Assembly: GCF_006345805.1 (NCBI RefSeq)
Contig: NW_021836156.1
Location: 27,367 to 91,366 of the forward strand
Reading direction: 5' to 3'
Length of the DNA: 64,000 nt
From: Octopus sinensis
Lineage: Eukaryota
Both the position numbers and the translations under genes were made by a program. Shown here one piece after another: positions 1-64,000 of the stretch. The notes under the pieces are model-generated. The model did no database searches. It was not told where the DNA came from and worked only from the letters and a program-made list of their open reading frames with translations. Position 1 is the stretch's first letter. Each line of letters starts with the position of its first letter.

Positions 1-196
1 GTACAAATCAACGTGCCTTAATGTAAGAATGTATTTTGTGGTTTTAGGCTTTGACTGCTATTTTTAGGACGTAAAACTCCATGTGGTGGTTTTCTCGTTG
101 TCTGTGTTTCATACTCTATTATATTTGAAAATATTTATGTCTTCTGACCACTGGTAAAAAATTGTTTAATAATTTTTACCCTTGTATTTATAAGGT

Positions 197-246
<50 letters not shown>

Positions 247-804
247 ACGTGAGAAAGAGAGAAAATATGAGAGATAGAGAGAAAGCGAGAGAGCGGCAGA
301 AAGACAGACAAACAGACAGGAACACAAAATTATGCATATTTATGTAAATATATGTATAATATATATTTATATATGTATGTATAAGTACTACATACACACA
401 AAAGAATATATATATATGTATATATGAAAATATCATACAAACTTACATACACATATACATACTCACACATACACATATGCATTCACACATTAATGGTATT
501 ATTTAAACAATCCAAACAGCATAAAGATGTCAAACGAGTAACACATGTTAACCTAAAACGACTCACTCCCTCTTTTTACAATGCTCTGACACTAGTTTGA
601 TTTATTTATACAAATATCAATTTAATTGTGCAACTTATCTACAAGCGAACAACGAAATTCTCATCTATTAATACGCCATCTTCAAAGGACGGCATTTCAG
701 CATGGCATAAGTCTATTTGCATGAAATCGTCTCGCGTTTATTTGTTAAAAGACATTGATTGAGCAAATAGCCATAAGTCAATTCCAGAAACTATTCTACA
801 CACT

Positions 805-845
<41 letters not shown>

Positions 846-1001
846 GTACGCACGTTTTCGCGTTTGTATGCACACACACACATGCTCTCTCTCCCTTTCT
901 CTCTCACGCACGTATACACAGGCATACTCACACGCAAACGCACACACACACATGTACACTCACTCGGTTGTACATAAATGCTCAAATATGTGTACGGACA
1001 G

Positions 1002-1056
<55 letters not shown>

Positions 1057-1216
1057 TGTGTGTGTATGCACACATACGTATACACACTCATACACACATA
1101 TATTCATACGTATATACACATATATGTAAGTATACATGCGTATAAATATAGAAATATATATATACATATATATATACATATATATACATATATATATACA
1201 TACATACATACATACA

Positions 1217-1252
<36 letters not shown>

Positions 1253-1801
1253 TATATAGTAGAAATATGTTATAAAAAGAAAATATAAAATACACGTGGA
1301 AATGTAAGGGTAAAATATATATAATATTGACGTATGCACATATATAGATAAACATACACACACACACAAGCACATGCACGCACACTCACACGCACACTCA
1401 CACGCACACTCCAGTTTTTGCCATGTTGACTTAAGAATGCTCCTCACTCTGTATACATACGTTTCGTTCCACGATTTTTAGTAAAATACGAATAACGTAT
1501 AAATTTTATATTATTATCATCTTTATCTCCAAAGTATTTTGCCTGTCATGAAATATGTTCAACTGTTCATGCATTTTCAAGAACTTAAACTACGGAAGAC
1601 AATCGAAGTCATAACCGAAATGTGGAAGTATGTACTTAGTATATGGAAGTATCTATGTATGCATACACGCACACACACACACACACACATATATATATAC
1701 ATGCATACATATATATATATATATATATATGATATATATACATATACACATTCATATGTGTATCTGTAACACGTAAACACACAAACATATATATATATAT
1801 A

Positions 1802-1920
1802 TAGCCTGCTCGCTTAGCCAGCGGGGTGGCGTCATTCGAAGGCTAAAACAATGCGAACGCATTGTGACCAGCGATGTGTAACAACATCTGATGGTCTGGT
1901 CGGTCACGTGATCACGTGAT
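1802..1920 (+). mobile_element. Short retroposon 3' fragment ending in a tandem CACGTGAT tail, inserted in (TA)n
   Basis: GC-richer island between (TA)n tracts ending ggtcacgtgatcacgtgat, a short tandem tail typical of LINE/SINE 3' ends; family not identified. Confidence 0.45.
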
Positions 1921-1931
1921 ATATATATATA

Positions 1932-2030
1932 TGACGGGTTTCTTTTAGTTTCCGTCTACCATATCCACTCACAAGGCTTTGGTCGGCCCGAAGCCATAGT
2001 AGAAAACACTTGTCCAAATAGCCATGCCAT
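1932..2030 (-). mobile_element. SINE family A fragment
   Basis: Reverse complement of the family A core (gtttccgtctacc...ccactcacaaggctttggtcggcccg) seen in the full copy at 11708. Confidence 0.8.
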
Positions 2031-2119
2031 GGTGATACCAAGAAATCATGTGTCACATGATATGTAGATATTAAACATATCACAGAGGGGAACCAATAAG
2101 CGGTGATAAGTATAACTGC

Positions 2120-2414
2120 AATGTTATCATAAGTTCAAACATGCTAAAAACACGTTCGGACTTGTAAACAACCCATTAACTTTATTTTGCCATGGAGAAA
2201 ATTTCTTGCTGTAGATAAATAGTGTGGATACACCTAGATCAGTTCGCAGTGCCACCTTCCTAGATTGTGAGATGCTGTTGTCACCTGTTCGATCACAGAC
2301 ACCAAGCAGGTAACGCTGCGAACAGTAAGAAATATTCTCCGTGACAAAACATAATGAATAGCTTGTTTACAAATTCGAACATGCCATCAACATGTTTGAA
2401 CTGGTAATGACATT
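2120..2414. repeat. Diverged fold-back (inverted-repeat) element
   Basis: 2120-2212 is an imperfect reverse complement of 2322-2414 (agttcaaacatg...ttgtaaacaa...ggagaa.atttctt.ctg); inner arms ttcgcagtgccacct / aggtaacgctgcgaa. Confidence 0.7.
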
Positions 2415-2423
2415 ACATTACGT

Positions 2424-2685
2424 GGAGGCGCGTGGCTTAGGGGTTAGAGTGTCGGCAACATGATCGTAAGATTGTGGTTTCGATTCCTGGACCGAGCGAC
2501 GCGTTGTGTTCTTGAGCAAAACACTTCATTTCACGTTGCTCCAGCCCACTCAGCTGGCAAAAATGAGTAACGGTGCGATGGACTGGCATCCCGTCCAGCT
2601 GGGGAACACATACGCCATAGAAACCGGGAAACCGGGCCCATGAGCCTGGCTAGGCTTTAAAAGGGCGCATTTATTATTTATTTAT
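2424..2685 (+). mobile_element. SINE family B: tRNA-derived head plus Meta-domain-like core
   Basis: A-box tggcttagggg, B-box gtttcgattcc, core tgtgttcttgagcaaaacactt...ccactcagctggcaaaaatgagta, (TTA)-rich tail; flanking duplication acattacgt. Confidence 0.85.
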
Positions 2686-3526
2686 TAATGACATTACGTT
2701 ACATATATTCTCTAATGACAAAGTGGAAATTCTAACGACGAAGTGGAAATATTTTGTTATAACACAATTGTCTTAGACCAAATTGCATTATTTGATGAAA
2801 GCACAGCAAGGGATCTGACTAGCGTTTGAGAGCTACGTGGTCACAGTTGAACGGAGCTAAATATTTTGCCCTTTCCGTTCTCTTTCTTCTTTCACCTTTT
2901 CTCCTTGCTATTTTCCTGATAAATTTAAGTACTTTAGTATTAGTCACTGTAAACGTTGATGAATGTTATATATTTTAGCGATAGCCAAGTATTTTCTGCT
3001 TATTGTTTTATCAAAGGTTTCGGAGAAGCAATTTCCACGATTGCTGTAGAGTAAAATTAATAAACTGTGGACAGGTTTATGAACTGGATGCAAGATTAGT
3101 TCACATGGAATTGTTGAAACAATTTTAAATTACGAAATATATATATCATATTTCAATTCTCATAACGATTTGCAAATCTCTTCAGTTAGTCATTATCCAT
3201 CAGTGAATCATGAGTAGATATAAAAAGTTATCAAAAGCCAAAGGAAATAAATAAGATAAATAAATGTACAATTTATATTCAAGGTACTCACCACACGACA
3301 CACTCCACAATCCCACGGCTCCTACTTCCTACAGGTTTTTGCCGGCTATGAATATGACGATTCTTTTCTGAAAAATAAACAAGAAAAACAAATCTTCATC
3401 ATTGATTGTATTTCTTTAAATATTTATCTTTTTTATTTTCTGTATTTCAGGAGGGTCAGTATGCTAATAATAAAATTCACACGCACTGGTTTAATTTCAT
3501 TTCATTTATTATTATTATACTAAAAT

Positions 3527-3785
<259 letters not shown>

Positions 3786-4149
3786 TTTCGAATTGAAAGC
3801 AGCTCTAATAATCTAAACTTTATAAAGTATAATTTTTAATTTTTAATGTTTAATTTAAAACTTAATTCTACGGTGATGTAAAATTTAATTAACAATATTT
3901 TGAAAAGGAACCTGAAGATGTGTTGATAGTTTTGTAAATATGATGATTGCATAGATATATTTATATATGTATATATATGTATATGTATATATATGTACAT
4001 ATATATAATCTTCCAGTACTGAAACACGTGTATTTCCTTCATAAATGATAATTTTAATTTTAACTCAAGTAGGAGATAACTAAGGAAGTATATTTTATTG
4101 ATATTTCGGTATCGTGTTTGCATCTAGTCCAGCAAATTACATTTATAAC

Positions 4150-4650
4150 GGACCATCATGGTGTTTGGAGGGACCACTAGTGATGGCGACGTTATGCCTG
4201 CAATCATCTTCCCACACGGCCTCAGACTCAACACGGAAGCCTAAATCAAGCGCCTGATGGAGGCAGTGCTGCCCTGGGCAAAGAGGGTGGCTGCTGAAAG
4301 ACCCTGTGCCTGGCAATAGTACTCTGCACTATGCAACACAAGCAGGAGAACCCAGTCATGGTTGTCAGACAATTTCTGTGACCACATGACCCCTAACATC
4401 TGGCCACCTAACTCCCCAGACTGCAACCCCCTTGATTATTATATATGGGGCGCGGTTAAGCGAGAGACCAACAAAAGTCCTTGTCACAGCAAAGGATTAG
4501 AGCAGCATTCACCAACTTAAGCAAGGAGACCGTCCAGAAGAGTTGCAAGATGTCGTCTGTAAGCCGTGGTTGAAGCCAATGGCGATTTTATTGAATACAT
4601 TTTCCCTTTAGTATTTCAAGCTATTTTTGTGTAATTTTGTTAAATATATC
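4150..4650 (+). mobile_element. Degenerate Tc1/mariner-superfamily transposase fragment, maT (DD37D) type
   Basis: Manual translation ...WQ*YSALCNTSRRTQSWLSDNFCDHMTPNIWPPNSPDCNPLDYYIWG; 37 residues between the mutated second D position and the final D; in-frame stops. Confidence 0.8.
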
Positions 4651-4659
4651 TGCCAAAGA

Positions 4660-4978
4660 TCCCACCAATGTCATCGCGCTTCAGTAGTAGTTAATGCAAC
4701 AGCCTGGGTTTCAGGGGCCCACAGCTTTTTAATATTTTCCCAAAGAGCCTGAGGAATTTACACAAAGTAGGTGTAGGTGTTTTAAAATCAAGGTTGGACT
4801 TCTTCCTGTCGAGAGTCCCAGATGAACTTACCGCACGGCAAGAGGTGAAATTGAGGGTAGCTACATCATGAAACTCTATTCTACACCAAGTGCCACATAT
4901 TATAGGAGGATCTCAGAAATAACAGTGTTGCAAAACGGCGGTGCGCCAGCATGGCCACAGCTATGAGCTGAAACTACA
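4660..4978 (+). mobile_element. 3' end of a CR1/L2-group LINE whose tail matches SINE family A
   Basis: Translation CNSLGFRGPQLFNIFPKSLRNL...KSRLDFFLSRVPDE resembles CR1-group ORF2 C-termini; ends ggcggtgcgccagcatggccacagc...gctgaaac, like the family A tail. Confidence 0.7.
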
Positions 4979-5002
4979 TATATATATATATATATATATA
5001 CC

Positions 5003-5225
5003 AAGAAAGTTAGGATAGTATTTATCCAATATACTGTTGGTATAGTACCCAAATTCATAATACACAAGTGCTTTTAATTGCAATGCAATTAACTTACTTA
5101 TTGTATTAAATGGGTGAAGGTAAAGAAATATTTTACCATTAATTTATATTACAAATAAGAAAATGGGGAAGCACATTAGTTGGTTCATCAACTTTAGGAC
5201 ATTAAAATGTTGACTAATTTATTTA
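5003..5225. repeat. AT-rich interspersed repeat, homologous to 38280-38450 and (inverted) 38640-38722
   Basis: Shared tttatccaatatactg...ttttaattgcaatgcaattaa...gaaggtaaagaaata...acaaataagaaaatgg. Confidence 0.7.
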
Positions 5226-5258
5226 TCAAACCGACAGCCATATTGACATACATACATA

Positions 5259-5432
5259 TCATCATCATCATTCTTCGACCGTGGTCGAGACAATGGAATT
5301 TACCATGCTACGCCAGACTTCACGGTCCATCATGGCATTACGGAGATCCTGTTGCTGGATGCCTGTATCCCTGGAGATTACATCAGGGTAGGAGAGTGTG
5401 CGCCCTCTGGTATTGCGAGTAGATGGCTTCCA
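5259..5432 (-). mobile_element. RTE-clade LINE 3' terminal fragment
   Basis: Minus-strand translation WKPSTRNTRGRTLSYPDVISRDTGIQQQDLRNAMMDREVWRSMVNSIVSTTVEE* followed by a (TGA)n tail; DR..WR is typical of RTE ORF C-termini. Confidence 0.8.
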
Positions 5433-6359
5433 TATAGTATATTATTCAATGCATATAAGGCAAGAATACAAATATATTTATATGCATATATACACACATA
5501 TATACATATATATATATATACATATATATGCATAATACATACATACATAATATATGCATATGTATATATTATGAATGTATGTACAAATTTCATACATACA
5601 TGCATATATATATATATATATAATATATCTATATAATATATATATGCACATATATGATATATATATATATATATATGCACATATATGATATATATATATA
5701 TATGCACATATATGATATATATGTATGTATTAAGTGACGTTAAACTATCAATCAAGTAGTGTCAACACATGTAACAATCTAAAGTGTCTTAAGTGTAAAC
5801 AAATGACTATACAGAGTATTGTGCCATCGATATTTTGTGATTATTAATAATGGCAGTGGTGGGAGGTAATCGTGTGATAGAATGGTGATAAGTGTAGTAT
5901 AGTGGTGGTGATGGTGGTGGTGGTGGTGTAATGGGTTTATAACGTCATCGTCATCGTCATCGTAGCCGTGAGTTAATCTGGTTTGATGTGGGTGGTTCGG
6001 CGATTTTAGTGCTAATGGTAGTTGTGTGAGGTGGAAGCGCAATGGTAGAGTGGTAGTTGTGGTGGTGGTTGGGTGGTGAAGACTATATTATCGTTGTTAT
6101 TTGTCGTCACCTTGGCTGTCTTCATCGTCATGATCCTCGTCGTCGCTATCGTCGTAGTAGTAATGTTTGATGACGATGGTATGATGAGCGACATAGGTGC
6201 TAATTGATGAGATAGCGAAGCAGTTGTGGAATTGTGTAAGTGTTATTATTTTTTTTTCTGGTGGTAACCATGGTGTAGTGACAATGGTGGTGGTTGTCCG
6301 TGTTGTAGCTGTTTTTAGTGAAAGTTGTAGCGGTTATGACAACGACGACGACGACGACA

Positions 6360-6404
<45 letters not shown>

Positions 6405-6662
6405 GCGGCAGTGGTGGTGATGTTGGTGGTGGTGGTTTTGCACGTGGTGGGGGGATTTGTAGTGCCGTGGAACTCTATTTATTCCGCTCTTCTCTTCTGT
6501 GAGTTCAAACCTTAACGAGAACAACTGTACTTTTTATCCATTTAGTGACTCATATATATACATGTGTGTGCATGTGTGTATGTGGATATGTGTGTGTATG
6601 TGTGTATGTGTATGTGTGTGTATGTATATATTTTTGTGTGTATATGTGTATGCATATATATG

Positions 6663-6695
<33 letters not shown>

Positions 6696-6807
6696 GTATA
6701 TATATATGTATATATATATGTGTGTGTGTGTATGTATGTGTGTATGTATATGTGTGTATGTATATGTGTGTGTGTGTGTATATATATACATATGTGTATA
6801 TGTATAA

Positions 6808-7147
6808 GTGAGAATCTCCTTATTTACCTAAAACTCTATTCTATATATTTTTTTATTCTTTTATTTATTCTTTTATCTAATTTACCACTGACTCCTTGAC
6901 CACTCCCCCAAGTATGATATTTTTGCGCTATGCCTACCCCCAAAAAGTCCCCCACCACCACCCCTTTAAACCTGCCTAAATGTATAAATGCCAATACAAT
7001 TCTTGTTAACTAGCTTCCTGATGATTTCTCTTGAATGAAACAGTTCTAGTCCTGTAGAAGCTCCTTCTATATAATAAATTAATTTTACTCTGCTATGTAT
7101 TGAGTACCTTATTTACTGTGGTTAACCCCGAATCAACCCGGGACCTA
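6808..7147 (+). mobile_element. Penelope-like pseudo-LTR-type non-coding element
   Basis: Order tataaa (6983), hammerhead (7012-7062), aataaa (7073), bounded by microsatellites. Confidence 0.55.
7012..7062 (+). ncRNA. Type I hammerhead ribozyme
   Basis: agcttc CTGATGA tttctcttgaat GAAA cag ttctagtc ctg TA gaagct: 6-bp stem I, intact core, stem III cag/ctg, GUA cleavage triplet; stem II weak. Confidence 0.8.
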
Positions 7148-7185
7148 CATATATATATATATATATATATATACATATGTCTTTT

Positions 7186-7442
7186 ATTTTCTACTTGTAT
7201 CATTCATTGGATTGTGGCCATACTGGGGCATTACCTCATACGCATACACACATACACACACACAACACATACACACACTCATATATACGACGGATGTCTT
7301 TCTGTTTCCGTCTACCAAATCCATTCATGAGGCTTTAGGTCGGTCCGGGGCTATAGTAGAAGACACTTGCCCAAGGTGTCATGTAATGAGACTGATCCTG
7401 GAACCATGTGGTTGAGAAGCAATCTTCTTACCACTCAGCCAC
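7186..7442 (-). mobile_element. SINE family A, internally deleted and diverged
   Basis: Reverse complement of tail (gtggccatactggggca), core and tRNA head (cttaccactcagccac). Confidence 0.8.
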
Positions 7443-7822
7443 AAAAACAAGAACGAGTTTTTAAAAAAATGGCTTCGGAGGTTTGATGCATATTTTTTTC
7501 CCGCAAATTATAGTGTCGCTTACAATGCGTTGCTTACCCATGCTTTTGAATTGAACTGAATTAAGCTTTGTAAGTGTTTGACTAAACTTGCTTATCGGGA
7601 AATTTGTAAGTTCGATTAATGTTTTTTTTTTTTAACCCCCGTTTAAAGGAAGATCTTACTAGGGTAAATATCACGAGAATAACTCATACTCACCAAAGGC
7701 CAATATGAGAGTTTCTTTCATGGTATCTACCGCAACATAGCTTGGCCTAACAGGACATCCACGTTTAAGTGGGGGAAAATATTACTTCTCGCTATTAATA
7801 CAGACTCTGTCGTTAATATATA

Positions 7823-8380
7823 TTGGATTGTCTGGAAAGTTCGTGCCGATTTATAAAGGAAAGAAAAAGGTCAATAAATATTTGCCATTACATTTTTAAT
7901 CAACCAAATATGAACCATTCTGTTGCACAGTGCATCTCCATCTTTCCTTTAACTTGAAATTTACCTTCTTCCTAGAATTGAGATGGTTTCATGGCAAAGA
8001 ATTCATCAAGGCATCTTTTTACGTCATCCAAGGAATTGAAATTTTTACCATTAAGACTATTCTGCAGAGACCTGAAATCCGAAGGAGCAATATCTAGTGA
8101 ATATGGAGGGTGAGGTAACATATCCCAGCCGAGCTGCAGCAATTTTTGTCTGGTTCCCAAAGCATCAAGTGCCGAAAATGAACTTTCTTATCTTCCATTT
8201 TAAAGGGTTACAAAATTAACACAGGTTATAGGAACATAAACCTTCTTCCATGAAAAAAGAGCTTAAACTGTGCTCTTAATGGAGGTGTAGTGAAATCCTA
8301 TTTTATGGACTCAACCAGGTTCTAGAATAAATCAAAAGGTAAGCTGCTATAATTCGGCACGAACTTTCCGGACAACCCAA
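7823..8380 (-). mobile_element. Internally deleted mariner element
   Basis: TIRs ttggattgtctggaaagttcgtgccga / tcggcacgaactttccggacaacccaa with TA on both sides; ORF 7972-8160 contains LGWDMLPHPPYSLDIAPSD. Confidence 0.9.
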
Positions 8381-9110
8381 TATGTTATATAAACAGAAGA
8401 TACTGAGTGATTGGTGCTGGCTTTGTTGCTTTTCACTGCTGTTGTTTCTTTTGAAGTTCAAGAAAAAAATATGTGTGTGTATGCATATGTGCCTGTGTAT
8501 AGTTGAGTGTATCCACATGCTTGTGTGTGTGCATGTATGCGAATGCTTGTGTGTCTATGTGTCTGTGTGTGCTTGCGTGCGTGTGCGTGTTTGTGCACGC
8601 GCGCCTGTGTGTATGAGTGTGTTTGTGTGTGTCTATCTGTCTCTCTGTCTCTCCGCATTGCATATCGATAACAAAATAATCAGCGACGAAAGAACAGACA
8701 AACCGGTGTTCTCAATCGAAAATCCCCTGTAATAATTGTCCCTTCTGAGTTATACAATAATTAATCCTTCGTTATTCTCGCCATCATGATTACATTTTCG
8801 TCATAATCGGTCTGTGAGAAAAAACCTAAAATCCACGAAACTATTGTTAACAAAATACAACGAATAATTAATTTGATTATCGCTGCTTTAATAGAATACT
8901 AATTAAACACATTTCGAAATGAAATAGATTAATCAACTTAATTCCACATCACTTAGAAATTTTGTTTCTCCACCCAAGCCTCATATTTTATCATTTTATC
9001 AGATATCTTCTACTTACACAGAGAGATGTAAGCACATACACACACAGACACGCTCGCACATACACGAACATACACATATGAATATATACAATGTAACAGG
9101 TTTCTGTGTA

Positions 9111-9337
9111 GAGGCACGTGACCTAGTGGTTAGGATGTTGGACTCAAGATCGTAAGGTTGTGGTTTCGATTCCTGGACCGGGCGATGCGTTGTGTTCTTG
9201 AGCAAAACACTTCATTTTCACGTTGCCCCAGTCCACTCAGCTGGCAAAAATGAGTAATCCTGCGACGGACCGGCGTCCCGTCCACGTGGGGAATTTCTAC
9301 GCCACTGGAACCGGGAAACCGGCCCTTATGAGAAGGA
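9111..9337 (+). mobile_element. SINE family B
   Basis: Same head and core as 2424; flanking duplication aggtttctgt. Confidence 0.85.
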
Positions 9338-9436
9338 ACATTTTAATAGGTTTCTGTACAGTTTCTCTTTAGCCAGTTCCATTGAGAAATTATAGGATTG
9401 ATTTGAAAATAAGATTACTTTCTGAGTTCAAATACC

Positions 9437-9667
9437 TATTCCTTTACTACCCACAAGGGGCTAAACACAGAGGGGACAAACAAGGACAGACAAACAGATT
9501 AAGTCGATTATATTGACCCCAGTGTGTAACTGGTACTTATTTAATCGATCCCGAAAGGATGAAAGGCAAAGTCAACCTCGACGGAATTTGAACTCAGAAC
9601 GTAGCGGCAGACGAAATACCACAAAGCATTTCGCCCGGCGTGCTAACGTTTCTGCCAGCTCGCCGCC
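9437..9667 (-). mobile_element. SINE family C inserted into an older, oppositely oriented family C relative (9420-9810)
   Basis: Reverse complement of aggcggcgagctggcagaaacgttagc...gagttcaaattcc...; TSD ctgagttcaaatacc / ctgagttaaaatacc. Confidence 0.85.
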
Positions 9668-10725
9668 TGAGTTAAAATACCGTCAAGGTCGACCTAGCAT
9701 CTCATACTTTCGGAGTCAATGAAATTAAGTACCAGTTAAGCATTGGGGTTGATGTAATCGATTAGCCCCACCCCGACAAAATTTCAAGCCTTCTGCCTCT
9801 AGCAGGAAGAAAACACATAGCAGAAATAAGACTAAGGTAGAAAGCATTTACCTAACATGGCCCTGCTCAGTAAGATAGAAACCGGCATAAAATACTTACG
9901 AATTGAATTTATCAACCATACGGCCATCCCTGGCACCCAATATTTGCGCTTCTTTAGTAGTTACTGTATATAATGTGATATATGGGTGTTTGTGATACCA
10001 CTGGGTGAAAACACATAAATCAGAGAACTTCTTGTGTTTCGCGGTCGTCTCAGACATAAACTGAGTGTAGAAATCTTCTTTAAGATACCCGGTCTTGTAA
10101 TCTTAACTATAGCACACATTTACATAGACAAAGACACACACACATGCACTTACGCAGACACAAATACATACGCACGCACTTACATAGACAAACACACAAA
10201 TACGCACAAACACGTACGCACATACACACGCACACAGACTCACACAGACGCACACAATCACATACATACACATACACACAGACGCACACGCACACGCACA
10301 CGCACATGCATATACACACACAGACGCACGCACACGCACACTGTTGCAGACATATACATACACACGCAGACATAAATAGACACACAAACGCACACGCACA
10401 TGCACGCACATATACATACATATACACACACATACACACACAGGCACACTCACACACAAGTACACACACACATACTGGCACACACACGCATACACATGCA
10501 CACACATACACACGCACACACACAGGCACACAGAGACACACAGAGACACGCATACGTAATTCTCAGACAGACAGAAATCTCTTACATTTATCTTAAATAT
10601 ATCCGGTGGAGGAGCAAAGAAATGCGAGAAGACTTACAGTATGTGTGACATTCAAACATTTCTCAAAGAGCATTGATGATGTAAATGGACTAAGAATTGA
10701 GAAGGTTACATACAACAGCAAGGGT

Positions 10726-10910
10726 GGAGGCGCAATGGCCCGGTGGTTAGGGCAGCGGACTCGCGGTCGTAAGAACGCAGTTTCAATTCCGAGACCGGGC
10801 ATTGTGAGTGTTTATTGAGCAAAAACACCTAAACTCCACGAAGCTCCGGCAGCGGGGGGAGGGGTGACCCCGCTGTACTCTTTCACCACAACTTACTCTC
10901 ACTCATTCTT
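10726..10910 (+). mobile_element. SINE family D, 5' half (tRNA-Arg-like head, possibly related to octopus OR SINEs)
   Basis: ggaggcgcaatggcccggtggttagggcagcggactcgcggt...gtttcaattcc; matches the minus-strand copies at 33547, 59909 and 61961. Confidence 0.8.
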
Positions 10911-11198
10911 CATACTTCTGCCACAAAGCAGAGGAACCATGGTGTAACACACTATGGTGTGGTAAACTTTCAGACCCTAGTCTTGATTGCGAATCCTCTG
11001 TACCCCAGGATGGTTCAGCTCTCCACCCGTTAAAAAGCCACCGTTTTCGGAATGAGGACAACAACGTAGCTTTCTCGCCCGTGCAACCGCCAGTTTATCG
11101 CATGTGGCGGGTGGATCTTCAAGTTGCCACAAACATTCTTAGTACCTTAGAGTAGGCCCGAATTAAAGATTATTCTTTGTGGTTAATGGCGTGAGTCC

Positions 11199-11260
11199 GA
11201 AGAAGAAGAAGAAGAAGAAGAAGAAGAAGAAGAAGAAGAAGAAGAAGAAGAAGAAGAAGA
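11199..11260. repeat. (GAA)n microsatellite ending an unclassified GC-richer element (about 10915-11198)
   Basis: Seen directly. Confidence 0.8.
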
Positions 11261-11707
11261 CGACGACAGCAAGGATCAAAACGGGATTATTTTGTAGGCT
11301 GGGTTACTTAGAGTATGTTGAAAGCGCATGTTTTAGTGGTGAAGGTTTTGCGTTCATAATCACAAGATCGTAGGTTTCAACCGAGGAACGCGCTATGTTC
11401 TTGAGCAAAACACTTCATTTCATGTTATTTCAGTCCACTCAAAGACAAATAAATTCCAGCAATACCTAGGAAGGTAATATTGCGTCCTGTTCAGGCAAGA
11501 GGGTAATTGTGTTCTTTGTTATATTCGAATTGAAAATCAGGTAACTGGCTCTATGGGCCGTAGTTACATTAAAAAATTCGTTGCGTACCATTCAGGGTGT
11601 AGTAACTTCATACGACCTATTGAAAAATAAAAGTCGCTTCTACCGTGAAACATTCTCTCCTGTTTTAAGTATGAAGATTATGAAATGAAACAGTAATACA
11701 GGTCTAG

Positions 11708-12125
11708 AGGCGCAGGAGTGGCTGTGTGGTAAGTAGCTTGCTAACCAACCACATGGTTCCGGGTTCAGTCCTACTGCGTGGAATCTTGGGCAAGTGTCTT
11801 CTGCTATAGCCCCGGGCCGACCAATGCCTTGTGAGTGGATTTGGTAGACGGAAACTGAAAGAAGCCTGTCGTATATATGTGTATATATATATATGTGTAT
11901 GTGTGTGTGTTTGTGTGTCTGTGTTTGTACCCCTAGCATTGCTTGACAACCGATGCTGGTGTGCTTACGTCCCCGTCACTTAGCGGTTCGCCAAAAAGAG
12001 ACCGATAGAATAAGTACTGGACTTACAAAGAATAAGTCCCGGGGTCGATTTGCTCGACTAAAGGCGGTGCTCCAGCATGGCCGCAGTCAAATGACTGAAA
12101 CAAGTAAAAGAGTAAAAGAGTAAAA
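11708..12125 (+). mobile_element. SINE family A, full length
   Basis: tRNA-like head (tggctgtgtgg, gggttcagtcc), CORE-like ttgggcaag motif, internal (TA)/(TG) tract, tail ggcggtgctccagcatggccgcagtcaaatgactgaaac(aagtaaaag)n. Confidence 0.9.
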
Positions 12126-12354
12126 CCCTGTAATATCTATGAAGATATGAGAGTCACGTCCTGCATATATTTGATCTGAAGTATCCTCTGAAAAACTGTA
12201 CTGAAACATCCTCCCAGCAGCGACTAACGATTAATTTGGAGAAGTATTGTTGTGAGCCAAGACCCAAAGACGGAAGCAACTGTGATACGAGATAACTAAT
12301 TTCAATATTTATGAAACTTACATAATAATAATAATAATAATATTAATAATAAAA

Positions 12355-13163
12355 TGCCCTGATGCAGTACCAGGCAGTGGCTCTCATGGCTTCTGATCTT
12401 AACTGATTGGAAGTGTTATCATGTACATTGTTTTGTCTTGGTATAAAAGATGGGCTACAACAAATATTCTGCTCAATACCACAAATGCCTGATGCAGTAC
12501 CAGCAGTGGCTCTCATGGCTTTGATCTAACTGATTGGAGGTGTTTATCATGTACATTGTTGTCTTGGTATAAAAAGATGCTACAGCAAATATTCTGCTCA
12601 ATACCACAATGCCCTGATGCAGTACCAGGCAGTGGCTCTCATGGCTTCTGATCTTAACTGATTGGAAGTGTTATCATGTACATTGTTTTGTCTTGGTATA
12701 AAAGATGGGCTACAGCAATATTCTGCTCAATACCATAGATTTGCTTGTCAGTTGTTTGACCTTAACCAGTTGAGCATGTCCCTTAGTGGCTGACGATATG
12801 TGCATCTCTGATCACGAGCAGAAGTAGTGGGGGAGCATCATAGCCATGTGTTGAGAAGGATTCTTTGGGGTTTGAATAATTCACCTCTGGAAACATGGGT
12901 GTTTCGTTCAACGTCCTTAAACAACTCTTATTCAGGGACCTTTTGAGCGGGATGGGTTACTCGATCTGAAGAAAATTCTAACTGGGCCCCACCTGCAAGG
13001 TCATGTGCTGTTTATCTTGATATGAGATCACCATGTCGCGCACATATGGTTGTGATGCATGTGCCTGGTGTACCCTTATCAGACGGGTAATCATGATGGG
13101 TATACTGGGCTTCGTATATTTTACCCCAGTGTCACTTTGATGGCATGTTCTGCTCACTCACTC

Positions 13164-13164
<1 letters not shown>
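12355..13164. mobile_element. Interspersed repeat family E inserted in (AAT)n, with its left ~128 bp triplicated
   Basis: Second copy at 25581-26070; (AAT)n on both sides; three tandem copies of gccctgatgcagtacc...ctcaatacca. Confidence 0.8.
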
Positions 13165-13194
<30 letters not shown>

Positions 13195-13195
13195 G

Positions 13196-13228
<33 letters not shown>

Positions 13229-13244
13229 GATGATGATGATGATG

Positions 13245-13640
13245 ATTTCAAATTTTTGCCAAAAGGGCAGCTTTGGGAAGGTATTAAGTCGATTACATAT
13301 ACCCTAGTGTTTCGCTGGTACTTAATTTATGGACTGCGAAAGGATGAAAGGCCAAGTCGACCGCGGCAGAATTTGAGCTCAGAACGTAACGGCGGACGAA
13401 ATACCTATTTCTTTACTGCCCACAAGGGGCTACACACAGAGAGTACAAACAAGGACAGGCGAACGGATTAAGTCGATTTTATCGCACCCCTATGCGTAAT
13501 TGGTACTTATTTAATCGACCCCAAAAGGATGAAAGGCAAAGTCGACCTCGGTGGAATTTGAACTCAGAACATAGCGGCAAACAAAATACCGCTAAGTATT
13601 TTGTTCGGCATGCTAACGATTCTGGCAGCTAGCCGTCTTG
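13245..13640 (-). mobile_element. SINE family C, tandem dimer
   Basis: Two bodies joined at cgaaatacctatttc (13397-13411). Confidence 0.8.
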
Positions 13641-13671
13641 AATAATAATAATAATAATGATAATAATAATA

Positions 13672-13722
<51 letters not shown>

Positions 13723-13754
13723 TGATGATGATGATGATGATGATAATGATGATG

Positions 13755-13807
<53 letters not shown>

Positions 13808-14460
13808 AAGATTACAGTTACGTATATTTATGATCAGTATTAATACACATAATACTTTATTACATACGCCGGGAGAAGACAGAAAGTCAAAAGATGAGGC
13901 TGGAAAGTTCTAAAGAACAGGCCACTTGGTAAAGGTTAAAGAACTTTATGGCATTCGGAAGTATTTTGAAAGGATGCTGACAAAACAAATAAATGACTTT
14001 GCACCCAGAAAAATTGTATTTCTGATAATTATGTCGAAAGAAAGTCTGGCGGTGTTCATGTTTGCCCTTAAATTACAAAATAAGAAAGGAGAAGGAAAGG
14101 CAAAGGGGGAGAAAAAGGAGGCGGGTAGAAACGGGGTGCAAACCGGGTAGAGGTCGGGTATATTATTTTTTACTGTTTTGTTTTTCATAATATTATTGCA
14201 TTATATTTTTCATTTCGTTTCATTTCAGCTTTCATAAAGGATACACACATACACACACACACGCGCGCATGGGCGCGAGCGCGCACACACACACACGCGC
14301 ATGGCGCGCGCGCACACACACACACCACACTCACATCTCTACATGGATAATGTTTGACAGTGACTGCGATGTTTCGTTTGATAGAGGCTGAGTAAACCGA
14401 AACTTCGAAGTCACAATCAACGTTTTTCTTGCAAAAGCTACTAAAAAGTATTGCTGAATT

Positions 14461-14701
14461 AGGCGTAGGAGTGGCTGTGTGGTAAGTTGCTTGCTTACCA
14501 ATTATATGGTTCCGGGTTCAGTCCCACTGCGTGGCACCTTGGGCAAGTGTCTTCTACAATAGCCTCGGGCCGACCAAAGCCTTGTGAGTGGATTTGGTAG
14601 ACGGAAACTGAAAGAAGCCCGTCGTATATATGTATATGTATGTATATATATATATGTATATATATATATATGTATGTATATATATATATATATATGTGTG
14701 T

Positions 14702-14732
<31 letters not shown>

Positions 14733-14983
14733 CGTGCGTGTGTGTGTGTGTGTGTGTGTATATGTTTGTGTGTCTGTGTTTGTCTCCCCAACATCGCTTG
14801 GCAACCGATGCTGGTCTGTTTACATCCGTGTAACTTCGCACTTCGGCAAAAGAGACCGATAGAATAAGTACTAGGCTTACAAAGAATAAGTCCTGGGGTC
14901 GATTTGCTCGACTAAAGGCGCTGCTCCAGCATGGCCGCAATCAAATGACTGAAACAAGTAAAAGACTAAAATAGTAAAGAGTA
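14461..14983 (+). mobile_element. SINE family A, full length
   Basis: Same structure as 11708 with an expanded internal microsatellite. Confidence 0.9.
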
Positions 14984-15178
14984 TAATTTCACGCACACAC
15001 TCGCCTGTGCGCACACTCACATACATCCCCCCCACACACACCCACTCACGCCGAAGTTACACTCAACGTTTTCTTGGTATAGATTAATATAATGTATTGT
15101 TGAATTAAATGTAATTTTACTCTCACTTGCGTGCACACACACGCCTACACTCTCTATCTCTCTCTCTTTCTCTCTCTA

Positions 15179-15209
<31 letters not shown>

Positions 15210-15381
15210 AACGCCCGAACACACGCACATATTGATTTGAACTTTCACGATTTTCAACATTAGATTGCGACCATACTGGAGCAACGCCATAAAATGAAAA
15301 AAATCACCCGAGAGCTTTCTTTTCAGTGTCGATTAAATAGAGAACCACTCAAGCTCTGAAGTTGATGGTTATTCGCTAGAT

Positions 15382-15639
15382 CAGTGGTTCTCAACCATTT
15401 TTTGCACATGGACCCATTTGGCCCCAGTTTTACTATGCTGGGCCCTAATACGCATTCGATAATTAAAAAAAAAGCCCCGTTATATTTTTATGATTAAATA
15501 TCATTAGAAATTGCTCAGAAAAATTGTTAAAACATTTTATGTATTGTAAAAGTACAAGGGATATATTCCACATAAATTTTAAAAGCATCATCTTATGTGG
15601 ACTCCAAAGGTCCACGCGGACCCCGATTGAGAACCGCTG
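15382..15639. mobile_element. hAT (Charlie-like) MITE
   Basis: TIRs cagtggttctcaa / ttgagaaccgctg; related to 30612-30964; TSD not preserved. Confidence 0.7.
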
Positions 15640-16217
15640 GGTTTCGTTCTTCCATCAAATTCTAGGCTTCGTGCCAATATTAGAAACAAATGTTGTTGTT
15701 TATGCTGTTATTGTTGCTGTTGCTCGTCTCGTATTCCACAAAACTTTATAATATCCCAATGTTTTATAGAAGTGTCCCCTATAGCATTGCATATAAATTG
15801 TTGTTCATTTAATATTCTGTAGAAAGCAAGATCTTCGTTGGTAAAGATGGTACTCAAGCAATGTGGTATCCAAGAAAATGGATGTGATGGCGGAAGAGGG
15901 TCAAATGTGCCAAAGATTGGTGCCAATAGGTCTAAAATTATCCAGAAGGAAATTATTGGTTATCTATTTCTTCTGTACATAAGGGAATAGCTTTTAGTGG
16001 CTATAATGGTTTCAGACATTCTTTAAGTGCATTGGCAGAGAAACAAATTGAACAGAGACAGAATTAGAGAACAGAGAGAGAGAGAGGGAGAGAGAGAGAT
16101 GGGGGGAGAGTAACAGAGTGAGAGGGAGAGAGAGAAGGAGAGAGCGGAGAGTAAGAACGATTTAGAAACAAATGGACACATTCATATTGCATGCATACAT
16201 ATGTGTATGTGTTCGCG

Positions 16218-16260
<43 letters not shown>

Positions 16261-17660
16261 ATTTGTTGCGTAGCTACAATATGTATATAAGAAATACATT
16301 CATATACATCTCTCGATCTAGTTTCCCGTTTATTCCCTCTGTGTATACCTCCCCCTCTTTCTGTCTCTCTCCCCTCTCTCTCTCTCTCTTGATATATATA
16401 AGTCAATAAGAATTACACATATATAGATATTTCTGTACATGTGCATGTATGTATATATATATATGTGTGTGTGCGTGTGTGTGTGTGCGTGTGTGTGTGT
16501 GTGTGTGTGCGTGTGTGTGTGTATGTGTGTTTTTATCTGTCTGAATCTATATCTATATGTATCTATCTATTTATCTATCTATCTATCTACCTACCTATCT
16601 ATTTATATATATTTATATATTATATATGTGTATATATGTATACACACACACGTATTTTAAGTAACCTGATGTATTTCTATATAATTGTGTGCGAATATAT
16701 GTAAGTATAAATGAATTCATACACACATACATATATGCATACATACATCCATCCCTCCACACATACATACATACATACATCCCTCCACACATACATACAT
16801 ACATATATTCGCAGATACACCGAATTATACTCATCTATGCACACATGCTTAGCGTAATCTAGGATTTCGGGTGGTGGCGGCAGAAAGAGAAAAGGCGGGA
16901 ACGGGCGAGCAGAGGGAAAGGGAGAGGAAATGGAGAGAGAAGGGAGAAAAGGAGCAGAACGTAGAGTAATGGAGATGAGGCGAAAAGCAATATTCTTGGT
17001 GGGTATTCATCCACTGGATCCCTTCCAGTTCGATGATGAGCTTGGCATTATAAAGAGAGGCCACAGATGGAGAGCAAGAGTGCATCTGTTTGAGAGTAAG
17101 CTATTTTAGGAGCAGATACAGAGATGATTCATTCCCTCGTCGCTTGTTATAAATGGTCCACGAATCCGTTCTGTCAGTTGGCAGAAGGTCTCTGCCAGTT
17201 AACCAATATTAGCATGAAGACGTGCTTCACTGGGCATTAGAAATCCCAGATTTCGCCGAGATTTCATTTTCGCTGAACTAAAGGCGTTGGTGGGGGGGAA
17301 TTCACGAAAAGAGGGAACTAAGAAAACCAATGATACTGATATTTAAAAAGGGGTTACTTTGGCAAACAAATTTTCGGACGTGTTATTTATTTCTATTGTT
17401 TTGGGGCGATCCAAGAAAATGATTACGTTTGTGTGTGTGTGTGTGTGTATGTGTGAGTGTGTGCGTGTGTATGTGTGAGTGTGTGTGTGTGTGGTGTAGA
17501 GACGCGTACACACATGCATACACATACACACACATACATATATTCCAGGGGCTAACAGAATGTGAGAGAGGCTATATGCGGTCACTTACAATAAAGTAAT
17601 GGAAAATAAGTCCGAGAGTGTACAATATATATTTGTGTGTTTATGTATATATATATATAA

Positions 17661-17779
<119 letters not shown>

Positions 17780-17804
17780 GTATAATAGTATATATATAAT
17801 TTAA

Positions 17805-18165
17805 AATAAGCAGAAAATCGAGTAAAATACCCCTGTAGACGAGAAAAGATAGTGGGCCAGAAGACCCTACAGTGATTCGAACTCTGTACCGCTCAAATTA
17901 CGGCTAGGTGTTTGTTACCATTGAGTTAAGCGACCCCACTTTGGTTCAACGCATGTTTATTTGTAAAAAGTGTTCTCACATTTGGAAAGCTAGTATTTAG
18001 CGTTATTAAAGACAAAATCTGTTATTAACGGTCGTTTAGCTCAATGGCACATACCCCTCAACCAGAATTTGGGAGATCTAGAATTCGATTCTCCGTACCG
18101 GCTGCTGGTCCCTTTTATTTACTCTCTATTGGAGTATTTTGCTAATATTTTTCTGTTTTCTTAAT
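17805..18165. mobile_element. Head-to-head pair of diverged tRNA-like heads with shared downstream sequence
   Basis: Minus 17935 to 17805 ggtcgcttaactcaatgg...gagttcgaatc; plus 18030 to 18165 ggtcgtttagctcaatgg...gaattcgattc; both continue ctgg.ccc...gtatttt.ct...ttttctg. Confidence 0.6.
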
Positions 18166-18372
18166 GGTATACTCTATTACAGAACATAACCGCAACTAAT
18201 CCTTTTTGTAATAGATCGATGTTAAAATATTGTCTTTGTAAACAACTACTTGATGGAGATAGCAACAACATTATTTTCCCAAACTGGTGTATTCGATCTG
18301 CTAACTCTTCGGTCACGTTATGCTTATTAGTGGTGACTCAACGGATATTCCAAGATGGTATTTAGCTGCCGA

Positions 18373-18788
18373 AAGGCGTCGAGCTGGCAGAAATGTTAGC
18401 ACGCCAGGCGAAATGCTTTATGGTATTTCGTCTGCGTTACGTTGTGAGTTCAAATTCCGCCGAGGTCGACTTTGCCTTTCATCCTTTCGAGGTCGATAAA
18501 TTAAGTACCAGTTACGCACTGAGGTCGATGTAATCGTCTTAATACCTATGTCTGTCCTTGTTTGTCCGCTCTATGTTTAGCCCCTTGTGGATAATAAAGA
18601 AATAGGTATTTCGTCTGCTGCTACGTTCTGAGTTCAAATTCCGCCGAGGTCGACTTTGCCTTTCATCCTTTCGGAGTCGATAAATTAAGTACCAGTTACG
18701 CACTGGGGTCGATGTAATCGACTTAATCCCCTTTTATGTCCTTGTTTGTCCCCTCTGTGTTTAGCCCCTTGTGGGCAATAAAGAAATA
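18373..18788 (+). mobile_element. SINE family C, tandem dimer
   Basis: Head + body + aagaaata|ggtatttcgtctg + body; TSD ggtatttagctgccga / ggtatacagctgccga. Confidence 0.9.
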
Positions 18789-18990
18789 GGTATACAGCTG
18801 CCGATCGAATGCTAGAACATTATAGAAATACTCCAATGTTTGTTGACAAATTTTCCCGCTTTTTAAGGGTAATTTACCCAATACATTTACTGTTCTAACA
18901 GCGTTTCTTCGTTTGAAAATAAATCATCATCTTATTTGTATCTTAAAATGCTCATTTCAATGCTTATGAAAAACATACATTAGCTTGTTT

Positions 18991-19548
18991 ATATCTCGAC
19001 TGCTGCTTTCGGCTGTTTACTGTCGGTGTCAGTATGTGTGTATACAATTATATGCATTGACTGCAGCATCAGAGAGCTTTAGCTCTTATTTCTACCATCG
19101 TAGGTTTCCTAACACCCACAGTCATATTTAATGACAATTCTAGATCTCCTTTTTGATGATACATTGCTAAACCTCTGCCTACGTAAATTAATTGTATGCA
19201 TATTGGCGATTCACTAGATCATCCATAGAGTTCTATGATGTAGACATACACACTAGCGGCGATCTCGTCCGGAATCTGGCAAGTAGTACCGATTCTACTG
19301 ATGAGGCTCCGGTGTTAAAGCCGAAACTGTCCGACAGTATAGGAATATCTCGACTGCCACTTTCCGCCGTTTATGGTCGCTGTCTCTATGTATGTATATA
19401 CACAATTATGTGCGTTGACTGTAGCATCAGAGCGCTTTAACTCTTATTTCTAGCATCGTAGGTCTTCTAACGCCCCCGGCGATACTTGATGACAACTCTA
19501 GTTTTTCTTTATGGGATTACATTGCCAAACCGCTGCCTACTTCAGTTA
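18991..19548 (+). mobile_element. Tandem ~354-nt unit (about 1.6 copies) with a hammerhead at the junction; retrozyme/PLE-like
   Basis: 18991-19195 recurs diverged at 19345-19548 (atatctcgactgc...ttgactg.agcatcagag.gcttta.ctcttatttcta.catcgtagg...acattgc.aaacc.ctgcctac). Confidence 0.75.
19291..19349 (+). ncRNA. Type I hammerhead ribozyme with palindromic stem III
   Basis: gattcta CTGATGA ggct ccggtgttaa agcc GAAA ctgtc c gacag TA taggaat. Confidence 0.85.
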
Positions 19549-19605
19549 TTATATTTCTATTTCATATCTTACCTAGAATAACTATTGCTTAACCATTCTC
19601 ACACC

Positions 19606-19653
19606 GTCTCCGATGAAGGGATATATAAAATATCCCAGAAACAGCTGTAAGAC
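19606..19653 (+). ncRNA. Minimal type I hammerhead motif (CCGAUGA core variant)
   Basis: gtct CCGATGA a gggata tataaaa tatccc a GAAA cagctg TA agac. Confidence 0.7.
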
Positions 19654-19713
19654 ATTCTCTTTATAACTGTTCTGAAATCTTTCACAGCCTTGGATTTTTA
19701 TCTCATACTGTTA

Positions 19714-19757
<44 letters not shown>

Positions 19758-19815
19758 GTGTGTGTATGTTCATGCATAAACACACGGGCATATTTATAGC
19801 TACATATATTTGTTT

Positions 19816-19929
<114 letters not shown>

Positions 19930-20429
19930 CAGATAGTTACACAAACGCAGCTTGATGGCTACTTACATATTAAACTATTCAAGCTAAATAGCTAACAGGA
20001 TATTTAGATACATATGTAGGCACATTAATATATTCAACGAATACTACACATATAGAACGAGAGAAACTGAGAGCGACATATTGCCTTCTAAGTTTGGCGT
20101 CTGTAACGTTTGAAAAATTATATTCAATCACAGAAAGAGACACAAATGTAGTGCGCGCGCGCGTGTTTGTGTGTGTGTAAGAGAGAGTATGGGGGATCGT
20201 GAGTAAGGAAGAGAATGGAGATAGGAAATAGAGAGAGAGAGAGTGTGTAGGGGGAAAATGAAGAGGACGGGTGGCATCTGCAAGATATAAAGTCGATGCC
20301 TAACTAGCAAAGGAAAAATCATACGCTGTCTTGTGAATAATATGGTAATGTCTGAGAAATGGAACTTCTCAGCCGTTAGTGTTCTTACCGTCCACTTAAC
20401 CACCTTCTGCAAGCCTGATTTAAAATACA

Positions 20430-20474
<45 letters not shown>

Positions 20475-20831
20475 CATGCATATATGTATATGTTTGTCTG
20501 GATATATATCTATTCATATATGTATGCATATTATATGTATACATATATATGTATATATCATATTATAAATATATATATCAGACATATATTATATATACAT
20601 ATATACATATGTGTCTATGTGCGCGTGTATGCATATGTTTATATATTAAGTATGAGTGTGTGTGTATAACAATATAGTATAATATATAATATAATGTAAT
20701 ATATACATATATACGCACGAACATACACACACACAACACACACACATAAATAAATATATATATATATATAAATATACATATTGTGTATATATATTATTGT
20801 GCCTGGAGAGAGGCATTCTCTTCTAGTGCCT

Positions 20832-20903
<72 letters not shown>

Positions 20904-21198
20904 CTCATATATACATATGCATGTTATACACTTCAGTTTTGTATTTTGTTATTGTTTCTTGTTATCTCTTCTTGTCCTACACAGTTCTTTTCTTTTTCTT
21001 TTTTTCTTGATTTGTTGATTATTGTTACACTAGAATACTTTATTTTTTATATTTATTTACGACTCGGGGGCTGCATTTCGTTTACAACTTTGTAAAACAG
21101 AAAAAAGTATTCCATTTGTTTATATATTTAGATTTTTGTAATCCTATGTGCTTCTCCTTCTGTGTGCGAGCGTACACGCATTCTTGTGTGTATTTGCA

Positions 21199-21233
<35 letters not shown>

Positions 21234-21599
21234 CCATGCGCATACACACACATTTTATGTATGTATTCTGTTTTTTTTTGTGTGTATATCTGTTATAATC
21301 TATTGGTATACACACTTGTAAAGACATATTTTCTCATTACATCCAACTGTCCGTACTTCGCTTACCATCCCCTGTCCCCCATTACTTTTGCTCGTGTGTG
21401 CATCCAATCTCGCTGTCCCCCCCCCCACCAACTGAAGATTCGCGCAGACGGATGCACCACAGGGAGAGTGAAAGGGAGAGAGAGGAGAAGAGGAGAGGAA
21501 GGCGGGAAAATAGAGAGCGAGAGAGCGAAAAGAAAGATGAGAGAGCGCGAAGGGAGGGAGAAGGATATGGAGAAAAAAAGGGAGAGGGAAGAGAAGAAG

Positions 21600-21875
21600 C
21601 GAAAGAGAGAAGGCGCAAAGAGAGTGAGAGAAAGGGGAGAGAAGAGAAGAAGCGAAAGAGAGAACGGAAAGAGAGTGAGAGAAAGGGGAGAGAAGAGAAG
21701 AAGCGAAAGAGAGAACGGAAAGAGAGTGAGAGAAAGGGGAGAGAAGAGAAGAGGCGAAAGAGAGAAGGGAAAGAGAGTGGGAAAAAGGGGGGAGAAGAGA
21801 AGAAGAGAAAGAGAGAAGGGAAAGAGAGTGAGAATAAGGGGAGAGAAGAGAAGAAGCGAAAGAGAGAAGGAGATA
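21600..21875. repeat. Purine-rich minisatellite, ~51-bp unit
   Basis: About five copies of aaagagagtgagagaaaggggagagaagagaagaagcgaaagagagaacgg (17-aa periodicity in the ORF track). Confidence 0.85.
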
Positions 21876-22807
21876 AAGAGAGATATAGAAAGCGTATAAC
21901 AGTGACTCCTGTCACTGTAATAATATTAGGCACACACGTAGAGAGTGAGAGAGAGAGGGGGGAGGCATACAGAGACAGAGAGAGACAGAGAGGCAGAGGG
22001 AGACAGAAAGACAAAGAGAGAAACGGAGAGAGAGAGAGATAGGGAAAGAGAGAGTGACAGAGAGAGAGAGAAAAGGAGAAAGGGGAGACAGTAGAAGGGA
22101 GACGGAGAAAGTGAATTACGTTCTCTCATCAAACTGACACTTTCTGATAATTACAGTTTGTGTCTGTCTCTCTGTCTCTCTCTCTGTCTCTCTGTCTGTC
22201 TCTCTCTCTCTCTCTCGGTCAAACATCCATGGAGAAGTTGAGAGGAGAGACATAGAAAGAGAGGGAGAGGGAGTAACATTCACTCCCCCTCTAAGACTTT
22301 TTGACAACCTCACACTGTCCCTCGTTTCTAATCACAAACATTTTACGTTTAGTTCATGCACTTTCCCTCTACTCTTACTCTCTTCCTTTCCCTCAATCTA
22401 TCTCCCCATCCCTCTGTCTCAATCTCTCTCTCTCTCTCTCTCTCTGTATTCGTAAACAACGTATGAAGGCTCTGAGATAAACGCACGTGAATCCATGCAT
22501 ACATGTATGCATCTTTGCTTTTGTGCATGGATGTCGTTATGTGTGTGTGTGTGAAAGCATATATTTATGTTTTGTATATCGTTCTGTACACATGTATAAA
22601 TACAATTATGTATGCATGTACCATTTTTATGTTCTATCTATCTATCTATCTATGAACAAATCCTTCTCTCTTTTTCTCTCTATGTAAATATAAATAAATA
22701 GATCTACATATATGGATGCATATGTGTGTGTATACATACATACATACATACATACATACATACATACAAACAGACAGACAGACAGACAGATAGACAGACA
22801 GACAGAC

Positions 22808-22867
<60 letters not shown>

Positions 22868-24939
22868 CAATAGATAGATATAGATAGATGGATGGATGAA
22901 TGGATAGATAGATAGATCGATAGATAGGTAGATATACACACGCACGCACGCACACACACACATACACATATATACACACGCACACACAAACGCGTTCACG
23001 TTCTTCTAGACACCCACGATCTTACCTACATCTCTCTGCGTATCTATTACAAAAACCCACGCCCATTCATTCAATATCCCGTTAATATCTATTAAACCTA
23101 TTAGATGACACCCCTTTCTCTCTCTCACTCACACTCTCTCTCCTTCTCTCTAACTCTCTCCCCTTCTCTCTTAGTCTCTTTCTCTCTCCTTTTCTCTTGC
23201 TTCACGATCTCACCATCTACTTTACCCTCTCCATGGTTCCTTATCACTCACTCAGTCTCTTATTCATACGCGATTTATTCTCTCTCTTTTAACTATCTCC
23301 GCCTTCTTCACGTCCCCACGTCCCGTTACTTTCACTTTCATTTTCCTTCCTTCCTTCCTTTCTCCCTTCCGTTCCGTCTTTCCTTCCCTCAGAGAGTAAA
23401 AGAGAAATATTTCTCAATTTATTCAATCCCTGCATGTTTTTCTAAGACTTATTCCTGCTGCTCTTCATCTCTCTTCCCCAATCTTCATGTTTCTTCTTGT
23501 CCCCCTCCCTCCTCCACCTTTACATCACTATCCAGCCAGCCCACTCCCACCCACCCCCACTACTAGCCTCCTCCTAAAGTAATCCCTGTTCTCTATTTAT
23601 GCATTCAATGACATCGAACTCCATCCACTTCTGTCTTCCACCTTGCCACACCCGTTATATTTACCACCACCACCACCATCACCACCGCCATCACCAACAC
23701 AACAAGCGTCAGCGTCATTATCACTGGTACCGCCTCCCGATTAGAACCAGCGCCGAAGGCCATACAATCACCGCTACCACCACTACCACCACCACCACCA
23801 CCACTACCACCAATACCACTATCAACATCACCACCATCACAATGACGATGATGAGCATGACTACGACGACGACGACCACCACCACAACAACAACAACAAA
23901 CATCATTGCCACTCATAATCAGAACCACCGCCACCACCTACATCGTTAACAACACCAACTCCAACACCAACATTGCAAACATCATCACTATAACAACCGC
24001 CATCACTGCAAGCACCACCACTACCAATATCACCAACACCACCACCATCAGCATCACCCCCAACCCCCCAACCCCACCACCATCATCATCACGTGTAACA
24101 ACAACATCATCATCAACACCACCAGTACTATCGTCATCACCACCATCCTCATCTCCATCAACATCAACATCATCACAAACAACCAAATCCAAAACCGTTA
24201 CGGACACCTTCATTTTGCTTATTCCTCCTCCTCCTCCTCCTCCTCCTTCTCTTCTACTTTTTTTTCATATTCTTCTATCATATCCACCCGCCCTTCCACC
24301 CGACTCTCAACCCTTTTCCTGCTGTTCTATGACTGACACACGCAAAACCTTGTGCAACGGAAGACGTAAATCTTGTCAGACAATTTCCTACACCTCCCAT
24401 CATTCCTCACACCTCATACATACCACGCCAACCCAAATCACCATCACACACACTCACACACACACATTGTGCCATACTGCACCACACTGTGCCATAGTGC
24501 TCCACACACAGTGCGCCATGCTGCACGGCAGCGCGCTGCATTACGCATCTCCCTACAAGGCAGTATACCACACCTACCTCATCTCATTATCTTCCACCTA
24601 ACCGATGCTTTGCGGCTGGCAATCACAACGTCTTACACATGCCGCCACCACCGTCATCGTGACCATCACCGCAGCAGCAGCCGCCCCCGCCTCCGCTAGC
24701 ACCACCGACCGCTACCACCGCCAGTACCGCCGACACCATCATTGTCATCATCAACGGAATCATCATCATCATCATCTTCATCACCACTATCATCATCATC
24801 ATCCTCATTGTGTCGTCGTCCTCGCCATCGTCGTCGACCTTTTCGTCGTCGTCATCGTCATCGTCAATGATCGTCATAATCGTCGTTATCGTCATCATCA
24901 TCATCATCATCATCATCATTACAATAGTAATAATAATTG

Positions 24940-25515
24940 TTTTTCAACTTTTGTCACAAGGCCTGCAATTTTTTAATTTTTTTCTTTACATCGACTGCCC
25001 TCTCCGCTTCACTCCCACCTCGGCCCCAGGACTTGAACGGTACTTTATTTTTTATCAACAACCGAAAAAATTTAAAGCAAATTTGACCCCGGCAGAATGT
25101 GAACTCAGAACGTAAAATGACGGACGAAATGTCCCTAAACATTTTCTCCGACTCGCAAAAAGAATGAATACTAATAATTGCATCAAATTTCGGCACTAGG
25201 CCAGTAATTATAAGGAGGAAGGCTGTCAATCGATTGTATTGATCCCGTAATTGGATGATGCCTTTTTTTTATATCGACCCCGAAACGATGAAAAGCAAAT
25301 CGACACCAGCGGAATTTGAAATTAGAATGGAAAGCCGGAAGAAATGTCACTGAGTTTTTTTGTCCGGCGCGGTAACGTTTCTGTCACCTCACTAACTTAA
25401 TAATTTTTAATAATGATTTCAAATTTTTGGCACAAGACCAGCAAAATCGGGGGAAGGGGTAAGTCGATAAGAATGACCCCCATTGTCCAACTGGTCCTTA
25501 TTTTTATCGACCCTT
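24940..25515 (-). mobile_element. Cluster of diverged family C-related SINEs
   Basis: Repeated gaatttgaactcagaacgtaa / tcgacccc / ggcacaag.cc motifs. Confidence 0.65.
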
Positions 25516-25543
25516 TTATTTAATCGTTGCCCTTTCAATGCTA

Positions 25544-25580
<37 letters not shown>

Positions 25581-25582
<2 letters not shown>

Positions 25583-26070
25583 CAGTACCAGACAGTGGCT
25601 CTCGTGACTGCTGATCTTAACTGATTGTAAGTGTTATCATGTACATTGTTTTGTCTTGGTATAAAAGATGGGCTACAGCAAATATTCTGCTCAATACCAC
25701 AGTTGTCAGTTGTTTGACCTTAACCAGTTGACCATGTCCCTTAATGCCTGACGATATGTGCATCTCTGATCACAAGCAGAAGTAGTGGGGGAGCATCATA
25801 GCCGTGTGTTGAAAGCTAATTCTTAGAGGTTTGGATAATTCACCTTTGGAAACATGGGTGATTCGTTCAACATCCTTAAACAATCCTTATTCAGGGGCCT
25901 TTTGGACGGGATGGGCTACTCGACCAGAAGAAAATTCTAACTGGGCCCCACCTGCAAGGTCATGTGCTGTTTATCTTGATATGAGATCACCATGTCACGC
26001 ACATATGGTTGTGATGCATGTGCCTAGTGTACACTTATCAGACGGGTAGTCATGATGGGTATACTGGGCT
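25581..26070. mobile_element. Interspersed repeat family E, second copy
   Basis: Colinear with 12619-13110; preceded by (AAT)n. Confidence 0.8.
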
Positions 26071-26094
26071 GCATACACACACACACACACACAC

Positions 26095-26157
<63 letters not shown>

Positions 26158-26430
26158 AACTCTCTATCTTTCAGTCTGTCTCTGTCTTTCTAATGTGCGT
26201 AATCTACACAGCTGATTGATATGCTACAAACAGCAGCAAAATTTCATGCATCTTATATCATATCTAAAGTGAAACTTAACATATCCCTCGTACAACATAC
26301 TACTATAAGTACAGGTAGATAGATAAATAGAGAGACAGACAGAAATAGATAGATGGATAGATTGCCTGAGAAACAAATAAATAAACAGACCCACAGACAG
26401 ACGAATACATAGATAGACAGACAGGCTGGC

Positions 26431-26488
<58 letters not shown>

Positions 26489-26489
26489 T

Positions 26490-26534
<45 letters not shown>

Positions 26535-26535
26535 A

Positions 26536-26614
<79 letters not shown>

Positions 26615-26829
26615 AAATATTGGAGTTAGCTGCAGTTGTTCGTGTTACATACACTGTCGTTTGAGGCCCTATTTGAGCAGAGCCTGTGATCAAAGGCAAA
26701 CCAATCGTGAAAGACCCTTATAGTTTGCATATCATTGAAACAAGAGAGGCGAGGTAATTTAAGGAAGATTCAACTACTATTTCTCGCACTCTGAGTGATT
26801 GTATGTGTGTAGAGAGAAAGACACCTTCA

Positions 26830-27270
26830 GTGGTAGTGGTGTTGGTGTTGTTATTGTTGTTGGTCGTGGTGGTGGTGGTGGTAGTAGTAGTAGTAGTAGT
26901 GTTGGTGGTGGTGGTGATGGTGGTGGTAGTAGTAGTAGTAGTAGTTGTAGTTGTAGTAGTAGTGTTGGTGGTAGTGGTGGTGGTGGTGGTAGTTGTAGTA
27001 GTGTTGGTGGTGGTGATGATGGTGGTGGTAGTAGTAGTAGTAGTAGTTGTAGTAGTAGTGTTGGTGGTAGTGGTGGTGGTGGTGGTGGTAGTAATAGTAG
27101 TGTTGGTGGTGGTGATGGTGTTGGTAGTAGTAGTGTTGTTGTTGTTGGTGGTGGTGGTGGTGGTGATGGTGGTAGTAGTAGTAGTAGTTGTTGTAGTAGT
27201 AGTGTTGGCGGTGGTGGTAGTTGTTTTAATGTTGGTGGTGATAGTGGTGGTGGTGGTGGTGGTAGTGATA
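26830..27270. repeat. Degenerate (GGT/AGT/TGT)n trinucleotide tract
   Basis: Seen directly; source of the poly-V/G/S ORFs. Confidence 0.9.
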
Positions 27271-27375
27271 TTAATGATGATACTGGGGTGGGATGGATAA
27301 TCAGTAGTGGTGTGGATGCTGTGGCAAAATTGACACTGTCAATGACATGCGTTCGTATTACGATGATGGCATCGG

Positions 27376-27409
<34 letters not shown>

Positions 27410-27913
27410 TGATCATAATTATATGATCATGGTGGTGGTAGTGGTGGTGGTGGTGTACGTTGCAACATGCTTGTATGCTTGTATGTGTGTAAGCGAATGC
27501 ATGCGTAAGCGAATATGTCCGAGTGAGTTTATATATGCAACGGGAGGTGGGGTTTCGATTCGTTCCTCCGACACTAATGTCGGTTCCATTGGGCGTTAAT
27601 GACATCAATGGCGACGTTAAGGGCGGGGGAGCGGCGTGGCGTAGCGTTTGTGACGGTGGAAGGAATATTGCGGTGTTACAGGGGGTTGGCGAAGATGACA
27701 CTGACCAGCGATGAAGTTGACATTCACCCAACGCAGAACGGCAAGGCAACACCCACCCGCCCGTCCGTCCGTCCGTCCGTCCGTCCACCCGTCACTTTCA
27801 GCTCATTTCCCATGATGCATCACGTCATTAATCTTGAACAACCAGTAGGTTTTCTCGATGGCTAAATGACTGGTTGGTTGGACCATTGTCTATATCTCCA
27901 ATCAGACGGACTT

Positions 27914-27952
<39 letters not shown>

Positions 27953-28268
27953 ATACATACATACATATATACACATGTAAAGTTTTGCATGCCCTGTGTG
28001 TGTGTGTGTATATGCTTTTGTATGCATGAGCATATGTGCAATTGTTTGTATGCATGCAATTATACATATATTATGTACGTATTGCATGCTTAAGGATATC
28101 ATATATACATGCATGCCTATATATATATATGCATTGTACATCATTGGTCGCGCACACACACACGCACACGAACTCAGAAATATATATGTATGTATGTATG
28201 AATATATGAATATACATTATATACTAAGAGAGAGTTAATAGAAGAAACCTTGATATATATATATATAT

Positions 28269-28322
<54 letters not shown>

Positions 28323-28340
28323 GGATAGATAGATAGATAT

Positions 28341-28405
<65 letters not shown>

Positions 28406-29337
28406 GATAGATAGATAGATAGATAGACAGTTATAGATTGAGAAACGAAATATACATAAGACAGATATGAAGACCAACATCACGCATACACACACACTCG
28501 TACACACACATACACACACACTCTCTCTCACATGCGCGCACATATAAAGGGAGAGTTGGCGGGGAGAGAGAAATGTTCCTTCCCTATGAAGGGATTTTTT
28601 AAATCTCATCAAGGCCCTGCCCACAAGGATCCAATTGAAGATCCTGAAGGGCAGGACTAGATTAGTGCCGCAACTGGAGTTGGGAGGAGGGACAAAATGT
28701 TGACAAATAAAATAGATGAGGTGACAGATATAAGGGACACACCAACTTTTGTTTTATTTCATTTCTTTGTTGTTGTTGTTGTTGTTGTCATTGTCTTTCC
28801 TACTAAGGGCGGGGGTGGTGTTGTAAGGGTAGGAGGAAGGATTTATTTATTTATTATTACTTTTGTCTTGCCTTAAGGGGTTGGCGCTCTTCAATATTAT
28901 AAGGTCACACGGTGTCAGGTTGGGGGTTACGGAGTAGGGGATAAGGGTGGCTAATTAACAACAAACTCCTCTATACCTCCCGTCCTCCCTCTTGCTCTAT
29001 CTCTCCTTCTTTCTCTGAAAGGTGCGCACATACACACACATATACACAAACACACACACACACACCGCACGCCCATAAATACACATACACATACTTGCAT
29101 ACGCACAGATACATATACAGATGCATAGAAACTCACAGAAATATATACACACAAACTAATGCAGATAAGCATGCATAGATACATGCATACATAATTAGAG
29201 ATATATTTACATGCATGCATACACAAATATATACATAAACATAAATACATACAAACACACTCACAAGATCATATATGTATACATTTTTATTTTATTTAGT
29301 TTCAGCTCACAAGCTGTGGCCATCCTGGGGCACCGCC

Positions 29338-29368
<31 letters not shown>

Positions 29369-29369
29369 A

Positions 29370-29402
<33 letters not shown>

Positions 29403-29404
29403 CT

Positions 29405-29470
<66 letters not shown>

Positions 29471-29473
29471 AGG

Positions 29474-29561
<88 letters not shown>

Positions 29562-30611
29562 CACACAAATTCATAAAATCATACATTATGACACACGCAC
29601 ACATACACACGCACACACACCCGCATACACACAATCACATACTCGTACGATCATTTGTATAGAAATACATGCACAAAGATGTAAGCATGCACATCACCTC
29701 ATACACACACACATACTGATACTCATACAGTTATGTACATACATATACATTTACACATACAAACACGCACACACTCATACAGTCATTTACATAGAAATGC
29801 AAGCATACACACATACATACAAACGTACACACATATGCTTTTACACAGAGGTACTCGGATATAACGCGGAGTGGGCAGGGTAAGTGAAAGTGTCTTGTTT
29901 GATGTCTATTTACACTCTGAGTTTGATTGAGTACTTAGTTTCCATCCCTGATGGGGTGTCTACTTAATGACAGGGGTCAGGTTAGCAGTGACGACGGCGG
30001 CGGTGATAGTAGTAGTGGTTGTAGTGGTGGTGGAGGTGGTTGTAATGGTAGCGGTAGTAGTGGTGGTTGGTAGTGAAGCTGGTTGTTGCGATGATATTAG
30101 TGGTAGTGGTGGCGGTGATGGTGGTGGCGGTGGTAGTGGTGATGGCTGTTGCAATGATATTGGAGGTAATGGTGTGAATAACGGTGGTGATGGTAGTCTT
30201 TGTAATGGTATTGGAGCTGGCAGCGTTGATAGTGGTGGTGGTGATGGTAGTTGTAGTGGGGGTAGTGTTGTTGTTGGTGTTGTTGTTGGTGTTGTTGTTG
30301 GTGTTGTTGGTGGTGTTGGTGTTGGTGTTGTTGGTGTTGGTGGTGGTTATGGTAGTGACACTACAGCTGCAAAGGTTGTGATGGTGTTCGTTCGTAATAG
30401 TGGCGGCGGCGGTGATGGTTTTGTGGTAGTAGCGAGAAATGTGAAAGTGGTGGTAAGGATAACGCCAGTGGTATCATAGTGATAGTAGTAGCGGTTGTAG
30501 TAGAGCTAACAATGATAGTAGTATTGGCGGTGGAGGTGATAAAATACTGGTGTGCTTGTAGGTCTTGGTTGTAGTATAGGTAATTACTGTAATGGTGATG
30601 TTGGTATAGAT

Positions 30612-30964
30612 CAAGGGTCCTCAACCATTTTTTTACCTATGGACTCCTTTCATTTCTATTTTATTCTGGTAGACCCCAATAGCCATTCGATGTTTAAAAT
30701 CTAGTTTTATAGAAACTTCTTTCGAAATTCCTATTTTGCTTCTCATGCATTGATTTGTGTAAGGTTGAACCATGCAAAATGTTAGAGAGGGAAACCTTCT
30801 TGTTTCTTGTAATACATATATTTAAAGCAGAGGTTTTTGCGGGGTCATGTAAAATACTATTGTGGATCTCCAATTTACCATCTTGCTATGTGGACCACCG
30901 AAAACCTTATATGGTCCCCCGCTGAGGGTGGGGGGGCATATGAACCCCCGATTGAGAACCACTG
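30612..30964. mobile_element. hAT (Charlie-like) MITE
   Basis: Termini caagggtcctcaa / ttgagaaccactg; perfect 8-bp TSD gtatagat (30604-30611, 30965-30972). Confidence 0.85.
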
Positions 30965-31081
30965 GTATAGATGATAGTTGTGCTGTTGGTGGTAGTAGTC
31001 GTAATAATGTGCTTAAAATTATTTACTGGTGAAGCCCTTAGCTTTTGTTATAACATGTCTCTTTGAGATCATTCTCATGCT

Positions 31082-31248
31082 CAGGAGTGGCTGTGTAGTA
31101 AGTAGCTTGCCAACCAGCCACATGGTTCCGGGTTCAGTCCCACTGCGTGGCATCTTGGGCAAGTGTCTTCTGCTATAGCCCCGGGCCGACCAATGCCTTG
31201 TGAGTGGATTTGGTAGACGGAAGCTGAAAGAAGCCTGTCGTATATATG

Positions 31249-31281
<33 letters not shown>

Positions 31282-31595
31282 TTGTGTGTCTGTGTTAGTC
31301 CCCCTAGCATTGCTTGACAACCGATGCTGGTGTGTTTACGTCCCCGTCACTTATCGGTTCGGCAAAAGAGACCGATAAAATAAGTACTGGGCTTACAAAG
31401 AATAAGTCCCGGGGTCGATTCGCTCGACTAAAGGCGGTGCTCCAGCATGGCCGCAGTCAAATGACTGAAACCAGTAAATGACTAAAATAGTAAAGAGTAT
31501 AATTTCACGCACACACTCGCCTGCGCGCACACTCACATACATTCACACACACACACACATGACTGAAACAAGTAAAAGAGTAAGAGTAAAGAGTA
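31082..31595 (+). mobile_element. SINE family A with an extra 3' segment and a second tail
   Basis: Body shares diagnostic positions with 11708 (ctgctatagccccgggccgaccaatgcc); 31480-31542 matches 14964-15026; second tail at 31559-31595. Confidence 0.85.
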
Positions 31596-32368
31596 TAACG
31601 TGGTAGCAAAGAGAAATCATCATCTCCTTCGAAATAGTTACCCTGTGTAGTAATAGTAACATACTGGTTCCAGTGTTCTTGAACACTTTTGGAATTTTCT
31701 CATTTTTGCCATTTCTCTGCCGTTTTCTAATTTTAAACCCATCAGAGGAAGATTTGGACTACTAGGTCTATTAACATTGTTCAACAAATTTCAGGGTCAA
31801 GAAAAAACATAGTCCTCGTGTACATTTTTTTCTATGAAATGAATTCTGCTAAATTCGAAAAATTTCCCATCACGTCACATTTTCTTGTAAATTACCGATT
31901 TAATAACTATGCAATTTATACCAATTTCCACGATACCATAAATTTATTTTGCTCCCAAAGTCAGAATAAATATGTACATTGTAATTAATTCATAAATATA
32001 TAATGAATCGGCATGTTTGTGAGCGTTATATAGGGTATTAGCCTACTTTTAGTGTTTGCTTCTTCACTTATAAGACGTCTCAGGTGTGTCACGCTTCAGG
32101 TTCCAGTAGAAGTCAGCCAGCATAGGCATTTCCCCTTATACCTGTTTTCCGTTGACGCTATATCTTGATGGAACCATTTTCCATGTTCATCACTCACATC
32201 TCCTGCATTCTCTGGGAAGAAGAACTGATGAGAAGGAAGAAAGTGCATCTTCAGTGACATATTGCATCCGAGATCCTGGTAGCTCTTGATTAGGCTCTCC
32301 ACTATATTCTCTGGGCCATTTGGTGCTTTCTCAGATGTCCTTTGCATACACTTTTCGAAGTGCTCATC

Positions 32369-32510
32369 TTCAAGTAATGCCTCAAGGAGCTTATCATCAA
32401 ACTCAACTGAACGTCCTGTTCGATCTTCATTTTAAGGCTGAAATTTCCACTTCTGAATTTTGCAAACCTCTTCTGCAAGTTCTTTCATTCAAGCATTATT
32501 TCCCATAAAC
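32369..32510 (-). mobile_element. Internal mariner transposase fragment inserted in the Chapaev-like ORF
   Basis: Reverse complement resembles 36918-37048; flanked by 18-bp duplication cttttcgaagtgctcatc / cttttcgaagtcctcatc. Confidence 0.75.
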
Positions 32511-33546
32511 CTTTTCGAAGTCCTCATCAGGTATAAGTTAACGAATCTGAGGGCTTACGCATATGCCCCCTTTAATCTTAGCATCACTTATTTTAGGGAA
32601 GATTGACTTGAGGTACTGGAAACAGCTTGTTATGTTGCAGTGCTTTGGTAAATTGCTTCATTAGGCCTAGTTTCATATGTAGTGATGGCAAAATGACTTT
32701 CTCTTTCTTAACTAGTGGCTCATGATTTACATTATAACATTCAGGAATCATAGTTTTCCGAAGTGGCCATTCTGAGCGCACATAATCTTCTAATCTGGGT
32801 TTACTGTCCCATTTGCAAAGGAAGCTCATAAACTTGGTGTATCCAGTTTGTAGCCCATTAAGTGGGGCTATTATTTTCAAGTCCACACAAATTAGCCACT
32901 CATGCCCCGTATAACTTATGCGGTCTAGAATAAAAGCGAGGTTCTTATATGTCTCTCTTAAAATGACTGAGTAAGCAATTAGCACTAAAGGCATGGTGTT
33001 CTCAATGTGGAGCAGAACCGTTTTTATGCTGTAAAGGGATGCAACTATGAATAACCTTCCCTCATTTGGATCATAGGTCAGCTCAAGGGCCTTAAATAGG
33101 TCCCTGATATCACTACAATAAGTAAAGTTGTTTTCCAAAGGGAAAAATTGCTGTAGATCTGCAGAACGCTTCCTAAACACAGTAATTCGAGCATCGTTAT
33201 CCAACAGGTTCCAATGTTGCAGACGTGAGTTTAGGACTTCACTCGGTTGCTTAGTAAGTGTTAGATCACGTACTAAATCATTGAGTTCAGGTTGGGTGAT
33301 GAAGTGTAGCTTTTTTGTCAGATTTACCACGAATTTGGACCCATCTAACTATAAAAATATTGAGTGTACTTTTATAATTTTCATAGGTTAAGTTGACAAG
33401 TACCTTAGGAACACCTGTATTAAAATTATATAACAATCCTATCATAACTTTTAGAGTTGTCAGTTTCGACCCAACCCTCTTTGCACTCAATTCCTACTGA
33501 ACCATGAGTGTATTTAACGTAAGATGGTAATTTACTAGAAAATGGA

Positions 33547-33930
33547 TGGAAGCACTCCGTCGATTACGACGGCAAGGGTTCCGGTTGATCCGATCAACGG
33601 AACAGCCTGCTCGTGAAATTAACGTGTAAGTGGCAGAGCACTCCACAGACACGTGTACCCTTAACGTAGTTCTCGGGGATATTCAGCGTGACACAGAGAG
33701 TGACAAGGCCGGCCCTTTGAAATACAGGTACAACAGAAACAGGAAGTAAGAGTGAGAGAAAGTTGTGGTGAAAGAGTACAGCAGAGATCACCACCATCCC
33801 CTGCCGGAGCCTCGTGGAGCTTTTAGGTGTTTTCGCTCAATAAACACTCACAACGCCCGGTCTGGGAATCGAAACCGTTATCCTACGACCGCGAGTTCGC
33901 TGCCCTAACCACTGGGCCATTGCGCCTCCC
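33547..33930 (-). mobile_element. SINE family D, full length
   Basis: Near-identical to 59909 and 61961; TSD tactagaaaat. Confidence 0.9.
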
Positions 33931-34320
33931 CCTACTAGAAAATAGAGGATCACAGAAAGAAACGGATGTTAAATTCGTGATCTACACACACGATGCCTCT
34001 AGAAAATGTTATTCTCATTTCCGTTTTTTTTTGTTTTCATTGTTATACAGTGTGATTCTTACTCTTTTACTTGTTTCAGTCATTTGACTGCGGCCATGCT
34101 GGAGCACCGTATTATAGAGCTTTCATCGAACGATCGACCTCAGGACTCATGTTTTTAAAACCTATTACTTACTCTATCGATTCTTTTGCCGGACCGTCAA
34201 GTTACGGGGACGTATACACAACAGCACCGGTTATCAAGTGGTGATGACGGGTGGACAAACAGAGACACAAAGCCACACGCACGCACACACACACACACAC
34301 ACATTTACACACATAAATTT

Positions 34321-35010
34321 ATATGTGAGGATATTATTTTTTATGATAATACCAGTGGCTTAGTATGTGTAAAAACACAACGGTAAAAAATATCAATTAA
34401 TAATTAAGGGTACAAGCAAGCAGTACTGGTATGCTAAACATAGCAGTCAAATGACCAAAACGCCAATTTTCATTTAAACTTCGCCATTGGTACGGGGTGT
34501 GGTTTTTTTTATTCATTTGCCCGCTTTCACCTTTGTGTTTACGTGAAAATTTCTGTTTTGGTCATTTTCACTGCTATGTTTAGCATGCCGGTACTGCTTG
34601 TTAGTACCCTTAATTATTAATTGATATTTTTTTTTTACCGTTATGGGTTTTTTTACGCATGCTACGCCACTGATATTATTATAAACAACGATATCCTCAT
34701 ATATTTAAATAATTTTTATTCACCTCGATCACCTTTTAAAAATTTACTGCGGTATTAAAAACGGGCATCGTATAAATTGGTGAGATGAATACTCTCCATA
34801 ACCCTGGGGTTAGTAAGACTCGCTGAAGATGCACGAAGGATTTTTCTCAAAGTTGAAATCACGGTGAAATGGGTATGTCTGGCCTTTTCAATTTCCTATT
34901 ATTTCCGTCATTTGTACGGGGTTTGGGGAGTGAAAATTTGTGGTTTGGCCATTTTGACTGCTATATTTAGCATGCCGGTACTGTTTGTTTAGTAACCTTA
35001 ATTATTAATA
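34321..35010. mobile_element. Penelope-like non-autonomous element: inverted plus direct repeat with a hammerhead remnant
   Basis: 34321-34470 is the reverse complement of about 34545-34703; 34930-35009 directly repeats 34543-34621; hammerhead-like motif in between. Confidence 0.7.
34818..34874 (+). ncRNA. Degenerate type I hammerhead motif
   Basis: actcg CTGAAGA ... GAAA tcac g gtga AA tgggt; UH replaced by AA, stem II poor. Confidence 0.45.
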
Positions 35011-35023
35011 TTGCTTCGGTAGT

Positions 35024-35063
<40 letters not shown>

Positions 35064-35113
35064 GGCCCCTATGCAAGGATGACACGCAAATTCGCGAAGC
35101 GTTCCATATTTTT
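35011..35113 (+). ncRNA. U6: U6 snRNA copy (probable retrocopy) fused to a SINE/LINE tail
   Basis: ttgcttcggtagtacatatactaaaattggaacgatACAGAGAagattagcatggcccct...gatgacacgcaaattcgcgaagcgttccatattttt; followed at 35119-35173 by the family A tail. Confidence 0.93.
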
Positions 35114-35471
35114 AACTTAAAGGCGGTGCTCCAGTATGGCCACAGTCAAATGACTGAAACAAGTAAAAGAGTATATATATATATATAAATATAAGACGAG
35201 CTTCTTTCAGTTTCCGTATACCAAATATACCCACAAGGTTTTGGTCGGCGCAAAGCTATAGTAGAAGATACTTCTCCAAAGTGTCACGCAGTGGGAGTGA
35301 GCCCAGAACCATGTGATTTGGAACCAAACTGTTACCATACAGCCACGACTGCGCCTAGTAAAATCTTTTTGGTCGGCGTGCTAGCGACTCTACCAGATCA
35401 AAGTTTTCGAGCTCTTTCTACTTCGTATAGTGAGCCCTGGAAGTATTTGTATATCCAAATCTCTGTCTAAT

Positions 35472-35690
35472 TCTTTTCTACTCTAGGCACAAGGCCCGAA
35501 ATTTTTGGGTGGAAGGAGCGGCTAGTCGATTAGATCGACCACAGTACGCAACTGGTATTTGATTTATCGACCCCAAAAGGATGATAGGCAAAGTGAACCT
35601 CGGTGGATTTGAACTCAGAACGTAACGACAGACGAAATACTGCTAAGCATTTCGCCCAGCATGCTAACATACGTGCTAGCTCGCTGCCTT
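35472..35690 (-). mobile_element. SINE family C variant (tail ending ...gtgcctagagtagaaaagaa)
   Basis: Family C head and body with an alternative 3' end, as at 49228 and 54333. Confidence 0.8.
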
Positions 35691-36638
35691 CGACTCTCTG
35701 CCTAATTACATATATATGGACACACACACACACACACACACAAAGAAAAGAAAAAGATTAGCAATATTAGCACTGAAGTAGGCTAAACACAGCAAGGTGG
35801 TGCCTCAGCCTGGCCGCAGCCCAATGGCTATAACGAGTAAAAGATATGTGTGTGTGTGTGAAAATGTATGTATTTATGTATGCGTGTGTCTGTGTATACA
35901 TATATATATCTCACTCTTTCCGGTCTCAACATTGGTGATTACTCTCTCTGTCGCTTTCTCTCTGTCGGTCTCTCTCTCTCTCTCACTCTCTCTCTCTCTC
36001 ACACACACATGCATACGAATCCGCACACACTACTTCTACCACTTTTCTCTTTCAGACTAATATTAATCAATAAATGGGTATTAATTGCCATCAACACTCT
36101 TCAGTAAGGTCAAAAATCCCTGTATTTGACCTTTCACTGACATCCAACCATACGGCGCTAAGGGAACGCGGTTTCAAATTCCATCCAGCTCACCTTCAAC
36201 GAAAAGTAATTTATTTTAATTTATGATATTCATTACTATAAAAATGTGTCTGTGCACATCTGTATGTGAGCGTACGTGTGTGTGTGTGTGTGGTGTGTGT
36301 GTGTGTGTGTGCGTGTGTATGAGTAGGCGTGTGTGTGTGTTTGTGTTTGTGTGTGCGTGTATTTATATGTGTTAGTATATGAGTATTTATATATCTTGAG
36401 CTCTGAAGACCGGTTTCTGAGATTCCGTGGCGTATGGACGTGACGCCAGTGCTTTGCAAGGTTATTCATTTGTCCTAACTGCGTGGGCTGGGGCAATGTA
36501 AATAAAATGCTTTGCTCGTGAACACAAGGTATCGCCCGGTCCAGGAAGCGAAACTACAATCTTACAATCCACATATGAGTACTTAATGCTTGTACACAAA
36601 TGTTTATTCCTGGGTATGTGTGTATTCATATTCATATA

Positions 36639-37916
36639 TCAGGTCATCCCATAAGTTCTGTCCGATTTTACCTTTTTTTTAAAATTAAATGAAATTTAAT
36701 AGTATTTTAGAACGTCTAATGGAATTAAAAATTATTTTTATGCATTTATGTGCATTTAAATTAACTAAATATTATTTTACAGAATAATAGAATTAAAATT
36801 TCTTTGATTAAAGCCCTTTCAAACATGGAAGTAGCCAAAGAGAATTTGAGGCACATAATGCTTTAGGAGTACAAAAAAGGAAACTTTGCAGCTAAAGCGA
36901 CTCGAAATATACACTCAGTTTATGGGAAAGAATGCTTGAATGAAAGAACTTTGCAAAATTCAGAAGAGGAGATTTCAGCCTTGAAGATGAAGATCGAACA
37001 GAACGTCCAGTAGAGTTTGATGATAAGATCCTTGAGGCATTACTTGAAGAAAATCCTGCATTTTCAGTTGAAGAATTGGCAATAAAGCTTAGTTCAAACC
37101 ATACAACTATTCATCGTCATCTTCAACAACTTGGAAAGGTTCCTAAACTTGGAAAATGGGTGCCTCAAGAAACGTCCAAAAGCAACCGCAAATCCCGAGT
37201 TGACATCTGCTTTTCTCTCCATTCTTGCGAACTCATTTCACCCTTTTTGGATAGACTTGTGACTGGTGATGAAAAATGGATCTTCTATGGAAATGCTAAA
37301 CGTCGTAAACAATGGTTTGGTAAAAGGGCAAAAGCTCAACCACAACTGAGAAGGGAACTTCATGAAAAAAAAGGTTCTTCTCTCTATCTGGTGAGATTGC
37401 AAAGGAGTAATTCACTTTGAATTGTTACCACCCAATGCAACAATCAATGCTCAAGTCTACTGTCAGCAATTAGAGCGTTTGAACCAAGCTTTGAAGCAAA
37501 AACGACACGCTTTAGTGAATCGAAAAGGAGTGATGTTTCATCAGGACAATGCGCGACGCCACACAGCAAAGATCACATCATAGAAGATCGAAGAGTTTGG
37601 TGGGGAAAAAATTCCTCATTCACCTTATTCTCTCGACTTTGCTCCTTCAGACTACCAATTGTTTCGTAGTTTACATAATCATATGAGGGACATAATTTTC
37701 GCAAGCCAGGAGGAGGTTGAAACTGACATTTCAGAGTTCTTCATTTTGGAACCAAAAGAGTTTTACATTGATGGGATTAAAAAGCTTGTAAATAGATGGA
37801 AGGAAGTCAAAGATAATCAGGGAAAGTACATTTATGATTAAATTTCAATTAAATATAACATTTGCTCACTTGTTTTCTTTATTCAAAATGCGGACAGAAC
37901 TTATGGGATGACCTGA
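36639..37916 (+). mobile_element. Full-length inactive mariner (DD34D) transposon
   Basis: TIRs tcaggtcatcccataagttctgtccg / cggacagaacttatgggatgacctga with TA flanks; about 1.28 kb. Confidence 0.95.
36825..37841 (+). pseudogene. Mariner transposase pseudogene
   Basis: ATG 36825, TAA 37841; motifs WVPQE, TGDEKW, FHQDNA, PYSLDFAPSDY with 34-residue D-D spacing; stops and frameshifts. Confidence 0.9.
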
Positions 37917-37918
37917 TA

Positions 37919-37982
<64 letters not shown>

Positions 37983-38018
37983 TAATATATATTACACCAC
38001 ACACACACACACACATAT

Positions 38019-38049
<31 letters not shown>

Positions 38050-38059
38050 TCAAACTCCA

Positions 38060-38101
38060 TCGGCCGAAGATTAGCGTCACGCTTGAAACTCAGAGTACCA
38101 A
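38060..38101 (+). ncRNA. Minimal type I hammerhead motif (CCGAAGA core variant)
   Basis: tcgg CCGAAGA tt agcg tca cgct t GAAA ctc a gag TA ccaa; stem I weak. Confidence 0.6.
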
Positions 38102-38209
38102 AGATTTTGAATCAAACTGTTTTCATCCATACATGTAACTCCCAATAGATGTGCTGAGTACCCTTCTTTTATTTGTCTACTCACTCCTATATATATATAT
38201 ATATATATA

Positions 38210-38722
38210 AAGTAAGTACAAATATATATATATAAAGTAAGTACAAAGTAAGATAGGGGTTATGGGTGTAACCCACTATGGGATATCATTTATCCAATAT
38301 ACTGATGGTAAAATACCCAAATTAATAATACATAAATGTTTTTAATTGCAATGCAATTAAGTCATTTATATTATTAAATGGGAGAAGGTAAAGAAATATT
38401 TTTACCGTAAATTTATAATACAAATAAGAAAATGGAGAAACAAATTTGGTTTATGTTGACATCTACAGGCAATGAAAATTAAGATTTATTTTTGACCATA
38501 GGCTGAAACAGCTGTAAGAAGAAATTTTTAGGATTTCATTAATTTATACTATGACTTTTAAAATCTGTATTTGTATTATTATATTTTCTATTGATTTATA
38601 TAATATTTTTGTATGCTTTTGATGTTCTCATTTGTAAAATGAATAAATAATCCAACATTCTAATATCCGTAAGTTGATGAACAAACCAAATTTGTTTCTT
38701 CATTTTCTTATTTGTATTATAT
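38210..38722. mobile_element. Penelope-like inverted-repeat element with a half hammerhead
   Basis: 38414-38452 inverted at 38683-38722; GAAAcagctgTAag at 38505-38518 as in the 19606 motif, but no upstream CUGANGA. Confidence 0.55.
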
Positions 38723-38812
38723 ATTATATATATATGAGCCTTTAATCTCTACAATTTTTCGCTCAGTTTCTTCTTCATTCTCCCCTCGTTTTATTTTATT
38801 TTATTATTTATC

Positions 38813-38848
38813 CTTTCTGTCGAAGAGCGTAGGCTCGAAATGTAAAAG
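38813..38848 (+). ncRNA. Degenerate minimal hammerhead motif
   Basis: cttt CTGTCGA a gagc gtag gctc GAAA tg TA aaag; stems I and II perfect, core position A6 altered. Confidence 0.5.
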
Positions 38849-38934
38849 ACCTTTCATTCTTCCCGAGCGTTATACTAATATACCTGCTTGTTATTCCTAC
38901 ATCTGTCTTCATCATATGTTTTACTAAATATTTG

Positions 38935-39041
<107 letters not shown>

Positions 39042-39636
39042 CATACTTGTTGATAATGTATTGAGTAGCGAACAGGTCATTGCTCATTTTTTTAAACTCT
39101 GGCTACCTGATGAGTTGGAAGTTATGTAACGTGTTAACAATCTAACTAATTGTAACATATTTACGTCAAAAATAAAATGTCCTAATGAAACAATCCTAGC
39201 AATACCATTCGTCCTATTTTAATATATATGTGGGCGTGTGTGTATTTTTAAATAATTTTGTTATATATTTAAATAATATAAATTAAATAATCTTATGTAT
39301 TGGCTTAAGTTTTTCATTGTATGATTTGCCTAATAGTGGTTTTGTCCTCTATTTAATATAATATGTATATGTATATATATATATATATACATATATACAT
39401 ATATACATACATATATATTCATATATATATATATATAAATATATAACATATATATATATATTTATGTATATAGATATATGTATGAATGTGTGTGTATATA
39501 TATGTGTGTGTATATTAAATATATATTATACAAGTTTATTGTACATATATCTATATCTATATCTATCTATATATATATGTATATGTTTATATATTTATAT
39601 ATATATATACGTGTACACACACACACACACATATAT

Positions 39637-39719
<83 letters not shown>

Positions 39720-40046
39720 TTATATATATATATATATAATTATATATATATATATATAGTTTTACAAACTCACTAATACATCAATTATTTTGCTAGTCCG
39801 ATATTTCATAGCTATATCGAAAGTACTGTTTTGTGTAAAGCGATTAACAAGACGTCTCGAAAACAGAATCACTTACAAACCAATAATTACAGATGGAATT
39901 GCGTGTGTGTGTGTGTGTGTGTGTCGTGTGTGTGTGTGTGTCTGTGTGTGTGTGTGTGTGTTTGTGTGGCGTATGTGCTTAAGAATATGTATGTGTGAAT
40001 GTAGAATAGATTACTGGTTATATACTGCCAAATAAAAATGAGTGTT

Positions 40047-40097
<51 letters not shown>

Positions 40098-40104
40098 TGT
40101 GTGT

Positions 40105-40154
<50 letters not shown>

Positions 40155-41182
40155 ACATCGCATCCGACATATGTCAGACTGAAAATTCTTGTAGTGTACG
40201 ACATACTGGTGGTAGTAAGAGGAGATTGGTGAAAAGGAGTTGGAGAAAGAGATGGGGATGGGAAAAGAAAGAGATGCATAGTATAAAAGAAGGTAGATGT
40301 GGAAGCTCAGATTGATGCGGCAGAGGGGAGAGCAAGGGAAAAGAGAGAGAGATAATCCCTGTGGGGTTTGATCCGCCCATAATGTGTCGGGATAAGTGTT
40401 TGCGAGTGGATTTTTGGCAATTAGGAGATGTGAAGGAGCACACGGTTTCGTTCATACGTTGTGTAGGTCCACAGGGAACATGGGTTAAGTTAGGGAAGGG
40501 AGAAACAAAATAAATGGGAGAGCGATGATGAAGGAAGATAGAAAGAAAGAAAGAAAGAGAGGAGGAAAGAGTGAAAGAAAGAAAGAAAGAAAGAAGAGAA
40601 AAAGAATGATAGAAGGAAAGAAAGAGGTAAGGAAGACAGAAAGAAAGAAAGAGAGGAGGAAAGAGTGAAAGAAAGAAAGAAGGAAGAAAAAAAGAAGGAT
40701 AGAAGGAAAGAAAGAGGTATAGGAAGAGACGGAGGGAACGAGTTTGAAAAAGTGATAACTAAGGAGAAAGAAAGAAAGAAATTAAAAAGAAAGAAGGAAA
40801 GAAGGAGAGAGAGAGGGAGAGGAAGTACGAGAGGGAGAGCAGTAGAAAGGGGGAGAGAAGGGAACTGGAGACAAAGAAAGAATGAAAGGGAGAGAGATGG
40901 GGGAAAGTCAAAGTTGTCAGCCATTATCGCGGAGGGATGTGTTGTAGATAATTTATTATTTTATTATAATTATTGAAATGGTTGGGGGTGGGGGGGTGGA
41001 ACCAGATGGACGAGGGACAGGAACGGATGCTTGATAGCAGAATCGGTAGAGCACTAGAGTAGTGGTATCTAGTTACATCTATGTTTTTCCTTTATCTACT
41101 TTTTTTTTTGGTTTTAATATCTATGTAGGTTCGAATCCTAACTGTCATATTTATATTATTTTATTTTTTACTGAACTCTTTT

Positions 41183-41362
41183 ACTCTTTTGCTCTTTTAT
41201 TTGCTTCAGTCATTTGACTGCGGCCATGCTGGAGCACCGCCTTTAGCCGAAGAAATCAACCGCAGGACTTATTCTTTGTAAGCCTAGTACTTATTCTATC
41301 CGCCCCTTGCGCCGAACCGCTAAGTGACGGGGACGTAAACACACCAGCATCGGTTGTCAAGC
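41183..41362 (-). mobile_element. SINE family A, 3' half
   Basis: Reverse complement of the tail and 3' domain. Confidence 0.85.
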
Positions 41363-41899
41363 GGACTTGGGCCTCGGAGGATAACTTTCTAGGTGCAATC
41401 CCATGGTCAATCATGAAGGGGTCTTTATTCTTTACCCTTTAATATGAGAGATTAAAAGAAAAGTTCCAGGATATCATCACAAAACTCGCTTTTCATTGCT
41501 ATATTGTAAATATCATTGCAATTTGTATATTTTGAATCTTGAATATGATTGGTTTGGCAGAATTATTACTGCGTCGAACAAAATGTCAATGTATCTTGTT
41601 TACGGTTAATCGTGTTATATCCAGAGTACAAATTATTCCGAAAGCAGTTTGTCTTTCGCCCTTCCTTGTTCGATAAAGTGCTGATCAGGTACTAAAGCCG
41701 AATTAATCGACTGAATCTCGTCTCTCCAAGGTTTCCAACACTACGAGCTGAAAATCTTCGGATGAGAATTCCGGTCGAATTTTCTTAGTATTATGGCACG
41801 TTTTAATGTTGCATGAGACTAAATTACAATGGGCACGATGGTGTTCCTATAATAAGTGACCCCTGCGACCCCATTATCAGAAATTAATAGCTTTGAAAA

Positions 41900-43159
41900 T
41901 CATTGTCTGCTGACAGAGAACAAAAGAAGGAAACTCTAAACCTATAAGCATTGTATTAGGTTATTCGGAAAACACTGGCCGATGTTTCGAAAACATTTTT
42001 TCAAATTCGATTTAAGATATTACCTGTACTCCGCGAAAATCTCAACGATACTATGCAGTGAAAAGATTAGAAAACGACAACATTCCCACAAAAAGCCAAC
42101 TTGGAAAGAGCGTATTCAACACCAAATTCAGCTAATTAGGTCTGACATAGAATGTTTAAAAAGCCTTAAGTTTGACAAGGTTATCAAACCAACAAAAATC
42201 CTAATATTAAAGAAATGATATGTGAAAACCATACTTGACATCGATACCACCATAGAAACACTATCAAGCAAAAGGTATGTGCTAAAGCAGCCCGCATAGC
42301 AAGGTAAGACAAATGCGTTTTATTTTTCAAGGACAAGAACATGTTCAAAATGAGCCCCAACATCTTTTACAGGAAGATGGGGAAAATAGCAGTTACAGCA
42401 AAGTCTGTCCCACCAGAAGAATTGCAGGAATTTTGGAATAAAATTTGGGCAGAAGAAAAACACACAATAAAAGGCCCCTTGGATTGATAGAATATTTACT
42501 GACCTAGACTCCTTAGAGGAGCAAAAGTTGGAGGGTGTCAAGATAGAGGATGCAAGATCTGCTCTCAGGAAGTAAAAAATAAAAAATGGAAGTCTCCAGG
42601 AAAGGATAATTCCTAACTTCTGGTTGAATGCCCCTCTAGAGAGTTCTGAACTATTAATAGAACTTTACAACAATGTTTTGCAACAACCTAGTATAATTCC
42701 CGCTTGGCTAGTTAATGGTGTTACATTCCTACTTCGAAAAATGAAGAAACAAAAGAACCTAAATATCATAGACCCATAATCTCCTTAACAACAATGTATA
42801 AAATACTGACATCTGTCTTGACTGAATATACCTATAGCTTTTTAATAGAAAGTGGCATATTTCCAAATGTGCAAAAAGAATGTAAATGTGGGTCCTATGG
42901 TTGTAAAGATCAGCTACTCGTCAATAAGATGATCTTGGAAGGTTGTCACAAACGACACAAAAACTTGTCGATAGCCGGGATAGGCTATAAAAGCTTTTGA
43001 TAGTCTTACCACATTACAGGATTAAGAAATGTCTGGAAATGTATAAAATAGCACCTACTCTGCGAAACTCTAATTCTGCAAACGTTTGACTTGTCTCTTG
43101 AAGTCTCTGGATGAAACTTGGAGTCAACTTGTGCAAATACAAAGTAAAAGTCAAACATA

Positions 43160-43160
<1 letters not shown>
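41900..43160 (+). mobile_element. Decayed R4/Dong-clade non-LTR retrotransposon, RT region
   Basis: Fragments KKPTWKERI, WKSPG..IPNFWL, RPI..LTTMYKILTSVL, QKECKCGSYGCKDQLLVNKMILE, YK.FDSL.H; abuts an (AAT)n/(GAT)n expansion. Confidence 0.8.
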
Positions 43161-43540
<380 letters not shown>

Positions 43541-43859
43541 AATCATAAATTGTGAAACTTGAAAATCCCGCCAAATTGGAAACTTGGCAAATGAAGAAAA
43601 CCAGTGAATCAAGAGAAAAAAAAAAATACTACAAAAATAACAAAACGCAATATCCGTTTCCAAAAACCAATTTTAGATACAGTATGTTTCCAAATATTGT
43701 ACAGATGGCGGGGCTGGTTTGTAATATAGAGTTCCGTTCCTTTAGGTTCTGACTAACTTCAAAACCAAGAAAACCAAAAAACTGAGTGATCGAATTCCCT
43801 TTTATTTTGTATGTACTCATAAGGGTACTCAGTTTTAAAGATATAAATATTCTTTTAAT

Positions 43860-44578
43860 CTTTTATTCTTTTATTTGACTGCAGCCATGCTGGAGCACCG
43901 CCTTTAGTCCCTGTTCTTTGTAAGCCTAATACTTAATCTATCGGTCTCTTTTGCCAAGCCGGTAAGTTAATAGGACATAAACACACAAACATCGGTTGTC
44001 AAGCAATGGTGCCAAGGGCAAACACACACACACACACATATATATATACATATATCCGTTTACCAAATCCACTTACAAGTCTTTCTTTGGTCCGAGGCTA
44101 TAGTAGAAGACACTTGACCAAGGTGCCATGCAGTGGGACCGAACCCCGATCTATGTGGCTGGTAAGCAAGCTACTTACCACACAGCCATTTCTGCAACAT
44201 ACTCTTTTAATTGTTTCAGTCATTTGACTGCGGCCATGATGGAGCACCGCCTTTAGTCGAGCAAATCGACCCCAGGACTTATTCTTTGTAAGACTAGTAC
44301 TTATTCTATCGTTCTCTTTTTGCCGAACCGCTAAGTTACGGAGACGTAAATACACCAACATCGGTTGTCAAGCGATGGTAGGCAGGGAAAAAACATATAC
44401 ATTCACATACATATACATATATACGACAGGCTTCTTTCAGCTTCCGTCTAGCAAATCCACTCACAAGGCTTCGGTCGGCCCGAGGCTATAGTAGAAGACA
44501 CATGGCCAAGGTGCCATTCAGTGGGACTGATCCCGGAACCATGTGGTTGGTAAGCAAACTACTTACCACACAACCACG
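43860..44578 (-). mobile_element. Two tandem SINE family A copies (43860-44188, 44200-44578)
   Basis: Each has tail, core and head on the minus strand. Confidence 0.85.
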
Positions 44579-44824
44579 CATTCTGAGTTTTTAAAATTTA
44601 TCAGGTAAAATATACTGCAGCAATTCATTCTCAATACCCTTGACTTCCGGTACAAAATGAAAGTGACGTAGTCGGCCTGCGGTTTCGAGCTGGCAGACTC
44701 GTTAGCACTCCGGTCAAAGCAGTATTTCGTCGGTCTTTACGTTCTGAGTTCAAATTCCGCCGAGGTCGACGGCAACATTAGATAATGAAATTAAGGTTTC
44801 GTTATATATCTTTCGTTCCTTTTT

Positions 44825-45152
44825 GTTTTTTTTTTCCTGTTTTTCTTTTACTTGCTTCAATCATTGGGTCGCGGCCATGCCGCAGTACCCGCCTAGGGGG
44901 GTTAAATCGAATAAATCGATCAAAGAACTGATTTTTTGTTTTAAAGTCTGCTACTTCCTCTATTGGTTTATTTTTGCCTAACCGATAAGAGGATGTAAAC
45001 AAACGAACGTCAGTTGTTAAGCGGTGGAAGAGAACAATCACACACACACACACACACAGATATGTATACGATGGGCTTCCACACAGTTTCCATCTACAAA
45101 ATTCACTCACACGACTTTGTTCGGCCTTCTGTTATAGTAGCGAACACTCGCC
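44825..45152 (-). mobile_element. Old diverged SINE family A relative
   Basis: gcggccatgccgcagtacc...cagtttccatctacaaaattcactcac. Confidence 0.7.
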
Positions 45153-45775
45153 CGAGTTTTGGATATTAACATCATCAGCAGAAGCAGAACCTTCGACAAC
45201 AACTTCACCTCCATCATTACTTTAACCACCACCACCACCACCACCATTACTACTAACACCAGCACCTAAACAACAACAAAAACAACAAAAAGTACAACAA
45301 CCATTGTCATTAACTGCTTGTGACAACAACAAAACATCTCTACCATCAGCATCTCCACCACTGACTACCCCCTCAGCAACCACCACCGCCGCCGCCGCCG
45401 CCGCCACCTCCGACACCACACCACCACCACCACCACCACACCACCACCACCAACACCAACACCATCACCGCCACCGCTGCCGCCACCACTACCACCACCA
45501 ATACCACCGCCTGCCATCACTACCACCACGAAAAACTGCCCAATGACTACTACTACTGTGGCTACTTCGGTTGGTGGTGGTGGTGGCGCGGCTGCTACTG
45601 CTGCTGCTACAGAAATAGACTACCACCTCTGCTTTACGTCGGAAGTTGAATCCACACACCCCACCAAAATACAACACACCCTACTACAATTCTACCCTGA
45701 CATTTTCTAACCACCCCCACTACTCAAACTCCCACCTCATCCCATTATCATACATCCCGCCTGTCAATTTTCTCC

Positions 45776-45819
<44 letters not shown>

Positions 45820-46049
45820 ACATACGCATAGATAATACATACACATATATACATACATACATTCACACACAAACACACATATATTAATACATACATATAT
45901 ATACATATAGACACACATATATATATATGTATGTATGTGTATATACATACATACATACATATATATATATCTATATACACACAAATATATGTATATGTAT
46001 GCATGTGTATATATATATATATGTGTGTGTGTGTATATACACAAACATA

Positions 46050-46091
<42 letters not shown>

Positions 46092-46209
46092 TATATATGG
46101 ACGTGATTGGTATGTACGAACATATATATGATGTATATAAATATGTATATATATATATATATACAAATATATAGATATATATATGTATTTATGTATGTAT
46201 CTATATATA

Positions 46210-46251
<42 letters not shown>

Positions 46252-46356
46252 TATATAATTATATTATAGATACATACATAAATACATATATATATATATC
46301 TATATATTTGTATATTACAATATATAGATATATATATATATGTATTTATGTATGTA

Positions 46357-46399
<43 letters not shown>

Positions 46400-47929
46400 A
46401 TATATATATATAAAAGAACATGTCGATACAACGTACACACACAGGCACTCCATCTATTACTTCCAGATATTTCCTGTGATTTCTCTCCTTTTCTCTTTAT
46501 TTTACCAATTCTTCGATCTTCATCCTCTTTCTCTAATGTTACTCCAAAGCCTCTCACGTTCTGTGTAAGCGCATGTGTTGCGCGTGCGCGTGTGGGCGTG
46601 TGTGAGTGCGTGCTAAATCTTTGTGTATGAGTGGAAACGTGGCATGAAAACGTGCAAGGGTATCTATCTACTATCTATTTATCTATCTATCTATCTATGT
46701 ATCTATCTATCTATCTAATCTATCTATCTATCTATCTATCTATCAAATCTATGCTATCTAGCTTATCTATCTATATATCATCTATCTATCTATCTAGCTA
46801 TCTTATCATATCTATCTATTATCTATCTATTCTATATATCTATCTAGATCTCTCATCTATCTCTCGAGTATCTATCTATCTATCTATTATATCGACTACC
46901 TAGCGATCTATCTATCTAGCTATCTATCTATCTATCTATCTATCTATTATCTATCGAGCTATCGATCTATTTCTATTATCTATCTATCTATTCTATTCTA
47001 TCTATCTATCTATATCTATATATATATCTATGCTATCTATTATACTCTAGCTATCCTATCTCGATCTACTATCAGCTAGTTATTCTTTCTCTCTCCTTCT
47101 GCCTCCTCTCTCTCTCTCTCTCTCCTATTTATTATGTCTCCCTATCTATTTAGCCCATCTATCATCTAATCATCTATCTCATTTGCTTCCCCAAACATCA
47201 TTACAATCCCATTAACAGAGGCGAAAAACATCTACCTCCCACACCCCAGCCCCATCCCCTTCCTGCTCCACCACACCATCAACCATCCAACCCTCACCCC
47301 CAGCAAGCTCAGATACACCCCCTCCCTATCCTAAACGCCAACGTACAACACACCTCAACGTCGAAACCCTAACCCGCCCCGCTTAATAATACCCTTGTCA
47401 CCAAAAGCCGCCACCTACACCAACACCATCACCGCCACAACCACCACCACCACCTCATCACCAACGCCAACACCACCATCACTACCACTACAAGCACCAC
47501 CCCCTCATCACCAACACCAGTATCACCTCCTTATCCGACATTACTAATGTCATTTATTCCGCCTTTCAAAACCACCTTCCTTCACACATCACTCAGACTC
47601 CACCCACAACATACATCCCGATGTCCAGCCCCCAATTATCTTTCCATATAACTACGCCTTCAGCTAATTACCAATATACTCCCCCCTCTCTCTGTGTTTG
47701 AATTCTCCCTCTCATTGTCTTATTACAAAATTCACTCACACTATTACTCTTGCGTTTCTCCCTTCTCCTCCCTTTCTTTATAGTCCCTCCTACGTTTGAT
47801 ATAGACGGCTTTATAAACGTTACGTACTTAACACACGCACACATTAACATACACACACAAACGCATGGACAACACACACTCACACACACAAACGCACACA
47901 CACACACACTCGCGCGTGCGCACACACAC

Positions 47930-48617
47930 ACAACACACACACATGCACGGTTTGATAAGTGCCAGTGCACGAAACTCTTGGCCCTTGAGTCACTCAGTAA
48001 CTTCCGTCGATTTTTGATAATAATGATAATAATAATATCTATAAGTATGTGTGTGTGTATGTATATATATGTGTGTGGGTGTATGTATATATATGTGTGC
48101 GTCTGTGTGTGTGTATTCAAATCATGCTCATGATTTGACTGTGTGTTGCATCACCAAACACACACACACACACTCAAACACACACACATATACACACACA
48201 AACACACGCACATATACACACACAAACACACGCACATGCAAACACTCACAAATGCACATGCAAACACACACACACACACCACACACAACACACACACATG
48301 CACGGTTTGATAAGTGCCAGTGCACGAAACTCTTGGCCCTTGAGTCACTCAGTAACGTCCGTCGATTTTTGATAATAATGATAATAATAATATCTATAAG
48401 TATGTGTGGTGTATGTATTATATAGTGTGTGGGTTGTATGTATATATATGTGTGCGTGTGTGTTTGTATTTCAAATCATGCTCATGATTTGACTGTGTGT
48501 TGCATCACCAAACCACACACACACACCACTCAAAAACACACAACATATACACACACAAAACACGCACATATACACACACAAACACACGCACATATACACA
48601 CACAAACACACGCACAT

Positions 48618-48650
<33 letters not shown>
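47930..48650. repeat. Local tandem duplication, ~355-bp unit
   Basis: catgcacggtttgataagtgcc...tctataag at 47942 and 48297; caaatcatgctcatgatttgactg at 48118 and 48472. Confidence 0.85.
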
Positions 48651-48657
<7 letters not shown>

Positions 48658-48705
48658 ACACATACACAAAGAAAACACATACACAAACACGTTCACACGT
48701 ATTAC

Positions 48706-48754
<49 letters not shown>

Positions 48755-48937
48755 CGCATGTTTCTGTTACATACCTAATAATTGCTTGTATGTTTCTACG
48801 TCATGTATGTATGCACACACATATATATACACCTTTTGCACACATTATGAACACATACACAATGAATAATAAATGCAGCTATACTTTAATAAATGTTTTC
48901 TCACCTACGGAGATAAATTATTGTGTGTGCAAGTAAA

Positions 48938-48980
<43 letters not shown>

Positions 48981-49227
48981 ATACCTGTACATGTGTGTAG
49001 CATACTCATACACGTGGCCACATGCACATATCTAAAACCGTACACAACATATCCCATATACGGAGAACAGACGTGTGTATACACGCACACACGCACAAAC
49101 AATTACGCGCGCGCACACGTTTCTTCGGTCATACCGAAAAAAAATATACCCTCTAGCAGTGCTTCTCTGCATTTTCTCTACCAAGGTCCCTTTTATTTTT
49201 ATACATTTTCACATGGACTCAGGATAT

Positions 49228-49552
49228 TCTGTTTCTACTCTAGGCGCAAGGCCCGCAAATTTTGGGGGAGGGGGCCTGTCGATTAGATCGTCCCCAGTAC
49301 GCATCTGGTACTTAATTTATCAATACTGAAAGGCTGAAAGGCGAAGTCGACCTCGACGGAATTTGAACTCAGAACGTAAAGACAGACGAAATACCATCTC
49401 GACCGGCGTGCTAACGTTTCTGCCAGCTCGCCGCCTTTTATAAGTTATAATATTCTTTTCTACTCTAGGCACAAGGCCCGAAATTTCTGTGGAGGGGGCT
49501 AGTCGATTAGATCGATCTCAGTACGCAACTGGTACTGCCAACTCGCCGCCTT
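49228..49552 (-). mobile_element. Two family C-variant SINEs, the second internally deleted
   Basis: tctactctaggc.caaggccc...ctcgccgcctt twice. Confidence 0.8.
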
Positions 49553-49559
49553 ATGGTCC

Positions 49560-49715
49560 CCAGGATATTGAGAGATCTGTCAGCTAAACATGTTCACGGA
49601 ACCCCAAGTACTACGTTTGCGGACCACTTGGAGTCTGCACACCACCTGGAGTCTGCGGACCACCTGGAGTCTGCGGACCACCTGGAGTCTGCGGACCACA
49701 ATTTGGAAACCACTG
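49560..49715. mobile_element. hAT MITE right end containing an 18-bp tandem repeat
   Basis: About four copies of gcggaccacctggagtct (49619-49700); terminus tttggaaaccactg. Confidence 0.6.
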
Positions 49716-50107
49716 CTGTACAGCATACATCTGCATACACGCATATCAATGCGCACATTCGCGCATATCAATGCGCGCACCCTGGACATACATAGCTTCA
49801 AATGCGTACATCCATACACACATGCTTACATGCATACAGGGATACATACATACATATATAGGGAGAAATTATATATTTATGTACGATCCATTACTCACTC
49901 ACACATGCAAACAAAACGCATCGTACATACTTACGTAAGTACATAACACCTATAATACGCATATCCGCACAGTATGACACACTCCATTATACATGTAATC
50001 TAGAAATACTAATACATACGTACACTTAATTCTATCACACGCATACATGTATACACATATTCACGTCTACACACACATGCGTATGTACAAACACGCATAC
50101 ATGTATA

Positions 50108-50266
50108 CGCAGGCGTGGCTGTGTGGTAAGAAGCTGACTTCCCAACCACATGGTTCTGGGTTCAAGTCCCCTGCCTGGCACATTGGGCAAAGTGTCTTCT
50201 ACAATAGCCACGGGCCGACCAAAGCCTTCTGAGTGGATTTGTAGACGGAAACCGAAAGAAGCCCGT

Positions 50267-50311
<45 letters not shown>

Positions 50312-50312
50312 A

Positions 50313-50344
<32 letters not shown>

Positions 50345-50562
50345 ATGCGTGCGTGCGGTGTGTGTATGTGTGTGTGCATATGTTTGTGTATCTGTGTTGA
50401 CAACCGATGTTGGTTTGTTTATGTTCCCGTAACTTAGCGGTCGGCAAAAGAGACCGATAGGATAGGTGGTAGGCTTACAAAAAATAAGTTTTCGGGTCGA
50501 TTTGTTCGATTAAAGGCGGTGCACCAGCATGGCCACAGTAAAATGACTGAAACAAGTAAAAG
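50108..50562 (+). mobile_element. SINE family A, full length
   Basis: Head, core, microsatellite and tail present. Confidence 0.88.
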
Positions 50563-51094
50563 ATTATATATGTGTGTGTGTGTGTGTGTGTATATATATA
50601 ATATATATTATATATATATATAATATATGTATGCACGAACAAACATACACACACAATCGTACACATATATGGCATACACACATATGCTTGATACACATAC
50701 GACACACACACAGAAGCACGTTACACACATTGGACACACACACACACACAGATACATTATACACACACGACGCCCGTAGACACACTATTTATTACATACA
50801 AAGAAACAGTACTATACGCGCACACGCACACGCGCACGCAAGCACACACACACACATGCACACAGACCCACACATACACACACATATACATACACGCAAA
50901 CATACATATAAATTCAAGCAAAGACATGCATATATTCCTTAAAAGAAAAAGGAAAGAAAACAAAAACTTAGCATAAACCACACCTTTCATATTCCAGCAC
51001 GCCTACATGTCACTACACATGACATTTATTTTATTATAAGCACCGCCTACTTCCCTACGTCATGTTTCATCTCCACCCAGCAGTAGCAAATGAT

Positions 51095-51230
51095 AAATTA
51101 CAAATTGACTCACGTCGCCGCCCAATTTAGACTCCGCCCCTTCAGCTTTTCCACGTTTAATAATATATTACAAATCACAGTAACCGAGAGGCGTAGAAGA
51201 GAGGGAGGAAGACGAAAATGTCGGTAAAGC
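51095..51230 (+). promoter_or_regulatory. Possible Pol II promoter-like island
   Basis: Clustered TGACTCA, CCAAT and two CCGCCC motifs in non-repeat DNA, then a purine-rich stretch and aaaATGTCGgtaaag; motifs only. Confidence 0.25.
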
Positions 51231-51469
51231 CAAGATTGCGATACGGTTTCGATTCCCGTTGGAAATTAAAAAAATCATTATCTATACATTATATATGATT
51301 TAATGTCATCGAAAATGCCCGACAGTAACAGCAGCTGTTGGTGTTTTAAAGCCAAGATTGCGATACGGTTTCGATTCCCGTTGGAAATTTAAAAAATCAT
51401 TATCTATACATTATATATGATTTAATGTCATCGAAAATGCCCGACAGTAACAGCAGCTGTTGGTGTTTT
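51226..51469. repeat. Near-perfect 122-bp tandem duplication
   Basis: 51226-51347 versus 51348-51469, one visible mismatch. Confidence 0.9.
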
Positions 51470-51705
51470 AGCCATAAGTCATTCCAGATGGAACAAATTA
51501 TTATGGCTGGAGGCGGTCAAGTCGTAACCATCCAGAATTTTTTTTTATATTAGAAGTTGCAGCCTCTCTCTTGCTTTATTTTTGTTTTTTAAAAGTTCGC
51601 TTTCCAGCGAGATGGTATCGAGTTCGAACCTGCTGTGCGGCACGTTGGTCAAGTATCTTCTACTACATTGCACGAGGTGGATGGAAACTGAGTGTGTCAG
51701 TCTGT

Positions 51706-51737
<32 letters not shown>

Positions 51738-51956
51738 CAACGTCGTTTGGGTTTTAAACCTAGAGTTTGTTTTATTAAGCACGTCCACAGGTACCGGCTA
51801 TCAGATACTATATAAATATATGTATGCATGAGTGCGTGTGCTTGTGTGTTGTGTGTGTGTGTGTGTGTGCCTGTGTCTTTGTACTACAGCTTCTCAACCG
51901 GTGTTGCATTAAATTGTTTCTAACTTAGTAGTTCGGTAAATAAATATCGATGGAAT

Positions 51957-52194
51957 AACATTATTTACATTCGATGGATATTTGTCCTCATCTTGTTTGT
52001 TGTTAACACAACGTTTTGGCTGACATACGCTCCAGCCTTCATCAGGTGTCATGGGGAAATTTCGAACCTGGGTTCGAACCTAAGATATTTTTCGATGTTG
52101 TTGTTATTATTATCATTATTATTATTCATGTCAGTGCCTGGAATTGAACTCGTAATCTTGGGATTAGTAGCCCTCGCTCTTAACCACTACGCCA
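51957..52194 (-). mobile_element. tRNA-headed, hammerhead-containing short element, copy 1
   Basis: Minus strand: A-box tggcgtagtgg, B-box gagttcaattcc, (AAT)n, hammerhead, ...ggacaaatatcc.tc.aatgtaaa. Confidence 0.8.
52005..52050 (-). ncRNA. Minimal type I hammerhead motif with GAAA mutated to AAAA
   Basis: gacac CTGATGA a ggctg gagcgtatgt cagcc AAAA cg TT gtgtt. Confidence 0.7.
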
Positions 52195-52477
52195 TATACA
52201 CGTCAAATGTAAATAATGTAAATAATGTACATAATTCCTCATCTAATAGAATAAGTTTCAATCTTTAAAATTTACAATTGTCATCGATTCGGTTGACTAT
52301 AACCCCTCAAGGCGGTGCTGTAGCATAACCGCAATCCAATGACTGAAACACATAAAAGATTAAAGATAAAGAATAAAGAATTGTTAGGGGAAACAGAGCT
52401 GGCTGCTATTTTTAGCAAGTTTATTTCACCATGTAATAATCCCGTTGTAGGCTCAAAAAAGATATTCTTTTTGTACT

Positions 52478-53081
52478 TTTATTCTTCTACTCGTTTCAGT
52501 CATTTTGACTGCGGCCATGCTGGAGCACTGCTCCGAAGAGATTTTAGTGGAACTCATCGATCCAAAGGCTTATTTGTTTCAAAACCTAGAACTTATTCTA
52601 TCGGACTATTTTGCCGAACCGCTAAGTTACGGGGACATAAATACGCCAACACCGGCTGTCAAGCGTTTGTTGGGAAAAATACGCACCCACTCACACAGAC
52701 ATACACACACACATACACATATATACGATGAGTTTCTTTCAGTTTCCGTCTGCCAAATCCACTCACGAGGATTTGGTCGGCCCGAAACTGAACCAGGTAT
52801 CATATGTATTTCTTTATCACCCACAAGGAGCTAAACACAGAGAGGACAAACAAGGACAGACACACGGATTAAGTCGATTATATCGACCCCAGTGCGTAAC
52901 TGGTACCTAATTTATCGACCCTGAAAGGACGAAAGGCAAAGTCGACCTCGGCGGAATTTGAACTCAGAACGTAACGGCAGATGAAATACAGCTACGCATT
53001 TCGCCCGGCTTGCTAACGTTTCTGCCAGCCCCTTGTATCATATGGTTGGGGAGCAAACCCCTTACCACACAGCCACGCCTG
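52478..53081 (-). mobile_element. SINE family A interrupted by a family C copy (52807-53030)
   Basis: Colinear halves around the insert; flanking duplication gtatcatatg. Confidence 0.8.
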
Positions 53082-53395
53082 CTTAAGTCAGAATCGTGCT
53101 GGGAGTCACTTCCGCAGAGTATAAAGACTGTATAGGGAACATTTTATGTTAAGGTTTTTGATTTAATCGAGTTTCGTAAATTTCATATGCCATTTTTCCA
53201 TATGTAGAGTTGGTGTAACTTTCTTAAAAAAGACTATCACAAATAAGTAAAAACACTTCATGTTCTATATTAATGCTTCCCAACTTGGGGGTCTGCGAGG
53301 ATGATTCGGTTCTTGACTGAAGATTAGAGGCTTCGAAAGACCCGTCTGTGTTTTTTGTATCGTCTATTTGAATGTTTTGCGTTCTTGTCCCATTT

Positions 53396-53436
<41 letters not shown>

Positions 53437-53521
53437 GACAGGCTTCTTTCAGTTTCCGTCTACCAAATCCAATCAAAAAGCTTTGGTCGGCTCGAAGCTG
53501 TAGTAGAAGACATTTGCTCAA

Positions 53522-53662
53522 TATTATTCAGGTCACTGCCTGGAATCGAACTCGGAATCTGGCGGTTAGTAGCCCGCGCTCTTAACCACTACGCTCACGG
53601 GTAGTGATTAAAAGAGCAGGCAACTAACCCCAAGATTCCGAGTTCGATTCCAGGCAGCGACC

Positions 53663-53723
<61 letters not shown>

Positions 53724-53871
53724 TAATAATAATAACATCGAAAAATACCTTAGGAATGAGAAACCAGGTTCGAAATTTCCCCAAGACACCTGAAGAAGGC
53801 TGGAGGTTATGTCAGCCGAAACGTTGTGTTAACAACAAGGAAGAGGAGGACAAATATCCGTCAAATGTAAA
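53522..53871 (+). mobile_element. tRNA-headed, hammerhead-containing short element, copy 2, with an inverted extra head
   Basis: Minus-strand head 53522-53594 abuts plus-strand head 53598-53662, then (AAT)n, hammerhead and the same 3' end as copy 1. Confidence 0.82.
53785..53830 (+). ncRNA. Minimal type I hammerhead ribozyme
   Basis: gacac CTGAAGA a ggctg gaggttatgt cagcc GAAA cg TT gtgtt; intact core, ACGU palindromic mini stem III. Confidence 0.8.
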
Positions 53872-53884
53872 CGAGTGTAAACAA

Positions 53885-55950
53885 TGTCAATAATTAAGCA
53901 TCAAGGTTGTGCTGTCAGAGCCAGGGCGCGTGTTCTAAAACACGAGGGGACGAAAGCCGTTGGATGGGCCCGAGTGGTAGAGGTACAACGTAGCAACAAA
54001 GCTACAATTCGGTCTTTGACGGGTCGGGACGGCCGTATGCTATACGAGTCCAAGCAAATGTGTACGGAATTTCAGTAGCACTTCGCCGAACTGTTTGGGG
54101 TGCGCGATGTGTCGGGGACGGAGATGAATTTCACCTCCTACCTCGGCGGTATGCCTCGCCTTTCGGCTAGGGACGCGGAGTTCTGCGAAATGCCGATAAC
54201 AGCCAAAGACATACATGACGCGATGACGAGCTGCACAAAAGAGGTCTCTGGTCCTGGATGGTCTACCCTTCGAGCCTTGTCTTCATGTGCCAAACTTGTT
54301 CGGTGATCACTTGGCGAATGTCTACCACAATTCTATTCTAGTCTAGGCACAAGGCCCGAAATTTTGGGGGAAGTGGCCAGTAGATTAGATCGATCCCAGT
54401 ACGCAACTGCTATTTAATTTATCGACCCCGAAAGGATGAAAGGCAAAATCGACCTCGACGGAATTTGAACTCAGAACGTAAAGACAGACGAAATACCGAT
54501 AAGCATTTCGCCCGGCGTGCAAACAATTCTACCAGTTCTCCGTCTTAATGTCTACTACAATTGGCAGCAGAAGGGGAGAATACCCGATACTGTGAACCGT
54601 GTTGCAATGGTGCTGCCGAGAAAGGACTTGAGCAAGGAGGACCAAATAGATAATTTTAGGCCCATAATTCTCTTAAATGTAGATTATAAGATTTTGGCCA
54701 AGGTGTGAGCCAAGGGATTGGCGCTTCTCGTCGGTAAGCTGTCGGTGACGCGCAGACTCGCACTATTCCGAACACATCTATCCACGATAACCTCCACCTC
54801 ACGCGCTACATCATAGAGAGGGAAGGGAAGGAACCTGGTATGGGTAGGGCTCTGATCAATTAGGATTAGTCAAAAGTTTTCGACGAGGTCGACTATCAAT
54901 ACTTGGAGGCTGGATCGCTGCAATGTATAACGGCATCTGTACGGTGGTCAAAATAAACGACCATCTATCGGAATCGTTTAGCACCACTCACTCGGTCCGT
55001 CAGAGATACCCACTCTCTTCGCTTTTGTACGTGCTTACTATCGAGCCATTACTGAAGAAGATGGATATTTCGAGGGGCATCCCGCGTTGTCTAGGATGCG
55101 GAAGGCACGTGTCAGCTTATGCAGATGACGTCACCGTAATAGCGTCGGATAGCTCGGAAATCTTGGAGATTGGCTCTACCTTAAGAGATTACGAAGCGGT
55201 AATTAATCAGGACAAGTCAGTGGGCCTGCAGTTCGGCACCTGGAGAGGCAGGGCCATGCTAAGCAACAGCCTGCTAGGGCGCTGGACGGAAGGACCGGTT
55301 AAATTACTTGGTATCTGGTTTGGTCCGGACCTCCAGGTGGACAAGAACTGGGGGATGTGACGAGCAGGGTAGCCAATCTCACCTAGAAATGGGTTGAGAG
55401 GAAGCTGTCCCTGAAAGGTCGGGCGAAGATGGCGAATGCATGCATCGCCTCAGTCATATACTTCCGCCTGACCGTCATCTCTTGCCCTGCTACATGGCTG
55501 ACCCAAGATGGAGCGCCTGCTCTTCAGCTTTCTGCGGAAGGGATGTGCTCCACTCGTCAGACGGTCCATCTGCTGTCAACAACCGCTGAGTGGCGGACTG
55601 GGAGTGCCGTGGCTAATGATGCGAAGACACGTGCCGAGGCTGCAGCATCACCAGGAGTTTCTTGACGGTGAGAAGGTGTGGTCATCGTTTGTCAAGCAGG
55701 GTTTTCTGCAGCTCATCTCATTGACAGGGCTACAGTCCTTGGACAAGCGTAGACCAAGAAGTGGCGCTTGGTACCAGGAGTGTCGGCAAGCGCTAACAGT
55801 CGACCGCATTGCCAGTCGAGCAATGCGGATAGTGAAAGTTCCACTATGGAGTTGTATAGGAGATTAGTGGCGGGCAAGAGCGACGACGTCCTCGGGGAAA
55901 GTCTGGGTTTCAAGAGGGATTAATTAACTGGTCTTTTTCGGAGGACTTTC
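53885..55950 (+). mobile_element. Decayed Tx1/L1-group LINE, RT region
   Basis: GPDGLP.E, NFRPIILLNVDYKILAKV, SVRQ..PLS.LLYVL.IEPL, YADDV, INQDKS, KLLGIWF, GGLG.P; stops and frameshifts. Confidence 0.88.
54333..54546 (-). mobile_element. Family C-variant SINE inserted in the Tx1 element
   Basis: TSD aatgtctaccacaatt / aatgtctactacaatt. Confidence 0.85.
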
Positions 55951-56269
55951 AAGCACCACCGCCATTATCACTGTCGCCTCTGCCTCTATCACAACTGCAG
56001 CTCATACTATTACTATCACCCGAGCAAGAGGAGTAGAAGAAGCGTCATTGGATAGTGAGGGAGGTGGTCAAAGTGTGACACACGGGAGCGGTAGTGGAGC
56101 GATAGAGTAGTTGTATACTGTCAACATAACGTGACAGTTCCGTAAAGGAAATTACACCACCGCTATTTAGCCCTAGGAAGCATCGACGCTTCCTGTCGGC
56201 TTTGACACATTTCCTGTGTCCTTATATTTGCGAAGGGGAGGCAAGCACCCCCACCAGCTAGGATCAGCA

Positions 56270-56315
56270 CCTGAAGGCATGCATGTTTCTGGGTCTTGCC
56301 CGTCATCAGACCAGG
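56270..56315 (-). ncRNA. Type I hammerhead motif with a mutated cleavage triplet, in a GC-richer element (about 56100-56357)
   Basis: cctggt CTGATGA c ggg caaga ccc a GAAA catgcatg CC ttcagg; palindromic stem III, U16.1 replaced by C. Confidence 0.6.
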
Positions 56316-56355
56316 GTAGCAAGTCCTGCTAGTTGAGATACTTGCCAAGCCTTCG

Positions 56356-56403
<48 letters not shown>

Positions 56404-56406
56404 GTG

Positions 56407-56448
<42 letters not shown>

Positions 56449-56672
56449 TGTGGTGTGTGTGCGTGTGTGTGTGTAAATAATGAGGGTGATAAAATGAATA
56501 TTAATTTTATTAACATCAATTTAAAACCAGTAGCCTAGCATATAGAAAAATCTGAAAATTCAGAAAAATTGTATTACATGCATATAAGAAAGGATTCCCA
56601 CAAAGTGGACATCCAATATGCTAGAAGTAGATCACCTACGATCTAACCACGAATATATTTGATTGGGCGCAT

Positions 56673-56809
56673 GATTTTCAAAATATAACGGTGTGGTTTT
56701 TGTTACTAGTTGGGTGGGTGAGGTATGTGTTAAAATTAACAGTAAAATATGAAAAAAAAATCGCCCAACCAACTGGTAATGAAAAGCACACCGTTATGTT
56801 ATGAAAATC
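56673..56809. repeat. Imperfect ~49-bp inverted repeat
   Basis: gattttcaaaatataacggtgtgg...tgggtga versus tcgccca...cacaccgttatgttatgaaaatc. Confidence 0.75.
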
Positions 56810-57012
56810 CAATCAAATTTAAATGCTTATTCTTTGAACTGGATTATACCATATCGTATCATATCATATCATGTCATAACATATAGTATATGTATCATCG
56901 CAATTAAATTCAGTATCGATCACAACTATCTGACGGACGGGAACATGAAACTCTGAGTAACAGTATACATACACACACACATACACACATATATATACAT
57001 TTATACATACGT

Positions 57013-57046
<34 letters not shown>

Positions 57047-57206
57047 GTATGTATATATACATGGTTGGATATATAGTGCTGAAGTGATGAATGTAGGGAT
57101 GTATCATGCGTACCATATTTATCACTGAAAGAAACAAATCCCATCCCAATAACTACGTGACCCAGTTCTCATGCAAGCCTACAGTTATAGAATAATAGTT
57201 TTGAAA

Positions 57207-57525
57207 GACTCCGCCGGTTACGACGACGAGGGTCCCAGCTGATACGATCAACGGAACAGCTTGCTCGTGAAATTAACGTGCAAATGGCTGAGCATTCCAC
57301 AGACACGTGTACCCTTAACGTAGTTCTCGGGGATAATCAGCGTGACACAGAGAGTGACAAGGCAGACCCTTTGAAGTACAAGTACAACTCATTTTTGCCA
57401 GCTGAGTGGACTGGAGCAACGTGAAATAAAGTGTCTTGCTCAAGGACACAACGCGTCGCCGGGAATCGAACTCACAACCTTACGATCATGAGCCGAATGC
57501 CCTAACCACTAAGCCACGCGCCCTC
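57207..57525 (-). mobile_element. Chimeric SINE: family B head and core with the family D 3' half
   Basis: Core gtgtccttgagcaagacacttt...ccactcagctggcaaaaatgag joined to ...gaactacgttaagggtacacgtgtctgtgg...; TSD agaataata. Confidence 0.85.
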
Positions 57526-57819
57526 AGAATAATATTTAAAATACATATGAATATTCCAGCATCACGATCAGTCCCACCACCACCACCACAAAAAAAGTTC
57601 AAGAAAAATGAGTAAATAAAAAGAAAAGAGTAGGTGAAACGGGTATAAAGTGATTATAGAATCATTCTTAAGGAGTCGTTACCATTATATTAGAATGGTG
57701 TAGATACACACCATTTCTTCTGATTTATATAAAAACAAAAGACTTTTGTATATACTATATAAAAAATGTTTAAAATTCTGTCTTTGTGTGTGTGTGTGAG
57801 TGTGTGTGTGTGTGTGTGT

Positions 57820-57968
57820 GTGTTGTAAGAAGCTTTCTTCCCAACCACATGGTTCCTGGTTCTGTCCCACCGCGTTGCACTTTGGGCAAGTAGTCTTCTA
57901 CTATAGACTCGGGCTGACCAAAGCTTTGTGAATGGATTTGGTAGACGGAGTCTGAAAGAATCCCATCT

Positions 57969-58017
<49 letters not shown>

Positions 58018-58232
58018 CTTTGTGTCTGTATTTTCACCTCACACCAACATCGCTTGACAACCAATTTTAGTGTGTTCACGTCCTCGTAACTTAGCGGTTC
58101 AGCAAAAGAGACCGATAGAATAAGTAACTAGGCTTACACAGAGTAAGTCCTGGGGTCGATTTGCTCGACTAAGGCGGTGCTCCAGCATGGCCACAGTCAA
58201 ATGACTGAAACAGGTAAAAGAGTAAAAGAGTA
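57820..58232 (+). mobile_element. SINE family A, slightly 5'-truncated
   Basis: Core, microsatellite and tail present. Confidence 0.85.
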
Positions 58233-58289
58233 TGCGCAATATTTGTGCATTTATCAAGGGTGCTCAATGATAAGTATCCTCGTTATAAA

Positions 58290-59075
58290 CTTCTTGACAG
58301 AGATGGGCATCAAAACGTGCCCCTGAACCTTCTTACAGTTCAGACCTTACTCCCTGTGATTTCTTATTTCTTTATTGCCCACAAGGAGCTAAACATTGAG
58401 GGTACAAAGAAGGACAGACAAAGGGATTAAGTCGATTAGATAGACCCCAGTGCGTAACTGGTACTTAATTTATTGACCATGAAAGGATGAAAGGCAAAGT
58501 CGACCTCGGCGGAATTTGAACTCAGAACGTAACGGCAGACGAAATACCTATTTCTTTAATGCCCAGAAAGGGCTAAACACAGAGGGGACAAACAAGGACA
58601 GACACACTGATTAAGTCGATTACATCGTCCTCCTGTGCGTAACTGGTACTTAATTTATCGACCCCGAAAGGATGAAAGGCAAAGTCGACCACGGCGGAAG
58701 CTGAACTCAGAACGTAGCGGCAGACGAAATACCGCTAAGCATTTCGCTCGGCGTGCTAACGTTTCTGCCAGCTCACCGCCTTAATCACTTAATCGCCTCC
58801 TTAATCACTCCCTGCGATTTCTGATTATTCCCCAAACTGAAGGAGAAACTTAGGGGCAGTCCTTTTTAATACAAAGGAGGTTGTGGCAAGGGTCCTGGAA
58901 CCTTCATTTTGGAGGACTGCCATGGGGCCTTCACGAAGTGGCTGGTGTGCTAAAACAAGTGCACTGAAGTTATGGGATCCTACTTTGAAGAAGATTAAAG
59001 GGCACTTAGTGTTTTGTACTTGAAATTAATAAATGTCTTTCTTGAAAAATTCTGAGAACCTCTGGAATGAAACTT
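58290..59075 (+). mobile_element. Mariner 3' fragment interrupted by a family C dimer
   Basis: SYSSDLTPCDF*LFPKLKEKLRG reads across the insertion site. Confidence 0.7.
58362..58782 (-). mobile_element. SINE family C, tandem dimer
   Basis: Junction cgaaatacctatttc at about 58540; TSD actccctgtgatt / actccctgcgatt. Confidence 0.88.
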
Positions 59076-59275
59076 AATCTTTCTTTCTTTTGTTTTACTT
59101 GTTTCACTCATTGGACTGCGAACATTCTGGAGCATTTCCTTGATAGCTTTAGCCGAACAAATCGGAGCAAGTACTCACCTTTTCTCTATAAAGTCCGGTA
59201 CTTTCTCTATGGGTTCTTTCACCGAACCGCTAAGATACTTGGACGTAAATATACCAGCACCGTCTGTCAAGTGTT

Positions 59276-59547
59276 ACTCTCTCTCTTTTACTCTCTTTTA
59301 CTTGTTTCAGTCATTTGACTGCGGCCATGTTGGAGCACAGCCTTTAGTCGAGCAAATCGAGCCCAGGACTTATTCTTTGTAAACCTAGCACTTGTTCTAT
59401 CGGTCTCTTTTGCCGAACCGCTAAGTTACGGGGACGTAAACACACCACCATCGGTTGTCAAGCGATGTAGGGGGGACAAACATAGACACACACAAACACA
59501 CACACACACACACACACCACACACACACACAAACACACACACTCACA

Positions 59548-59595
<48 letters not shown>

Positions 59596-59755
59596 CGTGC
59601 TTCTTCAGTTTCCGTCTACCAAATCCACTCACAAGGCTTCGGTCGGCCCGAGGCGATTGTAGAAGACACTTGCCCAAGGTGCGACGCAGTGGGAATGAAC
59701 CTGGAACCATGTGGTTGGTAAGCAAGCTGCTTACAACACAGCCACTCCTGCGCTT
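59276..59755 (-). mobile_element. SINE family A, full length, nested in an older relative (59090-59275 and 59765-59890)
   Basis: Complete reverse complement from tail to head. Confidence 0.88.
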
Positions 59756-59908
59756 CCTGTTAGAGGTAGCACAAACACAAACACACGCACACTCACGTAT
59801 ATACACAATGGGTGTCCACACACCCTCCGTCCACCAAATTCACGCTCAAGAAACTGGTCAGCCACCCCAGCAGAAATACTTGCACAGAAATACCTGCACT
59901 TCAGTACT

Positions 59909-60290
59909 GGGAAGCACTCCGTCGGTTACAACGACGAGGGTTCCGGTTGATCCGAATCAACGGAACAGCCTGCTCGTGAAATTAACGTGTAAGTGGCTGA
60001 GCACTCCACAGACACGTGTACCCTTAACGTAGTTCTCGGGGATATTCAGCGTGACACAGAGAGTGACAAGGCCGGCCCTTTGAAATACAGGTACAACAGA
60101 AACAGGAAGTAAGAGTGAGAGAAAGTTGTGGTGAAAGAGCACAGCAGGGATCACCACCATCCCTGCCATAGCCTCGTGGAGCTTTAGGTGTTTTCGCTCA
60201 ATAAACACTCACAACGCCTGGTCTGGGAATCGAAACCGCGATCCTGTGACCGCGAGTCCGCTGCCCTAACCACTGGGCCATTGCGCCTCC
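59909..60290 (-). mobile_element. SINE family D, full length
   Basis: TSD acttcagtact / acttcggtact. Confidence 0.9.
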
Positions 60291-60989
60291 ACTTCGGTAC
60301 TATGTATATATACAGATGCTTACACTTTGTACACACAGTGTCGCTGCGTGGTGACAGAGAGGGATTTTTTGGAACCCGCTTGAGTCCTTCATTTGGATCT
60401 TATTGGTGAATGAGTTCCTTGTATAACTGTCCGTGGGGCCACTGCCGGTAAACTCACTATTAATTAGCGACTCTCTTTTTTTTTTTGTACTCTCTTTTAC
60501 TTGTTTCAATCATTTGACTGCGGCCATGCTGGCAGCACCGCCTTTAGTCGAGCAAATCGACCCCAGGACTTATTCTTTGTAAGCTTAGCACTTATTCTAT
60601 CTGTCTCTCGAATAAATAAGCATTACATTTGACAGAATAATTTAGATGCTAAAGTGTTAAGCCTGTACTGGGGTTGTTTTAATCGAGTAAGCCTTCCGCT
60701 CAAAATTTCGGCCTTCTGCCCCAATCAGACACGGTAATTTCAGATTACATATATTTCTTTATTGCCCACAAGGTGGCCAAACATAGAGGGGACAAACAAG
60801 GACAGACAAAGGGATTAAGTCGATTAGATCGACCAAGTGCGTAACTGGTACTTTATTTATCGACCCCAATTTCAGATTATATATGGCTTGTGCGATGAAG
60901 TAAAAATGTCACCAATATTCTATAGAATACCTGGCCTACAGTACTATTTCATCACTAGGGGTTATGTTTTGGACCCTAAAACTCATCAG

Positions 60990-61150
60990 GACGGCTACCC
61001 TGTTTTCATGGTCCATCGCAAGATGCCGGTTCATCGCAAGGTTACTCGTTTACAGCTGAGGGGACTGGGGCAAGGTGAAATGGAGCGTTTTGCTCAAGAA
61101 AACACGCACTGTCCATACCAGGTATCGAAACTGCAGTCTTACGATCGTGG
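60990..61150 (-). mobile_element. Old diverged SINE family B
   Basis: cgatcgtaagactgcagtttcgatacc...ttcttgagcaaaac...ctcagctgtaaa on the minus strand. Confidence 0.65.
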
Positions 61151-61445
61151 GTTTTATCACTTTGACATCGTAACGTGTCTTGGCTGATAGAAGCAGGTCC
61201 GGATTAGTTAATCAGACAGAAGTCGATACTTTTTGTTTATGTGTTTATAACTTTAAGACGCTGTTCCGTGCTGATCCGTGCCGATATCTGTGAACTAATA
61301 ATAAATCGTTATACGCACGGTTTTTACTGATAGATAACAACAGATGGACGTGCTGTGTTTACAAATACAACACACACACACACACAAATATATATACATA
61401 AGGGAAAGACCCCCCTTCAGTCAGTATTGACGATAGGTTTGCACT

Positions 61446-61824
61446 TATTTCCTTATTGCCCACAAGGGACCACGCATAGCGGGGACAAACAAGGACAGAC
61501 AAAGGAATTTAGTCGATTACATCGACCCCATGGCGTAACTGGTACTTAATTTATCGACCTCAGCGGAATTTGAACCCATACGAAATACCTATTTCTTTAC
61601 TACCCACAAGGAGCTAAACTCAGAGGGGACAAACAAGGACAAACAGACAAACGGATTAAGTCGATTATATCGAGACCAGTGCGTAACTGGTACTTATTTA
61701 ATCGACCCCGAAAGGATGAAAGGCAAAGACGACCTCGGCGGAATTTGAACTCAGAACGTAACAGTAGACGAAATCCGCTAAGCATTTCGCCCGGCGCGCT
61801 AACGGTTCTGCCAGCTCGCCGTCT
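61446..61824 (-). mobile_element. SINE family C, tandem dimer
   Basis: Junction cgaaatacctatttc at about 61581. Confidence 0.82.
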
Positions 61825-61960
61825 TTATCTCATGACGAACATTGAAGTAAGCTGCCTATCGACTTTGCATATACGTTATGTACGATACATTAATGACGAT
61901 CCTAAGAATATCTTTTGTGCGTGTATTTATCTGTTACAAGGTATTTTATTTTCGTCATTG

Positions 61961-62334
61961 TGGAAGCACTCCGTCGGTTACGACGACGAGGGTTCCGATC
62001 AACGCAACAGCCTGCTCGTGAAATTAACGTGTAAGTGGCTTAGCACTCCACAGACAGGTGTACCCTTAACGTAGTTCTCGGGGATATTCAGCGTGACACA
62101 GAGAGTGACAAAGCCGGTCCTTTGAAATACAGGTACAACAGAAACAGGAAGTAAGAATGAGAGAAAGTTGTGGTGAAAGAGTACAGCAGGGATCCCCACC
62201 ATCCCTGCCGGAGCCTCGTGGAGCTTTTAGGTGTTTTCGCTTAATAAACACTCACAACGCCCGGTCTGGGAATCGAAACCGCGATCCTATGACTGCGAGT
62301 CCGCTGCCCTAACCACTGGGCCATTGCGCCTCCA
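61961..62334 (-). mobile_element. SINE family D, full length
   Basis: TSD tttcgtcat. Confidence 0.9.
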
Positions 62335-62844
62335 CTTTCGTCATGTCTAAAAGAAAAAAAAAATTACCTTTACTAGTGTGGCATACTTGTCGCAAAATGC
62401 TGTCTTTGCCAGATGAGACTATGACAGGAGAAAATGTTCACGTAAGGGTAGGCGAAAAGAAATATTAATTCATCAGAGACAACTACAGAAGAAGGGATAC
62501 AACGAAAGACACGTTGAGGTTAAATAGAGTTTTTTAAAGGTAACTCGGCATAAACAGAAACAATGAAAATAAAGTAGAGAAACAGAATTTTATATATATA
62601 AATATTAAGTAAAATGTAATAACCATTATTTATGCCCTGTTTATATATATATATATATAATATAGAAATATTTATATATACATATATATATAATATATTA
62701 TATATATATATATATATATGAGTGTGTATGTGTGTGTATGTGTGTGTGTGTTTCTATGTATGTATGTGTGTGTGTGTTTCTATGTATGTATGTGTGTGTG
62801 TGTTTCTTGTATGTATGTGTGTGTGTGTGTGTGTGGGTGTTTGT

Positions 62845-62865
62845 GTATTGCTTCGCTAATACATA

Positions 62866-62896
<31 letters not shown>

Positions 62897-62949
62897 GGCA
62901 CCTGCGCACGGATGACACGCAAATTCGTGAGACGTTCCATATTTTTTTT
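62845..62949 (+). ncRNA. U6: U6 snRNA copy (diverged retrocopy) fused to a LINE-type tail
   Basis: gtattgcttcgctaatacataaaaattggaacgatACAGAGAagattagcatgg...gatgacacgcaaattcgtgagacgttccatatttttttt, then ggcggtgccctagcatggccacagccccaaggctgaaac. Confidence 0.9.
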
Positions 62950-63035
62950 ACTGGCGGTGCCCTAGCATGGCCACAGCCCCAAGGCTGAAACATATATAAA
63001 AGTAATAAATAAATATACATATATATATATATATA

Positions 63036-63079
<44 letters not shown>

Positions 63080-63811
63080 GCATACATACACACACCCATG
63101 TTATATACATGTCTCTGTATGTACATCATATATGCGTGCGTGCATGTGTATGTGTATGAGTGCGTGCGTGTGTGTATATAATATATATATATTCCTATCT
63201 ATTACATATATATATATATATATATGTAATATATAGGAATATAGACAGCATTTTGCGACAAGCATACCACACTAGTAAAGGTAATTTTTTTTTCTTTTAG
63301 ACATGCTGTACAATGACGAAAATAAAATATAATATATATATATTATATTATATTATATAATACAATATTATATTATTTATATTATATTATATTATATTAT
63401 ATTATATTATACATTATATTGCTTTCCAGATATATGAACAAACATTAGTAACTGTCTGAATTACCTCCCTTGAATCGGATTTTACTAAACAGTGGACGCA
63501 ATTCTTTCCCTTCCTAATTTTCTCTGTTCTGTATCGTGCAGAGTGATCGCAGCTGGTAGGAAGACTGGCGTAATTGTTTGATACCTAAATGTTTCATAGT
63601 ATTTCTATAATTGCCAACCATTTAATGGATTTCCGTTAATTAAGTGTTCGTGTTAGAGTCGGATCAAGTATTTTATTATCAGCATTAACAGCGTGGTTTT
63701 TCCACTTTCATCAATAATATATATATATACATTTATATATATATAATATATATATAATATATAATATATATATATATATATATATTGTGTGTGTGTGTTT
63801 GTATATGCATT

Positions 63812-63847
<36 letters not shown>

Positions 63848-64000
63848 CTGGGAGACTTGGCTGGGACAGCTTGCTATGTCTGTAGAAGACGTGGTTCGTG
63901 TCCCACGGCAGGTTCATTTTCCACTCTGTAGCTTTATGTAATCTGACTAAGGAGAGAGTATACCAAAGAAATAATTATTTCACGTTCTCTCAACAAATAT

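Follow-up and report, generated by a model that had tools for sequence, protein, structure and literature searches.

Within a 64,000-nt stretch of the genome of Octopus sinensis (hereafter the window) lies a short repeat in which a tRNA-like head, an (AAT)n run and a minimal type I hammerhead ribozyme follow one another. This arrangement raises the question of whether the unit is a SINE that carries a ribozyme and is mobilised in trans, or part of a larger element. A first, sequence-only reading had proposed a separate, non-autonomous 'ribozyme SINE' lineage with its own Pol III promoter that cleaves itself, may circularise and borrows the machinery of a Penelope-like element (PLE). Here we report that the unit belongs to an autonomous element of Penelope/Poseidon type in the same genome and forms its pseudo-LTR.

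Parts of the unit and its ribozyme

Two copies of the unit lie in the window (Table 1). The first contains every part that the sequence-only reading had named, i.e., the head, the (AAT)n run and the minimal type I hammerhead, and the second, inverted head reported at its 5′ end was found as well; this inverted arm covers columns 16–78 of a natural reference copy, the remainder of the arm being absent. Of the Pol III A/B-box head described for this copy, the B box (53640–53651) is intact, but a deletion of ~9 nt disrupts the A box. The body contains an ATG at 53756–53758, from which the frame is open for 43 codons, and stops without a tail near the first of the two RT start clusters described below. 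Since the host SINE is cut off on the 5′ side and an RT fragment lies on the 3′ side, the insertion site looks rearranged. The inverted second copy, previously placed at 51957–52194, is likewise present (52203–51958, minus strand) and shares 88% identity with the first over 137 nt; its own inverted arm had been overlooked, however, and its hammerhead core is broken because G12 has changed to A, a case of CpG decay. Together, this copy and its arm show a possible TSD of 9 bp with one mismatch. Among the further features of the window, the ~350-nt direct repeat is likely a retrozyme-type element of another family.

Table 1. Features of the window, numbered from its first nucleotide
Feature	Positions	Strand	Basis
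Second copy: head (starts at −2, A box intact), AAT run and body; tail absent	51958–52203	−	sequence
Inverted partner arm of second copy, with part of PLE tail	52193–52244	+	blastn, sequence
First copy, inverted arm: tRNA-like head and a few bases of the AAT run	53522–53594	−	blastn, 93.7% over 63 nt
First copy, tRNA-like head: 5′ start of PLE pseudo-LTR	53596–53662	+	sequence; same head after ORF stop in autonomous copies
First copy, (AAT)n run, variable in length among loci	53664–53734	+	sequence
First copy, body: 5′ end of PLE ORF	53735–53886	+	sequence, blastn
First copy, minimal type I hammerhead within coding frame	53785–53830	+	core letters, predicted fold
RT fragment (RVT_1) from a non-PLE non-LTR element, next to the unit on its 3′ side	54848–55360	+	
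Direct duplication of ~120 nt, upstream of second copy	51229–51340 and 51350–51470		
Two near-full U6 snRNA copies	35008–35113 and 62845–62946	+	Rfam, 103.5 and 96.6 bits
Direct repeat of ~350 nt: type I hammerhead at 19298 whose stem III is longer, and a further hammerhead-like core near 19610	about 18984–19660	+	
Hammerhead-like core with palindromic CAUG beside a TA run, resembling Neptune ends elsewhere	56309–56270	−	

The hammerhead is composed of the core segments CUGAAGA (53790–53796) and GAAA (53818–53821), a stem I of 5 pairs (53785–53789/53826–53830), a stem II of 6 pairs (53798–53803/53812–53817) and the palindrome AACGUU (53820–53825), with cleavage predicted after 53825, which corresponds to codon 24 of the ORF described below. 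The core, the unpaired A before stem II and the palindromic AACGUU are features of minimal PLE hammerheads, and the earlier assignment to this type was thus borne out. Rfam returned no hammerhead family match, and free folding of the window unit gave no significant z-score; in the free fold, a competing hairpin (53823–53836) covers the cut site and is predicted to be as stable as the ribozyme-like fold (−13.9 vs −13.5 kcal/mol). Minimal PLE hammerheads are described as cutting poorly on their own (PMC4209133). The sequence-only reading had presupposed a consensus with a catalytic core, and the core letters are indeed the commonest letters in ~150 copies. The only common non-CpG variant in the ribozyme, family-wide, affects the free core position N7 (U or A) and amounts to an Asp-to-Glu change in the overlapping ORF, a pattern that fits joint constraint on RNA and protein. 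For a 16-mer immediately downstream of the core, 9,276 exact matches were counted in the 2.72-Gb genome searched, compared with 3 for the reversed control, and the unit is therefore not a product of chance.

ARAGORN predicted 0 tRNA genes in the window, Rfam gave no tRNA match for the head, and the acceptor and T stems of the head pair poorly. Its tRNA likeness rests on two observations, namely A and B boxes at canonical spacing in intact copies (+8 and +52, i.e., tRNA positions 8 and 52–62), and local alignment to the genome's own tRNAs with z-scores of up to 6.5 and 7.4 for two heads when compared with shuffles. In the natural copy L062, both boxes are canonical in sequence and spacing, though the stems have decayed. 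Arg(TCT), Thr and Ala scored alike among the seven isotypes sampled. The unit thus possesses the A- and B-box head of a tRNA-derived SINE, without a tRNA call by ARAGORN or Rfam. A 22-mer of the head has 3,009 exact genome matches (control, 0), and at 19 of the first 20 head matches on contig 1 the body follows downstream on the same strand, three of these loci holding only the first 63–94 nt of it. Head and body are one unit and not segments that occur mostly independently, a finding on which the sequence-only reading had likewise depended. No independent SINE family of the head was found in 790 kb that had not been chosen for the unit: all 4 strong head matches there lay beside a body, and a single weak match (69%) belonged to another SINE. 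The (AAT)n run is likely the tail of a captured tRNA-derived SINE. Several truncated copies (L008, L018, L020, L021, L030) are joined via this run to AAT tails of other SINEs or LINEs.

The autonomous element that contains the unit

The partner was located by means of a degenerate pattern for a Penelope/Poseidon RT motif, which had 111 matches in the genome (control, 0), essentially all from one family. Parts of the unit were present at 25 of 30 RT loci, and at 14 of the 30 the head lay ~1 kb downstream on the same strand. Fourteen of 20 longer loci (13 re-fetched for looking complete, 7 new) run from the ORF end into the head; of the 7 new loci, 2 show this order, and in 3 an internal deletion precedes the junction with the body. 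At this junction, the ORF stop is followed by a spacer of 29 nt and then by the head. At the other end of the coding region, two loci (L274 and L279) are open from the ATG of the body through the hammerhead and tail into an N-terminal RYG...HLTFL motif that is common to database relatives. The order is ORF end, spacer, head, AAT run and ORF start with hammerhead and tail. With the head lying behind the ORF stop and the body forming the ORF start, the 'ribozyme SINE' represents the pseudo-LTR of an autonomous element. Pseudo-LTRs that arise from a partial tandem and overlap the 3′ UTR and the 5′ end of the next copy were seen at L221, L222 and L262, and the ORF–head junction is bridged by contigs of four other organisms. 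Two related elements with their 3′ UTR on the contig show a hammerhead-like core there and no tRNA-like head. The sequence-only reading had suggested a search for a PLE whose pseudo-LTR shares the hammerhead region; such an element was found, and the unit lies in that element itself.

The element has a single ORF with a PLE-type RT (RVT_1, E 1.5e-9), and the majority frame is open over 721 codons (2.4-kb ORF). Nearly all of its 74 relatives at E ≤ 1e-20 carry PF00078/PF28514/PF26215. The ORF and the relatives have the C-terminal motif VYSI..CSCG..YKGET..L..R.EEH in common, which we take to be of GIY-YIG type; PF01541 was unmatched in the two fragments tested. The Neptune Zn-finger linker between RT and EN (CX2-5CxxC) is absent from L180 and L190 and present in the Neptunes L143 and L147. 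Members of the Penelope/Poseidon clade are described as having no such linker (PMC8557442). A quick tree separated the ORF group from the Neptunes with full support; because this tree holds no named Poseidon reference, the Penelope/Poseidon label rests on the absent linker. The family looks inactive now, copies being 5–8% away from the commonest letter and no intact ORF occurring among the fetched loci.

Neptune elements, the main yield of a genome search with the GIY-YIG Pfam family, had also been considered as partner and were rejected, as their 3′ ends and hammerheads are unrelated to the unit. A PDB sequence search with a Neptune ORF as query returned 0 matches. One young Neptune family (L118, L127, L131–L133, L142, L143) has open frames of 780 aa and ends in a hammerhead with a U3-A8 core variant and a CAUG palindrome; its copies are inserted in TA runs.

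From the 16-mer counts, the match rate of this 16-mer in sampled arms (61 of 121) and ten 40-kb stretches picked blind, which contained 4 insertions, we estimate a family size of roughly 18,000 hammerhead arms. ORF-bearing copies are far fewer than short ones, many of which keep A and B boxes and could be transcribed, as would be the case for a separate Pol III lineage that is self-cleaving, maybe circular, and trans-mobilised by a PLE. Schistosome Sm-alpha (PMC6765202) and the non-LTR retrozymes (PMC7229834), as these sources portray them, offer precedents. However, the unit belongs to the autonomous element, and the short copies have no private variants. Variation reaches 15% of copies or more in 11 columns, and all 11 variants are common to short (53 heads) and ORF-linked copies (24 heads), in heads and bodies alike (Fisher p 0.16–1), with both classes 5–8% away from the commonest letter. 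The unit is thus not a non-autonomous lineage that shares only a 3′ tail with its partner, as a SINE would be. Taken together with the rarity of same-strand hammerhead pairs and the lack of ends at the cut site and of read joints back to the head (see below), these data make a separate lineage very unlikely.

Footprints of insertion and the probable start of the RNA

A position-ordered set of 47 insertions was assembled from the first 20 head matches, from 20 regions over the first 24 body matches (two having been skipped as already included) and from the 10 blind stretches. In this set, 26 insertions were head-to-head and 21 single-stranded. Among 45 two-armed insertions pooled from all sets, 22 reached a TSD score of at least 10 (mostly 10–14 bp), compared with 0.5% of 1,980 mismatched flank pairs, and 39 carried the tail on exactly one arm (p 5e-7). 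An inverted 5′-truncated arm, TSDs and an optional tail of 30–40 bp at one end are listed as PLE footprints (PMC8557442). The head-to-head arms, TSDs and one-ended tail bear out the earlier claim that PLE machinery made the insertions, whereas the accompanying expectation of copies without TSDs proved wrong. Two-armed insertions within one TSD and a tail on one arm thereby put numbers to the open question of how PLEs integrate.

Tandem and circularly permuted copies had been anticipated along with inverted ones. While inverted copies were frequent, two same-strand hammerheads occurred in 1 of the 47 insertions, so that tandem units each with a hammerhead, as in non-LTR retrozymes, were seen just once. 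None of 180 body hits ended at the predicted cut site (no start at column 92, no end at column 91). The 3′ ends of the body fall into two fixed clusters ~30 nt apart in 159 of the 180 hits, the outer cluster coinciding with the end of the query, and place the RT start sites at about +125 and +155 from the ATG. RNA reads show the same two 3′ ends as the genome copies. In the first RNA run, 9,452 of 12.9 million reads held the unit, on both strands (unstranded), and 82–84% of the unit reads continued into unlike sequence in three runs of one study. No pile-up of starts or ends was observed in these three unstranded, non-RNase R runs, about 6% of each of which was read, and among 15 of 75 read joints listed none led from the cut site or the 3′ end back to the head. 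The reads fit passengers in host transcripts. With no ends at the cut site and with tandems being rare, the self-cleavage and circularisation envisaged by the sequence-only reading are unsupported; neither appears to be part of the copying route that left the observed copies. At five of the 30 N-terminal loci introduced below (L263, L265, L266, L269, L280), a truncated unit is joined to a segment with a common end ~115 nt past the tail. This shared end may be a third fixed template end or a jump site.

Truncation inside the unit is frequent, with 25 of 34 arms stopping before the head start. Arms that do reach the tRNA-like start stop within −5 to +4 of G1 in 35 of 38 cases, the other 3 entering the ORF, and the same stop was found for 19 of 22 arms in the position-ordered sets; overall, 5′ ends pile up sharply at −7 to +4 of G1. 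Exact 18-position counts were 843 for the ORF end, 1,025 for the spacer and 4,164 for the head start. A spacer match stood upstream of 8 of 100 head starts (contig-1 lists); corrected for the match rate of the spacer (28/79), about 23% of head-start copies run on upstream (95% interval, 10–45%). A smaller sample had given the spacer 18-mer in 2 of 22 ORF-linked copies, and the larger one was used; with the rate of 2/22 the spacer step would shrink or vanish, but the ORF-end 18-mer (843 matches, rate 10/27) keeps it. The N-terminus of the ORF had 169 matches at ≤2 mismatches, from which 30 loci were taken. Four of them are 5′-complete with an upstream head, and three of these begin there, the fourth (L262) being a true tandem. 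Since most arms reaching the head stop there, it is likely that the element starts its RNA at the tRNA-like head.

A part of the pile-up can have another origin, because the native sequence is palindromic over a short span around G1, and exact head-to-head junctions fall on this palindrome at 984 loci, as would result from fold-back or arm annealing and not from an RNA end. The main rival reading therefore regards the captured SINE head as inert, assumes a Pol II promoter as in Drosophila Penelope and ascribes the stops to the palindrome. For Penelope of D. virilis, an internal promoter with Inr/DPE but without a TATA box is indeed described in the pseudo-LTR (PMC2377424). However, numerous arms with a stop at −5 to +1 are fused straight to flank or to a body arm and not to the palindrome (for example L028, L081, L088, L107, L222, random block B8 and the second window copy), three of the four 5′-complete copies begin at the head, and the A and B boxes have kept canonical sequence and spacing while the stems decayed (L062). 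We thus hold a palindrome under a Pol II promoter to be a rather unlikely source of the ends. In a further alternative, RNase P would cut a long Pol II transcript at the tRNA-like G1, and the RNA processed in this way would serve as template. Exact starts at G1 were seen in 10 of 50 head-start arms, but 29 of the 50 carry 1–5 bases upstream of it and all 984 twin junctions keep 2; the poorly pairing acceptor and T stems and the missing Rfam tRNA match speak against such processing as well, which we consider very improbable.

The 721-codon majority frame contains no TTTT on the sense strand, and decayed copies have 0.39 per kb, compared with 9–13 per ORF in four Neptunes of the same genome and 8–12 in three related ORFs from metagenomes. 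Relative to the element's own codon usage this gap is borderline (synonymous shuffle, P 0.048; Markov, P 0.05–0.10), which speaks for the inert-head reading; after recoding, P was 0.04 and 0.012 with Neptune usage and 0.04 to below 0.002 with control codon usage. Together, the 5′ pile-up and the TTTT gap suggest that RNA polymerase III possibly reads the tRNA-like head. The Pol III promoter of the sequence-only reading would then survive as the likely RNA start of an autonomous element, but not as a SINE's own. A bolder and still doubtful version is that a coding element captured the promoter of a tRNA-SINE, cleared its whole ORF of Pol III terminators, was transcribed from end to end by Pol III and, through internal priming, shed SINE-like copies of its 5′ end in the tens of thousands. 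As a rule, the RNAs made by Pol III are short and lack a cap, which makes the translation of a 2.4-kb ORF difficult to account for and speaks against Pol III. An argument from the length of Pol III RNAs is also made in PMC10886601.

We favour, with moderate confidence, a reading in which an autonomous Penelope/Poseidon-type element has the unit as its pseudo-LTR, the RNA starts from a captured tRNA-derived promoter and the short copies result from internal RT priming past the hammerhead. A short tRNA-derived SINE with an AAT tail would have inserted between the stop codon and the hammerhead, and its head would have become the internal promoter of the element, in parallel to the proposed origin of TRIMp3. 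The RNA would begin a few bases before G1 and run through the head, the AAT run, the ORF and, in tandems, the next pseudo-LTR. The RT would prime at internal sites in either pseudo-LTR, just past the hammerhead; priming in the downstream one would yield long, variably truncated copies, and priming in the upstream one a copy of ~300 nt that ends at the RNA 5′ end, i.e., the SINE-like unit. Two cDNAs at staggered nicks, one per start site, may join head to head, often on the G1 palindrome. By analogy with Anolis Poseidon, the RT would need an ORF segment beyond the tail, and short copies, which lack this segment, would likely be dead ends for the most part. The hammerhead, which would cut codon 24, would act only conditionally, off the copying path. 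In Anolis Poseidon, footprints of this type are attributed to internal priming at two sites, the hammerhead is dispensable and uncut RNA is the main template (PMC11167929).

Relation to known systems

The element is of a known kind, an EN+ PLE of Penelope/Poseidon type; what sets it apart is its tRNA-derived start. Our literature search retrieved neither a PLE whose pseudo-LTR is tRNA-derived nor an autonomous retrotransposon read by Pol III; the family may already be filed in Repbase, Dfam or the supplements of PMC8557442 and PMC13282606. In the account of PMC10886601, autonomous non-LTR retrotransposons are taken as Pol II transcripts and SINEs as Pol III transcripts. If our reading is true, a PLE with RNA from a tRNA-derived promoter would blur this divide and make one ask how translation proceeded on an RNA that has no cap and carries a ribozyme at codon 24, and with end-to-end reading by Pol III a single RNA would serve as LINE and SINE at once. 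SINE-like repeats could arise simply, with no SINE involved, through internal priming in the 5′ pseudo-LTR, and part of the large share of 'unclassified SINE' sequence given for octopus in PMC13282606 may be of this kind. Octopus OR2 is called a CORE SINE in PMC4758252.

Like Poseidon of Anolis carolinensis and Penelope of D. virilis, the element combines an RT with a C-terminal domain of presumed GIY-YIG type and has no Neptune Zn-finger linker. As in these PLEs, its pseudo-LTR overlaps the ORF start, a minimal hammerhead lies near the start codon, the 5′ arms are inverted and the tail is one-ended. The RT start sites are ~30 nt apart, at about +125/+155 here and at +111–118 and the tail in Anolis Poseidon (PMC11167929). 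Unlike in Poseidon and Penelope, an A/B box of tRNA origin followed by an AAT run opens the pseudo-LTR, most copies end at this point, and the ORF is devoid of TTTT. D. virilis Penelope is credited with a LINE-like internal promoter with Inr/DPE (PMC2377424).

Among other repeats, schistosome Sm-alpha and Sj-alpha likewise place a Pol III promoter, putative in the unit, before a hammerhead in a short interspersed repeat, but Sm-alpha is portrayed as non-coding, tandem and released by cleavage (PMC6765202), whereas the unit is part of a coding element, rarely occurs in tandem and has ends that avoid the cut site. The TRIMp3 elements Cassandra, Helenus and Ajax would resemble it in having a small-RNA-derived Pol III promoter, putative in the unit, in a terminal repeat, for which an origin by SINE insertion has been proposed; they are non-autonomous LTR elements, however, whose autonomous partners are argued to need Pol II (PMC10886601), while the tRNA-like piece of the unit sits in the autonomous element. 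Metazoan non-LTR retrozymes share the type I hammerhead and the link to PLE pseudo-LTRs, but are described as tandem arrays with canonical hammerheads and circular RNA (PMC7229834; bioRxiv 10.64898/2026.07.22.740005), in contrast to the monomeric or head-to-head unit with its minimal hammerhead. Finally, the tRNA-derived SINEs of octopus (Ohshima and Okada 1994), compared by description alone, have a tRNA-derived head as well; unlike these, the unit terminates in a PLE 3′ end and belongs to a coding element.

What the first reader, a model, noticed from the sequence alone, without database searches (positions are those of the whole stretch)
62845..63005. Second U6 chimera with a different tail variant and a remodelled 5' stem
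Seen: the tail starts at almost the same point (ggcggtgc) but its hairpin is cagc-cccaag-gctg, closer to the LINE end at 4937-4975 (cagc-tatga-gctg) than to family A (cagtca-aa-tgactg). The U6 5' end reads gtatt-gcttcgct-aatac, which still pairs, and is shorter before AAAATTGG. Inference: the U6-tail fusion arose at least twice at a similar breakpoint, or this is an older subfamily; the retained pairing hints at a variant source gene rather than random decay.
Basis: partly seen in the sequence, partly recalled or inferred. Interest (0 to 1): 0.7.

Follow-up and report, generated by a model that had tools for sequence, protein, structure and literature searches.

The report
U6 retrocopy with a LINE-type tail
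A damaged DNA copy of the splicing RNA U6 is joined to the 39-base hairpin end that a jumping gene and its short parasites share in this probably octopus genome; it is likely a one-off copying accident of a kind known from vertebrates, and a second, likely independent one lies 28 kb away.

Summary
The sequence is as described. 62845-62949 is a full-length U6 copy (Rfam 96.6 bits) ending in T8. It is followed by ACT and a 39-nt two-hairpin tail that is also the 3' UTR of a CR1-like LINE (4937) and the end of an abundant SINE. The host is probably an octopod.

Two inferences fail. The tail is not closer to the LINE: it differs by 7/39 from the LINE end and by 7-8/39 from the nearest SINE copies, so it is a third variant. 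The 'remodelled' stem is decay: against the sister copy at 35008 it has one pair-breaking and one neutral change plus a 4-nt deletion, and half of random double mutants fold as well.

Independent origin is supported by different tails, different junctions and no shared change in the conserved core. Both copies do share two 5'-stem changes against an intact outside U6 gene, which points to one lineage-specific donor U6.

Best reading: a dead U6/retroposon-tail chimeric retrocopy, a known kind, not found described in a cephalopod in my searches. Left open: no genome was held, so a high-copy U6-headed family is not excluded.

The parts
62845..62949 (+). Full-length U6 snRNA retrocopy (copy B), ending in T8; 6 private substitutions and a 4-nt deletion
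62950..62952 (+). Junction ACT, of uncertain origin (donor bases or untemplated)
62953..62991 (+). 39-nt two-hairpin LINE/SINE tail, third variant (CAGCC/CCAA/GGCTG); predicted LINE recognition signal
62992..63015 (+). AT-rich 3' terminus running into (TA)n; no target site duplication found
62638..62844 (.). (TA)n/(TG)n microsatellite directly upstream; no TATA-like box in the 70 nt before U6
35009..35113 (+). Sister U6 retrocopy (copy A), T5 end; its first base or two come from the flanking repeat
35114..35170 (+). Junction AACTTAAA and family-A SINE tail of copy A
4640..4976 (+). Decayed 3' end of an APE-RT (CR1-like) LINE; frame stop near 4920-4922, tail from 4937
29299..29337 (-). Orphan LINE-type tail inside (TA)n, starting at the same boundary with no U6
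35796..35834 (+). Decayed tail with the same two C-G pairs in hairpin 2 as copy B

Best explanation
This is a damaged, promoterless U6 copy joined to the 39-nt hairpin tail shared by a CR1-like LINE and its SINEs, likely made in a single retrotransposition event by that LINE's reverse transcriptase and likely independent of the sister chimera at 35008. Inferred mechanism: the LINE protein recognises only RNAs that carry the two-hairpin tail. It nicks AT-rich microsatellite DNA and primes at the tail's 3' end, then copies the ~40-nt tail and goes on into a complete U6 RNA. The U6 had probably been ligated to a tail-only RNA fragment beforehand (RtcB route, shown in human cells only), or was reached by a template switch; the odds are about even, with a slight lean to ligation. 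The near-identical breakpoints likely reflect a property of the tail (the 5' edge of the structured module), not common descent. The tail donor was probably an older SINE or LINE subfamily, not family A and not the copy at 4937. The U6 donor was probably this lineage's own U6, whose 5' stem is one base shorter than that of L011. All changes peculiar to copy B are likely later decay.
For: Shown: U6 identity and full length. The tail starts 14 nt after the stop of a LINE ORF2-like frame that is 65% identical over 55 aa to P0002, whose cluster-mate P0003 carries endonuclease and RT domains. The tail folds into two hairpins with changes on both sides at 4 of 12 pairs across 12 copies; 0 of 500 shuffles reach the covariation score, though the copies are related. 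A tail-only insertion without U6 starts at the same boundary (29337), as does the tail at 7235, and LINE-SINE likeness also stops there. The 70 nt upstream are microsatellite, whereas the intact gene L011 has an AT-rich TATA-like stretch there. Copy B has two substitutions at highly conserved Rfam positions and has lost TACT. B's tail is further from any other tail than its U6 decay predicts: P=0.007 at B's private rate, 0.17 if the rate is doubled. From papers: human U6/L1 junctions end in about 4-8 T (PMC6789731, passages). Platypus U6-L2/Mon-1 and lizard U6-L2/RTE/AnolisSINE2 chimeras have short tails and small or no TSDs (PMC4476161, passages).
Against: No TSD was found, so the one-event origin is not shown directly. 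Both junctions contain ACT right after the T run, and both copies share two 5'-stem changes, which a common master would also give. Two chimeras within 64 kb would be rare if the genome held only ~300 (P about 0.007 for a second, 2.8-Gb genome assumed) and unremarkable only near 10,000; the window was, however, picked because it held two. The binomial support for a separate tail donor weakens to 0.17 under a doubled rate. The CR1 assignment rests on motifs I recall, not on a tree.
Confidence: 0.72

Rival explanations
1. A and B are members of subfamilies of a U6-headed non-autonomous retroposon (SINEU-like) amplified from one or a few master loci, transcribed from flanking promoters and mobilised by the CR1-like LINE.
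For: Two near-full-length U6 plus tail-only elements lie 28 kb apart. They share two 5'-stem changes and ACT after the T run. An O. vulgaris annotation lists one undescribed 'SINE U-L1' family of 52,753 bp with two recent insertions totalling 353 bp, about this size (PMC13282606, parts 1-2 of 3 and its supplement); its consensus lies on Zenodo and was not seen, so it may not be U6.
Against: The tails belong to different variants with a compensatory pair change. Apart from two sites where both differ from L011, no core change is shared. The T5/T8 run would stop Pol III before the tail, and snRNA genes have no reported internal promoter (PMC4494074, passages). Tail donors are abundant in the window, which is Kojima's sign of independent chimeras (section 19).
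Confidence: 0.15
2. Copy B comes from a distinct, functional U6 paralogue with its own remodelled 5' stem.
For: Five terminal pairs GTATT/AATAC are intact; the 22-nt fold is -3.5 kcal/mol, z -2.87, with 5 of 200 shuffles as good.
Against: The pair closing the UUCG loop is C-C, and in the native register the energy is +0.3 kcal/mol against -3.2 for copy A. Half of random double mutants fold as well. The same copy has lost TACT and two conserved core bases.
Confidence: 0.06
3. The U6 copy and the tail inserted separately, a tail-only insertion landing in the T run of an older U6 copy (or the reverse).
For: Orphan tails exist and favour AT-rich sites (29337). No TSD ties the two parts together.
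Against: The same order, orientation and position is seen twice in 64 kb, and both of 2 U6 copies in the window carry a tail.
Confidence: 0.07

Closest known systems
U6-L2, U6-Mon-1, U6-RTE and U6-AnolisSINE2 chimeras of platypus and Anolis (Doucet et al. 2015, PMC4476161; passages read)
   Same: U6 joined 5' of a short 3' piece of a 'stringent' LINE or its SINE; small or absent TSD; both LINE-tail and SINE-tail versions occur.
   Different: Here the host is an invertebrate (probably an octopod) and the partner is CR1-like; that paper had only one unresolved CR1 case, in turkey. Both copies keep a full or nearly full U6, whereas 39 of 40 platypus copies are 5'-truncated.
Human U6/L1 chimeric pseudogenes (Moldovan et al. 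2019, PMC6789731; passages read)
   Same: Complete U6 3' end with 4-8 T joined head-to-tail to a 5'-truncated retroelement.
   Different: Human copies have variable L1 lengths and 6-19-bp TSDs; here the partner is reduced to a ~40-nt tail with no poly(A) and no TSD found.
SINEU of crocodilians (Kojima 2015, PMC4494074; passages and section 19 read)
   Same: snRNA-derived head on a short non-autonomous element without an internal promoter.
   Different: SINEU heads are U1/U2, and family status rests on shared master features and absent tail donors; here the head is U6, tail donors are abundant and no master feature is shown.

Membership tests
U6 chimeric retrocopies (U6/LINE or U6/SINE) | U6 sequence 5' of, and in the same orientation as, a retroelement 3' end | tested here: met
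U6 chimeric retrocopies (U6/LINE or U6/SINE) | U6 3' end with about 4-8 T at the junction | tested here: met
   T8 in B and T5 in A; range from PMC6789731
U6 chimeric retrocopies (U6/LINE or U6/SINE) | No upstream U6 promoter | tested here: met
   70 nt upstream are (TG)n; octopod PSE consensus not available, so only the TATA position and the repeat nature were judged
U6 chimeric retrocopies (U6/LINE or U6/SINE) | Whole chimera inside one target site duplication | tested here: inconclusive
   No shared word of 5 nt or more for B; only 5-mers for A; flanks are microsatellite, and stringent LINEs leave short or no TSDs
CR1-clade LINE as mobilising partner | APE endonuclease plus RT ORF2 ending just before a structured 3' UTR | tested here: met
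CR1-clade LINE as mobilising partner | Placement in the CR1 clade on an RT tree | not tested
   No named reference RTs at hand; assignment from recalled C-terminal motifs of P0002/P0003; Atlas names only 'jockey family'
SINEU-like U6-headed SINE family | Many copies sharing master-specific junction and mutations | tested here: inconclusive
   Only 2 copies; junction and tail differ, two 5'-stem changes are shared; no genome
SINEU-like U6-headed SINE family | Absence of abundant elements that share the 3' end (Kojima's argument against independent chimeras) | tested here: not met
   24 tail rows in the window; 450, 304 and 339 contigs laid on the tail in three runs
Functional U6 gene | Intact conserved core and upstream promoter | tested here: not met

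The most novel reading that the evidence does not exclude
Octopod genomes hold a large population (thousands) of U6-plus-tail elements: either a U6-headed retroposon family, the first SINEU-like family with a U6 head, or a capture hotspot where U6 is repeatedly joined at the 5' edge of the CR1-like hairpin module, with successive LINE/SINE tail subfamilies dating each wave and recording a lineage-specific U6 5' stem.
Probability: 0.17. Interest if true: 0.62.

Novelty: new member of a known kind. Interest (0 to 1): 0.3.

Why it matters
As it stands, it extends U6 chimera formation to a CR1-like partner in a mollusc and shows the smallest LINE piece that seems enough for mobilisation: a 39-nt double hairpin with compensatory changes, a ready test substrate. 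If the genome-wide count is high, or the copies descend from masters, it would show how an snRNA-headed SINE is born, and the fixed breakpoint would help separate RNA ligation from template switching outside mammals.

Tried and rejected
No whole genome is held, so no genome-wide count was possible.

Pattern scans for the U6-tail junction gave 9 viral-contig stretches with a loose 19-base pattern, not examined and taken as chance, and 0 in metagenome contigs with a strict pattern. The tail pattern gave 0 viral, 0 in GTDB and 1 metagenome hit that reads as unrelated bacterial DNA.

Run search with 52800-62560: 20 of 24 rows hold part of it, best share 0.68; no RNA holder listed.

Reads laid on the tail only, 62950-63010: raw run X22 laid 0 of 12.9 million reads, which is no test. 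No contig reached 99% and none of the 18 of 94 loose-end rows shown looks like U6. This says nothing on chimera number, because the tool drops human-like records without notice.

The bacterial promoter scan is not suited to U6. ARAGORN found 0 tRNA genes in the window.

Paper searches for an octopus U6 chimera or U6 sequence found nothing relevant: 0 papers; 1, unrelated; 8, unrelated by title; 5, unrelated by title; 0; only Kojima 2015; Doucet 2015 and a hagfish SINE paper seen as listing only. PMC11838501 was seen as outline and abstract; PMC8967140 and PMC4758252 as passages, with no U6 chimera mentioned in the passages shown. The library lacks most subscription papers, and the O. vulgaris repeat library on Zenodo could not be seen; either may already hold this element. 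L013 is a partial U6-like hit cut by its contig end and was not used.

Full report
What is there. Rfam finds two U6 copies in the window and nothing else at gathering level: 35008-35113 (copy A, 103.5 bits) and 62845-62946 (copy B, 96.6 bits), both covering model positions 1-105. Copy B continues with a T run to 62949 (T8), the bases ACT, a 39-nt tail at 62953-62991 and an AT-rich end that merges into (TA)n. Upstream lies (TA)n/(TG)n microsatellite. Copy A has T5, AACTTAAA and a tail at 35122. No target site duplication of 5 nt or more was found for B.

Host. The window is rich in microsatellites and SINEs. The closest named relative of its LINE is a protein of Argonauta hians (61% over the RT half; the only species name among the 120 of 3755 hits listed). 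I infer an octopod, probably Octopus; this is inference, since run names were coded and no genome is held.

The tail. It occurs in 24 rows in the window, mostly as the end of a SINE with a central microsatellite ('family A'). At 4937 it follows, by 14 nt, the stop of a frame that is 65% identical over 55 aa to P0002. P0002's cluster-mate P0003 is a 954-aa endonuclease-RT protein. So the tail is essentially the whole 3' UTR of an APE-type LINE; CR1 membership is from motifs I recall and was not tested on a tree. All variants fold into two hairpins. In 12 chosen copies, 4 of 12 pairs show changes on both sides and 91% of cells pair, above 499-500 of 500 shuffles and far above the slid controls, with the caveat that the copies are related. 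It is therefore predicted to be the LINE's recognition signal.

Is B's tail LINE-like? Hairpin 2 comes in three types by its two inner pairs: family A has T-A and C-G, the LINE end and the orphan at 29337 have C-G and T-A, and copy B has C-G and C-G, as does the decayed copy at 35796. B differs from the LINE end by 7 of 39 and from the nearest family-A copies by 7-8 of 39, while A differs from those copies by 1-3 (20 of 24 rows aligned). B's stem is 5 bp with a 4-nt loop, like family A. So it is a third variant, not a LINE-side one. Laying public contigs on the tail alone gave 450, 304 and 339 records in runs of three organisms, with 41, 30 and 25 at 95-99% over the part that fits and none at 99% or more. 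The best-supported loose ends (18 of 94 rows shown) read like a SINE context...CCCTTCAA before and AGTAAAAGATAAAA after, similar to older SINE copies such as 52311. B-like tails are thus part of a broad, old tail population. That call cannot count U6 chimeras, because human-like records are dropped from it.

Is the 5' stem remodelled? A scan of GTDB returned L011, a stray eukaryote-type contig with an intact U6 gene between tRNA-Trp and tRNA-Ala; I use it only as an outside reference, not as the octopus gene. Against it, A and B share four differences: loss of C4, C14-to-T, A85-to-T and C101-to-T. A has 4 private changes, one of which is flank. B has 6 private substitutions and the loss of TACT. 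In the stem, B's private changes are G13-to-C, which breaks the pair closing the UUCG loop, and G16-to-A, which turns G-U into A-U. In the native register B scores +0.3 kcal/mol against -3.2 for A. Of 1377 double mutants of the A-type hairpin, 687 fold at least as well as B and 911 keep 6 or more of 7 pairs. B's retained pairing is therefore no evidence of selection. The two shared stem changes do suggest that both copies came from one U6 whose stem differs from L011. A's support for the lost C4 is weak, since a paralogous flank shows that A begins only at 35009-35010. B also has two substitutions at highly conserved positions of the Rfam model, so it is a pseudogene.

One origin or two? For two origins: different tail types including a compensatory change, different T runs, and 6-8 against 0-3 donor bases at the junction. 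B's tail is also further from its nearest relatives than its U6 decay predicts (P 0.007, or 0.17 with the rate doubled). The similar breakpoint needs no common ancestor: an orphan tail at 29337 and the tail at 7235 begin at the same edge without U6, and LINE-SINE likeness ends there too. For one origin: ACT follows the T run in both, the stem changes are shared, and two copies in 64 kb are unlikely at a few hundred per genome (0.007 at 300, 0.20 at 10,000), though the window was selected for having two.

Mechanism. Shown: the anatomy, the shared tail and the damage. Inferred: target-primed reverse transcription by the CR1-like protein from the tail's 3' end in AT-rich DNA, continuing into U6. 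Moldovan et al. show in human cells that RtcB can ligate U6 to 5'-OH RNA fragments, giving junctions with about 4-8 T (passages). Doucet et al. ascribe platypus and lizard chimeras with stringent LINEs and their SINEs to template switching (passages). T5 and T8 with complete 3' ends fit either route; I lean slightly to ligation. [quoted passage not shown]

Known or new. This is the known class of U6 chimeric retrocopies. My searches found none described for a cephalopod or resolved for CR1. However, the O. vulgaris annotation lists an undescribed 'SINE U-L1' family (52,753 bp; two recent insertions, 353 bp together) that may be this element; I could not see its consensus. Earlier notes of this scan report like chimeras in other genomes; they are unchecked and were not used as support.

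Verdict. A real feature, a new member of a known kind; interest 0.3. The open, more interesting possibility is a high copy number or a U6-headed family (0.17), which one cmsearch on an octopus assembly would settle.

Noticed in passing
window 61942-62405 and 63243-63329: Copy B sits inside an inverted repeat (64 nt at 95% plus an exact 20-nt outer piece), like a MITE or an inversion scar; no other copy in the window. The U6 chimera could have been carried as cargo.
   Followed up: partly
window 61960-62345: A SINE with a tRNA-like head on the minus strand splits the left arm of that inverted repeat and is flanked by a 9-bp duplication TTTCGTCAT; copies at 59914 and 33552 are about 93% alike.
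   Followed up: partly
window 34059-35356: Copy A lies in the central microsatellite of a minus-strand family-A SINE, together with a palindromic element (34321-34704) and a third copy of its arm, which abuts U6 directly.
   Followed up: partly
window 7197-7442 (-): Family-A SINE head joined straight to a tail, with the 3' body missing.
   Followed up: partly
window 4150-4640: Decayed Tc1/mariner transposase fragment (WPPNSPD motif; family name recalled) directly upstream of the LINE end.
   Followed up: no
window 54848-55867, 36944-37420, 32593-33348: An RT fragment (RVT_1, E 3.7e-07), a mariner-like HTH/DDE fragment, and a 250-aa frame with no Pfam hit that looks transposon-derived.
   Followed up: no
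L011 (JAAEKY010000052.1) 1-624: A contig in a bacterial MAG holds an intact U6 gene between tRNA-Trp and tRNA-Ala: likely eukaryotic contamination of that MAG. L013 holds a similar partial match.
   Followed up: partly
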